Sequence record: MN794232.1
Strand: one strand, 5' to 3'
Length of the DNA stretch: 64,000 nt
This document shows, one piece after another, positions 1 to 64,000 of the stretch (position 1 is its first letter; every line of letters starts with the position of its first letter). Below the pieces are notes generated by a model. The model ran no database searches, had not been told where the DNA came from, and saw only the letters and a program-made list of their open reading frames with translations. A program made the position numbers and the translations under genes.

Positions 1-28
1 GAAGCATATACAATTTGCGGAAAAGAAT

Positions 29-54
29 AAAAGAGGGGCATTCGCCCCTTTTTT
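29..54. terminator. Bidirectional intrinsic terminator
   Basis: AGGGGC-attc-GCCCCT stem with A-run before and T-run after, at the end of the - strand ORF 53..1108. Confidence 0.8.
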
Positions 55-1108
55 ATGGTCTGTAGATCATGTGATTTGAACCCATTCGTTCCCATGTACC
101 TAGATTCATGCGATTTTTCATTTCAGCGAAGAATGCGGGGTTTGCTCTAATGTCATCAAGTGGCAGTGCAACAACACCTTCAGTTTTATGCGCCAATAGC
201 TCTAGTTTATCAAGCAAATCAGATGTTGTACGACCGTCATATTTGAATTGACTGAACCAATAACCAATCTTACTGAATTTCGTATCTCTTGTGTATTTCA
301 CATCAAAGCCTTTCAGAGCATACGCTAAGTTACTTTCTTTACCGTGAAACGGCTTGCGATATGCGCTATGTTCAGCACCAGCACGAGCAAGCAATCTCTT
401 CTTAGCTGCGTCTGGTAGATTGAACCACCCATCAAAGTTCTTCTTGAAGTTCAACATCCATGCTTCTGGTGTAGCTGGTGAGCCTTTGAAGTATGCTTTC
501 GTATCAGCAATGGCTTGTGCATAGCGTGCGTTAATCTCATGAGAATAGTTCTGATATTCGTCGTGAGACGCTTCGTGACCGCTTTTAGCGTGACGGATGA
601 ACTCTTTATCAATGTATCCGCGTTTACGCCCTGAGTGTTGATACACGCCCTCTGCGTCGCTTGTCTCGAAGTCTTCAATGTCACCAGAACGATAGTTGTC
701 GTAAGCGTGTTGCAGTTCATGTAATGCCGTGCTATACAACTGTGGTTTCTGCAATCTGAATTTCGCCATGATTTGACTAACTGCTGTTACTCCAGTTATA
801 TCCACAACAAGCTTGAGATACCCTGCTTCTGGGATCGAGTCGTCATGTAATTTGCCATTCCAAACACCGAGTTCGGTTGGGTTATTATTGTCTAACTTTA
901 GATATGCTAGAATACCTTCAGCTAGTAATGCATCAAATTCACGTTCACCTGTTCTGATATTGAGAGTTTTGGTGTTTACAGATAATTTGCTAGGATCCCA
1001 TGGTGCTTTACTTAGAGCGCCTTCTAACTGGCGTTCCAATGTATCGACGATGGTTTTTGACGCTTGTTCTAATGCGCGTTGTGATTGTACGTTTTCAAAA
1101 ATAATCAT
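53..1108 (-). CDS. Putative zincin-like metallopeptidase (HExxH), late gene
   Basis: 351 aa; ALHELQHAYD motif plus downstream HEINAR; TAAATA upstream on the - strand. Confidence 0.6.
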   Translation of the reverse strand: MIIFENVQSQRALEQASKTIVDTLERQLEGALSKAPWDPSKLSVNTKTLNIRTGEREFDALLAEGILAYLKLDNNNPTELGVWNGKLHDDSIPEAGYLKLVVDITGVTAVSQIMAKFRLQKPQLYSTALHELQHAYDNYRSGDIEDFETSDAEGVYQHSGRKRGYIDKEFIRHAKSGHEASHDEYQNYSHEINARYAQAIADTKAYFKGSPATPEAWMLNFKKNFDGWFNLPDAAKKRLLARAGAEHSAYRKPFHGKESNLAYALKGFDVKYTRDTKFSKIGYWFSQFKYDGRTTSDLLDKLELLAHKTEGVVALPLDDIRANPAFFAEMKNRMNLGTWERMGSNHMIYRP

Positions 1109-1126
1109 CTTTTTTCTCGAATTCGG

Positions 1127-1188
1127 TTGACTGTATTACTTATTTAGGTTAATATCTCTCTCATCGAAACGAAAGAGAGAACATTATG
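1127..1188 (+). promoter_or_regulatory. Early promoter cassette
   Basis: TTGACT(1127)-17 bp-TAATAT(1150), then ATCGAAACGAAAGAGAGAACATTATG leader. Confidence 0.7.
1141..1146 (-). promoter_or_regulatory. Late promoter core TAAATA
   Basis: TAAATA on the - strand about 33 nt upstream of ORF 53..1108, inside the spacer of the divergent early promoter. Confidence 0.55.
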
Positions 1189-1881
1189 ACTAATGCAGCA
1201 CGCAAATTTGTATACGACATCTTCCACGATGAGCTTCAAAAGCCGGTTGTGAATCTAGACGTATTTAAAATCAAGGGTTCAGATGGTAAGCCGGTGATTA
1301 ACTATCTATCGAACCCGCACATACGCAAACAACGCTTTATTATGTTCGTGAATAAACGACATAACATCAAGTATGGACGTTCTTTTTGGACGCATGATAT
1401 TCGTGATGATTGTGACAAAATCGAAGGTACTTGGTCGAGCGTGGCTAAGGAAATCATCAAACGCAAAGCCGAATACGCAAATTACGTGACTAAGACGTAT
1501 CTTGATTACGACTATGGTGTTGAAGAGCCGACCCTTGCAATTATCGACAAGATGCTGAACAAGCCGAAGCGTTTTCACGTTGCAAAGTACATCAATAATG
1601 AACTGTGTGTCACATCGACGAACAATTCAATTGTGCTAATTGATCGTGATACTGGTGTGAAATTCGTTGCGAAGATGCAAGATTATCGCCATACTAGTGA
1701 TATAATGCGACTTGCAACACCTGAAAAAGTGTTTACCCCTAACGAAGAGAAAGCACTTTGCAGTGCAATTACAAATCTTGTAAATTCTCGCATCAACGAT
1801 ATTCGTGCTAAGAAACGTGCGAAAGAAGAGAAACGCCGCCAAGCAAAACGTCAACAACTAATCGAAGCATACGGGGCATAA
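1186..1881 (+). CDS. Hypothetical protein
   Basis: 231-aa ORF with GAGAG RBS. Confidence 0.8.
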   Translation: MTNAARKFVYDIFHDELQKPVVNLDVFKIKGSDGKPVINYLSNPHIRKQRFIMFVNKRHNIKYGRSFWTHDIRDDCDKIEGTWSSVAKEIIKRKAEYANYVTKTYLDYDYGVEEPTLAIIDKMLNKPKRFHVAKYINNELCVTSTNNSIVLIDRDTGVKFVAKMQDYRHTSDIMRLATPEKVFTPNEEKALCSAITNLVNSRINDIRAKKRAKEEKRRQAKRQQLIEAYGA

Positions 1882-1883
1882 TC

Positions 1884-2276
1884 ATGGCATACGAAGTAAT
1901 CAACGGCAAATTGCGTAAAGTAAAGAAAAACAAGCCACGCGACTATGATAAAGAATGGTCAAAGATGCACGAAACTGCCAAGAAGCAAGTTGAAATCATG
2001 GATCGTATTCATGAACGTGAGCGCATTGACCGTCTAGGTACTCGTGAGCGTCACGAAGCAATGATTGACCTTGCTAAACGCAATGAGCGTAAAGGTAAGA
2101 AAGGCGGTGACTGTAACGTAACTCAGTGTCAAAAGCCAGGCGCAAGCTCTTACAACACTGCAATGAGAGCGTATTACTGCGAGTCTTGTGCTCACGATAT
2201 TTGGCAAGCAGGTCAACGCGACGGTCGTGACTTCATTCGACCAACACCAGATTACACATACAAGTACGAGGGTTAA
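1884..2276 (+). CDS. Hypothetical protein with Cys cluster
   Basis: 130 aa; CNVTQC...YYCESC. Confidence 0.75.
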   Translation: MAYEVINGKLRKVKKNKPRDYDKEWSKMHETAKKQVEIMDRIHERERIDRLGTRERHEAMIDLAKRNERKGKKGGDCNVTQCQKPGASSYNTAMRAYYCESCAHDIWQAGQRDGRDFIRPTPDYTYKYEG

Positions 2277-2280
2277 TCTC

Positions 2281-2520
2281 ATGGGCGAATTTTTATTGGC
2301 AATGTTTATCTTCTCGTTCGCAATGGCAAACATCGGTTCGATTTTCATTTGCTTGTATGCAGCGTTCAATCGCCAATACAACGTACCGATGATCTTAGTT
2401 GCATTGTACGGGTTCATGGGTACGTTTGTTGTCGGCATCGTGTTCTTTCTGCTATTCATCTTTGCCAAAATCGAAGAAACGAAGTTCTGGCAAAAACTGT
2501 CTAAAATGAGGGAATTCTAA
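2281..2520 (+). CDS. Small membrane protein
   Basis: ATG at 2281 after GAGG; two hydrophobic segments. Confidence 0.7.
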   Translation: MGEFLLAMFIFSFAMANIGSIFICLYAAFNRQYNVPMILVALYGFMGTFVVGIVFFLLFIFAKIEETKFWQKLSKMREF

Positions 2521-2852
2521 TGCAACAAACTGTATTATTCATCGACTTCCGCAACCCACACACTGCGATTGTCGCCAACACGACATTACGAGACAAAAAC
2601 TTCGATTTGTCGGGTATGGGATTGCGTCGAGCTTGTCAGTCGAACTATATTGCACTTGAGAAGCAAGGCAAATGGCGTTTAGTGAAATGTCGTTACATGT
2701 TTGGGTTCGAATCTATGGAATTCAACACGCTCGATGGTGTTGTTGCATTCATCAACGCGATTAACATCGACAACAATCAACCATTGATTCGTGAAGTTGT
2801 TGTTGAAGAAGTCGCACCCGTGTACACTAACATTAAAGTACGAGGTTTATAA
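2520..2852 (+). CDS. Hypothetical protein
   Basis: 110 aa; TAATG coupling. Confidence 0.75.
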   Translation: MQQTVLFIDFRNPHTAIVANTTLRDKNFDLSGMGLRRACQSNYIALEKQGKWRLVKCRYMFGFESMEFNTLDGVVAFINAINIDNNQPLIREVVVEEVAPVYTNIKVRGL

Positions 2853-3133
2853 TGGGCTTTGAAACAAAAATTATCTGCTATGCAGCGCACGTAACTGAAT
2901 TCGAGCCAGGATGGGGAACTCGACCAGATGGTTACATCATTGCCAAGACTGAAGCTGATGTTCTGGCAAAAGGCGAGCACATGCGAGAGATCGCTAAACA
3001 ATCCAAACACGGCTATGAGTATATCGGTGAAGTCTTTAAGTTCGAACCGACTCAGAAAGCTATTGATGAATTAACCGACCGTGACTATATCTGGACAGGT
3101 CGAAACTTTGATGAATGGGGTACTGTACTATGA
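2852..3133 (+). CDS. Hypothetical protein
   Basis: 93 aa; TAATG coupling. Confidence 0.75.
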   Translation: MGFETKIICYAAHVTEFEPGWGTRPDGYIIAKTEADVLAKGEHMREIAKQSKHGYEYIGEVFKFEPTQKAIDELTDRDYIWTGRNFDEWGTVL

Positions 3134-3363
3134 CAATCTTTCTGCTTGTATCATTCTTTCTAGGCGCTTATTTCATGAGCGAACTACCACCAGAATTACG
3201 ATACAAAACAACATCGCCTAAGAAACTATGGGCTTCTGCATCACGACTGCAACAAATTGCACTTGTTGTTGGGTTTGTCGGCGTGCTGTTCTTCTACTTG
3301 ATTCTAGGTATCCTAATTGGATGGACTAAAGTTAAAGAATCCGACTGGAATCGTAAGGGGTGA
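3130..3363 (+). CDS. Small membrane protein
   Basis: ATGA overlap; two hydrophobic segments. Confidence 0.7.
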   Translation: MTIFLLVSFFLGAYFMSELPPELRYKTTSPKKLWASASRLQQIALVVGFVGVLFFYLILGILIGWTKVKESDWNRKG

Positions 3364-3366
3364 TAA

Positions 3367-3570
3367 ATGTCTGCTGCTCCTAAAACTCATTTACAGCGAT
3401 TTGATGAACGAGGTAGAACGCTGTACATTCAAGATGCCTTTGCTCATCATTACTTTGAATATGATGACATCAACAAAACTGTGACAATTGAAACGGTTAT
3501 GTTATGTAATAACGAAACTGTCAAGATTGGTGTATATGAACAGAACGAGTTCGGGAGCGTCAAATCATGA
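3367..3570 (+). CDS. Hypothetical protein
   Basis: 67-aa ORF in operon. Confidence 0.65.
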   Translation: MSAAPKTHLQRFDERGRTLYIQDAFAHHYFEYDDINKTVTIETVMLCNNETVKIGVYEQNEFGSVKS

Positions 3571-3737
3571 TAGTTCTTCAGCACGAGACTGACGGGTATA
3601 TCGTCCAAATTGGATGTGACATTTGTTGCACCGATGACATTGACAAAGCATCCATATTCGAAACTGTTGATGTCGCACAAGAATTCAAAGATCAATGGGA
3701 CTTATGGGACTGGGAAGTTAGAGAGGTCGGCTTATGA
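3567..3737 (+). CDS. Hypothetical protein (56 aa, below ORF-track cutoff)
   Basis: MIVLQHETDGY...; ATGA overlaps at both ends. Confidence 0.65.
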   Translation: MIVLQHETDGYIVQIGCDICCTDDIDKASIFETVDVAQEFKDQWDLWDWEVREVGL

Positions 3738-3922
3738 TGCGTAGGCATGAAATTCAAGGACTAGTTGAACGTCGCGGGTTTGAATTTCGCGAAGCAATCA
3801 ATGAATACAGCGAATCACGTTGGCAAGTCATCGACAATGGTAAAGTGGTCTACGAATCATACAATGAATACTGCATTGAAGCATTCTTGCTTGGCGTAGA
3901 TTACATCACAGACGCAATTTAA
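3734..3922 (+). CDS. Hypothetical protein
   Basis: 62 aa; GAGG RBS. Confidence 0.65.
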   Translation: MMRRHEIQGLVERRGFEFREAINEYSESRWQVIDNGKVVYESYNEYCIEAFLLGVDYITDAI

Positions 3923-3942
3923 GCCGCATTTCGCGGCTTTTT
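3921..3942 (+). terminator. Intrinsic terminator
   Basis: AAGCCGC-atttc-GCGGCTT followed by TTT. Confidence 0.7.
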
Positions 3943-3951
3943 GAGGTTCAT

Positions 3952-4254
3952 ATGAAGAAACAAATATTAAACATTCAGCGCGACGATGCGAAATTCGAGC
4001 TATATCGTCAAGGTCAAGCTGCACGTCATGCACGTGCTGAAATCATCCGACACGTTGCGAAGAATCATAACCCATTTCTAGTTGGTCAATACACGCTTTA
4101 CAAAGAGCACGACGTGAAAATCGTTCGTCAATTGCTTCGTTATGCTGAGATCAATGCTGAAGTGCGCGTTGTCCCTACGATTGGTCGTTTGCCAGACTGT
4201 TTGAACGAAATTCACGGAATCGGATTCGAGGTAACGCTAAATAATGATAGTTAA
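3952..4254 (+). CDS. Hypothetical protein
   Basis: 100 aa; GAGG RBS. Confidence 0.7.
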   Translation: MKKQILNIQRDDAKFELYRQGQAARHARAEIIRHVAKNHNPFLVGQYTLYKEHDVKIVRQLLRYAEINAEVRVVPTIGRLPDCLNEIHGIGFEVTLNNDS

Positions 4255-4528
4255 CATTGCTCATCATTCTTTTGATGTGTACATTGGTCGCGGCACACCG
4301 TTCGGAAATCCATTCAAAGCAGGGATCGACGGCACTCGGAGCGAAGTTATTGAGCTTTATCGAGAGTGGTTGCGCATTCAATTACAAGACGACGAATTTA
4401 AAAAGCAGTTTATGCAACTAAAAGGAAAGATTCTCGGCTGTCATTGTAAGCCAAAAGCGTGCCATGGCGATGTAATTCTCGAAGAACTTGATAGATTGAG
4501 CAGCCCACTAAACAATTTTATAGGTTAA
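4244..4528 (+). CDS. DUF4326-like protein
   Basis: VYIGRGTPFGNPF and LGCHCKPKACHGDV motifs. Confidence 0.8.
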   Translation: MIVNIAHHSFDVYIGRGTPFGNPFKAGIDGTRSEVIELYREWLRIQLQDDEFKKQFMQLKGKILGCHCKPKACHGDVILEELDRLSSPLNNFIG

Positions 4529-4531
4529 TCT

Positions 4532-4825
4532 ATGAGAGAAGCAATTGCATTATTAAGCAACACGAGAATGGGATATACTGACATTAGCGCATTTGGCGAT
4601 CCAGTATTATATGTTCATGCGGGGCATGAGACGGTATTAAAAGTGCAATACACTGAAGATTGCTACTCATTTTACGACTACAGAAGCAAGTATCTTTATA
4701 CAGAGCAGTCCATCGACGACTTAGAGATACATTTGAAATCAATAGATGTCGGGTTAGACGATGATCTACCGTTAAATGGGAACATCGACAAAGACACGAT
4801 ACCAGACGGGGAATTTTTAGAATGA
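4532..4825 (+). CDS. Hypothetical acidic protein
   Basis: 97-aa ORF coupled to the next gene. Confidence 0.65.
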   Translation: MREAIALLSNTRMGYTDISAFGDPVLYVHAGHETVLKVQYTEDCYSFYDYRSKYLYTEQSIDDLEIHLKSIDVGLDDDLPLNGNIDKDTIPDGEFLE

Positions 4826-5742
4826 AGTTTAGTGAATATCAAAGAATAAACGAATCTCTAGATCGCCCTGCCAATTATAAACTGGTTAGAGAACTCCCAA
4901 ATTTAAACGTGTATGCGTTTCAAGTTGATGGTGTTTATTATGAAATAGACATCCAGAAATCAAACATACGAGAGCCTAATGGGATGCAGTCAATGAAAGC
5001 TGAAGTCTCATTCAAAGCACTCGACGGTAGTGGTTATCAACTAACCAAAAAAGACGATAAAACGGCACGAATTGTACTATCAACCGTAGTTGATGCTATC
5101 TTCAGCTTCGTACGCGAATACAATCCTGCTCAAATATTATATTCTGCATTCAACGATGCTGATCCGTCAGATGCTGCTAAACGGCTTCGCTTATATCAGA
5201 TCATGACTAAAGCAAAACTGCGTGAATTCCCTGAATATGATTTCCGAAACGTTGGGCGTGATTTCATCGTCTACGATGTCAATTACCAACAACGAGTCGA
5301 GGAATTTTCAAGAAGAGCACGTCGACCAGTGGGGTATGAAGAAAGATCAGACCACGTTGAAGTAAATTTATCACACGCCAACGCTTTTGCGTTTATACGG
5401 GCGTTTGGTGTAAATGATGGCGACTCAAAGAGCGGCGTACTAGGTAAAGGTCGAGCTTTCGTAGGCGCAACAAACGAAATTAAAGCACGTCTAAGAGTAG
5501 ATCGTGTGGTGTATGAAATGTCTGATAGAGAAGGATGGCTTGCGGCTCTTCAGCACCCTATTTTTGACTATGGCGAGGGTCCTGAAGTTGATCGAACATA
5601 TCTAGTCGGGGCATTTAAAAACTTCTATATCGTGTTGACTAGTCAAACAAGTCTAAAAATATACACCGATGATGCTGCGTTTACAAAATATGTGAATGCT
5701 TTCGACGCGCCATGGTTAAACCCAGAAATAATGGAATCTTAA
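4822..5742 (+). CDS. Putative internal head protein, paralogue 1
   Basis: 306 aa; N-terminus MKFSEYQRINES resembles T4 capsid-targeting sequences; N-domain similar to next ORF. Confidence 0.6.
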   Translation: MKFSEYQRINESLDRPANYKLVRELPNLNVYAFQVDGVYYEIDIQKSNIREPNGMQSMKAEVSFKALDGSGYQLTKKDDKTARIVLSTVVDAIFSFVREYNPAQILYSAFNDADPSDAAKRLRLYQIMTKAKLREFPEYDFRNVGRDFIVYDVNYQQRVEEFSRRARRPVGYEERSDHVEVNLSHANAFAFIRAFGVNDGDSKSGVLGKGRAFVGATNEIKARLRVDRVVYEMSDREGWLAALQHPIFDYGEGPEVDRTYLVGAFKNFYIVLTSQTSLKIYTDDAAFTKYVNAFDAPWLNPEIMES

Positions 5743-5744
5743 AA

Positions 5745-6596
5745 ATGAAATTTAGCGAATATCAAAACGAGCTAACAGAAGCATTTGATCGACCAGCACC
5801 GATCACAGCGCGTCGCGGCAATCAGAGTTTTTTCATGATTGGTGACACTGAGTACATGGTCGGGTTGTATTACGACGACTCGAAAAAATCACTCGGAGTT
5901 GACTTCATGCATAAGCCGGGTGATTCAGCAACGTACTACTACAGCTTAGCCAAAGGCAACTCAAAAGACGCAATGACTGTTTTTGCCACAGTGATTGCAG
6001 AAATCAAGCGGCTTATGAAAGACAACCCGGTAAATAAAATCAGCTTTAGCGCGTTTCAAGACTCTGATAGCTCAGATGCTAAAAAGCGTTTCCGTTTGTA
6101 CAAGCGTATGGCAGAACGTTTCAGCAAAGAGCTTGGGTTCAGAATGACCACGTATGGCGATTCTTTCACCATGACACGTATAAATCCTGTTGCAGTCAAT
6201 GTAGAAGAGCCAACTGGTTATGATACAGCGTGGGGTACTGAAATGCTCGATCTGTATGAAGTCAACGACGCTGCAATTGCCAAAGTCACAGAAGGTGATG
6301 GTGAATGGCGTTTGAATAACTGGAACAAGCTGATTGTTCGCAACGGTAAAGTAACACTAACATCGGGTCCAATTCGAATGTCAGACGCTTGGTACGATGC
6401 GTTTTACGACTTAGAATGGTATCACGATGAAGAAGGCGAACAATGGTTCGATGATGAACAGAAGATCGCGATCATCAATGGTAAAGTTTGGGTCATCAAC
6501 GACATGGAAATTACTATTTGGCCAAGTATTGAGAAATTAGAATTGCAAAGTGACTCGGAATTATCAAGCGGGACACGTCAATTGCTTGGATATTAA
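5745..6596 (+). CDS. Putative internal head protein, paralogue 2
   Basis: Start at 5745, MKFSEYQNELTEA; SAFQDSDSSDAKKRFRLY matches SAFNDADPSDAAKRLRLY in the previous ORF. Confidence 0.6.
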   Translation: MKFSEYQNELTEAFDRPAPITARRGNQSFFMIGDTEYMVGLYYDDSKKSLGVDFMHKPGDSATYYYSLAKGNSKDAMTVFATVIAEIKRLMKDNPVNKISFSAFQDSDSSDAKKRFRLYKRMAERFSKELGFRMTTYGDSFTMTRINPVAVNVEEPTGYDTAWGTEMLDLYEVNDAAIAKVTEGDGEWRLNNWNKLIVRNGKVTLTSGPIRMSDAWYDAFYDLEWYHDEEGEQWFDDEQKIAIINGKVWVINDMEITIWPSIEKLELQSDSELSSGTRQLLGY

Positions 6597-6600
6597 TCAG

Positions 6601-6625
6601 AAAGGTAGCTTCGGCTACCTTTTTT
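6601..6625 (+). terminator. Intrinsic terminator with UUCG loop
   Basis: AAAGGTAGC-TTCG-GCTACCTTT followed by a T-run. Confidence 0.85.
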
Positions 6626-6646
6626 CGTTTTCAGAGCAAAAAACGG

Positions 6647-6708
6647 TTGCACGAAATGCTAGAAACCCCTATTATAGCTTCATCGAAACGAAAGAGGAAA
6701 ACGAAATG
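6647..6708 (+). promoter_or_regulatory. Early promoter cassette
   Basis: TTGCAC-17 bp-TATTAT, then ATCGAAACGAAAGAGG leader. Confidence 0.75.
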
Positions 6709-7005
6709 GATGTAACATCAAAACTTGAATTGTCGATGAAAGAGTTCGTTGACGTTCCATATAACGAGCACAAAACTCATTCTCTTGTTGGTCAAGCAAG
6801 TGAGCACATCAACTCGTATTACAATAATCCGGGTGAAATCGTGACTTCAAACGTCATGTACGTTGAAATCAACGGTGGTATTGTGTATGCTGTAACGCAC
6901 TCTAAGAGTCGCTACCAGCTAACCAATGTGTCTCATGATGAGATTGCGCAAATGGTTAAAGCCGCAAGCGAACGCGGGATTAATATTCCGCTTTACAAAA
7001 ACTAG
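6706..7005 (+). CDS. Hypothetical protein
   Basis: ATG at 6706 after GAGG. Confidence 0.75.
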   Translation: MDVTSKLELSMKEFVDVPYNEHKTHSLVGQASEHINSYYNNPGEIVTSNVMYVEINGGIVYAVTHSKSRYQLTNVSHDEIAQMVKAASERGINIPLYKN

Positions 7006-7065
7006 AAAAATTGCTTTAATACAAACTGATTCACTACTTTTGATTACTTTTGAGAGAAATATATT

Positions 7066-7380
7066 ATGACTACTATCGTAAACTTCACTGCTGCAATCGA
7101 ACTAACTACTAAAGCTCTTGTTGAAACTAACCGTATCGAGGGTCGTTTCTACAACTCACGCATCGGTCACGAGCAAGGTGAGCAAGCGAAAACTGACGCA
7201 GTTCGAGCGTTCAAAGTAATCGACAACAAAGTATATGCTGAAACTCGCAACTGCGTGTTCCATCTTCGCAATCTGTCTGCTCTTGCACTAGCTGACTTCA
7301 ACACTATCAACGCACCAGTGTACATGAAGAAAGCTGATGCTGAGTTCGACGAAATGGTTAAAGCAGCCCTGTTCTCGTAA
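7066..7380 (+). CDS. Hypothetical protein
   Basis: 104 aa; GAGAG RBS. Confidence 0.75.
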   Translation: MTTIVNFTAAIELTTKALVETNRIEGRFYNSRIGHEQGEQAKTDAVRAFKVIDNKVYAETRNCVFHLRNLSALALADFNTINAPVYMKKADAEFDEMVKAALFS

Positions 7381-7832
7381 TGTACCCGAAGAATAAAAGC
7401 TATTATGACTTGGTGTATCTTGACATCGCCAAGTCATTTGCTAAGAAAAGCACCTGCAAGCAGAAGCAAGTAGGTGCTGTCATCGTCAAGAATGATCGCA
7501 TTATCTCACACGGTTACAATGGTACGCCGTCAGGTATGCTTCACTGTAAAGATACCGCTGACTTCGGTGATCTAACCCACCGTCAATGGTCAGAAATTCA
7601 CGAGATTCATGCTGAACAAAACGCGATTTGCTACGCTGCACGCGCTGGCATATCTACTGAAGGCGCGACTATGTACGTCACAGCGTCGCCGTGTCATAAC
7701 TGTGCCAAGCTGATAGTCGCGGCTGGTATCAAAATTCTCATTGTAGGTTCGATTTACAGCGGTTCGCAACCCGATTGGTGGCACTGGCTACGTGATCGCG
7801 GTGTGAAAGTTATTATGTTCGAAGACGAATAA
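7380..7832 (+). CDS. cd: dCMP deaminase
   Basis: QVGAVIVK, GYNG, HAEQNA and PCHNC zinc-deaminase motifs. Confidence 0.93.
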   Translation: MYPKNKSYYDLVYLDIAKSFAKKSTCKQKQVGAVIVKNDRIISHGYNGTPSGMLHCKDTADFGDLTHRQWSEIHEIHAEQNAICYAARAGISTEGATMYVTASPCHNCAKLIVAAGIKILIVGSIYSGSQPDWWHWLRDRGVKVIMFEDE

Positions 7833-7886
7833 TGTTTAATATAAGTAATTCGGACTTATAATAGAGCTTTAACAAGAGAGAAACAT

Positions 7887-8813
7887 ATGAAAAGTACAAT
7901 GTTTTTGAACAACATCACATGCATCGACCATGCATGGGTTGATGATATGGGTGAAATGAATGGTAATAGCTACAATCTATGTGTAGAAATTACCGGTGAA
8001 GTTGACGAAACTGAACAAGTCGTTATTGATTTCAGTGGTTGTAAGAAAGCAATCAAACATCTTGTGGATGATTCGGAATTCGCCATTGATCATCGTCTAA
8101 TCGTCGTTGACGGGTTTAGTGATGCAGTTCTTTCTCAAGTCGAAGATCGACTACGCATTCAAATCGACACGCCGGTCTTCCATGCAGTGTCTACGGTTGA
8201 CGACTGGTATCAAGTCATCAAGCCGAGCGAATTGATCGAAGCCGATTTCAAAATCCCTAGCGATTCTCTGTACATGTCGTATGTTACTGAGTATCTTGAA
8301 AATATGCTACTTGAACAGCTACGTAAACAAGGCTATCCTGTTACACACGTCGCTGTAGAGCTTTCAGAGTCGTTTGACTTACCATCTTGGGCAAACAGTC
8401 ACGTTGAATTTAACTACGCTCACGGGCTGCGTTCAAGCACATCATACGGATGTCAGAACATTGCACACGGTCACCGTTCATTCATTGCAGTAGATAAGCA
8501 CTTGAATAGTAACGGTCGCAAGGTACTGAAGCGCATTGCTAAAGAAATGAGCGGTTATATTGCTTGGTCAGAAAACATTCGCAAAGAAGATGAAGTGTCT
8601 TACACTTCAAATCGCGGCAACTTCTACTTGAGACACAGCAATATCAAAGTAATCCCGACTGAAACTACAGTCGAAAATCTAGCCAATTACATTGCAACTA
8701 CATACGAAGAAGAGTTCCAACGAATGGGCGTTCAGCGTGTGTGGGTATCTGAGGGTCTATCAAAAGGCTCGGTTGTAGACATCAAAATCAACAAAGAATT
8801 GCTCTATAAGTAA
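7887..8813 (+). CDS. queD: Two-domain QueD/PTPS-like 6-carboxytetrahydropterin synthase
   Basis: N-domain VIDF...IDHRL; C-domain AHG...C...HGH and TTVENLA; sits next to folE. Confidence 0.75.
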   Translation: MKSTMFLNNITCIDHAWVDDMGEMNGNSYNLCVEITGEVDETEQVVIDFSGCKKAIKHLVDDSEFAIDHRLIVVDGFSDAVLSQVEDRLRIQIDTPVFHAVSTVDDWYQVIKPSELIEADFKIPSDSLYMSYVTEYLENMLLEQLRKQGYPVTHVAVELSESFDLPSWANSHVEFNYAHGLRSSTSYGCQNIAHGHRSFIAVDKHLNSNGRKVLKRIAKEMSGYIAWSENIRKEDEVSYTSNRGNFYLRHSNIKVIPTETTVENLANYIATTYEEEFQRMGVQRVWVSEGLSKGSVVDIKINKELLYK

Positions 8814-8881
8814 TCAACAAATTAATGTTTAGTAGCACGTCTCGGCGTGCTATTATTGTTTTCTATCAATGAGGAAATAGA

Positions 8882-9550
8882 ATGTTAGACAAAAATAAAG
8901 TAGATCCAGTACTTGGACAAAAAGTTGAAGCGCATCTTCGTAAAATCGGGATGCACACGCCGACTGTTGAAAACGGTCTAACTGATGATGAAAAGAAAGC
9001 TATTCTTGAAGATCGTTTCACTGACATCATGCAAGCTCTTGGTCTTGACTTATCAGACGATTCATTAGTTGATACTCCGAAGCGTTGGGCTAAGATGATG
9101 GTGAATGAGCTTATGAGCGGTCTATCGCCAGATATGTTCCCGAAATGCACTGCTGTAGACAACAAGATGAACTACGATCAGATGGTTTGTGAAAAAGGAA
9201 TTACTGTTCTTTCTCAGTGTGAGCATCACATCGTAACAATCGACGGCTTTGCCACTGTCGCATACATTCCGAAGAACAAAGTTCTTGGTCTGTCGAAAAT
9301 GAATCGAATTGTTGAGTACTTCGCTCGTCGTCCGCAGATTCAAGAACGGCTGACTGTTCAAATCGCTGAAGCACTGAAGTTCATTCTTGAAACTGAAGAC
9401 GTAGCGGTATTGATCGACGCCAAACACTATTGTGTCAAAGCACGCGGTGTTGAAGATAACAACTCAAGCACAGTGACTAGCCACTTATCTGGTGCTTTCC
9501 GTAACGAACCAGAGGCTCGCGCTGAGTTTATGTCACTTGCACGAGGGTAA
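8882..9550 (+). CDS. folE: GTP cyclohydrolase I
   Basis: TPKRWAK, SQCEHH, GLSKMNRIVEYFARRPQIQERLT, HYCVKARG. Confidence 0.97.
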   Translation: MLDKNKVDPVLGQKVEAHLRKIGMHTPTVENGLTDDEKKAILEDRFTDIMQALGLDLSDDSLVDTPKRWAKMMVNELMSGLSPDMFPKCTAVDNKMNYDQMVCEKGITVLSQCEHHIVTIDGFATVAYIPKNKVLGLSKMNRIVEYFARRPQIQERLTVQIAEALKFILETEDVAVLIDAKHYCVKARGVEDNNSSTVTSHLSGAFRNEPEARAEFMSLARG

Positions 9551-9553
9551 TTG

Positions 9554-10930
9554 ATGATAATTGAATACGTTATGTCTGCGACGGGTCATGCTCGTCTCGG
9601 TGCAGCACATAAGCTAATGGACGTGGTTGACACGTCCTATTTGCGCGACATTCTAAATGCAGCGCAAGATCTCGACGGGGTTCACAAAATCAGTATGCTG
9701 TACAATGCATATACTGAAAAGAAAGTCGGTCATCAAATCAATGACTTGTTCGGTGATTCTGTATACAAGGTACATGTCGATTCAGGTGGTCTACAGATAG
9801 TCAACTTGGGTTTAGAGAACACGCCCGAACTTCGCAAAGCAGTATACGAGAATCAAGCAGAATCTGGTGATATTGGCATGTGTTTTGACGAAATCCCATT
9901 GCACAACGAAGCAAAGGGTGGTGGCGCTGCTCGTATCAACACGAAAGACAAGGTCTTCATGTATGATCTAGCGTACAAGTACGGCGTCAAAACAGGTAAG
10001 AACATTCGCGCACAAATCGAAACTTATATCGAGAAGGGTAGCAAATGCAAGCCGTATATCATCTTACAAGGCAACTCAGACGACGACTTTAAAGCATTCA
10101 GTGACGGGATTATGTCTCAACTCGAAGGCGTTGAAGATCACATTGCTGGTTGTGCTGCTGCCGATACATGCATTGGTAATGGCGTGCGTGAGTCTATCGA
10201 CATGATGAGCGTCATTCCGAAACTCAACATCCCAGAGAAAGCAAAGAAATCAGTGCATATGCTGGGAGTTGGCTCAGTTAAACGTCTATTGCCTGCTGTA
10301 GCACTTATCAGAAGTGGTTATTTTGGCGATGACTTTCATATCAGCTATGACTCATCAACGCATACTGGATGTCTGACTAACCGAGAATACACAGACAAGC
10401 TTGGTCGTCGTCGTAAAATCTCAGGTCACGGAATTATGAAAGATGGTAAGAAATTGCCTTCTCGTGAGCTTGATGAAATGCTAGATGAAGTGTGGGGTCG
10501 ATTCGGTCATGCTCTACCGCGTAGCAAAGAAGAGTTCAAGGAATTCGCGACACGTCTGTGGTTGAAAGAACTCGACAAAGAAACAATGACTGACGAAGAT
10601 ATTGTGTTTGAAGTTGCTTGCAACTTGTGTATAATCTTATCACAAGTCAACAACTTTCAAGCGATTATATCTGAAACGTTTGACTTGAATACGCCAAAAG
10701 CTGCTGATCTGTCAGCGTTCTTCGGTGGTTCTGTTGAGAAAAAAGAGCCGCAAGAGGGATTCAAGAAGTGGTCAGCGATTCGTCGCCTTGATGTCCTTGA
10801 TAAACTACTTGACGTTAAAACTATCGAAGCATATGACCGCTGGCACAGTAGCTACGTTGATAGATTACCGTCAATGCGCATTCGTCGCGGCACGACTGCT
10901 GAATTCCCGGCTTTCAAAGAACAAGAATAG
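9554..10930 (+). CDS. dpdA: TGT-fold guanine transglycosylase, probably DNA-acting (DpdA2-like)
   Basis: HVDSGG, CFDEIP, ILQG, HMLGVGS and SYDSS motifs of the TGT/DpdA fold; lies between folE and queF. Confidence 0.7.
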   Translation: MIIEYVMSATGHARLGAAHKLMDVVDTSYLRDILNAAQDLDGVHKISMLYNAYTEKKVGHQINDLFGDSVYKVHVDSGGLQIVNLGLENTPELRKAVYENQAESGDIGMCFDEIPLHNEAKGGGAARINTKDKVFMYDLAYKYGVKTGKNIRAQIETYIEKGSKCKPYIILQGNSDDDFKAFSDGIMSQLEGVEDHIAGCAAADTCIGNGVRESIDMMSVIPKLNIPEKAKKSVHMLGVGSVKRLLPAVALIRSGYFGDDFHISYDSSTHTGCLTNREYTDKLGRRRKISGHGIMKDGKKLPSRELDEMLDEVWGRFGHALPRSKEEFKEFATRLWLKELDKETMTDEDIVFEVACNLCIILSQVNNFQAIISETFDLNTPKAADLSAFFGGSVEKKEPQEGFKKWSAIRRLDVLDKLLDVKTIEAYDRWHSSYVDRLPSMRIRRGTTAEFPAFKEQE

Positions 10931-10948
10931 CGCCTACGGGCGCTCTTT
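10929..10948 (+). terminator. UACG-loop hairpin, weak terminator or stabiliser
   Basis: AGCGCC-TACG-GGCGCT followed by CTTT; same hairpin at 28541. Confidence 0.5.
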
Positions 10949-10959
10949 ATGAGGTAAAC

Positions 10960-11868
10960 ATGAGCAATTATGATCAAGTTTCAGCTATTGCTGCTGAACA
11001 TTTAGGTAAAAAAGCTGGCGATTACAGCGATTTCGTTGACATCGTAGAAGTTCGCCCTGATTTACTCGTGCCAATCCCGCGTGAACTGAATCGAACTGAC
11101 TACGGTATCACAAATGAAGACTTTGCAGGGTTTGATACGTGGCATGGCTTCGAAGTTTCTGCACTGACTGAACAAGGTCTGCCTGTATCAGGCATGGCTA
11201 AAGTAGTGTATCCGAGTGATTCACCGAACATCGTTGAAAGTAAATCAATGAAACTGTACTGGAATAGCTTCAACATGGCTAAAGTCGCTGCGACTCGTGC
11301 TGAAGTGAAAGATGCAATTGAAGCAATCGCGTCGCGTGATCTATCTGAAGTCATCGGTGCGCCTGTTCAAGTGAGTTTCTTCACTGAAAAGCTAACTCAA
11401 CCTCATGGTATGACTGGCTTTGCTGAACTCGACAAATATGTTTCTGAATCGACTGTGTTTGACTCTGAGAGTGGTGCTGACACCGAGCTATTGCAAGAGT
11501 CGCACATCAAGAAACTGAAAGTGTTCACGCCTAATCTGCGTTCAAACTGTCGCGTTACACACCAACCCGACTTCGGTGATTTGTACGTATACATGAGCGG
11601 CGAAAAGACTCCGACTGTTGATAGTCTGATGCAATACATCGTTTCTTTCCGCAAAGAGAATCATTTCCATGAAGAATGCGTTGAAATGATTTACAAAGCG
11701 TTGCTTGACAAGTTCGACCCGACTGAACTGATGGTCACAGCGTTATACACACGTCGCGGTGGATGGAATATCTGTCCAGCACGAGCGACACACGAAGAGC
11801 TATTGCCAGAAGCACTTGGTAGTAAATCTGTCTCGCACACTAACGGAAGTTGTTTATTCCGTCAGTAA
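10960..11868 (+). CDS. queF: NADPH-dependent preQ0 reductase (bimodular QueF)
   Basis: LLVPIPR, QueF motif ESKSMKLYWNSF, catalytic SNCRVTHQPD, FHEECVE, YTRRGG. Confidence 0.93.
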   Translation: MSNYDQVSAIAAEHLGKKAGDYSDFVDIVEVRPDLLVPIPRELNRTDYGITNEDFAGFDTWHGFEVSALTEQGLPVSGMAKVVYPSDSPNIVESKSMKLYWNSFNMAKVAATRAEVKDAIEAIASRDLSEVIGAPVQVSFFTEKLTQPHGMTGFAELDKYVSESTVFDSESGADTELLQESHIKKLKVFTPNLRSNCRVTHQPDFGDLYVYMSGEKTPTVDSLMQYIVSFRKENHFHEECVEMIYKALLDKFDPTELMVTALYTRRGGWNICPARATHEELLPEALGSKSVSHTNGSCLFRQ

Positions 11869-11923
11869 TAAGAGCTATGATGAGTGTTCAATTGTGAGCA
11901 CTCATATACTTGAGAGGTTAAAA

Positions 11924-12640
11924 ATGAAAGTAGTATCTGTTCTAAGCGGTGGCTTGGACTCAACAATCCTTACGTACAAACTAGTTGACGAATTCGGCAA
12001 AGACAATGTGTTTGCATTATCGTTCTACTACGGTCAAAAACAGTCGATTGAGCTAGAAAAAGCTAAATTGACTTGTCAAAAGCTCGGCATCGAGCATCGT
12101 CTAATTGACATTTCATTCTTAGGTGAAGTCGTCGCGCCAGTCTGTGCGAATATCGCTGGTTCAGATGTTGCTATGCCAACTATTCAAGATGTTCTCGGTG
12201 ATCCTCAGCCACCAACTGAAGTTCCATATCGTAACATGCTATTGAACACAATCGCGTTCTCATTCGCACAAGCAAATGATTGTTCAGCGGTGTTTACTGG
12301 CATTCAAGTGCATGACGCATATGGTTATTGGGACTGCACGCAAGATTTTCTTGACGGTATGAACAAAATTTCAGCACTGAATCGTCAACACGAAATTTTG
12401 TTACTTGCGCCATTCGCTCAAATGTCAAAAGCAGATGAAATAGAAATCGGCGTTCAGCTTGGTGTGCCGTTCGAGGATAGTCTGACTTGTTACGACCCGA
12501 ACGAAGCTGGCGAAAGCTGTGGTAAATGTCCGTCGTGTGCTGAACGCATCATGAACTTCGGCAAAGCTGGTATAGTCGATCCTGCGCCTTACTCAATTGA
12601 CATCCCGTGGGAGCAAGTATTTGCTAAGGCAGGTCATTAA
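11924..12640 (+). CDS. queC: 7-cyano-7-deazaguanine synthase
   Basis: SGGLDS, YGQKQ..E, VPYRN, CYD...CGKCPSC..R; start at 11924 after GAGAGG. Confidence 0.95.
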   Translation: MKVVSVLSGGLDSTILTYKLVDEFGKDNVFALSFYYGQKQSIELEKAKLTCQKLGIEHRLIDISFLGEVVAPVCANIAGSDVAMPTIQDVLGDPQPPTEVPYRNMLLNTIAFSFAQANDCSAVFTGIQVHDAYGYWDCTQDFLDGMNKISALNRQHEILLLAPFAQMSKADEIEIGVQLGVPFEDSLTCYDPNEAGESCGKCPSCAERIMNFGKAGIVDPAPYSIDIPWEQVFAKAGH

Positions 12641-13248
12641 TGTGTGGATTATTTGCTGCTAGAAGCAAGCAAGAGCTTATTGAATTGTCAAAAAGCAACA
12701 TTCATCGTGGTTCGCGTACTCACTCTGTGAGTACGTTTAAGAACGGTCACGTGACGATTCATAAGTTTACAGGCGCGTTTGACGCGACGAATGTTCCCGA
12801 TAGTGCAGATTTTTATATCTGTCACGTACAAGCACCAACGGGAACAAGTGCTCAAGCACATCCCGCTATTGTGACAATCGAAGAGAATGGTCAGTTACAC
12901 GATTCACACGTGTGGCACAATGGCATTCTTAAAGATCATTACATGAAAAAGCAGTCTCAAGATTGGGATACTGCACACATTGCCGAAGCAATTTGCTACG
13001 GAAAACTAAACGAACTTGACGGTACATTTGCTTGTTTTCACTTCATAAACGGTCATTTGCGTGTATTTCGCAATGAAATCAGCCCGCTGTTCATGAGTGA
13101 AGACGGGACATCGTTTAGCAGCACGCGAACGATTCTGACACCAGAGCATGTTGAGCCGAATAAAGTGTTTAACATCGACTTGAAGACGTTTAAAATGTCA
13201 ATCGTAAACGAGTTCAAGACTCTAGAAAACCCCTATTTCTTTATGTGA
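12640..13248 (+). CDS. Class II (Ntn) glutamine amidotransferase, stand-alone
   Basis: MCG N-terminus (Cys2 nucleophile), HRGS, HVQAPT, WHNGIL; TAATG-coupled to queC. Confidence 0.8.
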   Translation: MCGLFAARSKQELIELSKSNIHRGSRTHSVSTFKNGHVTIHKFTGAFDATNVPDSADFYICHVQAPTGTSAQAHPAIVTIEENGQLHDSHVWHNGILKDHYMKKQSQDWDTAHIAEAICYGKLNELDGTFACFHFINGHLRVFRNEISPLFMSEDGTSFSSTRTILTPEHVEPNKVFNIDLKTFKMSIVNEFKTLENPYFFM

Positions 13249-13256
13249 GGTAAAAC

Positions 13257-13532
13257 ATGATTGAAGTGAATATCGACGACTTGCTTAAAAACGGCAAAGT
13301 CACATTTGAATTTGAGAAAGCAGACGGCACTATCAAGACAGTGACCGGTACGCGCAATCTCGATTTCATCCCAATTGAGTTTCATCCGAAAGACAAGCCT
13401 TTAGCTGAAGGTGAGACGAAGCCAGAGAAAACAGAAAAGCAAAAAGCAACATGCGGTTACTTCGATCTCGAAGCTAATGGCTGGCGCTCATTCAAACGTG
13501 CGAATCTTCGCGAAGTAAAATCGTTTGTATAA
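13257..13532 (+). CDS. SH3/Sm-like beta-barrel protein (WYL_2/DUF2693-like)
   Basis: FEFEKADGTIKTVTGT...YFDLEANGWRSF. Confidence 0.65.
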   Translation: MIEVNIDDLLKNGKVTFEFEKADGTIKTVTGTRNLDFIPIEFHPKDKPLAEGETKPEKTEKQKATCGYFDLEANGWRSFKRANLREVKSFV

Positions 13533-13725
13533 CGACCCGTTTGCTGAACAATTGCGCGTCGGACAGTGGATTCTTCACAAGAAGACGGGTAACGTGTATA
13601 CAGTAACGAGTAAAGGCAAACTCAAGTTCGACGGTAAATGGTATAATTCTGTCACTTACACGAGCGAACTAGGCGACGTATATACAAGAACATACGACGA
13701 CTTCCGCGGGTTTGAACTAGCATAA
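13525..13725 (+). CDS. DUF1653-like small protein
   Basis: HKKTGNVYTV...VTY...VYTRTYDDF; TTG start. Confidence 0.55.
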   Translation: MYNDPFAEQLRVGQWILHKKTGNVYTVTSKGKLKFDGKWYNSVTYTSELGDVYTRTYDDFRGFELA

Positions 13726-13830
13726 GTCCGCACTGAGAGACGGTCGCAGTGCGCTGATAAAACAGCGATCAACAAATAGGAGTGATGGGCCCTAACTCAT
13801 CAATTCATCAACTTTCGTGAGATCTATATA

Positions 13831-14037
13831 ATGGCTACAGATAAAGAATTACTCAATGACGTAAACAACTTCTGGATTGGTTGGGATCAACGCGGTCCCG
13901 AGAGTCGAGATTACGATGTTGAGCACGGTAATATGCGCAAGAAATGTCGTGAGTTTGAAGAGCGTAAGAAAGCTACAGACGAACGCATTGCAGCATTTGA
14001 AGAAACACGAAACAAATACAAAAGACGAGAGAAATAA
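13831..14037 (+). CDS. Hypothetical protein
   Basis: 68 aa; coupled to gp31. Confidence 0.7.
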   Translation: MATDKELLNDVNNFWIGWDQRGPESRDYDVEHGNMRKKCREFEERKKATDERIAAFEETRNKYKRREK

Positions 14038-14375
14038 TGACACTTAAAGCATACGCAATGGGCGAACAAATCATCATCGACACAAAAGCTGTTAAAGAAG
14101 GTGAAGAAATCAAATCCGAAGGCGGCATCGTTCTAGGACGTGCAACACAAGGTGAAGTTCCGCTACACGGTATCGTAATTTCTGTCGGTGAAGACGTTGA
14201 CCAAAACGTCATCAAAGTCGGTGATAAAGTTCTATTACCACAAGGCAATATGAAAAACGTTCCAGATCCACGCATTATCGCAGGTATCATGAAGCCAGAT
14301 GATCAAGACCGCGCACTCTGGGTACACACTCACTACAAAAATATCGCGGCTGTGTATCGCGACGACGAGGAATAA
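14037..14375 (+). CDS. gp31: GroES-like co-chaperonin for capsid folding (T4 gp31 family)
   Basis: KSEGGIVLG mobile loop, VISVG, KVGDKVLLP, HYKNIAAVY. Confidence 0.9.
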   Translation: MTLKAYAMGEQIIIDTKAVKEGEEIKSEGGIVLGRATQGEVPLHGIVISVGEDVDQNVIKVGDKVLLPQGNMKNVPDPRIIAGIMKPDDQDRALWVHTHYKNIAAVYRDDEE

Positions 14376-14376
14376 G

Positions 14377-14766
14377 ATGAACGACAACTTACGAATGATT
14401 GAAGTTTCAGCAACTGGTTACTACAGCAACGCTACTGCTGCACATACGTGCTGGGTGACTGCTGAATTCGTTGAGAAGTACGAAGACGAAATCAAGAAGT
14501 TCGATTTCTACTTCAGCGACCTTGATGGTAAGCATTCTGAAACTCATGCTGATATTGAAATCTACTCTGACCAGCGTGATATGGCATTGGCGTGGAGCGA
14601 ATCTCAAGGTGAAGATTGGTCAATTACTGAAATCATGTTCGACCAAGATGTGTTTGAAGATGCTGATATTGAAGAAATGATCAGCTTGAACGAAGACATG
14701 AACAACACGATTGAAGTCAAGACACAAACAGTCATCACAATCGGTACTGAAACTATCGTTGTATAA
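14377..14766 (+). CDS. Hypothetical acidic protein
   Basis: ATG at 14377 after GAGG. Confidence 0.7.
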   Translation: MNDNLRMIEVSATGYYSNATAAHTCWVTAEFVEKYEDEIKKFDFYFSDLDGKHSETHADIEIYSDQRDMALAWSESQGEDWSITEIMFDQDVFEDADIEEMISLNEDMNNTIEVKTQTVITIGTETIVV

Positions 14767-14795
14767 TTCAGCGAAACGTGAAAGTATAGTTACAC

Positions 14796-14821
14796 AAAAG
14801 GGAGCTAATTGCTCCCTTTTT
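14796..14821. terminator. Bidirectional terminator between convergent genes
   Basis: AAAAGGGAGC-taatt-GCTCCCTTTT. Confidence 0.85.
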
Positions 14822-14822
14822 G

Positions 14823-15332
14823 CTATTCATCATCTTCGGCGTAACCATACTTGTTGTTATCAAAGTCACAACGGGGGTTATGCAAGAAACTCTTTCTATA
14901 AATCTTCTCTAAATCACTCTTCTTAGCGTTGTCTGGGTACTTAATACCAAGACTGTCCAAATGTTCCTTTTGCTCTTGTAGCTTCAAACGACTGAAGATC
15001 TTAGTTTGGTCTTTCGGATGTTGTGGATGATAATCATTATCTGAGTAATCAGCTTCTAGGTAATCAACGAGATTACGCAACCACTGAACGTAATTGATTC
15101 CACGACCCTTCAAACCAGAGCGAGTGAACTTGTGAATAACAACACCTTCGTAAGTGTTGCACGCACGACAAAGAACGCCACGAATATGACCAGTATTATG
15201 GTCATGATCAGTATGCGGTGTGCTTTTCTCTTCACTCAGTTTCGTCCCACATAACACACATCGGTCAAGTTGGCTCATGATGAGTTCGTTGCGGCATTCG
15301 GTCAGTTCTGATTGTTTTAATTGCTTGCTCAT
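14823..15332 (-). CDS. Recombination endonuclease VII homologue (T4 gp49-like resolvase)
   Basis: CVLC...DHDH..GHIRGVLCRACN..EG...HKFTRSGLKG...WL.NL..YL..DY...HP, matching Endo VII along its length. Confidence 0.88.
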   Translation of the reverse strand: MSKQLKQSELTECRNELIMSQLDRCVLCGTKLSEEKSTPHTDHDHNTGHIRGVLCRACNTYEGVVIHKFTRSGLKGRGINYVQWLRNLVDYLEADYSDNDYHPQHPKDQTKIFSRLKLQEQKEHLDSLGIKYPDNAKKSDLEKIYRKSFLHNPRCDFDNNKYGYAEDDE

Positions 15333-15352
15333 GTATTTTTCTCAAAAAGTTA

Positions 15353-15381
15353 TTGACTATACTCTTGTTTATATGTACAAT
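15353..15381 (+). promoter_or_regulatory. Early promoter, with a divergent late-like TATAAACA (15366-15373, - strand) in its spacer
   Basis: TTGACT-17 bp-TACAAT. Confidence 0.7.
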
Positions 15382-15411
15382 GAGAAGGCAAATTCGTATA
15401 AGGAATATAAC

Positions 15412-15666
15412 ATGGCAGCAAGACTATTAAGACAACGACTTGAAACACTCGCGTTGTGTGAGTTTAGTCAAGTTGAAGTGCGATACTTCGAAAACGGTAG
15501 CGAACGCTACAAAACACCCGAACTGACATTCGATGTAGATGCGAATTCAGCAATCATTGTAATGTCAGACTCAGCCGGTCGAGTTGAATACTCAGACACT
15601 GAGATTGAAAAACAAATTGCGAGTCTTGAAGAACTCGCACATCGTGAACGCTTTTTAGGAATTTAA
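15412..15666 (+). CDS. Hypothetical protein
   Basis: ATG at 15412 after AAGGA. Confidence 0.7.
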   Translation: MAARLLRQRLETLALCEFSQVEVRYFENGSERYKTPELTFDVDANSAIIVMSDSAGRVEYSDTEIEKQIASLEELAHRERFLGI

Positions 15667-15675
15667 GGTAAATTT

Positions 15676-16683
15676 ATGAGCTTTGTGAAATACACATCAT
15701 TAGAAAACAGCTACCGTCAAGCATTCGTAGACAAATGCGACATGCTTGGCGTTCGCGAGTGGGTAGCACTTGAGAAGATTCACGGTGCTAACTTCAGTTT
15801 CATCGTCGAGTTCAAGCCGAATAAAGCACAAGACGGCGCAGAATTCACTGTAACGCCCGCTAAACGCACTTCTACTATCGGTGCTAACGTTATGGGCGAT
15901 TACGACTTCTACGGCTGTACGAGCGTTGTAGAAGCTCACACAGCGAAGATGGAAGCAATCTCAAACTGGCTGTGGGCGCGTGGGATCATCAATGTAGGTG
16001 AAACAATCATCGTCTACGGTGAACTTGCAGGCAAAGGCGTTCAGAAAGAAGTGAACTACGGTGATAAAGACTTCTGGGCTTACGACATCTTGCTGCCTGA
16101 AACAGGCAAGTTTCTAGATTGGGATGTCGTGCTCGAAGCGTGTGAGTTTGCAAAAGTCAAGACGACTCACGAAATTGCTCGTGGCACACTCGATGAACTA
16201 CTTCGAATTGACCCCCTCTTCAGAAGCTTTCACACGCCCGCTGACGTTGACGGTGAAAATGTAGCAGAAGGGTTCGTTGTTAAGCAATTACGCAATGAGA
16301 AACGCTTACACAACGGTTCTCGTGCAATTCTGAAGGTCAAGAACGATAAGTTCAAAGAGAAAAAGAACAAAGCAGGTAAAACTCCTCGTGCTGCTGTTGT
16401 TCTTACTGAAGAGCAAGAGAAACTACACGCTGCGTTTAGCTGCTACTTAACTGAAAACCGTTTACGTAACGTGCTAAGTAAGCTTGAGACTGTGACACAA
16501 AAGCAGTTCGGGATGATCAGCGGTTTATTCATCAAAGACGCCAAAGATGAGTTTGAGCGTGACGAACTCAACGAAACGGCAATTGCTCGTGATGATTGGG
16601 ACGTGATCAAGCGTTCACTGACGAATATCGCCAATGAAATTTTACGCAAGAACTGGCTGGATATTCTAGACGGGAATTTCTAA
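15676..16683 (+). CDS. rnlB: RNA ligase 2
   Basis: FVKYTSLENSY, motif I EKIHGANFS, GEL, EGFVVK, ILKVKNDKFKE; 335 aa. Confidence 0.93.
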   Translation: MSFVKYTSLENSYRQAFVDKCDMLGVREWVALEKIHGANFSFIVEFKPNKAQDGAEFTVTPAKRTSTIGANVMGDYDFYGCTSVVEAHTAKMEAISNWLWARGIINVGETIIVYGELAGKGVQKEVNYGDKDFWAYDILLPETGKFLDWDVVLEACEFAKVKTTHEIARGTLDELLRIDPLFRSFHTPADVDGENVAEGFVVKQLRNEKRLHNGSRAILKVKNDKFKEKKNKAGKTPRAAVVLTEEQEKLHAAFSCYLTENRLRNVLSKLETVTQKQFGMISGLFIKDAKDEFERDELNETAIARDDWDVIKRSLTNIANEILRKNWLDILDGNF

Positions 16684-16685
16684 AC

Positions 16686-16880
16686 TTGAAAAAGCGTGCG
16701 TGGTTCTTTGTATTTTGCGGAATCGGTGCTATAAGCTACTTCGGTGGCTTATTCTTAGCGTCGCTGCTTATCTCGAAGTCAATCGAAGCATCTATAATGT
16801 TCATCGGAATCGTGTTTCTAGCCCTCTTAAATACAATCAGAGCGGGCATCGAAGAAGATGAAAACAACAAAGCCCCTTAA
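16686..16880 (+). CDS. Small membrane protein
   Basis: 64 aa; two hydrophobic helices. Confidence 0.6.
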   Translation: MKKRAWFFVFCGIGAISYFGGLFLASLLISKSIEASIMFIGIVFLALLNTIRAGIEEDENNKAP

Positions 16881-16893
16881 TTGGGGCTTTTTT
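16869..16893 (+). terminator. Intrinsic terminator
   Basis: AAAGCCCC-ttaatt-GGGGCTTT followed by TTT; identical copy at 46069. Confidence 0.85.
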
Positions 16894-16907
16894 ATGGGTG
16901 AAAGAAA

Positions 16908-17456
16908 ATGGCATTTATGAAAAAAGAGAAAGACGCAAAAGACATTACCGAAGCAGATATGCAGTACGCAATTGCAGTACAAAGCGTATGGATTCACAAA
17001 CGCTACACAGCGATTATTCCAAACTGTTACACCAAATGGGATAATGAAGCTGATCTGTTTGCTATTCGTCCAAGTGGTCTTTGTGATGAGATTGAAATCA
17101 AAGTATCCAAAGCTGATTTTCGAATTGATGAACAAAAATCCGTTAAGGTCATCGACGAAAGTACGCCAAATTTACGTTGGCATCGTTATGAAGACGTTCC
17201 AAAACGCACAGCATTGCAAGATGGTAAAATGTCGAACTACTTCTGGTATGCATTCCCTAAAGGGCTTGTAGACCACTCTGAAGTCCCAGAATGGGCTGGT
17301 ATAATCGAAGTGGATGGATTTCTGAACGCCAGAGAAGTAAGAATGCCTAAACGTCTGCATGGCGGTAAGATGACAATCGAAGAACAGCTAAAGCAAATCA
17401 AGAAACTTGGATATCGCTTCTGGAATCTGGTTAAAAAGAACAAAAAGGAACAGTGA
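16908..17456 (+). CDS. PD-(D/E)xK nuclease-like protein (MmcB-like)
   Basis: ADL...EIEIKVSKADF, NYFWYAFP, VPEWAGII. Confidence 0.7.
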   Translation: MAFMKKEKDAKDITEADMQYAIAVQSVWIHKRYTAIIPNCYTKWDNEADLFAIRPSGLCDEIEIKVSKADFRIDEQKSVKVIDESTPNLRWHRYEDVPKRTALQDGKMSNYFWYAFPKGLVDHSEVPEWAGIIEVDGFLNAREVRMPKRLHGGKMTIEEQLKQIKKLGYRFWNLVKKNKKEQ

Positions 17457-17478
17457 GGCGGAAAAATTCCGCATCATC

Positions 17479-17532
17479 TTAGTAGAATTAGTAGTTTTAG
17501 TGAAGTTAGAGATATTAGTAGTATTAGGAGAT
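17479..17532. repeat. Six tandem 9-bp units, each starting TTAG
   Basis: ttagtagaa ttagtagtt ttagtgaag ttagagata ttagtagta ttaggagat. Confidence 0.8.
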
Positions 17533-17554
17533 TGAAAATGACTTGAAAAAGTTG

Positions 17555-17583
17555 TTGACAGTCTCCTTTTTTGATCGTACTAT
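17555..17583 (+). promoter_or_regulatory. Early promoter
   Basis: TTGACA-17 bp-TACTAT. Confidence 0.75.
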
Positions 17584-17617
17584 ACAGTCCTTGAAACAAA
17601 TTATGTGAGTGAAGACT

Positions 17618-18145
17618 ATGAGCTTGAGTGAACGTGAAGAAGAGCTAAAAGCATTAGCGATTGACCATGTGTGTGACGATGAAGTTGCTGTCACCGTTTC
17701 ATGCGCTGGTATGAGTAATTACTACACTGTTTGCCCGTCAGAGTTCAAAGACTTTTTGGACAACCATGAGGGAACATCTTATGTAGCATTTGAATGGCAC
17801 AACATCCCAGATGATTTACAAGATGAAGAACTAGACTTCGATGGTCTACTTGCTTGGTTCAATCTAGATGAACATGAGCGTGAAATCTGCGAAGCATTGT
17901 ATGATAATAACGTTTGTATGTCATACGAAGATGCAGCCGAGAAAGTTGCTGACTGTTGGGTTTTTGAAGGCACGAGCGAAGACTATGCAAGACATGTAAC
18001 GTCTGAATTAATGGGCATTCGCTTAGAAGATATGCCTGTCATTGTAAGCAGCAACATCAACTGGGGTGATGTATTCATCGACCTTGACGCAGAAGGTAGT
18101 ATCTACGAAATTGGTCGCGACAAATACTTAACAGTACACGGTTAA
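17618..18145 (+). CDS. Acidic ArdA-like antirestriction protein (tentative)
   Basis: About 24% D/E; C-terminal EDYAR...MP...INW..V..DL..EG pattern resembles ArdA. Confidence 0.5.
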   Translation: MSLSEREEELKALAIDHVCDDEVAVTVSCAGMSNYYTVCPSEFKDFLDNHEGTSYVAFEWHNIPDDLQDEELDFDGLLAWFNLDEHEREICEALYDNNVCMSYEDAAEKVADCWVFEGTSEDYARHVTSELMGIRLEDMPVIVSSNINWGDVFIDLDAEGSIYEIGRDKYLTVHG

Positions 18146-18147
18146 AA

Positions 18148-18726
18148 ATGAGTAGCACAAAAGGTAACGTTAACAAAGACGATTACTACGCTACGCCAGA
18201 CTGGATTGTTGAAGAGTTTCTTGAAAATTTCGAGAGACGGATACACACAACTCATCATTTGAGTATGTCTGCTATGTATGTTCTTGACCCATCATGTGGT
18301 GGTTGTTCTGAACACAAAGCAGCATATCCAGTAGCTTACAAGAAATTGTATCATGTCGATATTGACACAATGGATATTCGTGAAGACAGTCACGCGCAAA
18401 TTATCGCGAACTATCTCGAAACTGATGTTCAGAAGAATCATTACGACATGATCATGACGAACCCGCCGTTCAGCTTATCAGTTGATTTTGCTGAGAAAGC
18501 ATTGAGTGAAATCAAGAACGGTGGTTATGTCGTCATGCTACAGCGTCTGAACTGGCTAGGTAGTATCAAAAGAAAGCCTTTCTGGGACACAATGCCCCTG
18601 AGAGCAGTGATGGTTCACCATCGTCGACCATCATTCCATGGTACAAAAGGCACAGACTCGATTGAGTACGCGCACTTTGTATTTCAAAAAGGTTACGCAG
18701 GTAAAGCAGAGATTATAGTAATATGA
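18148..18726 (+). CDS. Amino-DNA methyltransferase (N6-adenine type)
   Basis: DYYATP, VLDPSCGG (SAM site), MTNPPF (catalytic), LQRLNWL. Confidence 0.8.
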   Translation: MSSTKGNVNKDDYYATPDWIVEEFLENFERRIHTTHHLSMSAMYVLDPSCGGCSEHKAAYPVAYKKLYHVDIDTMDIREDSHAQIIANYLETDVQKNHYDMIMTNPPFSLSVDFAEKALSEIKNGGYVVMLQRLNWLGSIKRKPFWDTMPLRAVMVHHRRPSFHGTKGTDSIEYAHFVFQKGYAGKAEIIVI

Positions 18727-18932
18727 TTACTTCAGTTGAAACTTATGAAGGTCTACTAGACACATTCGATAAACCACAACCAATGAAAATTGTGACTGGT
18801 GAGATTCACTATTCATTATTTGGCATTCCGTTGCTTCGTCGCAAATGCGAACTATTGCTAGAGACTTACTTGGTTTCAACTGACTCTATGCTCGGTGATG
18901 TTTACATGTGGGACGTGGCAAAACGTTTATGA
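18723..18932 (+). CDS. Hypothetical protein
   Basis: 69 aa; ATGA overlap. Confidence 0.6.
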   Translation: MITSVETYEGLLDTFDKPQPMKIVTGEIHYSLFGIPLLRRKCELLLETYLVSTDSMLGDVYMWDVAKRL

Positions 18933-19306
18933 GAAAATTATTAAGGGAACTTATGTCCAATTTCAAAGCAAATCTAAAAAGTCGCAGTACAATTAAGATC
19001 AATGGTACTGAGTATCACGGTACGAGCGTGACTATCAAAAACGGCAAAGTCGTCGTTGACGGTCGTTTGCAAGGTGACATTGATGATCGCGTGGTGAACG
19101 TGTACATTGATGGTGACTGTACGCTTGTTCAGAACGAGAACGGCAATATTGCATGTCGTAACGTACAAGGTGACGTGTCAACGACTAATGGCGATATTGA
19201 ATGTGACGATGTTAACGGTTCAGTATCATCAACGAACGGCGACATTAAATGCTGTGATGTTGGCGGTAACGTAAGCACAACCAACGGGGATATTATCCGA
19301 AAATGA
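18929..19306 (+). CDS. Beta-solenoid repeat protein (DUF4097-like)
   Basis: Repeats of V.GDVSTTNGDI.C. Confidence 0.7.
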   Translation: MRKLLRELMSNFKANLKSRSTIKINGTEYHGTSVTIKNGKVVVDGRLQGDIDDRVVNVYIDGDCTLVQNENGNIACRNVQGDVSTTNGDIECDDVNGSVSSTNGDIKCCDVGGNVSTTNGDIIRK

Positions 19307-19575
19307 AAGAACAAACTCGAATCAAAGAAGTAATTGACGGCGCGATTGAGAAAATTGAATCACAATCGACACAAAGTTTCAGCGTGCAAGAATTTACGCC
19401 ATGTGATGTTGTCAATTACTTGCAGGAAATCGGCTACAAAGCTCATGATCTTGAGACAAACGGTTGGCAAGTTGACTTCTGGCAAGATTTCAGCAAAGAC
19501 GGCTGCAAGACACTCACCTTTTCAGGTAGCTGGTACTTTGGTCAAGCTACATTGAGTGAGGCATACAATGACTAA
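19303..19575 (+). CDS. Hypothetical protein
   Basis: 90 aa; ATGA overlap. Confidence 0.7.
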   Translation: MKEQTRIKEVIDGAIEKIESQSTQSFSVQEFTPCDVVNYLQEIGYKAHDLETNGWQVDFWQDFSKDGCKTLTFSGSWYFGQATLSEAYND

Positions 19576-19870
19576 GCAAACAGATTTCTTTGATCGCGAA
19601 ATCAAAGATGGTGACTTTGTTCTGCGTGCTAAGAACTCAGGTCGTACATATACCATGAGCGTGCTTCATGTTGTTGACTTGCCAGACGGTAAGCGCAAGT
19701 ATCTTGAGCTAAGTCGTTGGGGTGGTAGCGGTATCAGTCGTAATGCTAAATTGCCTTGCGGTAGTTCATCTACTATCGTTGAAGCGTCACTTATTGAAAG
19801 CAAATACCCTGATGCGTATCGCGCTGCATTACAAGAAGCTGAACTTCTGCGCATGCCAATCCCGCAATAA
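19568..19870 (+). CDS. Hypothetical protein
   Basis: DFFDREIKDGDFV start; GAGG RBS. Confidence 0.7.
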   Translation: MTKQTDFFDREIKDGDFVLRAKNSGRTYTMSVLHVVDLPDGKRKYLELSRWGGSGISRNAKLPCGSSSTIVEASLIESKYPDAYRAALQEAELLRMPIPQ

Positions 19871-19873
19871 TGC

Positions 19874-19901
19874 TTGACACGTGTTGTCAGTCGTGTATAA
19901 T
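19874..19901 (+). promoter_or_regulatory. Early promoter for the rII operon
   Basis: TTGACA-16 bp-TATAAT; -35 inside TGACA..TGTCA inverted repeat. Confidence 0.7.
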
Positions 19902-19925
19902 TCTCTGTAAACATAGGAGAGCAAT

Positions 19926-20063
19926 ATGATTGACAACATGATAAAAGACATGATCGAGTCAGAAATTGATGTTAATGACATCGTTGATTGTCTAGTTAAC
20001 CAGTACAACGTATCTCACGATGAAGCACTTGAAGCGATTCACGAGGTACTTAACGAAATGTGA
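19926..20063 (+). CDS. Small acidic protein (45 aa)
   Basis: MIDNMIKDMIESE...; AGGAG RBS. Confidence 0.65.
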   Translation: MIDNMIKDMIESEIDVNDIVDCLVNQYNVSHDEALEAIHEVLNEM

Positions 20064-20070
20064 GAAATAT

Positions 20071-22140
20071 ATGATTATCCATACCCCTGATAGCACAGTA
20101 CAAACATCTGGCAAGATGCGCACTGCTGGATTTAATATGAAAGCAAGCGCAAAAGGCTTTCGTATTATCTCGACTACACTATACAAAGACCCAATTCTAG
20201 CTATTGTACGCGAATTGACGTGTAATGGTTGGGATGCGCATCAAATGAACAAAAATCTCGATACTCCGATTCAAGTACACTTACCGAATCAGTTCGAGCC
20301 GTGGTTTAGTGTGAAAGACTTCGGTTGTGGCATGAGCGACGATGAGATCTTTGGCGTGTACACGACTGTGTTTGATTCAACGAAAGATGACTCAAACGAC
20401 GTGATTGGTGCAATGGGTCTAGGTTCAAAAACGCCATTTAGCTACAACAACGGTCAATCGTTCACTGTTAAGTCAACGAAGAATGGTCTGAAAGCTGTTT
20501 ACTCGGCGTATCTAGACAAAGGTGAACCTGCAATCACGTGTATGTCAGAGCCTGCCCCGACTGATGAACCAGACGGGGTTGAAGTCATCGTGCCAGTGCG
20601 TAAAGAAGACTTCAGTCGCTTTAAAGAAGCTGCAAATCAAGTAATGCCGTACTTTAAAGCACCTGCTGTTGAGACGAACATCACGCTTTCTGAGCGTAAA
20701 TTCACTCACATGGACGGTTATTTCACTGAAAATAAGAAGAATTCATGGCGTTCTGGTGATGTCTATGCAGTAATGGGCAACGTTTGTTATCCGTTGAGCG
20801 AAAGTCACATCAAAGACATTCAGCTTGTGCGTAATTACTTCAAGAACTCTGACCTATTCATTGAGTTTCCGATTGGTGAGCTAGATGTAAGTGCGTCTCG
20901 TGAAGAACTTCACTATGACGATTACACAATTGAAAACATCAACAAGCGTGTGAACTTAATCAACACAAAGTTCCTCGATGAAGCACAGAAATGGGTAGAT
21001 GACCAGAAATTCTCGCACATCGGTGATGCGTACCGCGCTTGTGACAATCGCTTCAATGATGTTGTAATGAAGAAGCTGACATTTAATGGCGTGTCTGTAA
21101 TGTCTTACTCGCAAAATATGCTGAAAGATTTTGCGATTCTAGGTAAAGTTGTTCAACTTCGCCCTGAATACAGCAACAAAGAAGGTGTTCAGCGTCGTAC
21201 TAACTTTGCTCGTCCGTATGATCTTGTGAACCCTCGCAATGAATACGCGAAAAGTCCAATTCATATTATTGTCGATGATATGAAATCAGGTGGTGTTGCT
21301 ATCGCGAAAGAATACGTTCGTGAAGAAGGTCAAGTGGTGTTTTATCATCACGACGATAAGCCGTCAACGACTGCTGCTCTTGCATTCTTCAAAGAACGTC
21401 TGCGCGATTGCGAATACAAAGTGTTGAAGACTTCTGAACTGAAAGCTAATTACACGCCACAGAAGAAGACTGTCAAGAAAAAGCCAGTATCACCGACTAT
21501 TCGCTTGTATGAAATGCGAATCAACGAAGACGGTGTTCGTACAGTTCAAGCGTCTGACGTGAAGCGCGAAGTGCTGAAGAACGACGAACTGTATTACGTG
21601 AGTTTGTTCCGCGATTACATTGAGAAAACGCCAGAGTGTGGTCATGGTCTAGATTACCATCGTTCTCTTGGAATGATCGAAGAGATTATGCGTATCAAAG
21701 GTCTTGATGTTGTGTACATTGCACGTCGTCCAGAGTACGTACACATCAAAGACAATAAAAACGCTGTGAATATCTTCGATATTAAGTTTAACAAGCGTGA
21801 GTTGCGTAGTAAAATTGACTGGAAATCATACACAGTTGATAACAATCTGTACGGCTATCGCAGTTCGCTAGAGAACACGTGGGCTAACACTGCTGTTCGT
21901 GACCATTTCGGTTACTCGCAGTCTCGTAATACGTGCTGCCAGACGATTGATCGTCTATGTGATAACTTCCCTGCTGTTCGTGAAATTCGCAAAGCAGAGC
22001 AAGAAAAGCACTTGGAAAAGTTACAAACTATCCAAACTGCTCCGAAATACAAGTTGCTGTTTGATTTGGTAAGTTCAAACACCAACACTGAATCAACGCA
22101 AAAACTAATTAAACTCTTGAGAGGAAAACGCAATGGTTAA
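20071..22140 (+). CDS. rIIA: rIIA protein
   Basis: GHKL motifs IVRELTCNGWDAH, DFGCGMS, GAMGLGSK; precedes rIIB. Confidence 0.92.
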   Translation: MIIHTPDSTVQTSGKMRTAGFNMKASAKGFRIISTTLYKDPILAIVRELTCNGWDAHQMNKNLDTPIQVHLPNQFEPWFSVKDFGCGMSDDEIFGVYTTVFDSTKDDSNDVIGAMGLGSKTPFSYNNGQSFTVKSTKNGLKAVYSAYLDKGEPAITCMSEPAPTDEPDGVEVIVPVRKEDFSRFKEAANQVMPYFKAPAVETNITLSERKFTHMDGYFTENKKNSWRSGDVYAVMGNVCYPLSESHIKDIQLVRNYFKNSDLFIEFPIGELDVSASREELHYDDYTIENINKRVNLINTKFLDEAQKWVDDQKFSHIGDAYRACDNRFNDVVMKKLTFNGVSVMSYSQNMLKDFAILGKVVQLRPEYSNKEGVQRRTNFARPYDLVNPRNEYAKSPIHIIVDDMKSGGVAIAKEYVREEGQVVFYHHDDKPSTTAALAFFKERLRDCEYKVLKTSELKANYTPQKKTVKKKPVSPTIRLYEMRINEDGVRTVQASDVKREVLKNDELYYVSLFRDYIEKTPECGHGLDYHRSLGMIEEIMRIKGLDVVYIARRPEYVHIKDNKNAVNIFDIKFNKRELRSKIDWKSYTVDNNLYGYRSSLENTWANTAVRDHFGYSQSRNTCCQTIDRLCDNFPAVREIRKAEQEKHLEKLQTIQTAPKYKLLFDLVSSNTNTESTQKLIKLLRGKRNG

Positions 22141-23170
22141 TTTGCCACTCGAAACAAAACAGTCAATCGTTAAAGCATCTGCAAACGGCATGACACAGAA
22201 AGACAACGCGGCGAAGCATGGGACTTCGCCAACCACCCTGCGCCGTGTGCTTGCTGAACACCGTGAAGGCAAATTCAGCTTAAACACTGCCAAGCAAGTA
22301 GTTAAGCGCCCAGCTAAAGTGAAATCACTTTCGACCGACTTCAAAGCGAATCTAGACGAGTTGCTAGACGCTACTGGCACTAAAGAAGAGCCAAAGACGA
22401 AAGCGCCTGAGCCTGAAAAGACTCTTGACCAGAAGCTAGACGAAGCGATTGAAGATTTCGCTTACGTGATTACGCCAGTTAACGTGTCATTCACGTTCAA
22501 AGGTCAGGCATTTTCTGCTGACATCACAGCTCCGAACTACAGCAAAATCGTTGCTGCATTGCTAGACAACGACGGCGAGCTTGCAGTTTCATTGCTTGAT
22601 GTTGCGAAAGGCATCGAAGAATTCATGCTTGGCAATGTAGTTGTTAAGGGTGGCGTGGTTAAGTACAAAGATCTTGACATCGACGGTGGTATGACTGGTC
22701 GTATTCTTGAAGCAATGGAAGCAGGTGACAAGTCTCAAGTGACTAAGCTTGTTAAGTTCTTCGAAAATCTCATTGAGAACCCATCACGTCGCGCTGTTGA
22801 AGAGCTTTACGGCTTCTTGGAAGCTGCTGACATCGAACTTACCGATGACGGTCACTTCCTAGCGTACAAAAAGATTCGCGACAACTACAAAGACATTCAC
22901 AGTAACACTATGTGCAACAAGCCAGGCACTCGTGTGTGGATGCTACGTCACCAAGTGAACGACGACAAAGATCAAACGTGTTCTGCTGGTCTTCATGTAT
23001 GTTCGAAAGGCTACTTGCCACACTTCGGTGGTGCAGCGGGTACTCGCATCGTGCTTTGTAAAGTGAACCCACGTGATGTTGTGTCGGTACCCTCCGATTA
23101 CAACAATACAAAATTAAGATGTAGCGAGTATCTAGTCTTGAAAGAACTAGACCGCAATACTCTAAAATGA
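22133..23170 (+). CDS. rIIB: rIIB protein
   Basis: N-terminal HTH; FLAYKKIR, CSAGLHVCS, KVNPRDVVSVPSDYN...KLR. Confidence 0.92.
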   Translation: MVNLPLETKQSIVKASANGMTQKDNAAKHGTSPTTLRRVLAEHREGKFSLNTAKQVVKRPAKVKSLSTDFKANLDELLDATGTKEEPKTKAPEPEKTLDQKLDEAIEDFAYVITPVNVSFTFKGQAFSADITAPNYSKIVAALLDNDGELAVSLLDVAKGIEEFMLGNVVVKGGVVKYKDLDIDGGMTGRILEAMEAGDKSQVTKLVKFFENLIENPSRRAVEELYGFLEAADIELTDDGHFLAYKKIRDNYKDIHSNTMCNKPGTRVWMLRHQVNDDKDQTCSAGLHVCSKGYLPHFGGAAGTRIVLCKVNPRDVVSVPSDYNNTKLRCSEYLVLKELDRNTLK

Positions 23171-23322
23171 TTAGTCAAGAACTTATTCGAGTCATTATGT
23201 TCATGCGCGAGAACAATAGTAATCGCGCTGACTACTATAATGATGAGACTGGTGAGATTCATGTGGTAACCCGTCGAGAAGACGGGTTCTACATTGGAAA
23301 GACTAAGATATGTGAACTATGA
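23167..23322 (+). CDS. Hypothetical protein (51 aa)
   Basis: ATGA overlap with rIIB. Confidence 0.55.
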   Translation: MISQELIRVIMFMRENNSNRADYYNDETGEIHVVTRREDGFYIGKTKICEL

Positions 23323-24012
23323 TTTATGTTTGCAGTTATCAAAATGCCAGCGTTTCGATGCTGGCAATGTTGTTTCTTTACCACAATGCGGACACGTTAC
23401 TTTTATGTTGTTTGGGTTATTCTTCTTCATTCGTTCTCGTTTTTGTTCGCGCTCTTCGTCTGACATGTTTTCTGCACGTTTTCTACTTGCTTCCGAAATC
23501 TTTCGACGTGCTTCCTCACTATGAGTCTTGCCATACATGCCGTGATTCTCGCCTGAGTTGGCTTGTGATAACTTAGATTTCGTTTCATCTGACATAGCAC
23601 CTCTTTTCTTACCACGCTTTGCATCTGCCATTTTTCTGCGAGATTCTAATGATGCCTTCTTTCCTTTGTTGTGCGGTGTTGTTCCTTTCTTAGCCGCTGA
23701 CATCTTTCTCTTTGATTCATCTGTGTGTTTATACCCGTTTATTCTCCCTATGCCACCGGGTACTAGATTGTAATTGCTTTCCGATAGTACATACTCTTCA
23801 GTCACAATTTTTGATTCAAGTTCGTACATTTCTTCTTCTGTGCCTGACGCAATAACTTCCATATCTTCAAATGTGATACCATACTTGCGTATTGCTTGAC
23901 CGATTGCGTAATCTTTACGAGCGTGTTCGCTGAATCGACGCTTCAAGTCGATAGTTACTCCGATGTACTCTTTGCCGTTAACCGGATTTGTTATTTTGTA
24001 GAGATAAGCCAT
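23317..24012 (-). CDS. Free-standing GIY-YIG homing endonuclease with NUMOD3-like repeats
   Basis: YLYKITN...YIGVT...RRF.EH; HTDESKRKMS and HSEEARRKIS repeats; C-terminal CPHC...WHFDNCK. Confidence 0.9.
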   Translation of the reverse strand: MAYLYKITNPVNGKEYIGVTIDLKRRFSEHARKDYAIGQAIRKYGITFEDMEVIASGTEEEMYELESKIVTEEYVLSESNYNLVPGGIGRINGYKHTDESKRKMSAAKKGTTPHNKGKKASLESRRKMADAKRGKKRGAMSDETKSKLSQANSGENHGMYGKTHSEEARRKISEASRKRAENMSDEEREQKRERMKKNNPNNIKVTCPHCGKETTLPASKRWHFDNCKHKS

Positions 24013-24043
24013 GTTATGCCCTTTTTCAATTCTTTATACCATG

Positions 24044-24051
24044 TATTTATA
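24044..24051 (-). promoter_or_regulatory. T4-type late promoter
   Basis: Exact TATAAATA on the - strand upstream of the endonuclease. Confidence 0.8.
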
Positions 24052-24098
24052 ATAAGACGACGTGTGTTTGCATACTTATAACCAAAATAATTGTAAAA

Positions 24099-24174
24099 AA
24101 AGGGTTGACTACGGTCAGCCCTTTCTTGTATTATTCTCATATCGAAACGAAACACCGAAAGAGAGAATAATATG
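24099..24174 (+). promoter_or_regulatory. Early promoter stem-loop cassette
   Basis: AAAGGGTTGAC-TACG-GTCAGCCCTTT hairpin holding TTGACT, then TATTAT and ATCGAAACGA...GAGAG leader; first 36 nt identical to 59910-59945. Confidence 0.8.
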
Positions 24175-24486
24175 AAATCTGACCTACGCACTATCCAAAC
24201 TCTAGTAGAACAAAAAGATGTAGCAATCGTTGTTAAAGAACAGTATCGAAATGCACTTGCATTCGCATACGGCTGCATGACTGGCGTTCAGCGTCAAGTA
24301 TACCGAGACTACCACATGAGCGTGCTGGTTGAGAGATTTGACCTTGAATTCTGTGAAGCAAACGAAGTTGTCTTACCTTACGGTGAGTTGAAGTCTGCAA
24401 TCAAATTCATCAAAGATAGCTTGAGCGCGTCTGACTATGACGAACTGAAAGCACTATTTCAATTCAACATTAAACTGCCAGAGTAA
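24172..24486 (+). CDS. Hypothetical protein
   Basis: 104 aa behind promoter cassette. Confidence 0.75.
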   Translation: MKSDLRTIQTLVEQKDVAIVVKEQYRNALAFAYGCMTGVQRQVYRDYHMSVLVERFDLEFCEANEVVLPYGELKSAIKFIKDSLSASDYDELKALFQFNIKLPE

Positions 24487-24491
24487 GAAGC

Positions 24492-25178
24492 ATGAAACGA
24501 TTTAAGAAACACATTAAAAAGTATGACGAGCATGGCGTAGTTCAGTATAATATGCTGATGATATTCGCTTTGATAGTCACAATATCAATGTCAATCGCAC
24601 TTGTTGCGTCAAATATTCTGTTTGCATTTGAGCTTTCAGCTAGTAACGCTAACATCAAAACACCCGGTGATGCATTCTGGACGGTTTGGATGGCTATGAG
24701 CACAATTGGATTTGGTGATCATTATCCCGTAACGACTGGTGGTAGATTTGTTATTGGTTCTATGTTTGTCGTTGGTGCGTCGCTGATTGGTCTTAACATC
24801 GGTATCGCGAATGCGTGGATTACATCTAAGTTCGACAAAAGCATACAGAATCGCGTGTTGAAGAGTCAAAACGATGCTCTATTGCAGAAATTAGATCGTC
24901 TTGAGACACATCTAGGCATCGGTCAAGAGGTGTTGTTTTCGAAAGATGCTCATGGTATAGATACAATGATTGACCAGTATTTTGACAGCAACGACAAAGC
25001 AGAGAGATTTGTTACACTCGGTCAAGATGATAGCGGTCGATATGTCGTGGCAATAAATCAGCAAATCATCGAAACACAAAAGACATCATTGAAATGGCAC
25101 ACGTTCATTAAAGAAGATGATGCGACGAAATTCTACAAAGACACAAGTGAACTATTCCACACGGAGCTATTCATATGA
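24492..25178 (+). CDS. Two-TM potassium-channel-like protein
   Basis: TM1, pore helix DAFWTVW, filter STIGFGDHYP, TM2. Confidence 0.85.
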   Translation: MKRFKKHIKKYDEHGVVQYNMLMIFALIVTISMSIALVASNILFAFELSASNANIKTPGDAFWTVWMAMSTIGFGDHYPVTTGGRFVIGSMFVVGASLIGLNIGIANAWITSKFDKSIQNRVLKSQNDALLQKLDRLETHLGIGQEVLFSKDAHGIDTMIDQYFDSNDKAERFVTLGQDDSGRYVVAINQQIIETQKTSLKWHTFIKEDDATKFYKDTSELFHTELFI

Positions 25179-25684
25179 TTCGTAATATCTTATTTGCTGC
25201 TCTTGCAGCTATGACACTTGCAGCATGTGATAACAATTCTGCGACATTAGACACAAATGCTTACTATGCTGAACAAGAACAGATATTAGTTGAAGCACCG
25301 ACGACTGAAATGTTTGATACACAGCCACCAGTTGTTCAACCTGTACAACAACCTGTACAACAACCTGTACAACAACCGGTGATTATTCAGCAAGACGACG
25401 GGTTTGATCTAGGTGACGCAGCGATTGGTTTTGTTGCTGCTGAATTGATAGATGAAGTTGGTGATGCTTTCGAATCGAAGCATAAGAAGACTTACGTCGC
25501 GCCAGTGAAACAGCCTGTAATTAAGAAAGTTACACCGTATCAAGCGCCTAAAAAGCCTGTAGTAGTTAAGCCAACTGTAGTCAAACCGAGCACAGTTGAG
25601 ACGAAACCTGAGAAAAAAGAGGGTTTTTTCAAGAAAGCAGTCAAAAAGGTTAAAAAAGTTAAGCGTAGTAAACGCAGAAAATAA
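25175..25684 (+). CDS. Putative lipoprotein with VQQP repeats and Lys-rich tail
   Basis: Signal peptide with lipobox LAAC at Cys18. Confidence 0.7.
   Translation: MIRNILFAALAAMTLAACDNNSATLDTNAYYAEQEQILVEAPTTEMFDTQPPVVQPVQQPVQQPVQQPVIIQQDDGFDLGDAAIGFVAAELIDEVGDAFESKHKKTYVAPVKQPVIKKVTPYQAPKKPVVVKPTVVKPSTVETKPEKKEGFFKKAVKKVKKVKRSKRRK
25337..25378 (+). repeat. 12-bp in-frame tandem repeat (CAACCTGTACAA, about 3.5 units)
   Basis: Encodes QPVQQPVQQPVQQP. Confidence 0.85.
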
Positions 25685-25709
25685 AAAAGGGAGCAATCGC
25701 TCCCTTTTT
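25684..25709. terminator. Bidirectional terminator
   Basis: AAAAAGGGAGC-aatc-GCTCCCTTTTT between convergent genes. Confidence 0.85.
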
Positions 25710-25710
25710 G

Positions 25711-26253
25711 CTATTTGTTTTTCGATAAAACATCGAGAATTCTAGCTAATTCAGATTCGATGTGCTCAAGCTCCATTAGATATTCATCTGATTGCTTGAT
25801 GTCACTACGTAGAAGACCTTTTGAAGTCGCAATATCAACGTCGCTATCTAGACTACCACGCAATTTACGTACCAAGAACAACGCACGATTCAAATCACGA
25901 GTGAATACGTTCACTGTCTTGTCAGTGATCTTGTCTTCTGGTATACTCTGATATTTGTTCAGTTTTCTCATGGTTTTCTTCAGTTCTTTGAAGTCTTTAC
26001 GCGCTTGACCGCCAGCGAATAACACGCCACCAATCAAACCATTAAGTCCCATTGAGATACCAGCCCATGCCGCTAATGGCAATGCGATAGAAAGCCCTGC
26101 TGTACCCGGTGCTGCTGCAATTGAAGCACTTGCCATACCTACAAAGCCACCCACTGCTGCGCCGATTGCAGCACTATTCTTAGCCCATTGACCGATAGTT
26201 GCTTCTTTCAACTCATCTGAATTCTTGAATTCATCAAATGTCTTTAGTTCCAT
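25711..26253 (-). CDS. Putative internal head or ejected protein with Gly/Ala hydrophobic hairpin
   Basis: MELKTFDEF...LKEA N-terminus; Gly/Ala-rich hydrophobic segments; TAAATA upstream. Confidence 0.6.
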   Translation of the reverse strand: MELKTFDEFKNSDELKEATIGQWAKNSAAIGAAVGGFVGMASASIAAAPGTAGLSIALPLAAWAGISMGLNGLIGGVLFAGGQARKDFKELKKTMRKLNKYQSIPEDKITDKTVNVFTRDLNRALFLVRKLRGSLDSDVDIATSKGLLRSDIKQSDEYLMELEHIESELARILDVLSKNK

Positions 26254-26278
26254 TCTGTTCACCTTGATTCATGCTCAT

Positions 26279-26351
26279 AAAAAACGAGGGAGCGACTATA
26301 AGTGGAACCAATACTCGCAGTGACCAATGCGATACATAGTCACTACCCTCG
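26279..26351 (-). ncRNA. Candidate structured late leader or small RNA
   Basis: 15-bp outer stem (26285-26299 with 26336-26351, one bulge, one G-U on the - strand), inner UCGCA/UGCGA hairpin, then U6. Confidence 0.4.
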
Positions 26352-26377
26352 AAACTGAGAAAAATGTTTATATGTTA

Positions 26378-26383
26378 TATTTA
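26378..26383 (-). promoter_or_regulatory. Late promoter core TAAATA
   Basis: On the - strand upstream of the structured leader and ORF 25711..26253. Confidence 0.5.
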
Positions 26384-26437
26384 GTGTTAGCTAGACACTC
26401 GTATAGCAATTATCTCTAAGAAAAGTAGAAAAAAATG

Positions 26438-26466
26438 TTGACTAAAGTGTAAAATATCCTTATCAT
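26438..26466 (+). promoter_or_regulatory. Early promoter
   Basis: TTGACT-17 bp-TATCAT. Confidence 0.7.
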
Positions 26467-26514
26467 AGTGTATATTCTAATGAAACGTACAAAAATACAA
26501 CAAAAGAGGTTAAC

Positions 26515-26931
26515 ATGACTCCAAAATCAATCATTCGTGCAGCAAATACTCGCGTGTCCGAGCTTCAAATCTTCAGTGGCGAGAACAGTACAGTCGTAGT
26601 TGGTGCACCGGGTAGTGGTAAAAACGCTATGCTGATGGGAATGCTCATGCAACGTGGTGTTGCTGACTGTACAATGATCGTTACAGAAATGCGTGCTGGT
26701 GACATGGCAGAGAAGCTAGGCACAGGTGCTCTTGTGGTCAATGGCGGTCTTGACCTCGAATCTCTTGTTGGTGCAGTTGCATTTGCGTGTACACAACCAC
26801 GTTCTGACATCTTTATCGAACAAGTGTCACCGATTCTCGGTCACAATATCGTTGAGATTCTAGAGTCAATCGCTAAGCCATTCAACAAGCGTATCTACGT
26901 CGGTATGCAAGCGTCACGTGGTGCTCTATGA
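26515..26931 (+). CDS. Small P-loop-containing protein
   Basis: VVVGAPGSGKN Walker-A-like motif; only 138 aa. Confidence 0.6.
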   Translation: MTPKSIIRAANTRVSELQIFSGENSTVVVGAPGSGKNAMLMGMLMQRGVADCTMIVTEMRAGDMAEKLGTGALVVNGGLDLESLVGAVAFACTQPRSDIFIEQVSPILGHNIVEILESIAKPFNKRIYVGMQASRGAL

Positions 26932-27203
26932 ACTTCTTTCAAATAAGCATGAATCTAGCGACTGATTCATCAATTAATCCAGACGAAGCGTGGGCTGATA
27001 AGCAATTGATTATTGCTTCTAGTCATGAAATGGCTCGAAAACTTGCCGACGCACGCGAGAAAGGTCGTCATGGTTGGCATGACCCTGATGTGTGCTCTAT
27101 CGACTATCTCTATGAGTTGCGCGATAAAGCACTTGAAGACAATGATCATGTCAGTGTGATGAACTACACTGCAATGATCGCTATGCGGGAGAGTGTACAA
27201 TGA
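26928..27203 (+). CDS. Hypothetical helical protein
   Basis: KLADAREKGRHGW...CS...DHVSVMNYTAM. Confidence 0.65.
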   Translation: MNFFQISMNLATDSSINPDEAWADKQLIIASSHEMARKLADAREKGRHGWHDPDVCSIDYLYELRDKALEDNDHVSVMNYTAMIAMRESVQ

Positions 27204-28240
27204 ACGTACTATTCACGAGTCTATTTGGCTCGAAACTATATGGCACAGACACGCCAGAGTCAGACACTGACTATAAAGCAGTCTATCTACCTGAGTTGCG
27301 AACGCTACTTCGTGGTGTTGCAATAAAGAACTCAGTGCATTCAACTGGCAAATCGTTCGAGAAGAACGGCGCAGACGATGAAGACTTCGAATACATCCCT
27401 GTTCAAGTGTTCATGCGCGACTTTCTCGGTGGTCAGTCATATGCAATCGAGTTAGCATTCAATGCACTACAGAACCCTGATGACTGTAAGCCAGAGTTCT
27501 ACAACATGTGTAAAGAAATGACTAGCAAGTATTTGACATCAAACGTCAAAGCAATGACTGGTTATGCGCTTAACCAAGCACAGAAGTACGGCATCAAAGG
27601 GACGCGACTGAACAGCCTTATGCAATTTGCACGTGCTATAGAGACGCACAACGTCGATTCTAAAGCGAAGTTAGGTTCAAGCCCTGAGTTGTGTAAGCAA
27701 CTATGGGAACTGTGTGCAGAAGACGCTCACGTGCGTTTTCAGTGGTATCATGGACCCAAGACTAAAGACGCAAGCGACTTGAAAGACCCTGCGTTCAGTG
27801 TGCTTGAGAAAGTATTCGGTCTTGAGATCACGTTTGAAGAAGCTGCCGGTCGTCTTGAGAAGATGATGAGCAAATACGGCGCTCGTGCATACCAAGCGCG
27901 TGCTGCAAGCGGCTCAGACTGGAAAGCAATCTCTCATGCTATGCGCGTGATCGATCAAGCAATCGACATACTGACAGTTGGTAAGCTTGAGTTTCCGTTG
28001 AAGCACGCTGCGTTCTATCGTGACGTGAAACAAGGTAAATACAAGTGGGAATACGTGTCTGAAGTGCTGCAAGAGCGCCTTGAATTGCTCGAAAAAGCAA
28101 AAGATACAACGTCACTTCCACATCACACGCCTGATTTGGTTGCGAGATTTTACATCTGGTACGATGATTACCTTGATGAGTTTTATTTCCCTTGTGAAAT
28201 GACTGATGAAGAAGTCAAACAAATGCTAGGCGCGTACTAG
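27200..28240 (+). CDS. Pol-beta-superfamily nucleotidyltransferase (RlaP/T4 NrdC.11-like)
   Basis: FGSKLYGTDTPESDTDYKAV (GS...DxD); DWKAISHAMRV. Confidence 0.8.
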   Translation: MNVLFTSLFGSKLYGTDTPESDTDYKAVYLPELRTLLRGVAIKNSVHSTGKSFEKNGADDEDFEYIPVQVFMRDFLGGQSYAIELAFNALQNPDDCKPEFYNMCKEMTSKYLTSNVKAMTGYALNQAQKYGIKGTRLNSLMQFARAIETHNVDSKAKLGSSPELCKQLWELCAEDAHVRFQWYHGPKTKDASDLKDPAFSVLEKVFGLEITFEEAAGRLEKMMSKYGARAYQARAASGSDWKAISHAMRVIDQAIDILTVGKLEFPLKHAAFYRDVKQGKYKWEYVSEVLQERLELLEKAKDTTSLPHHTPDLVARFYIWYDDYLDEFYFPCEMTDEEVKQMLGAY

Positions 28241-28241
28241 T

Positions 28242-28249
28242 TATAAATA
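28242..28249 (+). promoter_or_regulatory. T4-type late promoter
   Basis: Exact TATAAATA 25 nt upstream of 28275. Confidence 0.8.
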
Positions 28250-28274
28250 CGTTAAACAAACAAAGAGGTTTAAC

Positions 28275-28526
28275 ATGCAAGGTTTTAACGATTATTTCAA
28301 GAAAGGTGAAGTCAAGCTGCAAGAAACTGAACAAGAGTTTCACGAGCGCGTTGTCAAGCATCGTAAAGTAGATGACAAACGTTATCCAGACTTATCTAAG
28401 GCTGGACTAGAGGGTCCATACACTGACCTCAATGGGAAAGTGTATTACTATGACCCACGTGAAGGCATGTACTACGATCCAGACACTGACATTTACATCA
28501 CTGCAAAAGATTTACGTTTACCGTAA
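28275..28526 (+). CDS. Small late protein, possibly head-associated
   Basis: MQGFNDYF...LQE; GLEGPY...YYYDPREGMYYDPDTD. Confidence 0.7.
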   Translation: MQGFNDYFKKGEVKLQETEQEFHERVVKHRKVDDKRYPDLSKAGLEGPYTDLNGKVYYYDPREGMYYDPDTDIYITAKDLRLP

Positions 28527-28538
28527 CACAACGAACAC

Positions 28539-28562
28539 AAAGCGCCTACGGGCGCTTTTTTT
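28539..28562 (+). terminator. Intrinsic terminator with UACG loop
   Basis: AAAGCGCC-TACG-GGCGCTTT followed by a T-run. Confidence 0.85.
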
Positions 28563-28583
28563 ATGCACGGAAGGTTATTAACA

Positions 28584-28958
28584 ATGATGTCACCGAGAGT
28601 ACTCGTTTGCGGCGGTCGCAAATTTAATGATCGAAAACTTGTTTATGCTGCGCTCGACAAGCTATACAATAGCAATTATATCGGTCGAATGACTATTATC
28701 GAGGGCGGCGCATTAGGCGCGGATCGACTTGCGCAAGATTGGGCGAATCAAGCGCACATCGACGTTGACTTAATAACATGCGAAGCTGAATGGGAAAAGT
28801 ATGGCGACTCTGCGGGCTATCGACGCAACAAAGACATGGCTGATCTCAGACCAGACATTTGTTTGGCATTTAAAGGTGGTCGTGGCACTCAGAACATGAT
28901 AGACATCTGTCGAGAACGTTCAATCAAAGTGCATACAATCAATTGGAAATATAGATGA
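28584..28958 (+). CDS. SLOG-family protein (DUF2493/YspA-like)
   Basis: VLVCGGRKF, IEGGALGAD, AGYRRN, AFKGGRGT..M. Confidence 0.8.
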   Translation: MMSPRVLVCGGRKFNDRKLVYAALDKLYNSNYIGRMTIIEGGALGADRLAQDWANQAHIDVDLITCEAEWEKYGDSAGYRRNKDMADLRPDICLAFKGGRGTQNMIDICRERSIKVHTINWKYR

Positions 28959-28969
28959 GGAAAAGATAA

Positions 28970-30235
28970 GTGGGTTTAACTAATTGCCAACAAGGCGCTA
29001 TGGATGCATTTCTTGAATCAGACGGTCACATGACTATCTCTGGTCCCGCTGGCTCTGGTAAGACATTCTTGATGAAATCAATTCTCGAAGCTCTTGAGTC
29101 GAAAGGGAAGAATGTCACAATGGTGACACCAACTCACCAAGCAAAGAACGTACTGCATAAAGCAACTGGTCAAGAAGTCTCGACTATTCACAGTTTGCTG
29201 AAGATTCACCCAGACACATACGAAGATCAAAAGCACTTCACACAATCAGGCGAAGTTGAAGGCCTAGACGAAATCGACGTGCTTGTTGTCGAAGAAGCAA
29301 GTATGGTTGATGAAGAGCTATTTCAAATCACTGGTAGAACAATGCCACGCAAGTGTCGCATTCTAGCAGTTGGTGACAAATATCAGCTTCAGCCAGTTAA
29401 GCACGACCCTGGTGTTATCTCACCATTCTTCACTAAGTTCACTACGTTTGAAATGAATGAAGTCGTGCGACAAGCGAAAGACAATCCGTTGATTCAAGTC
29501 GCAACTGAAGTACGAAACGGTCAATGGCTACGCACTAACTGGTCGAAAGAACGTCGTCAAGGTGTGCTGCACGTGCCTAACGTGAACAAAATGCTAGACA
29601 CATACTTGAGCAAAGTGAACAGCCCTGAAGATCTGCTTGACTATCGCATTCTCGCGTACACAAACGATTGTGTTGATACGTTCAACGGCATCATTCGTGA
29701 ACACGTGTACAACACGTCAGAGCCATTCATTCCCGGTGAATATCTTGTGACTCAAATGCCAGTAATGGTTTCAAACGGCAAATATCCTGTTTGTGTCATT
29801 GAAAATGGTGAAGTTGTGAAAATTCTAGACGTTCGCCAGAAGACTATCGACGGGATGCTACCAAAAGTAGACAATGAAGCGTTTGATGTTGCTGTGCTGA
29901 CTGTTGAGAAAGAAGATGGCAACGTGTATGAGTTCACAGTACTGTGGGATGATCTACAGAAAGAGCGTTTCGCTCGTTACTTGTCTGTTGCTGCTGGTAC
30001 TTACAAGTCAATGCGTGGTAATACAAAGCGTTACTGGCGTGCTTTCTGGGGTTTGAAAGAGCAAATGATTGAAACTAAGTCTCTTGGTGCGTCAACTGTT
30101 CACAAATCGCAAGGTACAACTGTCAAAGGTGTGTGCTTGTACACTCAAGACATGGGATACGCTGAGCCAGAGATTCTACAGCAATTGGTCTACGTTGGGT
30201 TGACTCGACCTACTGATTGGGCATTATACAATTAA
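28970..30235 (+). CDS. dda: Dda-like SF1B DNA helicase
   Basis: GPAGSGKT, TPTHQA, VEEASM, VGDKYQLQPV, TVHKSQGTT, YVGLTR. Confidence 0.92.
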   Translation: MGLTNCQQGAMDAFLESDGHMTISGPAGSGKTFLMKSILEALESKGKNVTMVTPTHQAKNVLHKATGQEVSTIHSLLKIHPDTYEDQKHFTQSGEVEGLDEIDVLVVEEASMVDEELFQITGRTMPRKCRILAVGDKYQLQPVKHDPGVISPFFTKFTTFEMNEVVRQAKDNPLIQVATEVRNGQWLRTNWSKERRQGVLHVPNVNKMLDTYLSKVNSPEDLLDYRILAYTNDCVDTFNGIIREHVYNTSEPFIPGEYLVTQMPVMVSNGKYPVCVIENGEVVKILDVRQKTIDGMLPKVDNEAFDVAVLTVEKEDGNVYEFTVLWDDLQKERFARYLSVAAGTYKSMRGNTKRYWRAFWGLKEQMIETKSLGASTVHKSQGTTVKGVCLYTQDMGYAEPEILQQLVYVGLTRPTDWALYN

Positions 30236-30248
30236 TTTCAAAAAGTAG

Positions 30249-30277
30249 TTGACAGAGCGTGTGAGTGGCTGTAATAT
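30249..30277 (+). promoter_or_regulatory. Early promoter
   Basis: TTGACA-17 bp-TAATAT. Confidence 0.65.
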
Positions 30278-30313
30278 GTCACTCAACGCCTAACAAAACA
30301 AGAGAACAAAATC

Positions 30314-30643
30314 ATGAAATTTAAACTACCGACGTTTACACGACCTAACTGGCTCGACAACACAATCATTCTTGCTGAAGAAGCAAAATCACATCCGCGC
30401 ATCACTGCTGCTGTTCTTGTTGCTGTATTAGCAATGGGTTATGTGACTTACACTCGTGTGCCTGCAATTGCATCGTGTACGTGGACTGCTGTTGTTGATC
30501 AATCAGTGCCGTGGGACTTGTGGCGTCATAACATGTGGAACAACAACTGTCAGTACTACAATGGTACACGTTGGATTGCACTTGAAAAAGTCATGGACGT
30601 TGGTGCAGGTCACACTGAAGAGCTTGAGGATCTAGCACAATGA
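30314..30643 (+). CDS. Hypothetical membrane-anchored protein
   Basis: 109 aa; one TM segment. Confidence 0.7.
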   Translation: MKFKLPTFTRPNWLDNTIILAEEAKSHPRITAAVLVAVLAMGYVTYTRVPAIASCTWTAVVDQSVPWDLWRHNMWNNNCQYYNGTRWIALEKVMDVGAGHTEELEDLAQ

Positions 30644-30819
30644 TCTTAGCAACGGCTGAAGAAGTGCAAGAATACTTAGACAAAGCGCGTGCATGGTTAT
30701 GCACGCCGTCTGGTAGAATGTTCAATGATTGTAAGTCTGTTGCTCGTACTGCATACGCTGAAGCACTAGCAAATGTAGACGGTAAAACTATCTACAATCT
30801 GAGACAAACAGAAAATTAA
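30640..30819 (+). CDS. Hypothetical protein (59 aa)
   Basis: ATGA overlap; GAGG RBS. Confidence 0.6.
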   Translation: MILATAEEVQEYLDKARAWLCTPSGRMFNDCKSVARTAYAEALANVDGKTIYNLRQTEN

Positions 30820-30823
30820 CAAC

Positions 30824-30870
30824 ATATTCATATTATATTAATGAATATTATATTAATGAATATTATATAA
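30824..30870. repeat. AT-rich 15-bp tandem repeat with inverted repeat
   Basis: TATTATATTAATGAA x2 plus a partial unit; ATATTCAT...ATGAATAT inverted pair. Confidence 0.75.
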
Positions 30871-30901
30871 CATTTCGATAAATACAAGTGAGTGAAATAT
30901 A

Positions 30902-31663
30902 ATGAGTATTGCAACTACATCTGGTCATCGCTTTGGTATGCTTGTTGAATCAATTGCAACGGGCTTACGTGGTACTGTAATTGGTATCACACAATGTATC
31001 GCGGGGTGCGAACTGCTTGAAGTTCAGTCAAAAGACAACAAAGGCATCGCCCGAACACACGTTTTTAGCTCAAAACTGGTTGAAATTATCAATTCTGACC
31101 GTGTAGATGAGTACGAAGCTATCTTTGCCGAGACTAATACGACTATGCCGATTCGTCTTGGTGATGAAGTAGAAGACACAGTTTCAGAAGCGAAAGGGAT
31201 CGTAACTGAAATTCAATACTCAGTGAATGCAGCACCGAATGTGCTTTTGATCAAGCCATACTCAGAGCATGAAACGAATATTTATGCATCTGCGCGGGTC
31301 ATTAGCTGTAAGAAAACGGGTCACTCGATTCACGATAAGATCATCAACAATCGTTTAAAACGTGAGCGTGATGAGCTTAAAGTGGAGCTGCTGCAAAAAG
31401 CTCGATGCATGGCAACTGGCGCGACTGGCTTAGTCACTGCCATTTTCAATCAAGCTAGTGGAACAATCTCAGTTGGCATTCAGCCCGTGAGTAAAGAGGG
31501 ACGACTACTCGATACTCATTATACTGACATTGAATTAGTCGAAATCATCACTGAAGAAGCAAAGCAAATCGTTCAACCGAAAGAGACAAAGCTGAAGAAA
31601 AGTGGCTCACTGCGCTCTCATGAACTGTCTTCGCTGAAACGCAGTGGTATGCATACAGTGTAA
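30902..31663 (+). CDS. Protein with three tandem SH3/KOW-like repeats
   Basis: Three G..V....TG..G.V..I units; TAAATA at 30879. Confidence 0.65.
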   Translation: MSIATTSGHRFGMLVESIATGLRGTVIGITQCIAGCELLEVQSKDNKGIARTHVFSSKLVEIINSDRVDEYEAIFAETNTTMPIRLGDEVEDTVSEAKGIVTEIQYSVNAAPNVLLIKPYSEHETNIYASARVISCKKTGHSIHDKIINNRLKRERDELKVELLQKARCMATGATGLVTAIFNQASGTISVGIQPVSKEGRLLDTHYTDIELVEIITEEAKQIVQPKETKLKKSGSLRSHELSSLKRSGMHTV

Positions 31664-31726
31664 GAAAACAAACTCGCGTTACATATGTTGCACGTGTGCA
31701 GGTAATTTAGCACAAGGAAGCACATT

Positions 31727-32194
31727 ATGAAAATCGCATTGTTATTATTGACTGTGGCTTTACTGCCACAAATAGCGAACGCTCACGTTCATGACGATTG
31801 GATGACAGTTCACCGCGTGGATGTTCGCACTCATGAGCTAATACATACAGCAAGTACGACCTCAACCAATCATCTTGCTGTCCTCACAATTGACTGTGAT
31901 AAGTCAGTCACGTTATATGAAGCAAGAGACTATTTGATTGCCTCGAATCCGGATGACGTTTGGTATTCTATCGACGGGAATCCATATGTGCGAATCAAAA
32001 ACGATCAGCTTAAACATCAAGCGTCTGTTACTACCTTTGTCGGTAGTATCAAAGCGATTGAGACACTTAAAACAGGCAATGAACTCGAATATGTTGTTAA
32101 CAACAACGTTCGAGGAGTGAAATATTCGTATCACTTCAGTCTGAAAGGAATGAATGATGCATACGAAGCATTAGGTGAATTATGTAAGTGGTAA
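31727..32194 (+). CDS. Putative periplasmic protein
   Basis: Signal peptide ending ANA; 155 aa. Confidence 0.7.
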   Translation: MKIALLLLTVALLPQIANAHVHDDWMTVHRVDVRTHELIHTASTTSTNHLAVLTIDCDKSVTLYEARDYLIASNPDDVWYSIDGNPYVRIKNDQLKHQASVTTFVGSIKAIETLKTGNELEYVVNNNVRGVKYSYHFSLKGMNDAYEALGELCKW

Positions 32195-32198
32195 CACT

Positions 32199-32717
32199 AT
32201 GAAAATTATATTCTTGGATATTGACGGCGTTCTAAACAATGCTTTAGAAGCCGATGAGCACAAGGACGTGCTACTTAATGGTGAGTATCAGGGGATTTAT
32301 TCTCCTCGATGCGTAGACCGCTTAAACGATCTCGTTGAAATGACTGACGCACACATTGTCCTTACCAGTGTGTGGCGTTGTGGTCTGTCAATTGATGAGA
32401 TCAACACAATGCTTCGAGCCATGGGAGTCAACGCTGAATGCATTGGTAAAACCGATATGCTCGATCACAAATACTCATGGGCGTTTCGTGGCAATGAGAT
32501 TCTTAAATGGATTCATGACAACGAAGAGCTTATTGGTAAACGTAGATACGAGTATCGAAGCTATGTCATCTTAGATGATGACACTGATATGCTGTTATGG
32601 CAACGTCATAACTATGTAAACTGCGACCCTGAGATTGGCATGACTGATCGCGTGGTCGCAAAAGCTGCTGCAATACTGAATAACGCACCTTGTACCGATA
32701 CTGGTCAAGAGTTTTAA
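32199..32717 (+). CDS. HAD-family phosphatase (HAD_SAK_2-like)
   Basis: IFLDIDGVLN, IVLTSVWR, RGNEI, YVILDDD. Confidence 0.82.
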   Translation: MKIIFLDIDGVLNNALEADEHKDVLLNGEYQGIYSPRCVDRLNDLVEMTDAHIVLTSVWRCGLSIDEINTMLRAMGVNAECIGKTDMLDHKYSWAFRGNEILKWIHDNEELIGKRRYEYRSYVILDDDTDMLLWQRHNYVNCDPEIGMTDRVVAKAAAILNNAPCTDTGQEF

Positions 32718-32790
32718 AAGTAGTTGACACGCACAATAAAAGATGTAATAATCTAATCTCAATCAACAATGACAAAATGGGGAGCCCAAC

Positions 32791-33816
32791 ATGTCACACG
32801 CAATCTTTATCGGACGTTTTCGTCCATTCCACAACGGTCATCTATCTGCAATCACTCAAGCATTCGACGCGCTTGACTTAGATAAGATGACTATCCTAAT
32901 CGGTAGCTCTAACCGACATCGTTCAGTTAAAAACCCATTCGTGTTCGAAGAAGTACGCGATATGATGGGTGTTGCATTGCCTGATCACATTCGAGGCAAA
33001 GTTCGCTTTGTACCGCTTGGTGATTACGCGAAAGACGACGTTTGGCAGTCAAATGTTCGTTCTCGTGCAAGAGGCGCAACTCACATCGTTGGTTACGACA
33101 AAGACGAAAGCAGCTACTACCTCAAGCTATTCCCTGAGCTAAAGCTATTTCAACCTGAACCAGTGAAGATGTATAACAAAGTTATCTCTGCAACTGACTT
33201 CAGAGAACTGTACTTCAGCGAGATTTTACTGAATCACCCTGTAATGTCTGGTCTTATCCCTAAAGAAACGATGATGTTTCTTGATAACTGGAGCAAAACA
33301 GAGTTTTTCACTGAAATGAAAGCTGAATACGATAGCTCAGTGCGCGAAATCGAGAAGTTTAAAGACTATCCTTACCAAGGTCACTTGAATATCGCGTGTG
33401 CTGATAACGTTGTTACGTGTGCAGGTCATGTTCTTCTTGTTGAGCGTAAGTTCAACCCAGGCAAAGGCTGTTTAGCACTACCTGGCGGGCATAAGCATGA
33501 GAAAGAAACATTCTTAGATGCTGCGATTCGTGAACTGCAAGAAGAAACTAATATCAAAGTACCTGAAAAAGTACTGCGTGGCTCGCTTGTGGGTGGAAAG
33601 ATGTTCGATAATCCAAATCGCTCTTACCCTCACACTCGCATCACAATGGCATATCACTTGAAAGTGCAGCCAAACCCAGACAACACTTTCCCGAAAGTGA
33701 AACCTGCTGATGATGCTGTATCAGCGAAATGGTATCCACTGAGTGAAGTGCGCGACATGCAAGAACGTTTGTATGACGATCACTACCAAATCATTCAGTA
33801 TTTCACTGGCATCTAA
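32791..33816 (+). CDS. natV: Bifunctional NMN adenylyltransferase / Nudix hydrolase
   Basis: IGRFRPFHNGH; Nudix box GGHKHEKETFLDAAIRELQEET; DDA...W; 341 aa. Confidence 0.93.
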   Translation: MSHAIFIGRFRPFHNGHLSAITQAFDALDLDKMTILIGSSNRHRSVKNPFVFEEVRDMMGVALPDHIRGKVRFVPLGDYAKDDVWQSNVRSRARGATHIVGYDKDESSYYLKLFPELKLFQPEPVKMYNKVISATDFRELYFSEILLNHPVMSGLIPKETMMFLDNWSKTEFFTEMKAEYDSSVREIEKFKDYPYQGHLNIACADNVVTCAGHVLLVERKFNPGKGCLALPGGHKHEKETFLDAAIRELQEETNIKVPEKVLRGSLVGGKMFDNPNRSYPHTRITMAYHLKVQPNPDNTFPKVKPADDAVSAKWYPLSEVRDMQERLYDDHYQIIQYFTGI

Positions 33817-33821
33817 CTAAC

Positions 33822-33840
33822 GGGGCAGCAATGCCCCTTT
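33822..33840 (+). terminator. Hairpin terminator with GCAA loop
   Basis: GGGGCA-GCAA-TGCCCC followed by TTT. Confidence 0.65.
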
Positions 33841-33851
33841 GAGGAAATATT

Positions 33852-34127
33852 ATGAACATCAATCTGCTTATTCGCAATGAAGTGAAGAACAACACGAGTC
33901 GTTATGCTACGGCATACGACATCATGAACGACATGCTTGAGAAGTTCCCTCAAGCGCGTGCCTCTGCTGCGAAAAACGATGGAACAATGAAGAACAGCAC
34001 ACTGCGACGTGAAATCGCTCGTGCTCTTGATAACTCAAGCAACTGGAAAGCAATCGGCAAGACCGAGACTGGTCGTAAACTATACGAACGCTTACCTAAT
34101 GGCAATTCACTAGAGAACTTTGTATGA
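33852..34127 (+). CDS. Hypothetical protein
   Basis: 91 aa; GAGG RBS. Confidence 0.7.
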   Translation: MNINLLIRNEVKNNTSRYATAYDIMNDMLEKFPQARASAAKNDGTMKNSTLRREIARALDNSSNWKAIGKTETGRKLYERLPNGNSLENFV

Positions 34128-34750
34128 ACGCATATGACTTAGTAAGAAAAATGCAAAAGGTTGTTAACTCTTGCGAGACAATTGAACAACTACGTAATGC
34201 AAGAAAGTATCTCATGCGCTGTCAAGACTATGCACTAGATGGTGGCAATGACAATTACATCACTACTATCATGGTAGAAGTTGATGACTTAGATGAACGC
34301 ATTACCAATAAGATCGTTGAGTTGTCTGATACTCGTGGGATGATGGCTATCGAAACTGGCATTATCAAAGTCGGCATTGATATTCATGGCGTAATTGATC
34401 AATCACCAGAGTTCTTCGCGCTGTTAAGCAAACTACCAGTTGAAGTGCATATCATCACTGGCATTAAAGAAGAACTCGACACTGATGTACCAGATGACTT
34501 AGAGTACGATCACTGGTTCTCGATCCATCAAGAGTGTGAAGACCGCGGCGTTGAAATCAAATACGACGAGAAAGGTCGCCCATGGGTCGATGATGAAATC
34601 TGGAACAACATGAAAGCTGAATACTGTCAAGAGAACAACATCAATATCATGATTGATGACTCACCAACGTATGCTAAAACATTCGAAGGTCTTGATACTT
34701 TCTATCTACAACTAACCAATACTGTTCGTGATGAATGGAGACGCAAATGA
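34124..34750 (+). CDS. HAD-like protein with N-terminal extension
   Basis: VGIDIHGVID, IITG, K...C, IMIDDSP. Confidence 0.6.
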   Translation: MNAYDLVRKMQKVVNSCETIEQLRNARKYLMRCQDYALDGGNDNYITTIMVEVDDLDERITNKIVELSDTRGMMAIETGIIKVGIDIHGVIDQSPEFFALLSKLPVEVHIITGIKEELDTDVPDDLEYDHWFSIHQECEDRGVEIKYDEKGRPWVDDEIWNNMKAEYCQENNINIMIDDSPTYAKTFEGLDTFYLQLTNTVRDEWRRK

Positions 34751-34932
34751 AATCATTCGGCATTATAGACCGTGAAGGCAGACATCTACTTGAACTCGAT
34801 GTTGACAATGAACTAAAAGTCATGGCAATCTTCTCTGAAATTGAAGATGCTCATCGTGTGCTGTACAAATTTGGCTTTGATAAGCAAGGCTTTCGCGTAA
34901 TCGAACTTAAACCACTTGAGAAGAAAGTATGA
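34747..34932 (+). CDS. Hypothetical protein
   Basis: ATGA overlap. Confidence 0.6.
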   Translation: MKSFGIIDREGRHLLELDVDNELKVMAIFSEIEDAHRVLYKFGFDKQGFRVIELKPLEKKV

Positions 34933-35138
34933 ACGTAGCACATGTAATGTCACAACACGCATCAATCCAATATGCGCTGATTGAATATCTCAATGCAGAA
35001 TACGACGGCGAAGGTCATATCGAATATGCTGAATACTTCGAAGACATTCAAGCGTGGGAAGTTCAATACTATGATGGTGAATTCCTACACGAGCTAACCG
35101 TTACTGCACAAGCAATTGAGCAATGGATGAACAAATGA
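34929..35138 (+). CDS. Small acidic protein (paralogue set A)
   Basis: VMSQHASIQYALIEYL. Confidence 0.7.
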   Translation: MNVAHVMSQHASIQYALIEYLNAEYDGEGHIEYAEYFEDIQAWEVQYYDGEFLHELTVTAQAIEQWMNK

Positions 35139-35341
35139 TTGACCAAACAATGTCAGACTACAGTCGCATCATGAATGCAATCGAAGAATATTTGGACTTA
35201 CGTTCTTATCAATACACTGATGTCATTCAATATGATAAAGAACGTAAAGGCTTTGATGTCGCGATTGTTGAAGAAACTGAAAACGGATCCGAATACCTAG
35301 ATGTATTCGTGCCAAACGAAAGGCTAGAAACATTCCTATGA
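35135..35341 (+). CDS. Small acidic protein (paralogue set A)
   Basis: TMSDYSRIMNAIEEYL. Confidence 0.7.
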   Translation: MIDQTMSDYSRIMNAIEEYLDLRSYQYTDVIQYDKERKGFDVAIVEETENGSEYLDVFVPNERLETFL

Positions 35342-35571
35342 ATATAAACGATGTAATGATCTCGCACGAGCAAATCATGAAGTCATTGCATCGTGTCATA
35401 GAAAGTCGCACTGATAATCGCGTTGTCGAAATCACTTACGATAAAGACAAACTGTATTTCATTGTGACTCTAAGCTCATCCGATGCCGTTGCTGATGAAA
35501 TCTATCAATGGAACATGAAAGTCACCAACGAAACAATAGACAATCAAATGCACATGGAGAAGTTCAGATGA
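35338..35571 (+). CDS. Small protein (paralogue set A)
   Basis: VMISHEQIMKSLHRVI. Confidence 0.7.
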   Translation: MNINDVMISHEQIMKSLHRVIESRTDNRVVEITYDKDKLYFIVTLSSSDAVADEIYQWNMKVTNETIDNQMHMEKFR

Positions 35572-35741
35572 AACTACCAGAATACTTGAGCCACGTTACT
35601 GTAAAAGAAAACGTAATCACTATCGACTCAGCGCGAGATAAAGCATTGGTCGTCGATTATCTAACATCAATCAAAGCACGCTTCCATATTGTCCAAACAA
35701 CTGTTAGCCGCTGCGAAATCCACGTGAAGAGAACATCATGA
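35568..35741 (+). CDS. Hypothetical protein
   Basis: ATGA overlaps at both ends. Confidence 0.6.
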   Translation: MKLPEYLSHVTVKENVITIDSARDKALVVDYLTSIKARFHIVQTTVSRCEIHVKRTS

Positions 35742-36067
35742 AAGAACTACTGAACACACTATCTAAAACTGAAATCGAAATCGCTAAACAGTTCGGTCTC
35801 GACCATCTATGGCACGGACTAGTAGACTGTACTAATAGCGTATTCGCTGCCGATAACGAAGATCTACTAAAAGCACGTGACTTCCAATACGCTGATACAG
35901 AGAAAGCAATCACAGAAGGCGACTGTTATGGCATTGAAGTATACGGCACGAGCGTATGGCTATCAACTGATGGCAAATACGTATTGACTGTAGCTGATGA
36001 CGGCTGTGGCAATCGAGACTTCTATATCTTCGATGCGTCTAAGCACTCAGATTGCGAAATGTACTAA
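35738..36067 (+). CDS. Hypothetical protein
   Basis: 109 aa. Confidence 0.7.
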   Translation: MKELLNTLSKTEIEIAKQFGLDHLWHGLVDCTNSVFAADNEDLLKARDFQYADTEKAITEGDCYGIEVYGTSVWLSTDGKYVLTVADDGCGNRDFYIFDASKHSDCEMY

Positions 36068-36076
36068 AAACAAATA

Positions 36077-36148
36077 AAAAGGGTTGACAGATGTCAGCCC
36101 TTTTCTGTATTATACAACTACTGAAACGAAACAAGGAAAATCATTATG
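36077..36148 (+). promoter_or_regulatory. Early promoter stem-loop cassette
   Basis: AAAAGGGTTGAC...GTCAGCCCTTTT hairpin holding TTGACA; TATTAT; GAAACGAAACAAGGA leader. Confidence 0.75.
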
Positions 36149-36337
36149 ACTACAGTAATTCTATTAGGCGCAGTAATGTTCATCATTCTATTACTCGTGC
36201 TCGTAAACGAAATGCGCCCGTTCATGTCAGAAGAAAACAAAACTATGATGCTGACGTTCGCCGTAGCTATCAGCTTAATCAATCTGTCCTTTATCGTGAA
36301 GTACGCAAGCTTCTTCCAATTACTACTGGAGAAATAA
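36146..36337 (+). CDS. Small membrane protein
   Basis: Two hydrophobic helices. Confidence 0.65.
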   Translation: MTTVILLGAVMFIILLLVLVNEMRPFMSEENKTMMLTFAVAISLINLSFIVKYASFFQLLLEK

Positions 36338-36340
36338 ATC

Positions 36341-36496
36341 ATGACACTAACCGCTATGCTATTGACATTACTATGCTGTGCAATACTAACTGGCATTAGT
36401 ATCTTCAGCTTCATCAACAAACCCGGATTCTTTAGCTTACTGTTCGCATTAGTATTCGGCACTGTCTCTTATGTTATGCTAATGGCTATCGTATGA
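36341..36496 (+). CDS. Small membrane protein (51 aa)
   Basis: GGAG RBS; two hydrophobic helices. Confidence 0.6.
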   Translation: MTLTAMLLTLLCCAILTGISIFSFINKPGFFSLLFALVFGTVSYVMLMAIV

Positions 36497-36828
36497 GCGC
36501 AATACTATTAATGAAAATCGGTATATCTCTAATGATATTCGGCATTGCGCTACTCGTGCTCGGCAATATCACTATATGGTATCTTAAACGTAGAGAGAAA
36601 ACTATGACACAAACAACTCAATCAATCCGCGCTGTCTGTATCGACAATCAATCAAATCGTATAGACAAGCCAGAACCACCTACTGGCTTAACAGAAGGCA
36701 AAGAGTATGTCGTTCACATGTATAACGTAAACGAACATATCAACAAACCACCTATGATTCGTATCACTAACGATCTAGGTCAACGCGCAAGCTATGTCGC
36801 TTCTCGATTCAATCTAATAGTAGGATAA
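36493..36828 (+). CDS. Membrane-anchored protein (an internal start at about 36604 is possible)
   Basis: N-terminal TM; C-part VCIDN...GLTEGKEY.V. Confidence 0.6.
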   Translation: MSAILLMKIGISLMIFGIALLVLGNITIWYLKRREKTMTQTTQSIRAVCIDNQSNRIDKPEPPTGLTEGKEYVVHMYNVNEHINKPPMIRITNDLGQRASYVASRFNLIVG

Positions 36829-36831
36829 AAC

Positions 36832-36999
36832 ATGTTCGCACTATCACTCTTAATGCTTATTCTCGTTGTATATCTGTTTGTAACCGATAAAACAAAACGC
36901 ACAGTTCCTTTCATGATACTGCTAACAGCAACTGCGTTTAACTCTATCATACAGTATTACCTCATGGATATTCTCTCATTGAGCGTTAGTCTATCGTAA
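36832..36999 (+). CDS. Small membrane protein (55 aa)
   Basis: AGGA RBS; two hydrophobic helices. Confidence 0.55.
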   Translation: MFALSLLMLILVVYLFVTDKTKRTVPFMILLTATAFNSIIQYYLMDILSLSVSLS

Positions 37000-37396
37000 T
37001 AGCTTCTATCAGATAGTAGCTCAAAACCGCTTAGAATGCGATTCAGAGCGTGTCAGAGCATAGTGCAGATACAACTGTTTTTAATATATCGTACCATGCC
37101 TCGTTAAAATCATCTTGGTAAGGAAAACCGTGTAAAAAGCCAGTTGGTCAGATACGGTAAGTTACTGAAAAAACTTCGGAAATACACGTTTTTAAGCGGT
37201 TGAAAGACTATGCTGCAACACGTGTGTAATATAGTGAAAAAATCGGTGAACCCTCATCGGCTCCTGTGTAGTAAAATGCAGTTGCGGATGGTACTCGCCT
37301 TATGAAAATCTTAATCGCTTCGCATCTTTCCGATTGACAGCCAATGCCATCCTGTGAGAGAATGAGAAGAGATTTGAACCGCCGACGGAGGTAATT
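37000..37396. other. Gene-free gap at a G/C skew inversion; candidate replication origin
   Basis: Largest non-coding stretch in the window; C>G to the left and G>C to the right with the same coding strand; 9-bp inverted pair at 37025 and 37193. Confidence 0.5.
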
Positions 37397-37543
37397 GTGA
37401 TTACATTGGCGTTATTTTATATGAGTCGCGACATGCAATACAGTGAGCGACCAAGTGACTTGTATCTCGGTACATGTATTTTAGACTTTGCATTAATCAT
37501 TACGTTGTTCTGTGGTGTAATGATGTTCACGGGGAATTGGTAA
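37397..37543 (+). CDS. Small membrane protein (48 aa, GTG start)
   Basis: GGAGG RBS; TTGACA at 37334 upstream. Confidence 0.55.
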   Translation: MITLALFYMSRDMQYSERPSDLYLGTCILDFALIITLFCGVMMFTGNW

Positions 37544-37851
37544 TGAGACGATTTAAACTTGGTAATCTCTTACGTGGTGGCTTTGCTGGTGAGTTTGAGA
37601 CGATAGAAGAAGCATGGGAGCAGCTTGGTTCACGCTTTCTACTGTCATTTCCGTGTGATGCATGGTCAAAAGAGCGTGGTGTTTACATCAATGAAGACGG
37701 TGGTCGCCATGTTTACATGTATGTAAAAGAAGAGAACAAGTATGGTCAGCTTGATTGGGCTCTGTGTAAAGGTGATGTGTTTTATATGAAAGACCGTGTG
37801 CCGGTTACTGCTGACGATTATGAATACTGTCGTGATGCTGAATTTTTCTAA
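37543..37851 (+). CDS. Hypothetical protein
   Basis: TAATG coupling; starts MRRFKLG. Confidence 0.7.
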   Translation: MRRFKLGNLLRGGFAGEFETIEEAWEQLGSRFLLSFPCDAWSKERGVYINEDGGRHVYMYVKEENKYGQLDWALCKGDVFYMKDRVPVTADDYEYCRDAEFF

Positions 37852-37860
37852 GGGTTAAAG

Positions 37861-38466
37861 ATGAAAAGAGTTGAGTTACACAAGAAAGTGGTAGACAAGC
37901 AAGCTGTTCTGCCAGATCATTCCCATGTACAAGTTGAGACGTATTACCACACGTACAAGGGTTACATGAATTATCTAACTGGTTTGCGTGGTGTAGAAGG
38001 TGATCAGTATCTACTTGTTACAGATGATGGTCGTTTTGTTCGAGTAGAAGAGAAACATCTAAACGGTCAAGAGCAGAAACAGCGCAAGATCAGTGGTGGT
38101 TTAATTGATGTACGAGCGCGACTGGGGTTGAGTGGTAAAGATCCAGATTGGTATGACTGTATCTGGCGTAATGGTAAGATTGTTTACAAGTACCGCGAGA
38201 CAGATTTCGTTACTGAAGAACATGAGCTAGTGGTTGGTGAGATAGTAGACATTTATGAGTCTAACGACTTTAATGGTGATTATCCGCATGATGCTACAGT
38301 GGTGTTATCTCGACCGAAGCAGATGGTGCTTGAAGCGTATGGTAAACTAGTAGTGTTTACAGTGCCGAAAGAGCCATGTGGTGATAGTTTAGTCTCTGAC
38401 TGTGGTGATTATCGTATTGCTGGTAATTACGCCGCGAGTGAATACGACGAAGAACTGCATTCGTAG
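37861..38466 (+). CDS. Hypothetical protein
   Basis: 201 aa. Confidence 0.75.
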   Translation: MKRVELHKKVVDKQAVLPDHSHVQVETYYHTYKGYMNYLTGLRGVEGDQYLLVTDDGRFVRVEEKHLNGQEQKQRKISGGLIDVRARLGLSGKDPDWYDCIWRNGKIVYKYRETDFVTEEHELVVGEIVDIYESNDFNGDYPHDATVVLSRPKQMVLEAYGKLVVFTVPKEPCGDSLVSDCGDYRIAGNYAASEYDEELHS

Positions 38467-38469
38467 TAG

Positions 38470-38505
38470 AAAGGGTTGACGCTTGTCAGCCCTTTTTTGT
38501 ATCAT
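38470..38505 (+). promoter_or_regulatory. Early promoter stem-loop cassette
   Basis: AAAGGGTTGAC-gctt-GTCAGCCCTTT with TTGACG and TATCAT. Confidence 0.75.
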
Positions 38506-38525
38506 ACGGGTTTTAGGAGAAGATT

Positions 38526-39569
38526 ATGGCTAGAATTAAATGGACACTTGAGTTAATAAAAGAAGACGCTTTAAAGTACAAGACTCGTGGTGAATGGCAG
38601 AAGAAGTCCATTAGTGGTTATACTGCTGCTCGACGACGTGATGTGATTGATGAGTGTTGTGCTCATATGACAGATGTAAAGAAGCCGAGTGGTTATTGGA
38701 CAATCGAACGTCTTAAAGAAGATGCATTGAAATACAAGACTCGCAGTGAATGGTTCGAGAAATCTAGTGGTTATTTGACTGCTCGTTCGCGTGGATTGAT
38801 TGATGAGTGTTGTGCTCATATGACAGAACATACAAAGCCGAATGGTTATTGGACAATCGAACGTCTTAAAGAAGATGCATTGAAATACAAGACTCGTAGT
38901 GAATGGGCCAAGAAATCTAGTGGCGCTTATGATGCTGCCCTACGTCATGATATGCTTGATGACTGTTGTGGTCATATGAAGACAGATGTCAAGAATTTAT
39001 CAAAGCGTTGCATATACCGTATCTATTCTGGTAATGAGATTTACATTGGGTTGACGTATAACGCGGATAGACGATTCGACGAGCATCGTAAGGGGACGCC
39101 ACAGATTGTAGATTTAATAGAGCGAGTTGGTATTGAGAATGTGATTTTCGAGCGATTGACTGACTACATAGAACCAGTACTTGCTCAGATTGCAGAGAAA
39201 GAACACATCGAGCACTATGAAAGTGAAGGTTGGGTTATTTTGAATCGTGCCAAGGGTGGTAGTCTTGGTGGTGATAGATTGCATTGGACAACTGAACGTA
39301 TTAAAGAAGATGCGTTGAAGTACAAGACTCGTAATGAATGGAAGAATAAATCTAGTGGTTATGGTGCTGCCGGAAGACGTGGTATAATTGATGAATGTTG
39401 TTCTCATATGCCCGCAAAGTATAAATGGACACTTGAGTTAATAAAAGAAGACGCTTTAAAGTACAATACTCACAATGAATGGCAGAAGAACTCTGGTGGT
39501 TATGATGCTGCTCGAAGACGTGGTATACTTGATGAGTGTTGTGCTCATATGCCAAAACGAGCCAAGTGA
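38526..39569 (+). CDS. GIY-YIG endonuclease flanked by five ~47-51-aa repeats
   Basis: Central CIYRI...IYIGLT...RRFDEH; WT.E..KEDALKY.T..EW...DECC.HM three times before and twice after. Confidence 0.82.
   Translation: MARIKWTLELIKEDALKYKTRGEWQKKSISGYTAARRRDVIDECCAHMTDVKKPSGYWTIERLKEDALKYKTRSEWFEKSSGYLTARSRGLIDECCAHMTEHTKPNGYWTIERLKEDALKYKTRSEWAKKSSGAYDAALRHDMLDDCCGHMKTDVKNLSKRCIYRIYSGNEIYIGLTYNADRRFDEHRKGTPQIVDLIERVGIENVIFERLTDYIEPVLAQIAEKEHIEHYESEGWVILNRAKGGSLGGDRLHWTTERIKEDALKYKTRNEWKNKSSGYGAAGRRGIIDECCSHMPAKYKWTLELIKEDALKYNTHNEWQKNSGGYDAARRRGILDECCAHMPKRAK
38691..38896 (+). repeat. 53-bp identical direct repeats 153 bp apart inside the endonuclease gene
   Basis: 38691-38743 equals 38844-38896; also 45 bp at 38537-38581 equals 39422-39466. 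Confidence 0.85.
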
Positions 39570-39582
39570 AAATAATTGAAGA

Positions 39583-39659
39583 AAGTGGTTGCACGGGGTA
39601 GCCACTTACTGTATTATCTCTATATCGAAACGACATCGACTAACAGAGAGAACATTATG
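39583..39659 (+). promoter_or_regulatory. Early promoter cassette
   Basis: TTGCAC-17 bp-TATTAT inside an AAGTGGTT/AGCCACTT hairpin; 35 nt identical to 40377-40411. Confidence 0.78.
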
Positions 39660-39938
39660 TTTAACCAAGTAGAAAGCAAAATCTGTGAATTCAAGACACG
39701 CATCGAAGCTAACGAAGAGCCGACTATCGTATGGCCCGAGTTAGCCGAGTACATCGAATCGCTATTGAAATTCGCTGGTGTTACTATTGGTTGGGGTGAT
39801 TTCAATGAAATGATTATTGAACATATCTCTAGCTGGGAAGATGTATCGTGGGAATACACTGAAGCGCGTTACCAGCCAAACAACATTGAGCTTGTGAAGT
39901 CTATTCTATTGCCATTTGCAGTGTTCAAAAACTACTAA
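39657..39938 (+). CDS. Hypothetical early protein
   Basis: GAGAGAACATTATG start. Confidence 0.75.
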   Translation: MFNQVESKICEFKTRIEANEEPTIVWPELAEYIESLLKFAGVTIGWGDFNEMIIEHISSWEDVSWEYTEARYQPNNIELVKSILLPFAVFKNY

Positions 39939-39961
39939 TTCGCCAAAAAAGAGAGAAAATT

Positions 39962-40351
39962 ATGCAAAATAACACCGAAATTCGCCGTGTAATCAGCGAA
40001 AAAGCACTTGAATTACGTCAAAACACCGAGATTTTGAGTGATGACGACTCTTACACGTGTCATATTCTTGAAGATCACGTTGCTGACACGCTTGGCGAGC
40101 ATTGTCGCTTAGAAAGTATGCTTCTCATTCATGAGCTAGGTATTGCTTTTTGTAAGCATGTACGCGCTGAGCCAGAAGCTGTTTTCGGTCGTGAATTGAA
40201 CTCAACCGTGCTTGAATACATCGACGAGATACTTACACACAAGCTTACTGCATTTGTACATAGCATTTCGCGTGCATTTGGCGATGACGAAGGTATTGAG
40301 TTTGCAGATGTGCGTAAAGCATGGTTAAAATTCTTGATTAATTCACTATAA
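39962..40351 (+). CDS. Hypothetical protein (paralogue set B)
   Basis: C-terminal FVHSISR...RKAWLKFL. Confidence 0.75.
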   Translation: MQNNTEIRRVISEKALELRQNTEILSDDDSYTCHILEDHVADTLGEHCRLESMLLIHELGIAFCKHVRAEPEAVFGRELNSTVLEYIDEILTHKLTAFVHSISRAFGDDEGIEFADVRKAWLKFLINSL

Positions 40352-40360
40352 AGTGCAAAA

Positions 40361-40430
40361 AAGTGGTTGCGTGCTGTAGCCACTTACTGTATTATCTCTA
40401 TATCGAAACGAGATAAGAGAGAACATTATG
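40361..40430 (+). promoter_or_regulatory. Early promoter cassette
   Basis: TTGCGT-17 bp-TATTAT, then ATCGAAACGA...GAGAGAACATTATG. Confidence 0.78.
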
Positions 40431-40676
40431 AACTTAATCACACGCAGCAAAATCAACCACGATTCACTTTGGCTTAAAATCATTGCTGCCGACAAGAGCG
40501 AAGTAAAGCTTTTCATCGGTCGTACTGGTGTAAAAATCAGTCACAAAACGACTGCTGCTTCAGCTACTGTTATTCGTGATGTTGCGAACAACGTCAACAA
40601 AATGTTCAATGAGCTATACAAGAGTGGTTTGCCTTACGGTCAAATCATTGAGAAAATCGAAGCCGCTTACAAATAA
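40428..40676 (+). CDS. Hypothetical early protein
   Basis: 82 aa. Confidence 0.75.
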   Translation: MNLITRSKINHDSLWLKIIAADKSEVKLFIGRTGVKISHKTTAASATVIRDVANNVNKMFNELYKSGLPYGQIIEKIEAAYK

Positions 40677-40687
40677 GGGATAAAAAT

Positions 40688-41101
40688 ATGTCTTACAATA
40701 TCGTGCCAGTTATTAAGAAAACAGCTCTAGCCATGTCTGAAGACGATTCACTCTTACGTGACACGTTCGCGTATAGCTGCTGTGTCGTCTGTGATAAAGC
40801 AGCACTTGAAATCGACGATGAACTGGCAGAGAGTGATTATGCCGTAATCTGGACAAAGTGCAATCGCTTTGTTGAAAAAGCAGGTGAAGCGTTCTTGCGT
40901 CGAGTAATTGCCGATACCAAGTCTGTCCTTGGCTTTGATATACCGCAATTGGTTAAAAACGAGATTCTAGAAGATCTTGAATACGATATGGTTGGTGCTT
41001 TTGTTCATACACTAGCGCGTTCATACGAGCCGTTGAATGAAGAGCATTTTGTACTTGCTCGTAAAGCATGGCTGACATTCTTGGCAAACTACGAGGGTTA
41101 G
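40688..41101 (+). CDS. Hypothetical protein (paralogue set B)
   Basis: C-terminal FVHTLAR...RKAWLTFL. Confidence 0.75.
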   Translation: MSYNIVPVIKKTALAMSEDDSLLRDTFAYSCCVVCDKAALEIDDELAESDYAVIWTKCNRFVEKAGEAFLRRVIADTKSVLGFDIPQLVKNEILEDLEYDMVGAFVHTLARSYEPLNEEHFVLARKAWLTFLANYEG

Positions 41102-41104
41102 AAA

Positions 41105-41452
41105 ATGACTTTAGAAGAATTAGCAGTAGACCATCCGTATTACTGTGCTGACTGTAATTACTACAGTAACGAAGCTGGTGCAACTTACGACACAATGAAA
41201 GAGTTTTTAGACGAGTTCGAAGACGCTGACGTTGACTACAACCTTGTTTTTCGTTGGGATGTAAAGCCGATTCTAGACGACAACGACAAGCCAACTGGTG
41301 AGTTTTACGCTGAAGTCTTTATCATGCAGCAACGCAAAGGTATTTTCGCGCCGTTTTACATTCGTTCTATTACGGAAGATGACGTGCCGCGTTTTGTCGA
41401 GTACTTGAAGCCGCATAAAGAACGCCTTGAAGAAATCTGGATGCCGCTATGA
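41105..41452 (+). CDS. Hypothetical protein
   Basis: 115 aa; HPYYC...DYNLVFRWD. Confidence 0.75.
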   Translation: MTLEELAVDHPYYCADCNYYSNEAGATYDTMKEFLDEFEDADVDYNLVFRWDVKPILDDNDKPTGEFYAEVFIMQQRKGIFAPFYIRSITEDDVPRFVEYLKPHKERLEEIWMPL

Positions 41453-41697
41453 TTCTGAATATCTTAATGTGGTACTTCGGGATTGCACTTGTGTACTTTC
41501 TTTACTGTGAAGCACACGACTGGATTTTGTACTTCAAGAACGGTCGTCGTGCAGACAACAAGTTCCCGATTACACACTCTGGCACTCATACGCTTTATTT
41601 GTTTATGGGTTTATTATGGTTCCCTTTGATGTTACTCTTGTTAAAGTGTGAACTTGAACAGCGTTTTAAAATGGTGAAACTATGGCTGAAGAAGTAA
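41449..41697 (+). CDS. Small membrane protein
   Basis: Two hydrophobic segments. Confidence 0.65.
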   Translation: MILNILMWYFGIALVYFLYCEAHDWILYFKNGRRADNKFPITHSGTHTLYLFMGLLWFPLMLLLLKCELEQRFKMVKLWLKK

Positions 41698-41993
41698 AAG
41701 ACTATGATCGCGCTGTTGTCGTGATCAACTATAAGAGTGGTAGAGCCGTTGCTTTTTGGGTTTATCGCTTTGAATACGAACAAGCTATGCGCGGTGCGTC
41801 TCTTACATGGCAAGGCGCGCATGATCCGCTTGATTCAGAAGAGAGTAATGAACTACGTGAGCGTTTAGCACGTCAGAACATTGCATTGTTAGAAGACCCG
41901 GTTAAACTCGCTACCGACGTTTCAGACATTGAAAGCGTATGGGTAGCAGAGCGTTATCTAGGTCAAGATGGGGAAATTCCAGAAGATGAGTGA
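41682..41993 (+). CDS. Hypothetical protein
   Basis: 103 aa. Confidence 0.7.
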   Translation: MAEEVKDYDRAVVVINYKSGRAVAFWVYRFEYEQAMRGASLTWQGAHDPLDSEESNELRERLARQNIALLEDPVKLATDVSDIESVWVAERYLGQDGEIPEDE

Positions 41994-42216
41994 TTTCATT
42001 GCAGGTATTGTCGGCGTTTTCGTCGTACTTTTCATGGCAATTGTCGGTCTAGTGTGGTCGATTATTGAGTTTATCATCGGTGTGCTTGTGCTACTAGGGG
42101 CAGTAGTAGTGGGTATTATCGCGACTGTACTAGGCGCTGCAATTGCAACGATTGCATGGCCATTTGTAGAAGCGCGAAAAGCTTACAAAGAACACCGTCG
42201 CAAGAAAGATGATTAA
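41986..42216 (+). CDS. Small membrane protein
   Basis: Long hydrophobic stretch and basic tail. Confidence 0.65.
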   Translation: MSDFIAGIVGVFVVLFMAIVGLVWSIIEFIIGVLVLLGAVVVGIIATVLGAAIATIAWPFVEARKAYKEHRRKKDD

Positions 42217-42529
42217 TCTAAGATCATTGCTTGCCAGAGTCAAACAAGAACGTGATGGTCCCGTAATGGATGAATGTCGCTGTACTGTATGTCATAAAGA
42301 CTTTGCAGTTGCAGATTGTATTCATGATTACGGGCATCATGACGGTTGGGAAATGCCGCCTTATACTGAAATTCAATGTCCCGAATGTGAATGTGGCGGT
42401 TGTATTGAAGATTTCTGGTCTAGCGATAAAGCCGTTCTTGAATACGGTGAATATCTACAAGAGCACGAGCCAACGCGATTTGAAGAATACAAGTCGTATT
42501 TCCCCGATGTGTATGGAGAGACAAAATGA
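42209..42529 (+). CDS. Zn-ribbon-like protein
   Basis: CTVC...CPEC. Confidence 0.65.
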   Translation: MINLRSLLARVKQERDGPVMDECRCTVCHKDFAVADCIHDYGHHDGWEMPPYTEIQCPECECGGCIEDFWSSDKAVLEYGEYLQEHEPTRFEEYKSYFPDVYGETK

Positions 42530-42960
42530 TTTACCGTTTCTGGAAAACACCCGATAATATCTGTCTTATTGAAATGACAGACGACCGCGCCAACGAAGGC
42601 ACACGAGCTTACATGACTGATATGCATGATCTGTACGAAGAAGAACACGGTCGTTATATGCTGCTCGGTCACGTTCATTCTTGGGGTACGGTTGATTTCA
42701 CTACTTACGATATTCGTGAGTTACGTTGTCTCGGCTCGATTGAAACTGAAGAACTGACGCTTTCGGCACAAGATAAATCGGTCTTGTCTCGAACGGTTGG
42801 TAAAGAAGGGTTCGATTACGCCATGTTGCATTACAGCGATTATCAGTCTGTAGAGTATAATGTCGTCGAGTCAAGAGAGTTTCACGCATTGAGAAACAAC
42901 TTGATTAACGCACGAACTGAACTCGAAACGTGGTTACAGCTACAAGGGATAGTAGAATGA
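42526..42960 (+). CDS. Hypothetical protein
   Basis: 144 aa. Confidence 0.7.
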   Translation: MIYRFWKTPDNICLIEMTDDRANEGTRAYMTDMHDLYEEEHGRYMLLGHVHSWGTVDFTTYDIRELRCLGSIETEELTLSAQDKSVLSRTVGKEGFDYAMLHYSDYQSVEYNVVESREFHALRNNLINARTELETWLQLQGIVE

Positions 42961-43142
42961 ACGTAGGTGATGTTGTTAAAGTCACTGCTGCGCCAGCTAG
43001 TCGTTATCACAATATCGACGGTCAGCCAGTGACTATAATCGCCATTACTGAACATGACAACAAGCCGTTGTACGTGTTCTTTCATGGTGGTCAGAACGGC
43101 ACTGGTTATGGTGCAATGCAAGAACACGGGTTTAAACGATGA
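42957..43142 (+). CDS. Small KOW/SH3-like protein
   Basis: MNVGDVVKV...G..VTI. Confidence 0.6.
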   Translation: MNVGDVVKVTAAPASRYHNIDGQPVTIIAITEHDNKPLYVFFHGGQNGTGYGAMQEHGFKR

Positions 43143-43294
43143 ACAAAATGTACGCCGTCCGTTCTTCTCTATACGGGTTGTTATGGAAAGTCGTTATCTT
43201 CGCGGACAACTACGACCGCAGAACTGTTTCATATCATTTCACTTACAACGGGGCTTATGAGCTTTGTCGTAAGCTAAACGAGGGTAGACAATGA
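43139..43294 (+). CDS. Hypothetical protein (51 aa)
   Basis: ATGA overlaps at both ends. Confidence 0.55.
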   Translation: MNKMYAVRSSLYGLLWKVVIFADNYDRRTVSYHFTYNGAYELCRKLNEGRQ

Positions 43295-43758
43295 TACGAG
43301 CACAGCAAGTTTCTCTAGACATTGACCAATGGCTTGAATATGCTTTGCAGAAATTCGAAGACGCGAAATCGCAATATCTCAAAGCCGTTGCTAAAGCGAA
43401 TGCATTCTCATGGGAGAAAGAAGAACCAGTTCTGGTGAAAACGTTCTTCATGGAATACGGCGGTGAAAGCGATCCTCGTTATCTGCTTGAGTTCTGGTCT
43501 GAAGTCAATGCATATATTGACGAGCACACGAGCGACAACTGGCAGTTTTGCTATATTGAAGAAAACGAGTATGACGCCAACGATGACCCGTATGAAGATT
43601 ATGAAATGCTATCGACTTCTATTGCAGTATATGCAACGGTCAAAGGCGACGATTACACGCAGTCTGAAGAGTATCGAGCATTGAAAGATGACGTTGATCT
43701 CTGTCTAGAGCATCTATTAGAATGCAAGGAAAATTTCAAACGGGAGTTTAACAAATGA
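43291..43758 (+). CDS. Hypothetical acidic protein
   Basis: 155 aa; GAGG RBS. Confidence 0.7.
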   Translation: MIRAQQVSLDIDQWLEYALQKFEDAKSQYLKAVAKANAFSWEKEEPVLVKTFFMEYGGESDPRYLLEFWSEVNAYIDEHTSDNWQFCYIEENEYDANDDPYEDYEMLSTSIAVYATVKGDDYTQSEEYRALKDDVDLCLEHLLECKENFKREFNK

Positions 43759-44081
43759 GCCAAATGGAATACAATAAAGGCGTATTGCATCCAACTAGCA
43801 AGTCGATTGAAGAACTGGCTGAAGAGCTTGTGACAGATTTACCAAGCTATTACGATTCTAAAGTCGAATATCTCTTGGATAATCACGTCGATTATGGGCT
43901 AGTTTTGGTTTGTGACAAGCCTTACACTGTCACTTTTGAAGCCGAACGCGAAGACCTATATCATCTTGCACGTGCTGACGTTCAAGAAAACGGTGATATT
44001 CATTTCGAGACGTATCACTATAACGGTGGTGCTCATTGGACTGAAGTAGTAGAAGATGCATTACGTGAGGTTAAGCAATGA
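43755..44081 (+). CDS. Hypothetical protein
   Basis: 108 aa; YNGG..WTE. Confidence 0.72.
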   Translation: MSQMEYNKGVLHPTSKSIEELAEELVTDLPSYYDSKVEYLLDNHVDYGLVLVCDKPYTVTFEAEREDLYHLARADVQENGDIHFETYHYNGGAHWTEVVEDALREVKQ

Positions 44082-44251
44082 TCATTCTTGAGTTTATTTT
44101 TACGCTATTAGCCGCATACGCAGGGAACTACATCGGTCGTTATATCTCGGTGAATAATGGTACATACACGAAGGCAGATCCATTTGCGTTTGAAAATCTC
44201 AATCACGAAGTCAATTGGGTTCTGGCGATTGTACTAATGGTGATTATCTAA
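44078..44251 (+). CDS. Small membrane protein (57 aa)
   Basis: ATGA overlap at start; TAATG coupling to tk. Confidence 0.6.
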   Translation: MIILEFIFTLLAAYAGNYIGRYISVNNGTYTKADPFAFENLNHEVNWVLAIVLMVII

Positions 44252-44835
44252 TGGCAAAACTTTACTACAATTATTCCGCTATGAACGCGGGTAAATCTGC
44301 ACAGTTGTTACAAGCTGCTCATAACTACGAACAGACTGGTTCTACTGTGTGGTATTTTAACTACTATCAAGACGACCGTTTTGGTGGTGTCGGCAAGATC
44401 TCTAGTCGTATTGGGCTTGAGCATGACGCTGTGCTATACAGTGAAGAGTTCGATTTCGTAGACTATGCTTTATTCGAGCGAGTTCCAGCCGCGATTTTCG
44501 TCGATGAATGTCAGTTCCTTACTGAGAAACAAGTACTTCAGCTTGCTACGCTGGTGGATCAGTACAACATACCAGTGCTTTGTTACGGTATACGCAATGA
44601 TTACATGGGTAATTTGTTTGCGGGTTCTGCTGCGTTGATGTGTCATGCCGATGAGATTCGCGAAATCAAAGCCATGTGCTCAGTCGAGGGTTGTCATAAG
44701 AAAGCAACTCATATCGGCTTGTATATTGGTGGTGAGCGTGTAACACAAGGTGAACAGACATATATTGGTGATACTGATTATCGTAGTATGTGTCGTAAGC
44801 ATTTTCTAAGGGATGCAAATGAACAGAGTACTTGA
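44251..44835 (+). CDS. tk: Thymidine kinase (type II)
   Basis: YSAMNAGKS, VDECQFL, CYGIRNDY...F.GS, zinc C..C / C..H sites. Confidence 0.95.
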   Translation: MAKLYYNYSAMNAGKSAQLLQAAHNYEQTGSTVWYFNYYQDDRFGGVGKISSRIGLEHDAVLYSEEFDFVDYALFERVPAAIFVDECQFLTEKQVLQLATLVDQYNIPVLCYGIRNDYMGNLFAGSAALMCHADEIREIKAMCSVEGCHKKATHIGLYIGGERVTQGEQTYIGDTDYRSMCRKHFLRDANEQST

Positions 44836-45121
44836 ATTAGAGTCGCAGATTGCGGCTCTCCAACGGGAATTACAAGACGAGCGTAACCGATGTCGTCATA
44901 CTCGCGTTACATATGAGTTCAAGTCGAATACGGGTAATTACGATCCGCATTCGGATTGCTACTGGAATGAAGTGCAGTGCATTGACTGCGGTTCTCGTAT
45001 GCACTTCGACTCCGATGATGACAATGTGAATTATCGTCTTGCTGGTGTAATCGGTTCTGAAGGTAAAGTTGAGAAACACGATTACGAGACATATTTGAAA
45101 GTGAAAAAGGAACTAGAATGA
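44819..45121 (+). CDS. Hypothetical protein with Cys motifs
   Basis: CRH...GNYDP.SD..W...CIDCG. Confidence 0.68.
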   Translation: MNRVLELESQIAALQRELQDERNRCRHTRVTYEFKSNTGNYDPHSDCYWNEVQCIDCGSRMHFDSDDDNVNYRLAGVIGSEGKVEKHDYETYLKVKKELE

Positions 45122-45467
45122 AGTACGTACGTTATACTGAATTCAATGACAACGAAGGCGAGACATGGCATCGTTTTATCCCGATGACTGATCCGTGTTT
45201 AGACAAGTTTCTAGATGTCATGAAGCTAGTTGAAGATGACCCTGAAGAAGCGTATTCGATTGAAGTCGATGCCAACGGAAAGGTTGTTCAATACGATGAA
45301 TCATACGTAAAGTGCTAGTAGACGAAGCAGCCATGTATATGAGCGGTTACATGGACATGTATGCCGTATGTAATATTAACGAAAAGCTATTCGAATGGGT
45401 TGCCGATGTCGAAAATGACGTTGAAGCAGTTTGCGAAATGCTATACAAAATGGGGTGGGCGAAATGA
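45118..45467 (+). pseudogene. ORF interrupted by a -1 frameshift at about 45309 (programmed, mutation or sequencing error)
   Basis: Frame 1 stops at 45318; the -1 frame continues KVLVDEAAMYMSGYM...MGWAK to a TGA overlapping the next ATG (45464). Confidence 0.6.
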
Positions 45468-45787
45468 GCCAAGCACTATATGACGCAGTAAAAGCGTACA
45501 ACGACGAACATGGTTATTCAAACGAGCCGGATTCGATGTACGAGACGTTTGTAGAATGTCTAAGCAAACGCATTGTACAAGAAGAAACTGAATCTGAGCA
45601 TCGTTGGTATGATGTTCGTTCTGTGGTACATGCTGTTGACATCGACGGCGTAGAGCGATACTTCGCTACGTTTGATTATCACATTACTGGTGATAACTGT
45701 GCCAGAGACATGGATTTAGACATGCCGACGCTTGACGATGTAACAGAAGTGCATCCGCATCAAGTAACAATGACTGTCTACAAGTAA
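45464..45787 (+). CDS. Hypothetical acidic protein
   Basis: EHRWY..R.VV. Confidence 0.7.
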   Translation: MSQALYDAVKAYNDEHGYSNEPDSMYETFVECLSKRIVQEETESEHRWYDVRSVVHAVDIDGVERYFATFDYHITGDNCARDMDLDMPTLDDVTEVHPHQVTMTVYK

Positions 45788-46080
45788 TGGACATCGGTAC
45801 ATTAACTGCGTTATGTGAGCGGGCAGCGTTGTTGTCTGTTCACTTACCCGTTGAGAAGCGTGATCGTTGTCTATCTATGATTGATGTGCTTCTAGCGAAT
45901 TCACAATGGCCCGATCTGAAGATTGGTGGTTGGTTAGAGCATATTATCACAGTGTGCATTGAAAACGGTATAACGACTATCGACGCAGAGCGTGAATTCA
46001 GTCGTCCGATAAAACATGCGTATTACAGAAGTATAGGTATTGAACCGCCAGTTACTATTGACTTGTCTAAAGCCCCTTAA
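45787..46080 (+). CDS. Hypothetical protein
   Basis: 97 aa; TAATG coupling. Confidence 0.7.
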   Translation: MDIGTLTALCERAALLSVHLPVEKRDRCLSMIDVLLANSQWPDLKIGGWLEHIITVCIENGITTIDAEREFSRPIKHAYYRSIGIEPPVTIDLSKAP

Positions 46081-46093
46081 TTGGGGCTTTTTT
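46069..46093 (+). terminator. Intrinsic terminator identical to 16869-16893
   Basis: AAAGCCCCTTAATTGGGGCTTTTTT. Confidence 0.85.
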
Positions 46094-46144
46094 AGGTCTG
46101 AAGAAAATAAAAGAAAAAAGTTTAAGTTTTTTTGCAAAAAGTGG

Positions 46145-46231
46145 TTGCATGGCGAATGGTAATTTCCTATTATAGCTACATCGAAACGAGATACACAATC
46201 TTAAACGACTTAACTAAGAGAGAACATTATG
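46145..46231 (+). promoter_or_regulatory. Early promoter cassette
   Basis: TTGCAT-17 bp-TATTAT; ATCGAAACGA...GAGAGAACATTATG. Confidence 0.78.
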
Positions 46232-46828
46232 CCAAGCAATCTAAACAACATCAAAATCAAAGACATTCGCGAATTCGGTATCAGCACTATCTCATACAAA
46301 GATTTCACTATCTTTGCTACTGAAGAAGCTGACGAGATTGTTCTACGCGCTGCTGTAGAATACGACGAGAACTCAGACGCTCACGTATCAGTAACTGAAG
46401 TATGTGGTGACACATTGAAAGAAGCGAAAGCTTACTTGCAAGCTGAATTGAACGACGTTGAGCACACTGCTGGTCAGATTGCTGAAATGGCGATTGCTCT
46501 TGACTTCACTGGTCAATACGACGTTCTAGTTGAGAAATTCAACGCGCCGAAAGCGAAGCCAGTTGCAGTAGTCGCTCCTGTAGCTAAAGCATCTGCTCCA
46601 GTAGAAGAGACTAAGCCAGCGCCTAAGAAAACTAACGCACGCGGTGCTGCTGCACGTGAGCTAGTCGCTGAGAAAGCAACTGAAGTTCTTGGTCTGACTG
46701 ACATCACTTTCGAGCAGCGTGGCAAATACAAAGACTGGTACATCATGAGTACTGACGCTGAAGGCGAAGCATTTGAGCAACGTCTAGACGTATTCAAGAA
46801 AAAACTAGTAGTAATGGGAGCATTGTAA
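46229..46828 (+). CDS. Hypothetical early protein with Ala/Pro/Lys linker
   Basis: 199 aa. Confidence 0.8.
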   Translation: MPSNLNNIKIKDIREFGISTISYKDFTIFATEEADEIVLRAAVEYDENSDAHVSVTEVCGDTLKEAKAYLQAELNDVEHTAGQIAEMAIALDFTGQYDVLVEKFNAPKAKPVAVVAPVAKASAPVEETKPAPKKTNARGAAARELVAEKATEVLGLTDITFEQRGKYKDWYIMSTDAEGEAFEQRLDVFKKKLVVMGAL

Positions 46829-46998
46829 TGGTTAATCAAGTACGACGTATCAACGGTGATGATTACATTGTCAAGTCTCACCGTGACAACAAGTGTGAGG
46901 TACAAAAACTTTCACATGCTGAATTAGTTCTTGACACGTACGACGTTCACGAGCTAGAATCTTTCGAACTTATTACAACACTATCTGATACTTTTTAA
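46828..46998 (+). CDS. Hypothetical protein (56 aa)
   Basis: TAATG coupling. Confidence 0.55.
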   Translation: MVNQVRRINGDDYIVKSHRDNKCEVQKLSHAELVLDTYDVHELESFELITTLSDTF

Positions 46999-47007
46999 GG
47001 ACATATT

Positions 47008-47589
47008 ATGAACATCAAAGCAGGTCAAATCGTAGTTTCAACAGCAACATCACACAAGTCAGTTGCCAAGAATGGCGAGTACGGATTGGTTATGCACGCC
47101 AACAACACTCTAGCAATCGTATATTGGCCAAACGCAGGTCGTTGTGTCAAACAGTTCTTCAAAAATGCGACTATCTCACGTGTAGAATCTCCTGACAGTT
47201 GCCTTGTAGATATTAATTCAGACGAAGCCAGAGCTGCGTACGCGAAATACAAAACAGACATGGCAGACAAAGTAAAAGCAAAGAAAGAAAATCGCGCACC
47301 TACTGTGAAACTTGGTACGGCTGATAATGTTCTTGATGTAGTGAATACAGAAATGGGTGCGGTATCTGCTATCATGAGTGATGTGCAATACAGCCCACTT
47401 CAAGAAGCTGTAATCATGAACAATCTAATGAAGCTAGTTGAACGTTGTCGAGTGAAGTTCGGGATGAAAGAGCTAATGCTAATGGGTGACGGTGTTGACA
47501 AAGCTGAAGAAACAATGCAATCCATCAATGACATTCGCACCAAGATGGAAACTCTAGGCGCATCATTCGAAGACTTACTAAAACTTTAA
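47008..47589 (+). CDS. Hypothetical protein
   Basis: 193 aa; AAGGA RBS. Confidence 0.75.
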   Translation: MNIKAGQIVVSTATSHKSVAKNGEYGLVMHANNTLAIVYWPNAGRCVKQFFKNATISRVESPDSCLVDINSDEARAAYAKYKTDMADKVKAKKENRAPTVKLGTADNVLDVVNTEMGAVSAIMSDVQYSPLQEAVIMNNLMKLVERCRVKFGMKELMLMGDGVDKAEETMQSINDIRTKMETLGASFEDLLKL

Positions 47590-47637
47590 TACAACTTTAA
47601 GCATTCACATACATTTAACAATTGAGAGAATTACATT

Positions 47638-48195
47638 ATGAATAAATCAGTACAATTAGCAATCGCATTCGCTGGCACACACATGGTAACTGCATACGAG
47701 CTTGCTCAGAACTTCTATGACGAAAGCAAAAGCAAGACATATATTGACTCAGTGCGTCGTCAATGTGCTAAAGAACTTGAAGAAGGCGTGAAAGCGGGAT
47801 TGCTGACTCGTGTTAACGGTAAGAAGTATGCAGGTTCAACTAAGTTTGCGCATCGTTACACATGTCGTAAGTACGCTGACAAGATTGGTCTGAAGAACGT
47901 ACCTTACCGTGACGGTCGTAATGCTCCACCACGCACTGGCATTATTGCACTGATTGAAAAATGCGTTGCTGAAATGATCATTGACAAAACGTACCGTCAC
48001 AAGAAGTTCACTTCAAACGAAGTTGGTATCGCTACTGTTATTCAATACATTCGCGAAGGAAAAACACCTGCTGCACGCAAGATCTTGAGCAGTCACGCGA
48101 ACACATATGAAAAGAACGTGAAGTACGTTGTTCGCAACCATCGTGGTGTCCTTGATGACAAAGGGCTTAACTTACGCGACTTAGTGAAAGCATAA
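47638..48195 (+). CDS. Basic protein, possible winged-helix DNA binder
   Basis: 185 aa; TAYELA...L...V.AGLL.R. Confidence 0.6.
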   Translation: MNKSVQLAIAFAGTHMVTAYELAQNFYDESKSKTYIDSVRRQCAKELEEGVKAGLLTRVNGKKYAGSTKFAHRYTCRKYADKIGLKNVPYRDGRNAPPRTGIIALIEKCVAEMIIDKTYRHKKFTSNEVGIATVIQYIREGKTPAARKILSSHANTYEKNVKYVVRNHRGVLDDKGLNLRDLVKA

Positions 48196-48241
48196 TGCAA
48201 CCAATAGACGTAAGAGATAGATTTGAACATGAGGCTACCAA

Positions 48242-48835
48242 ATGCACAAAATGACAGTTCATGTATGTGACTACTGCGACTTCCAAAGCATATTACCAAA
48301 AGAAGTTGAAGCGCATGAAAAGCGTTGCGCTCAACACAACATGTTTTTAAAAGTGAAAGGTATTCAGCAAGCTCAAGCTCATGCCTATCTCGACACGATT
48401 CGATTGCGTGCATGTTCGTTCAAGCACTTGTTTGAAATCATTCAAGACGAAGAAGATATGATCATCGAAGCGGTTCAGGTGTTGCACTTCTACGGCGAAG
48501 AGCGTAAAGCACCGCGTATGATGAACTTCAAATGGAAATACTGTCATTTCTGTCATGAGTACGAGCAGTTTCGCGAACAGCGTAAGACACACAGCGCGCC
48601 AGTTGGAGAGAAAACTTGCCCGATGTGGTCAGAAAACAAAGAAGACATCAAGAGCGGTCTTGCTTGTGCAATTGAATGCATTTGGGAACATCAAGGTAGT
48701 CGTAAATCAGTTGACCGCTATCGTAATTATCTTGGTTACATCCCGGGTGTGAATACAGGTTCAGGTGGTGGCGTTGATAAAGTGCATTACTACCTGACAC
48801 TTTGGAAAGATGATTTCCCATTAATTCAAAAATAA
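48242..48835 (+). CDS. Hypothetical protein with N-terminal zinc-finger-like motif
   Basis: CDYC...HEKRC. Confidence 0.7.
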   Translation: MHKMTVHVCDYCDFQSILPKEVEAHEKRCAQHNMFLKVKGIQQAQAHAYLDTIRLRACSFKHLFEIIQDEEDMIIEAVQVLHFYGEERKAPRMMNFKWKYCHFCHEYEQFREQRKTHSAPVGEKTCPMWSENKEDIKSGLACAIECIWEHQGSRKSVDRYRNYLGYIPGVNTGSGGGVDKVHYYLTLWKDDFPLIQK

Positions 48836-48840
48836 CCAAA

Positions 48841-48915
48841 AAAAGGGTTGCTTCGGCAGCCCTTTTCTCGTATTATAGCTTTATCGAAACGAGATACGAA
48901 AGAGAGAACATTATG
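48841..48915 (+). promoter_or_regulatory. Early promoter stem-loop cassette with UUCG loop
   Basis: AAAAGGGTTGC-TTCG-GCAGCCCTTTT; TTGCTT-17 bp-TATTAT; conserved leader. Confidence 0.78.
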
Positions 48916-49155
48916 ACTTCAGTAATCAACGAAAAATTCCTAGCAGTGATTCACGCAGCACAAGACGCAGTTGTTGCTGAAAATGCTTCTTTCGATTACG
49001 TAGCATCTAACGCTGAGATCGCAACTGACATTTGGCACAATCACATGACTCCATTCGAGCGTCTAGAGTTTGTTCAGTTGTTCACTAACGAGTCTCTAGT
49101 GATTGAACGTCGTTACGACCTTGCGCTTTGGTTAATTGAAAATTCTTTGAAATAA
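48913..49155 (+). CDS. Hypothetical early protein
   Basis: 80 aa. Confidence 0.75.
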   Translation: MTSVINEKFLAVIHAAQDAVVAENASFDYVASNAEIATDIWHNHMTPFERLEFVQLFTNESLVIERRYDLALWLIENSLK

Positions 49156-49158
49156 TGC

Positions 49159-49187
49159 TTGACGAGTTTCACCAAAAAGCCGATAAT
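49159..49187 (+). promoter_or_regulatory. Early promoter
   Basis: TTGACG-17 bp-GATAAT. Confidence 0.6.
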
Positions 49188-49213
49188 AGCTACATCAAAA
49201 CGAGGAGAACATT

Positions 49214-49504
49214 ATGAACTACACAACTGAAACAATCAAAGCATGTCTTGAACTAGTTGCAACTTTGAAATCAGACAAGATTACAAAAGGCAACGTAGAG
49301 AAGCTACGCGCTGCATATCGTGCGCAAGCTGACCAAGAAGTGTCTATTGCTATGTCTTCTATCTGTTCTATTGCAGAGCGTCATTTAGACCGCAAAGCAG
49401 CGAATCGTCCTGCAATGAGCAAGTGTGCTGAGTCCTACTTGAACTTTGATTGGCGTACAATCCCGGGTTGTGTTGGTTTTTCACGTGAAGTACTAGAGGT
49501 TTAA
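49214..49504 (+). CDS. Hypothetical protein
   Basis: 96 aa; GAGGAG RBS. Confidence 0.75.
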   Translation: MNYTTETIKACLELVATLKSDKITKGNVEKLRAAYRAQADQEVSIAMSSICSIAERHLDRKAANRPAMSKCAESYLNFDWRTIPGCVGFSREVLEV

Positions 49505-49505
49505 C

Positions 49506-49616
49506 ATGAGCAAGATTGACGAAGCGTTTTTCTGCATTTTATTTTATCTGTGTGTGTTTGTATACAAAACACGTTGGTTTCTAATTGGTATGGGTGTAGC
49601 ATGGTTAGTCTTTTAA
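49506..49616 (+). CDS. Small membrane peptide (36 aa)
   Basis: GAGG RBS; MSKIDEAFFCILFYLCVFVYKTRWFLIGMGVAWLVF. Confidence 0.5.
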   Translation: MSKIDEAFFCILFYLCVFVYKTRWFLIGMGVAWLVF

Positions 49617-49885
49617 AAGCAGTTAATAGCGAGTTCACGAGTTATACAGACCGTGTACTGCCTGATGAGATTGCAAGTAAAGTCGCTCGTACATGTGAGC
49701 AAGAATATTGGGCTACGTTTTACCATCACGATTGCACGTCACTAGACACCGCTGATCGTGATGTAGCTTTCGACCTCATTGCAAATGAGCTTGGTCTCGA
49801 AGATGGTTGGCCAATGTACGGATCTTCTGACGAGTACAAAGCAAAGTTTCAACAAGAACTTGAGAAATTGGATAAAGCAGAATGA
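49601..49885 (+). CDS. Hypothetical protein (start uncertain)
   Basis: Fills the gap before denV; acidic. Confidence 0.55.
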   Translation: MVSLLKAVNSEFTSYTDRVLPDEIASKVARTCEQEYWATFYHHDCTSLDTADRDVAFDLIANELGLEDGWPMYGSSDEYKAKFQQELEKLDKAE

Positions 49886-50298
49886 CACGAATCAATTGTA
49901 TGCCGGTTGAAACGCTCTCAGACAAGCATTTGCTTGCAGAGTACAAAGAGATAACCAGACCGTTTAACAAGGTTGAGAAGCGCATACAAGCGCGTACAAT
50001 GGGTGATGTGAGCATTCCTGAGCACTACGTACTTGGTACAGGTCACGAAACGTTCTTTTTTGATAAGTTGCATTATCTTTACGTTCGTTATCGTGACTTG
50101 TGTGAAGAACTATTGCACCGCGGTGTGAATATCAATGTTGAACAGTTCGATGAAATCTGCGAATGGATTGAGAACACGTTTGTTGATACTCCGTATTGGA
50201 ACTATTGGACACCGCGCCCAGAAGACATGTATTTGAACATGGCGCGACTTGTAAAGCGCAGCAACTTTGATGCTGCAAAAGCTGAAGCACTAAACTGA
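49882..50298 (+). CDS. denV: Endonuclease V, pyrimidine-dimer DNA glycosylase
   Basis: MTRIN, HLLAEYKEITR, YVLGTGHETFFFDKL.YL..RY; 138 aa. Confidence 0.95.
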   Translation: MTRINCMPVETLSDKHLLAEYKEITRPFNKVEKRIQARTMGDVSIPEHYVLGTGHETFFFDKLHYLYVRYRDLCEELLHRGVNINVEQFDEICEWIENTFVDTPYWNYWTPRPEDMYLNMARLVKRSNFDAAKAEALN

Positions 50299-50308
50299 GG
50301 AAATTATT

Positions 50309-50740
50309 ATGACACTAGCACACTTTCCACAAGACGAATTGCCTGAGCGTTCTGATTTTAAAATGCCGAAAGAGCCTGAAACTCGCAAGACTCATTGCAA
50401 AGTAACTGAAGAGAAAGACAAGAACATCTTCAAAATCATCATGTTCTGGTTCTTCATGTCGGTATTTGCAATCGGTGTTGCGGCGTTCTTTGGTTTTTTC
50501 AGTAAGGTAGAAATTGGGGATCGTTATTACCTTCTGCAAGACGTGGGATGGGAACGCTCTCAGAGTGTATTATTCGGTATTGAAATCACTGACGTGAATT
50601 ACTCAGCCGAGCGAGTACGTTACAAGTACATCAACTTAGATGCCGTGGAAGAAAAAGAAATGCCATTTAGTGCTTTGAAACGTTCTTACGTACCTGCTGA
50701 CGATGTTGAAATCAATCAATCTATGGAGAAAACAAAATGA
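50309..50740 (+). CDS. Single-TM protein (paralogue set C)
   Basis: TM then EIGDRY...VRYKY. Confidence 0.68.
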   Translation: MTLAHFPQDELPERSDFKMPKEPETRKTHCKVTEEKDKNIFKIIMFWFFMSVFAIGVAAFFGFFSKVEIGDRYYLLQDVGWERSQSVLFGIEITDVNYSAERVRYKYINLDAVEEKEMPFSALKRSYVPADDVEINQSMEKTK

Positions 50741-51093
50741 CAGCGACAAAATTCGTAGGTTCAATCGTAGCTGTATGGCTTGGTATTATATTTTTCTTTG
50801 CCATGAACATCACTGGGTATTCGTTATTCAAGCCAGACATTAAAGTTGGTGACGTATACCAGTCTGTCAAAGAAGCAGAATTCGCCAGTGACCCCGACGA
50901 AGTAACGATCATCGAAATCACTGAAATCAGCAAAGACGGCGATGACGTTCGTTACATTTACAAAATGATAGACAACAAGGCATATGAAGACACCGGCGAA
51001 CAACATCAATGGAAAATGAAAAAGCGTTACATTTACCGTTACTACGAGAAACTTGATTATGAAAGCAACGCAAAAACAGATCGAACTATGTAA
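50737..51093 (+). CDS. Single-TM protein (paralogue set C)
   Basis: TM then KVGDVY...VRYIY. Confidence 0.68.
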   Translation: MTATKFVGSIVAVWLGIIFFFAMNITGYSLFKPDIKVGDVYQSVKEAEFASDPDEVTIIEITEISKDGDDVRYIYKMIDNKAYEDTGEQHQWKMKKRYIYRYYEKLDYESNAKTDRTM

Positions 51094-51283
51094 CTTACTC
51101 ATCGACAACGGTGCGCCGTTTGAGCTAAAGCACCCGCACGAAGATTCGATTGAAGCTGCTGATCAGTTCATCAAAGCGAATCGGCATTATCTACAGCGTG
51201 GTATCGTCAAGCACGAGAACTATTATCACAAAGCAGTTGAGAACGGTTTGATGCCTGAAGACATCGGTGTATGGAATATGTAA
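51059..51283 (+). CDS. Hypothetical protein
   Basis: MKATQKQI start. Confidence 0.6.
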   Translation: MKATQKQIELCNLLIDNGAPFELKHPHEDSIEAADQFIKANRHYLQRGIVKHENYYHKAVENGLMPEDIGVWNM

Positions 51284-51290
51284 AAAGTGG

Positions 51291-51318
51291 TTGCAATGCC
51301 GAATCAGATGCGTATAAT
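51291..51318 (+). promoter_or_regulatory. Early promoter
   Basis: AAAAGTGG-TTGCAA-16 bp-TATAAT. Confidence 0.6.
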
Positions 51319-51563
51319 GAACTCATCAACTAAAGAGACGTGAGGAAAAGAAATGAGCTTTAAAACACGAGTACAAATCTGGCGCGTATCACGAGTCATT
51401 GTGATGTTCACTTATAATATTTCGGTCGCTATCTCGCGTAGCTTCTAAAACACGAGGGATGGTATGCAGTTCACGCTATCCCTAAACGACTTATCACCAA
51501 TGGGATTCGACGAGTTCAACAAAGCCGTCGATAAAGTCAGGGAAGAATCAGAGGAAGAAAATT

Positions 51564-51788
51564 ATGAAAGTAGTATACGAAAATGCGACAAAGCACGAGA
51601 AAGGTCTGCTTGTTTACTTGCATTTCAATGACGAGACTGAATATCGTGTTGGTAAGAACGGCGCTGTTCAGCGTGGTAAGTCGTTTCACGGCAAAGTAAA
51701 ACGCGGTGAAAAGGTCTACGCAAACGAGCATGTTGTCGGTCACAAAAGCAACACGCTTGAAGAAGCGAACAAGCGAGTATTCAAATGA
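51564..51788 (+). CDS. Hypothetical protein
   Basis: 74 aa; GAGG RBS. Confidence 0.65.
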   Translation: MKVVYENATKHEKGLLVYLHFNDETEYRVGKNGAVQRGKSFHGKVKRGEKVYANEHVVGHKSNTLEEANKRVFK

Positions 51789-52168
51789 ACGATAACGAAC
51801 TAAAAGGATTACCGACTGACATCGACTTGCTAGAAACAGCAATTCACTTGCTCAAAGCAAAGCCGTATGATCAGCGACGTTTAGAGCATTTAGCAAATGT
51901 CATGTCTCGCGTTCAGCCTCAAGTACTCAAGCGAAAAGCTGAACTTGACTGCTGGGCAGTGAAGCCATTCACTAGAATGGACATGAAAAAGCTACAAATC
52001 GTACCAACGAATGGCGTGTTTTATCAAGATCAATTGATTCACACGTACGACAAAGACGCTCAAGCGTTTCACATGCTTGATTATTTCAAAGAGAACGACA
52101 TCAAATCATACGGTGAGTTCCTTGACCATCTTAGCGAATTGGAGAATAAAGTATGCACGCAGGTGTAA
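51785..52168 (+). CDS. Hypothetical protein
   Basis: 127 aa. Confidence 0.7.
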   Translation: MNDNELKGLPTDIDLLETAIHLLKAKPYDQRRLEHLANVMSRVQPQVLKRKAELDCWAVKPFTRMDMKKLQIVPTNGVFYQDQLIHTYDKDAQAFHMLDYFKENDIKSYGEFLDHLSELENKVCTQV

Positions 52169-53133
52169 TTGGCAAGTTCAACAACTACCATCAAGGTCAT
52201 TTCAAGCTGATCAAGTTCGCGCTATCGCTTGCAGACAAAGTAACTGTTTTGCTTTGCACTGAAGACAACGATCCGATTCCAGTTGAAACACGCATGAAGT
52301 GGATGCACCAAGACTTCGGTAATCGCATTCGAATTAGTGTAATCTGTCCGAGTGATGAGAATCTATCGAACAAATCCGAGTCAGACCGCGAAGTATCGAA
52401 GCAGTGGGCTGCTTTCATCGACGAGCGTTACCCAGAGATTGATGCATTCGTTGGTTCAGAGCAGTACATCAATTACTGTGCTGAGTACGGTAACTTTGAT
52501 GGAATCATCTACGACGAAGCACGTGAAATCACGCCTTGCTCAAGCACATCGGTTCGCGAGAACAATTCACACGAGTTCTACAGCCCGAGCGCACAGCAAG
52601 ACCGAGTACGTCGAATTGCATTCATCGGTCCCGAGTCTTGTGGTAAGTCTTGGAACGCAGCATCAATCGCAGCCGCTAACGGGTATGAACTCGTACTCGA
52701 AGCAGCACGCGACATCATGAGCGACAATCACTACACTGAACACGATGTTCTTGAGTTCGCGATTGCCCAAACTGCACGAATTGAAGCAACTGGTAAAGAA
52801 AGTGACACTGTAATCGTTGATTCTTCAGCTATTACGTCGGCAGTTTACAGTCAGTTTCAATTCAATCAATCATCGGTTCTTCTGAATGCATTAGCTGCTT
52901 TTGAAAACATTGATGCTTATGTACTCTTCCGACCAAACTGTGAGTTTGTTCAAGATGGTACACGCACACAGACGCAAGAAGACCGCGAACGCTGGTTTGA
53001 ACTTGCAAAGTCTATGCTTCTTCGATTGAACAAGCCATTCTTGATTGTTCAGAAAGGGCAGAATTGGGAAGAACGTTTACACGAAACGGCAAGTCATGTT
53101 TCACTACTGAGAGATAAAGTAAAATGGGTATAA
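52153..53133 (+). CDS. nadR: NadR-like NMN adenylyltransferase / ribosylnicotinamide kinase (no HTH)
   Basis: GKFNNYHQGH; Walker A IGPESCGKS; EAAR, VIVDS, FVQDGTR. Confidence 0.88.
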   Translation: MHAGVIGKFNNYHQGHFKLIKFALSLADKVTVLLCTEDNDPIPVETRMKWMHQDFGNRIRISVICPSDENLSNKSESDREVSKQWAAFIDERYPEIDAFVGSEQYINYCAEYGNFDGIIYDEAREITPCSSTSVRENNSHEFYSPSAQQDRVRRIAFIGPESCGKSWNAASIAAANGYELVLEAARDIMSDNHYTEHDVLEFAIAQTARIEATGKESDTVIVDSSAITSAVYSQFQFNQSSVLLNALAAFENIDAYVLFRPNCEFVQDGTRTQTQEDRERWFELAKSMLLRLNKPFLIVQKGQNWEERLHETASHVSLLRDKVKWV

Positions 53134-53462
53134 TATGGATTTCAAATATTGCGATTGTCGTCGCGACGTTACTTGTGACATTCATCATCAAGTGTGTGTT
53201 CATGGTCGACATTGGATGGGAACGTTACTTAGACAAACTGCAACGCTTTAAGTATGCCCATTTGTTCACTCGTGAAGTGCATGAATATTTCGAAGATCAC
53301 AAACACGACGATATGCCATTCTGGTGTTTTTCGTTCATCATTATTGATATAGTCTGTTTGGGAGTATTGTGGTTAATCGCACACTTCGCGCCAGTTGTTG
53401 CAGTGATTGTATTGCTGCTTGCTCTAATTCGAATCATTGTGATTAAGGTGAAAAAATGTTAG
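53124..53462 (+). CDS. Membrane protein (paralogue set D)
   Basis: TM, FKY..LF...DD, TM, TM. Confidence 0.68.
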   Translation: MGIIWISNIAIVVATLLVTFIIKCVFMVDIGWERYLDKLQRFKYAHLFTREVHEYFEDHKHDDMPFWCFSFIIIDIVCLGVLWLIAHFAPVVAVIVLLLALIRIIVIKVKKC

Positions 53463-53800
53463 TCAAGACGATTTCTTCAATTCTTCTACTGGCGTGGTTA
53501 ATCAACTTAGCCATACCGGTTATTCTATCACTTGGCGGGATGTTGATAAACTTCATGTTCCGCAGTGAAATCCCATTTGTTAAATGGGCTGAAAAATACC
53601 AAGAGTTCAAATATGACTGGCTATTTGGGCCATACATGCAAGGCGACGATCACGCAGTCGCGTATTTTTTCCTTGACTTGATTGTTGGATTCCTAGTAAC
53701 ATTATTCAGCTTGTGGCTGATTGAGCAAAGCATCGTCGTGTGGTTGATTATCGCCATGCCATTCATTGTCCGATTTATTACAGGGTTGATTAAAAAATGA
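53456..53800 (+). CDS. Membrane protein (paralogue set D)
   Basis: TM, FKY..LF...DD, TM, TM. Confidence 0.68.
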   Translation: MLVKTISSILLLAWLINLAIPVILSLGGMLINFMFRSEIPFVKWAEKYQEFKYDWLFGPYMQGDDHAVAYFFLDLIVGFLVTLFSLWLIEQSIVVWLIIAMPFIVRFITGLIKK

Positions 53801-54063
53801 GTTTAGCAAATTACACCGAGAACGCTCTCCGCGAAGAACTGAAACGTCGCGAAGCTGAACGCGAACTACTTGGTAGCATTCAAGTAGTGATCGACAAGAC
53901 ACCAGTTCAAGAAGTTGAATCACGACTAGTCAATTTGGCTAAATCGTATCTTGAAGATGAATTGCAAGATCGAGAAATCGACACGCAATATGCATATGAA
54001 GAGATTATGATGCTCGTATACGGTAAAGACGTGTTTGATAAACTGAATCGTCTTCGTCGCTAA
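53797..54063 (+). CDS. Hypothetical protein
   Basis: 88 aa. Confidence 0.72.
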   Translation: MSLANYTENALREELKRREAERELLGSIQVVIDKTPVQEVESRLVNLAKSYLEDELQDREIDTQYAYEEIMMLVYGKDVFDKLNRLRR

Positions 54064-54087
54064 CAATTACTTTGAGAGAAATATATC

Positions 54088-54753
54088 ATGTTTGATTTAC
54101 TGTTTAACATTAACCACACTGTGTTTTCAATTGGTGATTATGCAGTGTCTGGTCTAGAACTCTGGGCAACTCTTACTGGTTTGATTTGTGTCATCATGGC
54201 ACGAATGAATATGAAGCACAACTTCACAGTCGGCATTGTGAACTGTATCGGATTCGCAATTCTGTTCTTCCAGATTCAGTTGTATAGTGACGTGCTCTTG
54301 CAAGGATTCTTCATTGCAATGTCGATCTTCGGCTTCTATCAATGGAACAAACAAGGTACAGATGAAGTCAAAATCCGTTACTTGAAGATGCGTAAATTCG
54401 CAGGTTCGATTGTAGCGACGTTGATTGGTACTGCGGCACTCGCGTACTTCATCGACCCGATTATGAACTTCAGTGGTTCACTGCTTGTTACCGATTACGT
54501 ACACGCCCCTGCTGAACTCGCTGTGCAAGATGCATTCACGACTGTAGCAAGTATCATGGCATTTATGCTCATGATTCAGCGTAAAGTCGAAGCATGGTGG
54601 TACTGGGTTGCAGTAAACGTAGTGTGCATTGTTAACTACAGCACGCAAGGCGTAATTGTAGTTGCGGCTGAATACTGCATTTTCCTAGCAAACGCGCTTT
54701 ATGCAATCGTAATCTGGCATAAAGAAGGCATGAAAAACGAGGCACAAGCATGA
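54088..54753 (+). CDS. pnuC: Nicotinamide riboside transporter
   Basis: Multi-TM; LE.WAT..G, DAFTT..S, RKVEAW.YW...N. Confidence 0.92.
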   Translation: MFDLLFNINHTVFSIGDYAVSGLELWATLTGLICVIMARMNMKHNFTVGIVNCIGFAILFFQIQLYSDVLLQGFFIAMSIFGFYQWNKQGTDEVKIRYLKMRKFAGSIVATLIGTAALAYFIDPIMNFSGSLLVTDYVHAPAELAVQDAFTTVASIMAFMLMIQRKVEAWWYWVAVNVVCIVNYSTQGVIVVAAEYCIFLANALYAIVIWHKEGMKNEAQA

Positions 54754-54998
54754 GTACATGGGACGAAGTGAAAGACGCTGTAAACGGCGTCTTCAAAACA
54801 ACAGGCGAATTTACAAAACGTTTCCCAGACACTGACGTTGTAGCAGTTGTCTTTGATAACGCACTACCGCAAGCACTAGACAAAGCGTTGCAGCTTGCAT
54901 TCATTCACAATCTCGACCGTAACAGCGTTGATTGTCAAGTCATGCTAAACGGCTACGAGCAACTAAAAACAAAAGGTTGGATTGGCGATGGTTGTTAA
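54750..54998 (+). CDS. Hypothetical protein
   Basis: 82 aa. Confidence 0.7.
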   Translation: MSTWDEVKDAVNGVFKTTGEFTKRFPDTDVVAVVFDNALPQALDKALQLAFIHNLDRNSVDCQVMLNGYEQLKTKGWIGDGC

Positions 54999-55275
54999 AG
55001 GGTTACCTGTTTATCTAGTCGGCGCACCGGTCATCATGATCGATGCGCAAACTAAAGCTCCACTAAATGGCACGGAAGGCGATGTCGAAAAGCAAGTATT
55101 GGAAATGCGAAGCTTCTTGAGCAAGCCGAACTGGTGGCTTGAGAAAGTACTTGAAGAACTCGCTGACGGTGCGATTCAAGAAGGCGCAACTGCCCTGTAC
55201 TTGTATGACGTTGATCATCACGCAGAAATCCCGGGTACTGGTATCATTTACAAGCTTCGCGGGGCGTGGGCATGA
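54988..55275 (+). CDS. Hypothetical protein
   Basis: Overlaps its neighbours in the operon. Confidence 0.65.
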   Translation: MVVKGLPVYLVGAPVIMIDAQTKAPLNGTEGDVEKQVLEMRSFLSKPNWWLEKVLEELADGAIQEGATALYLYDVDHHAEIPGTGIIYKLRGAWA

Positions 55276-55769
55276 CATATCGAAAGTTCAACTTACGTGA
55301 GAACTTCGAACACTGTACTGAAGAGCAAATGACCGATTTACATTTCGTCTTTGATAAAGTCGAACCTTATTGGCGAGATTGCAAAATGCTAACCGAAGAG
55401 CAACGTTTTCGTTTAGCTCAGTGTCATGCAATGGCGGTTGTTCGAACGTTGAAGAACGCGATTATCGACGGCAAGCGTAATCGTATTATGAATCGACTAC
55501 GACAAGAAGAAGCGGATCGACTATACAATGGCGATCAATCAAAGCTATACTTGTACTACCCGCACCACTTAGTTGATGAAGAGTATCCGTTTCGCGCTGA
55601 ATGGTGGGTAAGCTATTGCGAACAAGATATTGAAAACATCGAAATCGCGCTTCAGAAAAGTCGCTATAGTGAAGGTCGCTTTATGAGCCGTGACCGTTAT
55701 CACCTTGAAACGATGATGGAAGTTTTTGATGTAGTACGTGAAAAACTTGAAAGAAGATTCTTGATGTAG
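55272..55769 (+). CDS. Hypothetical protein
   Basis: 165 aa. Confidence 0.7.
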   Translation: MTYRKFNLRENFEHCTEEQMTDLHFVFDKVEPYWRDCKMLTEEQRFRLAQCHAMAVVRTLKNAIIDGKRNRIMNRLRQEEADRLYNGDQSKLYLYYPHHLVDEEYPFRAEWWVSYCEQDIENIEIALQKSRYSEGRFMSRDRYHLETMMEVFDVVREKLERRFLM

Positions 55770-55789
55770 CGATTTGATTCGTGTATACT
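55761..55789 (+). promoter_or_regulatory. Promoter overlapping an RBS-sequestering hairpin
   Basis: TTGATG-17 bp-TATACT; ATACTC (55785) can pair with GAGTAT (55801). Confidence 0.45.
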
Positions 55790-55809
55790 CTTAAAAAAAG
55801 GAGTATCAC

Positions 55810-56004
55810 ATGAACCAAGTACCAGATTTAATCTTCCATCTAATGAACGACAATGAAATCATCACAATGTGTTTCATTGTCGTTCTAACACTCGTGATAA
55901 TGCACGCGATTACGTTTAAGAATTGCGCTGTGTTATTCATTTCATCATTCATTCACGGCATCATGACGTTTGTTGCCTTGTTCTATACGCCTATGGGAGG
56001 CTAA
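55810..56004 (+). CDS. Small membrane protein
   Basis: AAGGAG RBS; two TM. Confidence 0.65.
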   Translation: MNQVPDLIFHLMNDNEIITMCFIVVLTLVIMHAITFKNCAVLFISSFIHGIMTFVALFYTPMGG

Positions 56005-56005
56005 T

Positions 56006-56275
56006 ATGAGCGCACCTAGTACTGCACATTTCTTCGCTGTTCATGAGAATGGTGAGCGAGAACATTTAGGTCATATTTTCTGCAACTGTGGTTGGTTCTT
56101 TCATGAAGAACACTTCTTGGCTGATATTGCAGACGACATCGAACGCAGTCAGATTCTAAACGGCACTATGAAGAAAGGGGTTGAATGGGATTATGTCGTT
56201 GCATACGGTATGGCATGGTCAAAAGAAACTGTCATGAGCCACTTACCAGAACTCGCACCCGTGAGAGGTGAGTAA
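56006..56275 (+). CDS. Hypothetical protein
   Basis: GGAGG RBS. Confidence 0.68.
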   Translation: MSAPSTAHFFAVHENGEREHLGHIFCNCGWFFHEEHFLADIADDIERSQILNGTMKKGVEWDYVVAYGMAWSKETVMSHLPELAPVRGE

Positions 56276-56493
56276 TGTTAGATGCATTGCATTTCACTAT
56301 CATCAAATCGCCATTGTTATTCACCATCATTGCGATTGTTCTAGGCGCGCTCATCATGGGAATTTGTGAATCGCTAGATGAGATTGTTTACAACGAAGAT
56401 GCTGGTATTGTCATCCCTATCTTATTGGCGTTCATGGTCGCATTCGGTTCTATCGTGTATTGCGGCATTTTCTATGAACCATCATACTTCTAA
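56275..56493 (+). CDS. Small membrane protein
   Basis: Two TM; TAATG coupling. Confidence 0.68.
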   Translation: MLDALHFTIIKSPLLFTIIAIVLGALIMGICESLDEIVYNEDAGIVIPILLAFMVAFGSIVYCGIFYEPSYF

Positions 56494-56514
56494 GACGCTT
56501 CGGCGTCTTTTTTT
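56492..56514 (+). terminator. Intrinsic terminator with UUCG loop
   Basis: AAGACGC-TTCG-GCGTCTT followed by a T-run. Confidence 0.85.
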
Positions 56515-56543
56515 GTATCTGAGAAAAATATTTGAAAAAGTGG

Positions 56544-56609
56544 TTGCATTGCATGTCGTTTATGCCTAATATAGCTTCATCGAAACGAGATACGAAAGAG
56601 AACATTATG
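56544..56609 (+). promoter_or_regulatory. Early promoter cassette
   Basis: TTGCAT-17 bp-TAATAT; ATCGAAACGAGATACGAAAGAGAACATTATG. Confidence 0.78.
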
Positions 56610-56969
56610 AAAACTCATCTACGCGACAATGCAGTAACAAGCACAACTCACATTGAACTTGAAATCACGACACCTGTTCTTGGTTGGTTCAACAATGAAT
56701 TCAATCAAGCTGACGGTTGGGTGATTGTTGCACTTGACGAGTTCGAAAAAACGTTTCTTGAGAATGCATCAATCGATCACTCTCGCGTGTATCGTGTAAT
56801 GAACGATGACCGCACCAGCTTGTGTCGCATCGACGTTGAAAAAGAGACATATGCGTTTCTGGACAACGCTGAACTAATGGAAACTGGCATGTACAAGTTC
56901 GAGCGTCCTGCGAAATACCGCTCACTGTACATTGACAGCAAGAATGAACTATTCAACCAAGGGAAATAA
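56607..56969 (+). CDS. Hypothetical early protein
   Basis: Cassette start codon. Confidence 0.75.
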   Translation: MKTHLRDNAVTSTTHIELEITTPVLGWFNNEFNQADGWVIVALDEFEKTFLENASIDHSRVYRVMNDDRTSLCRIDVEKETYAFLDNAELMETGMYKFERPAKYRSLYIDSKNELFNQGK

Positions 56970-56970
56970 C

Positions 56971-57201
56971 ATGTTAAAGTTAACTGTATTTGATATTGAA
57001 ACAATTGTACAGGTCGGTATGCCGATTCGAGTGCAGAATGTGCGCACCGAAGAAGTATTTACGACGCATGTCGGCTTGATTCGCGGTCACTTCGTTGCAG
57101 TGTATGACGATGACAGCATTTACATTTTCACTGACGGCACTCGCTTAGATGAAACTGAGCTATTTCGTCTAGCTGACAACGCAACCCTAACACACATTTA
57201 A
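56971..57201 (+). CDS. Hypothetical protein
   Basis: 76 aa. Confidence 0.68.
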   Translation: MLKLTVFDIETIVQVGMPIRVQNVRTEEVFTTHVGLIRGHFVAVYDDDSIYIFTDGTRLDETELFRLADNATLTHI

Positions 57202-57211
57202 GGAAAACATC

Positions 57212-57451
57212 ATGTTTGGTTTTGTAGAAGATATTTTTGACAGCGCAGTTAACACAGTAGACGACTTCATCAACGATCCGATTGGTCAGACTGTGCATCA
57301 TGCAACTTCACATATTCGCGACGCTGCCGAGATCATCGACGGTCTAACTGAAGGCGAAATCAGAGGCATGGCTATTGCACGACTAGGGGCAGATGTCGCG
57401 GCTGGCATGGCAATTTCTGAAATCATCGAAGTACTTGAGTTGGGAGAATAA
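57212..57451 (+). CDS. Hypothetical acidic protein
   Basis: 79 aa; AAGGA RBS. Confidence 0.72.
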   Translation: MFGFVEDIFDSAVNTVDDFINDPIGQTVHHATSHIRDAAEIIDGLTEGEIRGMAIARLGADVAAGMAISEIIEVLELGE

Positions 57452-57452
57452 T

Positions 57453-57722
57453 ATGAAACAAAGTATCTGGCTACCACATGTAACGTTAACTTACTTTCAT
57501 GCATTCTTATTATTAGTCAACTTGTGGACTGCTTCGGGAATCTACGAACATTCTGTACCAATGCTAATCGGTCTAATACCTGGCATGGCTATCGGTCTGA
57601 GCGTCATGCTTGTAGTGAATCTGTATGAAAAGAACTCAGAAACGTTTATCGCAGACGTTAAAAAGCCAATTCAACTACTGCTTACCAAGATTCGCGGTAA
57701 GATAGGTAAGAAAGATGTCTAA
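57453..57722 (+). CDS. Small membrane protein
   Basis: GGAG RBS; two TM. Confidence 0.65.
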   Translation: MKQSIWLPHVTLTYFHAFLLLVNLWTASGIYEHSVPMLIGLIPGMAIGLSVMLVVNLYEKNSETFIADVKKPIQLLLTKIRGKIGKKDV

Positions 57723-57885
57723 AGCAATCTTCACGCTATTTCGAATAGTATCAATCTACGGGGTTGGTGTGGTGACACCGACTCTATATGCAAGCAACCC
57801 GTTGACAGTTATCGCGCCAGCTATGGTAGTTATCGGATTTGGAATTTCACTAATCTCGGATGTAGTATCAAATGAAAAAAACTAA
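57715..57885 (+). CDS. Small membrane protein (56 aa)
   Basis: Two hydrophobic segments. Confidence 0.55.
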   Translation: MSKAIFTLFRIVSIYGVGVVTPTLYASNPLTVIAPAMVVIGFGISLISDVVSNEKN

Positions 57886-58609
57886 AATCACAGCACAAGT
57901 CGGTATGATGTCTCTTTGTGGTGTATCAGGTTCATTCCCATTCTCACACGGTAATTACTGTAGCAACACACAAGGCTATTACTTTGTCAATCTATGGGCA
58001 GAGAATCTTAAACATCTAGTAGCTAACGATTATTTGCCCGACGGGCAAATCGAAGTGCTACTGTTTAGAGATAATAAGCGCCAGAACTACGTTTATGCCT
58101 ACGTTATTGACGAGCGTGTGCCGAAAGAAGCACTCCATGCGCCATACTTCTGTGGTATTGCGACCTCAGTTGAGATCATGCGCTACCATCATCAAACGCC
58201 AGACGATAAATGTCTATGCTATTCTGAAGACCACAGATTGCTTAGTATGCGTTCGCAAGACATGAAAGGTCGTTCAGTACGTCATTGCCCTGAGTGTGAC
58301 ACTCGCTACACGATTCAGCTACCAAGGCGCAACGATGTCTTTCGTGTTCAGACGTTCTCCGAGGATGGTTGGCACAATTGGAATCTGTTCTATCACAAAG
58401 ACGGTGTTTTCTACACAATTCCCGAAAACGAGCCGGTAGCTGCCGAAGACATCATCAAGGTCGACGCGAAACCTGTCAGTAACTTCGGTACTGGCGAAGA
58501 ACAGCAAGCGGCAATATCGCTTGAAGAGTTCAACTTCAGCGGCGTTGTTGAGAAAGCTGTCCCGAAAATCGAGAATGGTCAGACTCGATATGAAGTTGTA
58601 CAAAAATAG
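57872..58609 (+). CDS. Hypothetical protein with Cys motifs
   Basis: 245 aa; CLC...CPEC. Confidence 0.72.
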   Translation: MKKTKITAQVGMMSLCGVSGSFPFSHGNYCSNTQGYYFVNLWAENLKHLVANDYLPDGQIEVLLFRDNKRQNYVYAYVIDERVPKEALHAPYFCGIATSVEIMRYHHQTPDDKCLCYSEDHRLLSMRSQDMKGRSVRHCPECDTRYTIQLPRRNDVFRVQTFSEDGWHNWNLFYHKDGVFYTIPENEPVAAEDIIKVDAKPVSNFGTGEEQQAAISLEEFNFSGVVEKAVPKIENGQTRYEVVQK

Positions 58610-58682
58610 TACAAAAATCGGCGTTCCTGCGGAGCTGAGTGTCTGGCGACACTGTATCAGCTCCTTGGGTATTGAGGTACTT

Positions 58683-59000
58683 ATGGTATTCACTGAAGAG
58701 CAGCTTGTTCAAATCGAGCACAACTACTCGCATATTGATACTGTCAATCTTGCAGATAGAAAGGGCGTGCCACAAGCGAAGTATGTCATAGAGATACGAC
58801 AAGGCACGTATACTAAATTCAAAACATCTTGGTTAAGTCAAGATTCATGCGAAGAACGAGATATTGACCCAGAGCTAGTCGGCTACTGGATTCTATCTCA
58901 CGAAATCGACCCTTATTGGTACTCAGTTCAAGAATGTTTGAAAGAGTATGAGTGGGAACGAGCACACGAAGTAACAGTCACAACATGGGAAGCAATTTAA
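58683..59000 (+). CDS. Hypothetical protein
   Basis: GAGG RBS; ATG at 58683. Confidence 0.68.
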   Translation: MVFTEEQLVQIEHNYSHIDTVNLADRKGVPQAKYVIEIRQGTYTKFKTSWLSQDSCEERDIDPELVGYWILSHEIDPYWYSVQECLKEYEWERAHEVTVTTWEAI

Positions 59001-59374
59001 TGAGCACAAATTCAAGCATTAGCATTACACAAGAAAACGGTCATGTTCGTTCAATCTACTGTCACTGGGATGGTGGTATGTGGACGGGTGGCGTAGCTGA
59101 AACCCTGATCGAGAACTATCGTACCGAAGCTGAAGTCAATGCACTGATCGACCAAGGTGGATGTAGCTCACTTGGCGGTACAATCGAAGATAGCGTTTTC
59201 TACGCACGTGACCGCAGCGAAGAACTTGAAATCTACATCGACAACATCCCAGAACAAGAATACAACTACATGTTCCGCGACGGAAAGTGGTTTGTATGTT
59301 GCCCTGAAACGAATTGGGAAGATGTCGTTCTAACAAATGAACTTCGTGTTGAACTTGAAAACTGTGAAGAGTAG
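59000..59374 (+). CDS. Conserved phage-type hypothetical protein
   Basis: MST.S.I...SIYCHWDG. Confidence 0.75.
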   Translation: MSTNSSISITQENGHVRSIYCHWDGGMWTGGVAETLIENYRTEAEVNALIDQGGCSSLGGTIEDSVFYARDRSEELEIYIDNIPEQEYNYMFRDGKWFVCCPETNWEDVVLTNELRVELENCEE

Positions 59375-59376
59375 TC

Positions 59377-59739
59377 ATGCCAGAATATAAACCCGCAGAA
59401 ACAATCAAAGACCCTTCAGGTCGAGAATATCAGATCGGCGCGTATTATAAAGTGCGCTGCACTGACAATGGGCCGTTCGGTTATGGTGAAACTAAAATCG
59501 TCCCAATGACTGAAAATTTTGATTTTGCATATCACGAAGTCGAAGAAGTCCACGGCGTGTTTGGTACAATTCGCAAGCCGCCACCGAAACTAATCGAAGG
59601 TAGAGCATATATGTTCTACATGTGCGATTCTAACGAGCGTAGCGTGGGTATATGGGGCGGAATCGACAAAGGCTTTATATGCGGTCCCGTTAATCTTAAA
59701 ATGTCTCAAATCGACGCACAGACGCTCTCAGAGGTATAG
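59377..59739 (+). CDS. Hypothetical protein
   Basis: 120 aa. Confidence 0.68.
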   Translation: MPEYKPAETIKDPSGREYQIGAYYKVRCTDNGPFGYGETKIVPMTENFDFAYHEVEEVHGVFGTIRKPPPKLIEGRAYMFYMCDSNERSVGIWGGIDKGFICGPVNLKMSQIDAQTLSEV

Positions 59740-59919
59740 ATGAAATGTGAAATCTGTGGACACCCCGACGGGTACAGTGACGGTGTTGGTATGATTCTGT
59801 GCAATGACTGCTACAGTGTAGCAAGAAAGCCATTAATCGGTTACACTGAAGACAATCAGCCAGTTATCGTGCCACCGTCACTTGTAGACAAAATCAAAAA
59901 ACTTTTCGAAAAGGGTTGA
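59740..59919 (+). CDS. Small zinc-finger-like protein (59 aa)
   Basis: CEIC...CNDC; GAGG RBS. Confidence 0.6.
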   Translation: MKCEICGHPDGYSDGVGMILCNDCYSVARKPLIGYTEDNQPVIVPPSLVDKIKKLFEKG

Positions 59920-59983
59920 CTACGGTCAGCCCTTTCTTGTATTATAGCTACATCGAAACGAAACACGAAAAGAGAACATTATG
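59910..59983 (+). promoter_or_regulatory. Early promoter stem-loop cassette
   Basis: 59910-59945 identical to 24099-24134; conserved leader. Confidence 0.8.
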
Positions 59984-60271
59984 ATTACACTATCTACTAA
60001 CAAAGAACAACTAGCTATCTTCTGCGTACTTGATTCAGCACTTAGTGCTCCAATCATGAACTTCGTTGAAACGAAGACAGTTCTAGACATGACTGTGTAT
60101 CATCTTGTATTATCTCGCGAAGATGTTCTTGCACTAGCAAAAGCAGTTGAAGCAAGTGACTTTGATCACGAAGATGAGTTCGGTCTTATCTTTAACGAAA
60201 CAATGTCAGAACTGCTTTTTGAAATCTACGAAGAAAACGACACAGAATCTGTTCACGGTATCGCACTATAA
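59981..60271 (+). CDS. Hypothetical acidic early protein
   Basis: 96 aa. Confidence 0.75.
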   Translation: MITLSTNKEQLAIFCVLDSALSAPIMNFVETKTVLDMTVYHLVLSREDVLALAKAVEASDFDHEDEFGLIFNETMSELLFEIYEENDTESVHGIAL

Positions 60272-60281
60272 GGAGCGCATT

Positions 60282-60734
60282 ATGATTTACCCATTATCAC
60301 CTGTACTTTGGTCTTTTCAAGATGTTGAACGCGAAACAGGTCTTCGCATTTGGGAAGAAATGATCCCTAACGTCGAAGGTACTGGCATTCGTCTGTTTGC
60401 TGCGAAGTACAATCAATTTGTTTTCGACGCCGTTCACCCTAAAGTACCGCTGTGCGATCACTTTAACGTACTGCCGCCTCTTGATGCAACAATCAACTTT
60501 CATAGCAATAGCTATACGATTGTTATCATCACTGAAGATTCATTCGATGTGCTCTTCTCAGAGCGTGCAAGCGAACGCACAATCGCAGACGTTGTACGTA
60601 TCATTAATGATGCCGCAGAGAGTTGGAACGAACATCGTCTTTGTACTCACGAGCAGCGTTATACAATCGAGTGGTGCAGTGCTATTCAAGACTACATCAT
60701 CAATACAGTCACGTTTGATCGCAAGTGGAGCTAA
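60282..60734 (+). CDS. Hypothetical protein
   Basis: AAGGAG RBS; ATG at 60282. Confidence 0.7.
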   Translation: MIYPLSPVLWSFQDVERETGLRIWEEMIPNVEGTGIRLFAAKYNQFVFDAVHPKVPLCDHFNVLPPLDATINFHSNSYTIVIITEDSFDVLFSERASERTIADVVRIINDAAESWNEHRLCTHEQRYTIEWCSAIQDYIINTVTFDRKWS

Positions 60735-60736
60735 TC

Positions 60737-61003
60737 ATGGAATACATGTCTTTCATTGCGTTTATTGGTTTTGTTGCATATGCAATATACATTCTAGTGA
60801 GAAAAGAACCTTGCAAGCACGACTGGATTACTATCAAAGACGAGACGACAAAATCTCGCGGTGAAATATACGGCGAAATGACGGGCAAAGTTCCGTCACC
60901 TCGTAACTCGTATCACATGGAAGAGCTTACAAAGCGCAAACGTATCATCATTTTAAGCTGCTGCAAGTGCGGTAAGCTAGACAAAACAGTGGAGCATATC
61001 TAA
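60737..61003 (+). CDS. Membrane-anchored Cys/His protein
   Basis: TM then CKHDW...CCKCGK. Confidence 0.65.
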   Translation: MEYMSFIAFIGFVAYAIYILVRKEPCKHDWITIKDETTKSRGEIYGEMTGKVPSPRNSYHMEELTKRKRIIILSCCKCGKLDKTVEHI

Positions 61004-61281
61004 TGCAGTATACACTTGATTTACTCAATGAAAAGCTTGAATCTCTCAAGTCAGAACAATTCGGTTGGGTTGTTGCATTACCTAAAAAACAAGGTGATGA
61101 CATTGCAACTGTTCAGAAAATCATTACTGACATTGCAGTTCAGATTACATCAATCGAGCACGATATTAAACTAATCGAAGCAGCACGCGGTCTAAATGCA
61201 AGAGTAGTTAAGCAAATCGTTGATGAGCATTACCGCGAACATTACAAACTTGACGAAAACGACAACTTCATCGGAGATTAA
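61003..61281 (+). CDS. Hypothetical coiled-coil protein
   Basis: 92 aa; TAATG coupling. Confidence 0.68.
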   Translation: MQYTLDLLNEKLESLKSEQFGWVVALPKKQGDDIATVQKIITDIAVQITSIEHDIKLIEAARGLNARVVKQIVDEHYREHYKLDENDNFIGD

Positions 61282-61282
61282 C

Positions 61283-62107
61283 ATGGAAATTGAAATCGAG
61301 CGCAAATGGCTAGTTACTGCTGAACAGTATCGTGAATTCGTAAACTGGATGCATTATCGCGATAACGGCGCCACTTCAATGAACATCTTTCAGCGTTATT
61401 TCAAGAAAGATGAGATCTCATTCGTCGATGGCTCGTTTTACATCAACAGTCGAGTGAAAGAAGGTCGCGGTTATTTGATTAAAGCACCGAAAGACTGTCC
61501 TGATCTAACTGGCGTGAATCTACGCAAGCTAGGTGCGCGTATGCGACTAACCACGTCTGAGATCTTCTTTGACAAGCTTGAATTCACAATCAAGATCCCA
61601 CACGGTGACGGCATTGCCAAGCGTGAAATCAACATCCCGCTTGAGTCTGGTTATGCAGACTTGATCACAGATTCGATTGAGAAAGATGACAAGCTAAATC
61701 GCAATACAACCGAAGTCGTCCCGACGGGATTGATTAAAAAGGTTCGTTGGTCGGGTGAAGTTGACGACGTACATTACGATGCTGACCGTTTCACGAATCG
61801 ACCTTTTTACATCATCGAAGCTGAATTCAAAGATGAAGCTGAAGCTGAAGCATTCGTTACACCGTTTGAGTTCATTCGCGAGGTGACGGAAGACAAGCGA
61901 TTCAGCAACAAGCGAATGGCATGGAATCACGATGCCGCAGACGGGTTGGCTAGTAATATACGCCTGTATATCGAGAAGCTTGAGAAAGAAGCGGATGCAT
62001 TGCGAAGTGACACGCTCGTATCAATGCGCGAAAGCGTAACGAACGAAATCATGGCAGAACGTTACGAGAAAATTGCTCGTGACTTAAAACACATTGTAGG
62101 TGCGTAA
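61283..62107 (+). CDS. CYTH-domain (triphosphate tunnel metalloenzyme) protein
   Basis: EIERKWL, RMR, TIK...KREINI, KKVR, IIEAEF, EVTED.RFSN. Confidence 0.85.
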   Translation: MEIEIERKWLVTAEQYREFVNWMHYRDNGATSMNIFQRYFKKDEISFVDGSFYINSRVKEGRGYLIKAPKDCPDLTGVNLRKLGARMRLTTSEIFFDKLEFTIKIPHGDGIAKREINIPLESGYADLITDSIEKDDKLNRNTTEVVPTGLIKKVRWSGEVDDVHYDADRFTNRPFYIIEAEFKDEAEAEAFVTPFEFIREVTEDKRFSNKRMAWNHDAADGLASNIRLYIEKLEKEADALRSDTLVSMRESVTNEIMAERYEKIARDLKHIVGA

Positions 62108-62589
62108 TGAAAGTAATTGCAATTCACATTAACAACTTAACAACCGGTATGATGTGCGGGTCGCCACTCGCACAAGGTTCTTTCAATCTAATCGTTGATC
62201 GTCTACCTAGCGAAGCAGTGTATGAACGACACGGGAGATTTCTGATCAGCAACACAGACGGTGTTTGGCGTCACTTTACAATCGGCGAACAAGGCGGATT
62301 TGCAGGTCGTACGTTCAAACTACGCATGAAGGGTGGTACTGTATTCAAGAACAAAGGTTATCATTATGAAGAATTCAAAGGTAATCTGTGGGATACTGCT
62401 GCGGGATTGCAAAAGTGTATGGAACTTGCTGGCGGTCCCTTGATGAGCGTTTCATTGCGTAGTTGTCGAGACAATGGCTGTTTCATTGGTGGATATTACT
62501 TCAGTCAAGAAGAAGTTCTTTTGAAGTTCAGTCACTTGATTCGTTTTGCACCATCGACTCAAAACAGCGCGATTACATTCGGTGAGTAA
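62107..62589 (+). CDS. Hypothetical protein
   Basis: 160 aa; TAATG coupling. Confidence 0.72.
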   Translation: MKVIAIHINNLTTGMMCGSPLAQGSFNLIVDRLPSEAVYERHGRFLISNTDGVWRHFTIGEQGGFAGRTFKLRMKGGTVFKNKGYHYEEFKGNLWDTAAGLQKCMELAGGPLMSVSLRSCRDNGCFIGGYYFSQEEVLLKFSHLIRFAPSTQNSAITFGE

Positions 62590-62590
62590 T

Positions 62591-63223
62591 ATGAAGATCA
62601 ACAAGTTTCAAGTAGACGGCAAGCCGTTCTTGATGATTGATGACTTTCTACCTAGTGAAGTTGTTGATGAAATCGAGAACACGTTAAAATCAATTAACGA
62701 TTGGGATCACGCCGACAACATCTTTGACTTCAATACGATTGTCAAAGACAAAACCGCGATACTGCAAGGTGACCAATATCGTTTGCGAACGGGTGTGTTA
62801 GCTGAACTCGCAGAATCGACGCTCGACCGAATTCTTGAAATACTCGAAATTGAATTCGGGTGCAAGTATGACAAGTCAGAACTTCGCAAAATAAACGAAT
62901 GGGAATATGCGTTTCGTTTTAATACATCGTATTATGAAAAAGTAAACGATGAAATGTTGTTTCATTATGACAGCAAAGGCGTAACATTCATGTATATGCC
63001 ATGTGAACAACACGACGACGGTACGTATTTCTTCGCTGACGGTGATCGTGACAAGCACGTATACACACTGAAACATAAGCGCGGGTCAGTTGCGATATTC
63101 AATGCAAGCGATATTATGCATTGTAGCGCAAAACCGTCGCCGCTTGATGACTACCGATACACTATGGTATGGCAGTTTGTGTTCCCGTCTCATCTTAAAC
63201 CAATTAGAGAAGTAATCGCATGA
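62591..63223 (+). CDS. 2OG-Fe(II) oxygenase, paralogue 1
   Basis: IDDFLP, HYD, GTYF, RGSVAIF...H, RYTMVWQF. Confidence 0.8.
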   Translation: MKINKFQVDGKPFLMIDDFLPSEVVDEIENTLKSINDWDHADNIFDFNTIVKDKTAILQGDQYRLRTGVLAELAESTLDRILEILEIEFGCKYDKSELRKINEWEYAFRFNTSYYEKVNDEMLFHYDSKGVTFMYMPCEQHDDGTYFFADGDRDKHVYTLKHKRGSVAIFNASDIMHCSAKPSPLDDYRYTMVWQFVFPSHLKPIREVIA

Positions 63224-63834
63224 AATACGACAAATTTCAAATCGACGGGTGCGCGTTTGTATTGATTGAAGACCTATTGCCAGAAGATTTAGTTGAAAAA
63301 CTCGACAAAGCAATGAAGAAAGAACTTGCATGGCAACACGACGACAACATTTTTAAGTTTTGTCATTACGTTAAAGACCGTTCTGCAACGCTTCAAGGTG
63401 ACATGTTCGAACTTGCCGATGACCAAGAGTTGACTGAACTTTCAAATCAACTTTTACAGCATGTTCTGAATTTCATCAAATCCGAGTTCAATCACGAGTT
63501 CACGATTGAAGAACTAAAGCCAATATTTTCACGTGAACGAATTCACCGATACAAGCCGCATTACTACGACAATGCAAAAGGTAACCTGCTGTATCATAAA
63601 GATGCATGGATGACTATTTTCTACATGCCAGATGCGTATGCAGATGAAGGCACTCATTTTTATGCAAATGAAGACCCAGAGCAGCTTGTGTACACGCTGA
63701 AGCACAAACGTGGTATGATCGCATTATTCAACGGTGACATTCTACACGCACCAGCTAAGATGTCAGAAACAGACACGAATCGAATTGTGTTGACTATGCA
63801 GTATCATACCCACATTCAAGACATAATCTCATAG
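63220..63834 (+). CDS. 2OG-Fe(II) oxygenase, paralogue 2
   Basis: IEDLLP, HKD, GTHF, RGMIALF...H, RIVLTMQY. Confidence 0.8.
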   Translation: MKYDKFQIDGCAFVLIEDLLPEDLVEKLDKAMKKELAWQHDDNIFKFCHYVKDRSATLQGDMFELADDQELTELSNQLLQHVLNFIKSEFNHEFTIEELKPIFSRERIHRYKPHYYDNAKGNLLYHKDAWMTIFYMPDAYADEGTHFYANEDPEQLVYTLKHKRGMIALFNGDILHAPAKMSETDTNRIVLTMQYHTHIQDIIS

Positions 63835-63841
63835 GTGATAC

Positions 63842-64000
63842 ATGAACAGCCACAGAGCAGAGATCATCCAATTGAAACGACGTGTTTCTAAGCTAGAAGA
63901 ATTGGTGAAAACTCTCATAAATCGTGACGTTACACCCCGTAACGTTTTCGATGAAGAAGACGAGCACATTTCATTACATCCCGTTGATGACACATTCGAT
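63842..64000 (+). CDS. Hypothetical protein, truncated by the window edge
   Basis: AGGTG RBS; open to the end of the window. Confidence 0.55.
   Translation, partial: MNSHRAEIIQLKRRVSKLEELVKTLINRDVTPRNVFDEEDEHISLHPVDDTFD

Follow-up and report, generated by a model that had tools for sequence, protein, structure and literature searches.

Which kind of enzyme is encoded where a GIY-YIG nuclease domain lies in the middle of an array of helical repeats, and what might those repeats do? The question is raised by a 347-aa open reading frame (ORF) in the window, that is, the whole 64,000-nucleotide stretch of DNA analysed here. The window comes from Vibrio phage VH1_2019 (MN794232.1; 100% match over 2 kb; window position equals record position minus 62,000), a KVP40-type, T4-like phage classified as Schizotequatrovirus, KVP40 species. 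In GenBank the ORF is labelled only 'hypothetical protein' (QHJ74358.1). An earlier note, made from the letters of the DNA alone, had described a GIY-YIG nuclease placed between five repeats, three before and two after. This description is accurate: the protein is encoded by a single ORF of 347 aa and the coordinates are exact. Positions 38526 to 39569 are covered, with no differences listed, by contigs from three public DNA runs of a single study that may be the source sample; no single contig spans all of these positions. Because of this coverage, the repeat array is not regarded as an assembly artefact. None of the RNA runs searched for the gene contains it. The features of the locus are the following.

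38468 to 38505, + strand: upstream PeSL, an A3G3-loop-C3T6 stem-loop overlapping an early-type promoter, TTGACG-18-TATCAT (fold -18.1 kcal/mol, z -4.7)
38506 to 39581, + strand: cassette of 1,076 bp, from the comparison with KVP40
38515 to 38519, + strand: Shine-Dalgarno sequence AGGAG, 6 nt before the ATG, read from the sequence
38526 to 39569, + strand: coding sequence of 347 aa, GIY-YIG nuclease embedded in 3+2 four-helix repeats (ORF; AF2 mean pLDDT 92.9)
38541 to 38669, + strand: repeat 1, aa 6-48 (in the model, helices A 8-15, B 21-27, C 29-37 and D 41-44)
38697 to 38822, + strand: repeat 2, aa 58-99 (repeat detection and AF2 model)
38850 to 38978, + strand: repeat 3, aa 109-151 (repeat detection and AF2 model)
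38979 to 39284, + strand: GIY-YIG catalytic core with short tethers, aa 152-253 (I-TevI superposition and residue conservation)
39285 to 39410, + strand: repeat 4, aa 254-295 (repeat detection and AF2 model)
39426 to 39551, + strand: repeat 5, aa 301-342 (repeat detection and AF2 model)
39583 to 39617, + strand: downstream PeSL, with a stem-loop at 39583-39607 and a promoter, TTGCAC-N17-TATTAT, at 39589-39617 (fold z -3.1)

In the AF2 model, the central domain is an I-TevI-type nuclease fold with a predicted intact active site. Both signature motifs are recognizable, as CIY164 and Y173-I-G175, and lie about 10 residues apart on a beta hairpin formed by strands 161-168 and 171-177. The candidate catalytic residues are Y164, Y173, R183, H187, E224 and N240. 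Y164, Y173 and G175 do not vary in 86 relatives; R183 is found in 86/86 and H187 in 74/86 (otherwise R), and E224 and N240 are retained in 86 and 85 of 87 relatives, respectively. The three-stranded sheet with its flanking helices superposes on solved members of the GIY-YIG superfamily. The closest is the catalytic domain of I-TevI (1ln0), with a VIA Z of 9.7 and an rmsd of 2.3 across 80 residues (in Foldseek, probability 1.0 and TMt 0.72); T4 EndoII (Z 6.0), UvrC (Z 5.9) and Slx1 (Z 4.0) match less well. The GIY-YIG relatives returned by the fold search include a 5hmC-specific restriction enzyme, and among predicted viral structures that do not belong to the family, Seg-like and group I intron endonucleases come closest. 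The Pfam GIY-YIG model (PF01541) scores 19.2 bits on the window protein, below its cutoff of 22.6 (E 1.5e-3, N-terminal third only), whereas the relatives P0014 and P0104 pass it with 31 and 38 bits; the VH1_2019 protein is therefore considered a divergent member of the superfamily. When the nuclease core alone served as query, no short relatives were found. Since the active-site residues are conserved and the predicted fold resembles that of I-TevI, the enzyme is very probably active.

The repeat unit comprises about 43 aa folded into four short helices and terminates in C-x-H-M, after which a linker of 5-10 residues with the consensus ..KP.GYW leads to the next unit. The AF2 model of the whole protein, for which 88 family members served as input, combines a high mean pLDDT (92.9) with a pTM of only 0.54, and its confidence dips at the linkers, a pattern that suggests beads folding on their own more than a rigid solenoid. 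In a set of 704 repeats taken from 120 proteins, conservation reaches 94-99% at W9, A18, H50 and M51. Basic positions 20, 24 and 40 are also conserved and lie beside variable helix faces; within-protein variation is highest at consensus positions 25, 28, 32, 33, 36, 37, 39 and 40, in helices B and C. With a pI of 9.0-9.4 the arrays are mildly basic, compared with a pI of 6.1 for the core; individual repeats carry little net charge, about 0 to +4.

Searches for a named relative of this unit gave little. A fold search with the whole model returned no solved DNA-binding fold for the repeats (best Z 3.4), and no match emerged when the query, the repeat profile and two further fusion types were compared with solved structures by sequence and profile. 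Three Pfam models exceed their curated cutoffs, namely SusF_SusE (39.7 bits), Insulin (31.7 bits) and, on relatives, UL128 (63.5 bits), yet all three are artefacts of short matches summed over the repeats. Likewise, PDB matches to IGF-I (E 0.04-0.4, '...GIVDECC') are a chance resemblance, as for Insulin. PF26058 appears as a precomputed annotation on many repeat arrays, and no paper on it was found in the literature searched. The repeat family has no model in the copies of Pfam, NCBIfam or PADLOC that were searched, and the PHROG family of the repeat protein carries no known function. A literature search found no paper or experiment on the repeat, its family or the nuclease-within-array architecture.

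The family is nevertheless very large. A profile search of the repeat had been proposed in the earlier note; a profile of the five window repeats, run against 1.84 billion representatives (clusters at 50% identity), matched 6,094 clusters at E<=1e-3, of which 3,914 remain at E<=1e-10 and 1,159 at E<=1e-30, with up to 14 repeats per protein and with arrays that enclose nucleases or follow helicases. Sources include Vibrio, Rhizobium and Burkholderia phages and an uncultured 636-kb phage, as well as Vibrio, Photobacterium, Shewanella, Colwellia, Carboxylicivirga, a Rickettsiaceae bacterium and an archaeal MAG. Among the best 120 full-length matches, 88 possess a GIY-YIG domain and the remainder are mostly repeat-only. 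The domain lies inside the array in 86 of the 88 (1-5 repeats before it, 2-9 after) and is N-terminal in the other two, so that the departure from the plan of N-terminal nuclease and C-terminal binding modules, to which the earlier note had drawn attention, is the norm in this large family.

Other enzymes are joined to the same repeat. In P0046, P0182, P0195 and P0197, a restriction-endonuclease-like domain of 130 aa is likewise embedded in the array (in P0046, PADLOC mREase_II 4.4e-5 and Pfam PvuRts1I-like 4e-3). Another partner is a C-terminal domain of 120 aa with an E-F-N-G-x-x-W-H motif and weak REase_MTES_1575 matches. SF2 helicases (ResIII/DEAD/Helicase_C) are followed by 5-11 repeats, and one protein consists of five repeats, an SNF2 helicase and a methyltransferase, in this order. 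The repeats are most simply read as nucleic-acid-binding or targeting modules because they accompany several unrelated nucleic-acid enzymes, and this is the main argument for binding. The substrate is probably DNA, and it is likely that modular nucleic-acid-binding arrays flank the predicted-active nuclease of VH1_2019 on both sides.

How the array was formed can be read from its DNA. The five copies of a 128-nt unit are 63-82% identical to the reference copy. The longest exact duplications measure 54 bp (38690/38843) and 45 bp (38537/39422); the 45 bp had been given correctly before, and the other tract is one base pair longer than the 53 bp first claimed. These duplications had been taken as a sign of recent expansion, which is not the best reading: they are restricted to helix A, and helices B-C of the same repeat pairs are only 67-79% identical. 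Repeats 2 and 3 share 98% of the nucleotides of helix A and 67% of those of helices B-C; for repeats 4 and 5 the relation is reversed (73% and 86%). The nearest partner of a repeat thus differs by segment, which points to recombination between repeats. Since the identical tracts cover helix A only and B-C have diverged, the array is best described from its sequence as a recombinational mosaic, with a conserved scaffold, diverging B-C faces and patchy recombination, rather than the product of recent whole-unit duplication.

The gene lies between two PeSL elements. In phages nt-1 and KVP40, PeSLs consist of an A3-4G3-loop-C3T3-4 stem-loop with an early promoter of the form TTGYVH-N17-TAWWAT (PMC4122927). 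The element to the right of the nuclease gene fits this consensus exactly, and that to the left reads TTGACG-N18-TATCAT with an A3G3/C3T6 stem. The promoter cassettes that had been noticed beside the gene are therefore the published PeSL (PMC4122927): on both sides a stem-loop overlaps a sigma-70-like promoter. Further copies occur in the window at 24105, 36084, 40367 and 59916. The downstream PeSL probably terminates the nuclease gene and promotes the next one.

Comparison with KVP40 reveals an allelic replacement delimited by these elements. The KVP40 flanks are 94-98% identical to those of VH1_2019 on both sides of the slot, which in KVP40 is occupied by a 401-bp segment with an unrelated small ORF, KVP40.0175, versus the 1,076-bp cassette in VH1_2019. 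Homology ends at 38505, just after the -10 box of the upstream PeSL, and restarts at 39582; both junctions fall inside PeSLs, and the two elements form the left and right recombination boundaries. No divergence gradient was found beside the cassette in the comparison with KVP40; such a gradient could be left by recent endonuclease-driven co-conversion from a diverged donor. Because the boundaries lie exactly in PeSLs, PeSL recombination appears sufficient and by itself explains the swap, which counts against the homing reading.

The distribution of the gene is patchy. Of the listed phages with an upstream gene of 97-99.5% identity, VH1_2019 alone carries the nuclease. One or two copies directly follow the homologous upstream gene in Va3, R11Z, PVA23, phi-Grn1, phi-ST2, VH7D, R10Z and XZ1, and the repeat layouts found at this locus in the Va3-type phages are 3+3, 4+2, 2+3, 1+4, 2+2 and 1+2, with 3+3 in Va3, 4+2 in R10Z and 1+4 in PVA23. 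Layouts this different at one locus are odd if all copies recognize one conserved site. Between VH1_2019 and Va3, the cassette has a dS of 0.39-0.44, compared with 1.07 in the upstream gene and 0.37 in a downstream one, and the region is therefore a mosaic. In the same comparison the core (dN/dS 0.21) and the N-terminal array (0.42) are both under purifying selection, and the array evolves faster. Rhizobium phage RHph_Y60 carries three family members, which adjoin helicase/dCMP deaminase, primase and portal genes. Only one member is present in its relative Y52, and at the other two sites relatives carry nothing or a different gene. Bacterial copies are solitary: a Rickettsiaceae bacterium has one between tonB and rpsB, and in Photobacterium one adjoins an IS91 transposase. 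This patchy, solitary distribution is the usual signature, rather than proof, of free-standing homing endonuclease genes, and makes a homing-type life style plausible.

Taken together, we favour the view that the gene encodes a free-standing homing-type GIY-YIG endonuclease with a new modular binding array, and give it an even chance of being right. The locus would be a cassette that is optional in KVP40-type Vibrio phages, is expressed early and encodes an intact I-TevI-type endonuclease, in which a single nuclease domain is tied via linkers of about 10 residues between arrays (3+2) of 43-aa modules, like beads on a string. The modules would bind DNA, built on a scaffold of conserved basic and hydrophobic positions, and each would recognize a short sub-site through the variable faces of its helices B and C. 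Jointly, the arrays could read a long asymmetric site and set the nuclease over the DNA between two half-sites, where the lone GIY-YIG site would nick the two strands in turn, like I-TevI and I-BmoI. What the analysis shows are the ORF, the repeats, the predicted fold, the conserved active site, the family size and fusions, the allelic replacement and purifying selection; DNA binding, cut position and homing are our inference. The gene would also be a homing-type selfish element whose spread and turnover are served by the flanking PeSL repeats. A broader proposal is more tentative, being possible rather than probable: the 43-aa unit may be a new, widespread modular DNA-binding repeat that reads sequence, a few bp per unit via helices B and C, with units freely combined beside nucleases or behind helicases, and its arrays might be rebuilt to aim a compact monomeric nuclease.

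Several other explanations concern the repeats themselves. They might not read DNA at all but bind RNA or protein, or act as spacer or scaffold while the nuclease finds its substrate otherwise. We consider this rather improbable: the partner domains of the restriction-endonuclease-like, GIY-YIG and SNF2 plus methyltransferase types are mostly DNA enzymes, and the conserved basic positions 20, 24 and 40 adjoin the variable helix faces. The fold search that matched no solved DNA-binding structure, the modest net charge, the widely varying layouts at one locus and the SF2 helicase partners, which may act on RNA as well as DNA, would all agree with it. Still less probable is that each repeat is a small zinc- or metal-binding module built on its Cys/His end, as the earlier note had hinted. 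His50 (99%) and Cys48 (83%) are well conserved in the 704 repeats, and Cys14, Cys48 and His50 occur together in 61% of them, but a zinc finger would have four conserved ligands per unit, and these are never present. Position 14 is Cys in 74% of the repeats and Leu, Ile or Val in 25%, including all five repeats of the window (L or I), position 47 is Cys in 43% and Ile or Val in 51%, and 122 of the 704 repeats (17%) have at most one Cys. Nor do the two positions compensate for each other, since Cys47 is found in 41% of the repeats with Cys14 and in 47% of those without. Because the Cys positions swap with Leu, Ile and Val, a canonical zinc site is unlikely, and the alternation rather fits buried core residues. 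A TALE-like or zinc-finger-like code, in which a few residues per repeat would specify a fixed number of bases, so that repeat swaps re-program the cut site, is the least probable of these ideas. The free variation of repeat number between orthologues (1+2 to 4+2), the conserved scaffold with variation largely in helices B-C and the recombination between repeats implied by their segment-wise nearest partners would suit a code. However, each repeat has about 8-10 variable positions and the repeats of the window protein are only 63-77% identical, unlike those of TALEs, and flexible linkers and a low pTM give no fixed superhelical register. Of the earlier idea of re-programmable DNA-recognition repeats on both sides of the cut, the part that stands is that these are plausible nucleic-acid modules, in view of the fusions and the variable helices B-C; the simple re-programmable code is not supported.

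A further alternative leaves the array its targeting role and changes its purpose. The protein might be a phage weapon rather than a selfish element, its arrays aiming the nuclease at host DNA, competing phages or satellites, like T4 EndoII or the domesticated ICP1 Odn. Domesticated endonucleases with swapped binding domains are documented (PMC10448857), and an intact active site, purifying selection, an early promoter in front of the gene, its place in a hyperplastic region of accessory genes and fold-search relatives such as T4 EndoII and the 5hmC-specific restriction enzyme would suit such a function. We nevertheless judge it unlikely, if worth serious consideration. The gene can be dispensed with, as it is absent from the other listed phages of the KVP40 species; copies that stand alone among bacterial housekeeping genes suggest a selfish element more than a defensive one; and PADLOC gave no match to the window protein.

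In I-TevI and the Seg enzymes, an N-terminal nuclease is connected by a linker to a C-terminal DNA-binding domain of the NUMOD/IENR, zinc-finger or helix-turn-helix (HTH) type. The VH1_2019 protein resembles I-TevI and T4 Seg enzymes in its catalytic fold and residues (Z 9.7 to 1ln0), in being encoded by a phage-borne free-standing gene that is patchy among close relatives, and in having one nuclease domain tethered to separate, here putative, binding modules. It differs in that the nuclease is placed mid-protein, at aa 152-253 out of 347, and is flanked by repeats, and in that the putative binding part is a tandem array of an unnamed four-helix unit. No NUMOD, IENR, zinc-finger or HTH domain was detected in the window protein, and TIGR01453 reaches 14.8 bits against a cutoff of 56. 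Compared with the PeSL cassettes of T4-like hyperplastic regions (PMC2839356, PMC4122927), the elements are the same and the junctions lie inside them. Such cassettes are reported to carry mostly small ORFans (PMC2839356, PMC4122927), whereas that of VH1_2019 carries a nuclease that could itself promote exchange. VH1_2019 offers an example of a nuclease in a PeSL cassette and joins two known drivers of T4-like genome mosaicism.

The closest published concept is that of the T5orf172 endonucleases. In this GIY-YIG subfamily, zinc-finger modules (CapR/DUF723/DUF4379) are repeated like 'beads on a string' and undergo recombination at the nucleotide level (Barth et al. 2023, PMC10448857). Shared features are a GIY-YIG-related nuclease, repeated putative binding modules arranged as beads on a string, occurrence in Vibrio phages, repeats at the nucleotide level, inter-repeat recombination and variable repeat number (PMC10448857). 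GIY-YIG mobile endonucleases with repeated binding modules are accordingly known, and the repeat unit described here is a different, unnamed one: it is without the CxxC...CxC motif, and the nuclease is enclosed by repeats on both sides, unlike in the T5orf172 enzymes. The T5orf172/MUG113 and CapR/DUF723/DUF4379 Pfam models gave no match at E<=1 with the query or at E<=10 with repeat-only relatives, and the nuclease belongs to another subfamily than T5orf172.

TALE repeats are near-identical units of 33-35 aa that differ at two specificity residues. Like TALE arrays, the VH1_2019 protein contains tandem helical repeats of near-constant length, with variation in part of the unit and variable copy number. 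Unlike them, its unit measures 43 aa plus a linker of 5-10 aa, has four helices and many variable positions, and shows much lower identity between copies; near-identical 33-35-aa repeats with two specificity residues were not found, and the model shows no sign of a TALE superhelix or of one repeat per base. Since the family is large and without a model in the searched databases, characterizing one member would annotate thousands of genes (at least 6,094 clusters at 50% identity). Should the repeat indeed read DNA, it would join zinc fingers, TALEs and the CapR/DUF723 fingers of T5orf172 enzymes as the fourth modular scaffold provided by nature, and one already wired to a small monomeric nuclease between two half-sites.

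In KVP40, V07, PG216 and TCU-VP03, the slot that holds the nuclease gene in Vibrio phage VH1_2019 is occupied by an unrelated ORF of ~120-139 aa, known in KVP40 as KVP40.0175 (protein start MFNATTVL...), and phi-pp2 carries a diverged version of this ORF.

KVP40 100201-100620 (L002:3488-3907), KVP40.0175 region, allelic to the cassette at window 38506-39581

Around the nuclease gene (window 38001-40000) GC content is ordinary (0.41), whereas GC skew reaches 0.25 against ~0.05 in the rest of the window; this skew probably reflects the amino-acid composition of the repeats rather than a foreign origin. Besides the two PeSLs (stem-loop plus promoter element) that bound the cassette, further PeSL-like elements with the pattern AAAAAGKGG-TTGMNN...TATTAT...CATCGAAACGA are scattered across the window, as expected for a hyperplastic region in a genome of the KVP40 type.

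Promoter starts of further PeSL-like elements: window 24105, 36084, 40367, 46145, 56544 and 59916

In Rhizobium phages, the DNA primase gene has a member of the family as its neighbour on each side in RHph_TM3_3_9 and on one side in RHph_Y60; comparison of the primase locus revealed none beside this gene in Y52, Y21 and Y5A.

RHph_TM3_3_9 (L015) 63193-63951, family member by DNA primase gene
RHph_TM3_3_9 (L015) 66401-67165, family member by DNA primase gene
RHph_Y60 (L016) 64445-65203, family member by DNA primase gene

Matches of the repeat arrays to SusF_SusE, Insulin and UL128 (window 38526-39566 and the relatives P0003 and P0004) were rejected as false; they exceed the curated Pfam cutoffs because short per-repeat matches sum. 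Several phage proteins of the nuclease-repeat family already bear PF00049 'Insulin' as a precomputed label, a source of mis-annotation. In many relatives the arrays repeatedly carry another precomputed accession, PF26058.1; found neither in the Pfam copy used nor in the literature searched, this accession may represent a recently built model for the four-helix repeat.

The repeat is also joined to other domains. Five to 11 copies form the C-terminus of SF2 helicases (P0154, P0163, P0200, P0258, P0286 and P0307), and in P0280 five repeats precede a SNF2 helicase followed by a Methyltransf_8-like domain. Additionally, the metagenomic relatives P0046, P0182, P0195 and P0197 carry a restriction-endonuclease-like domain of 130 aa (PADLOC mREase_II, 4.4e-5) that is 'sandwiched' within the array just as the GIY-YIG domain is.
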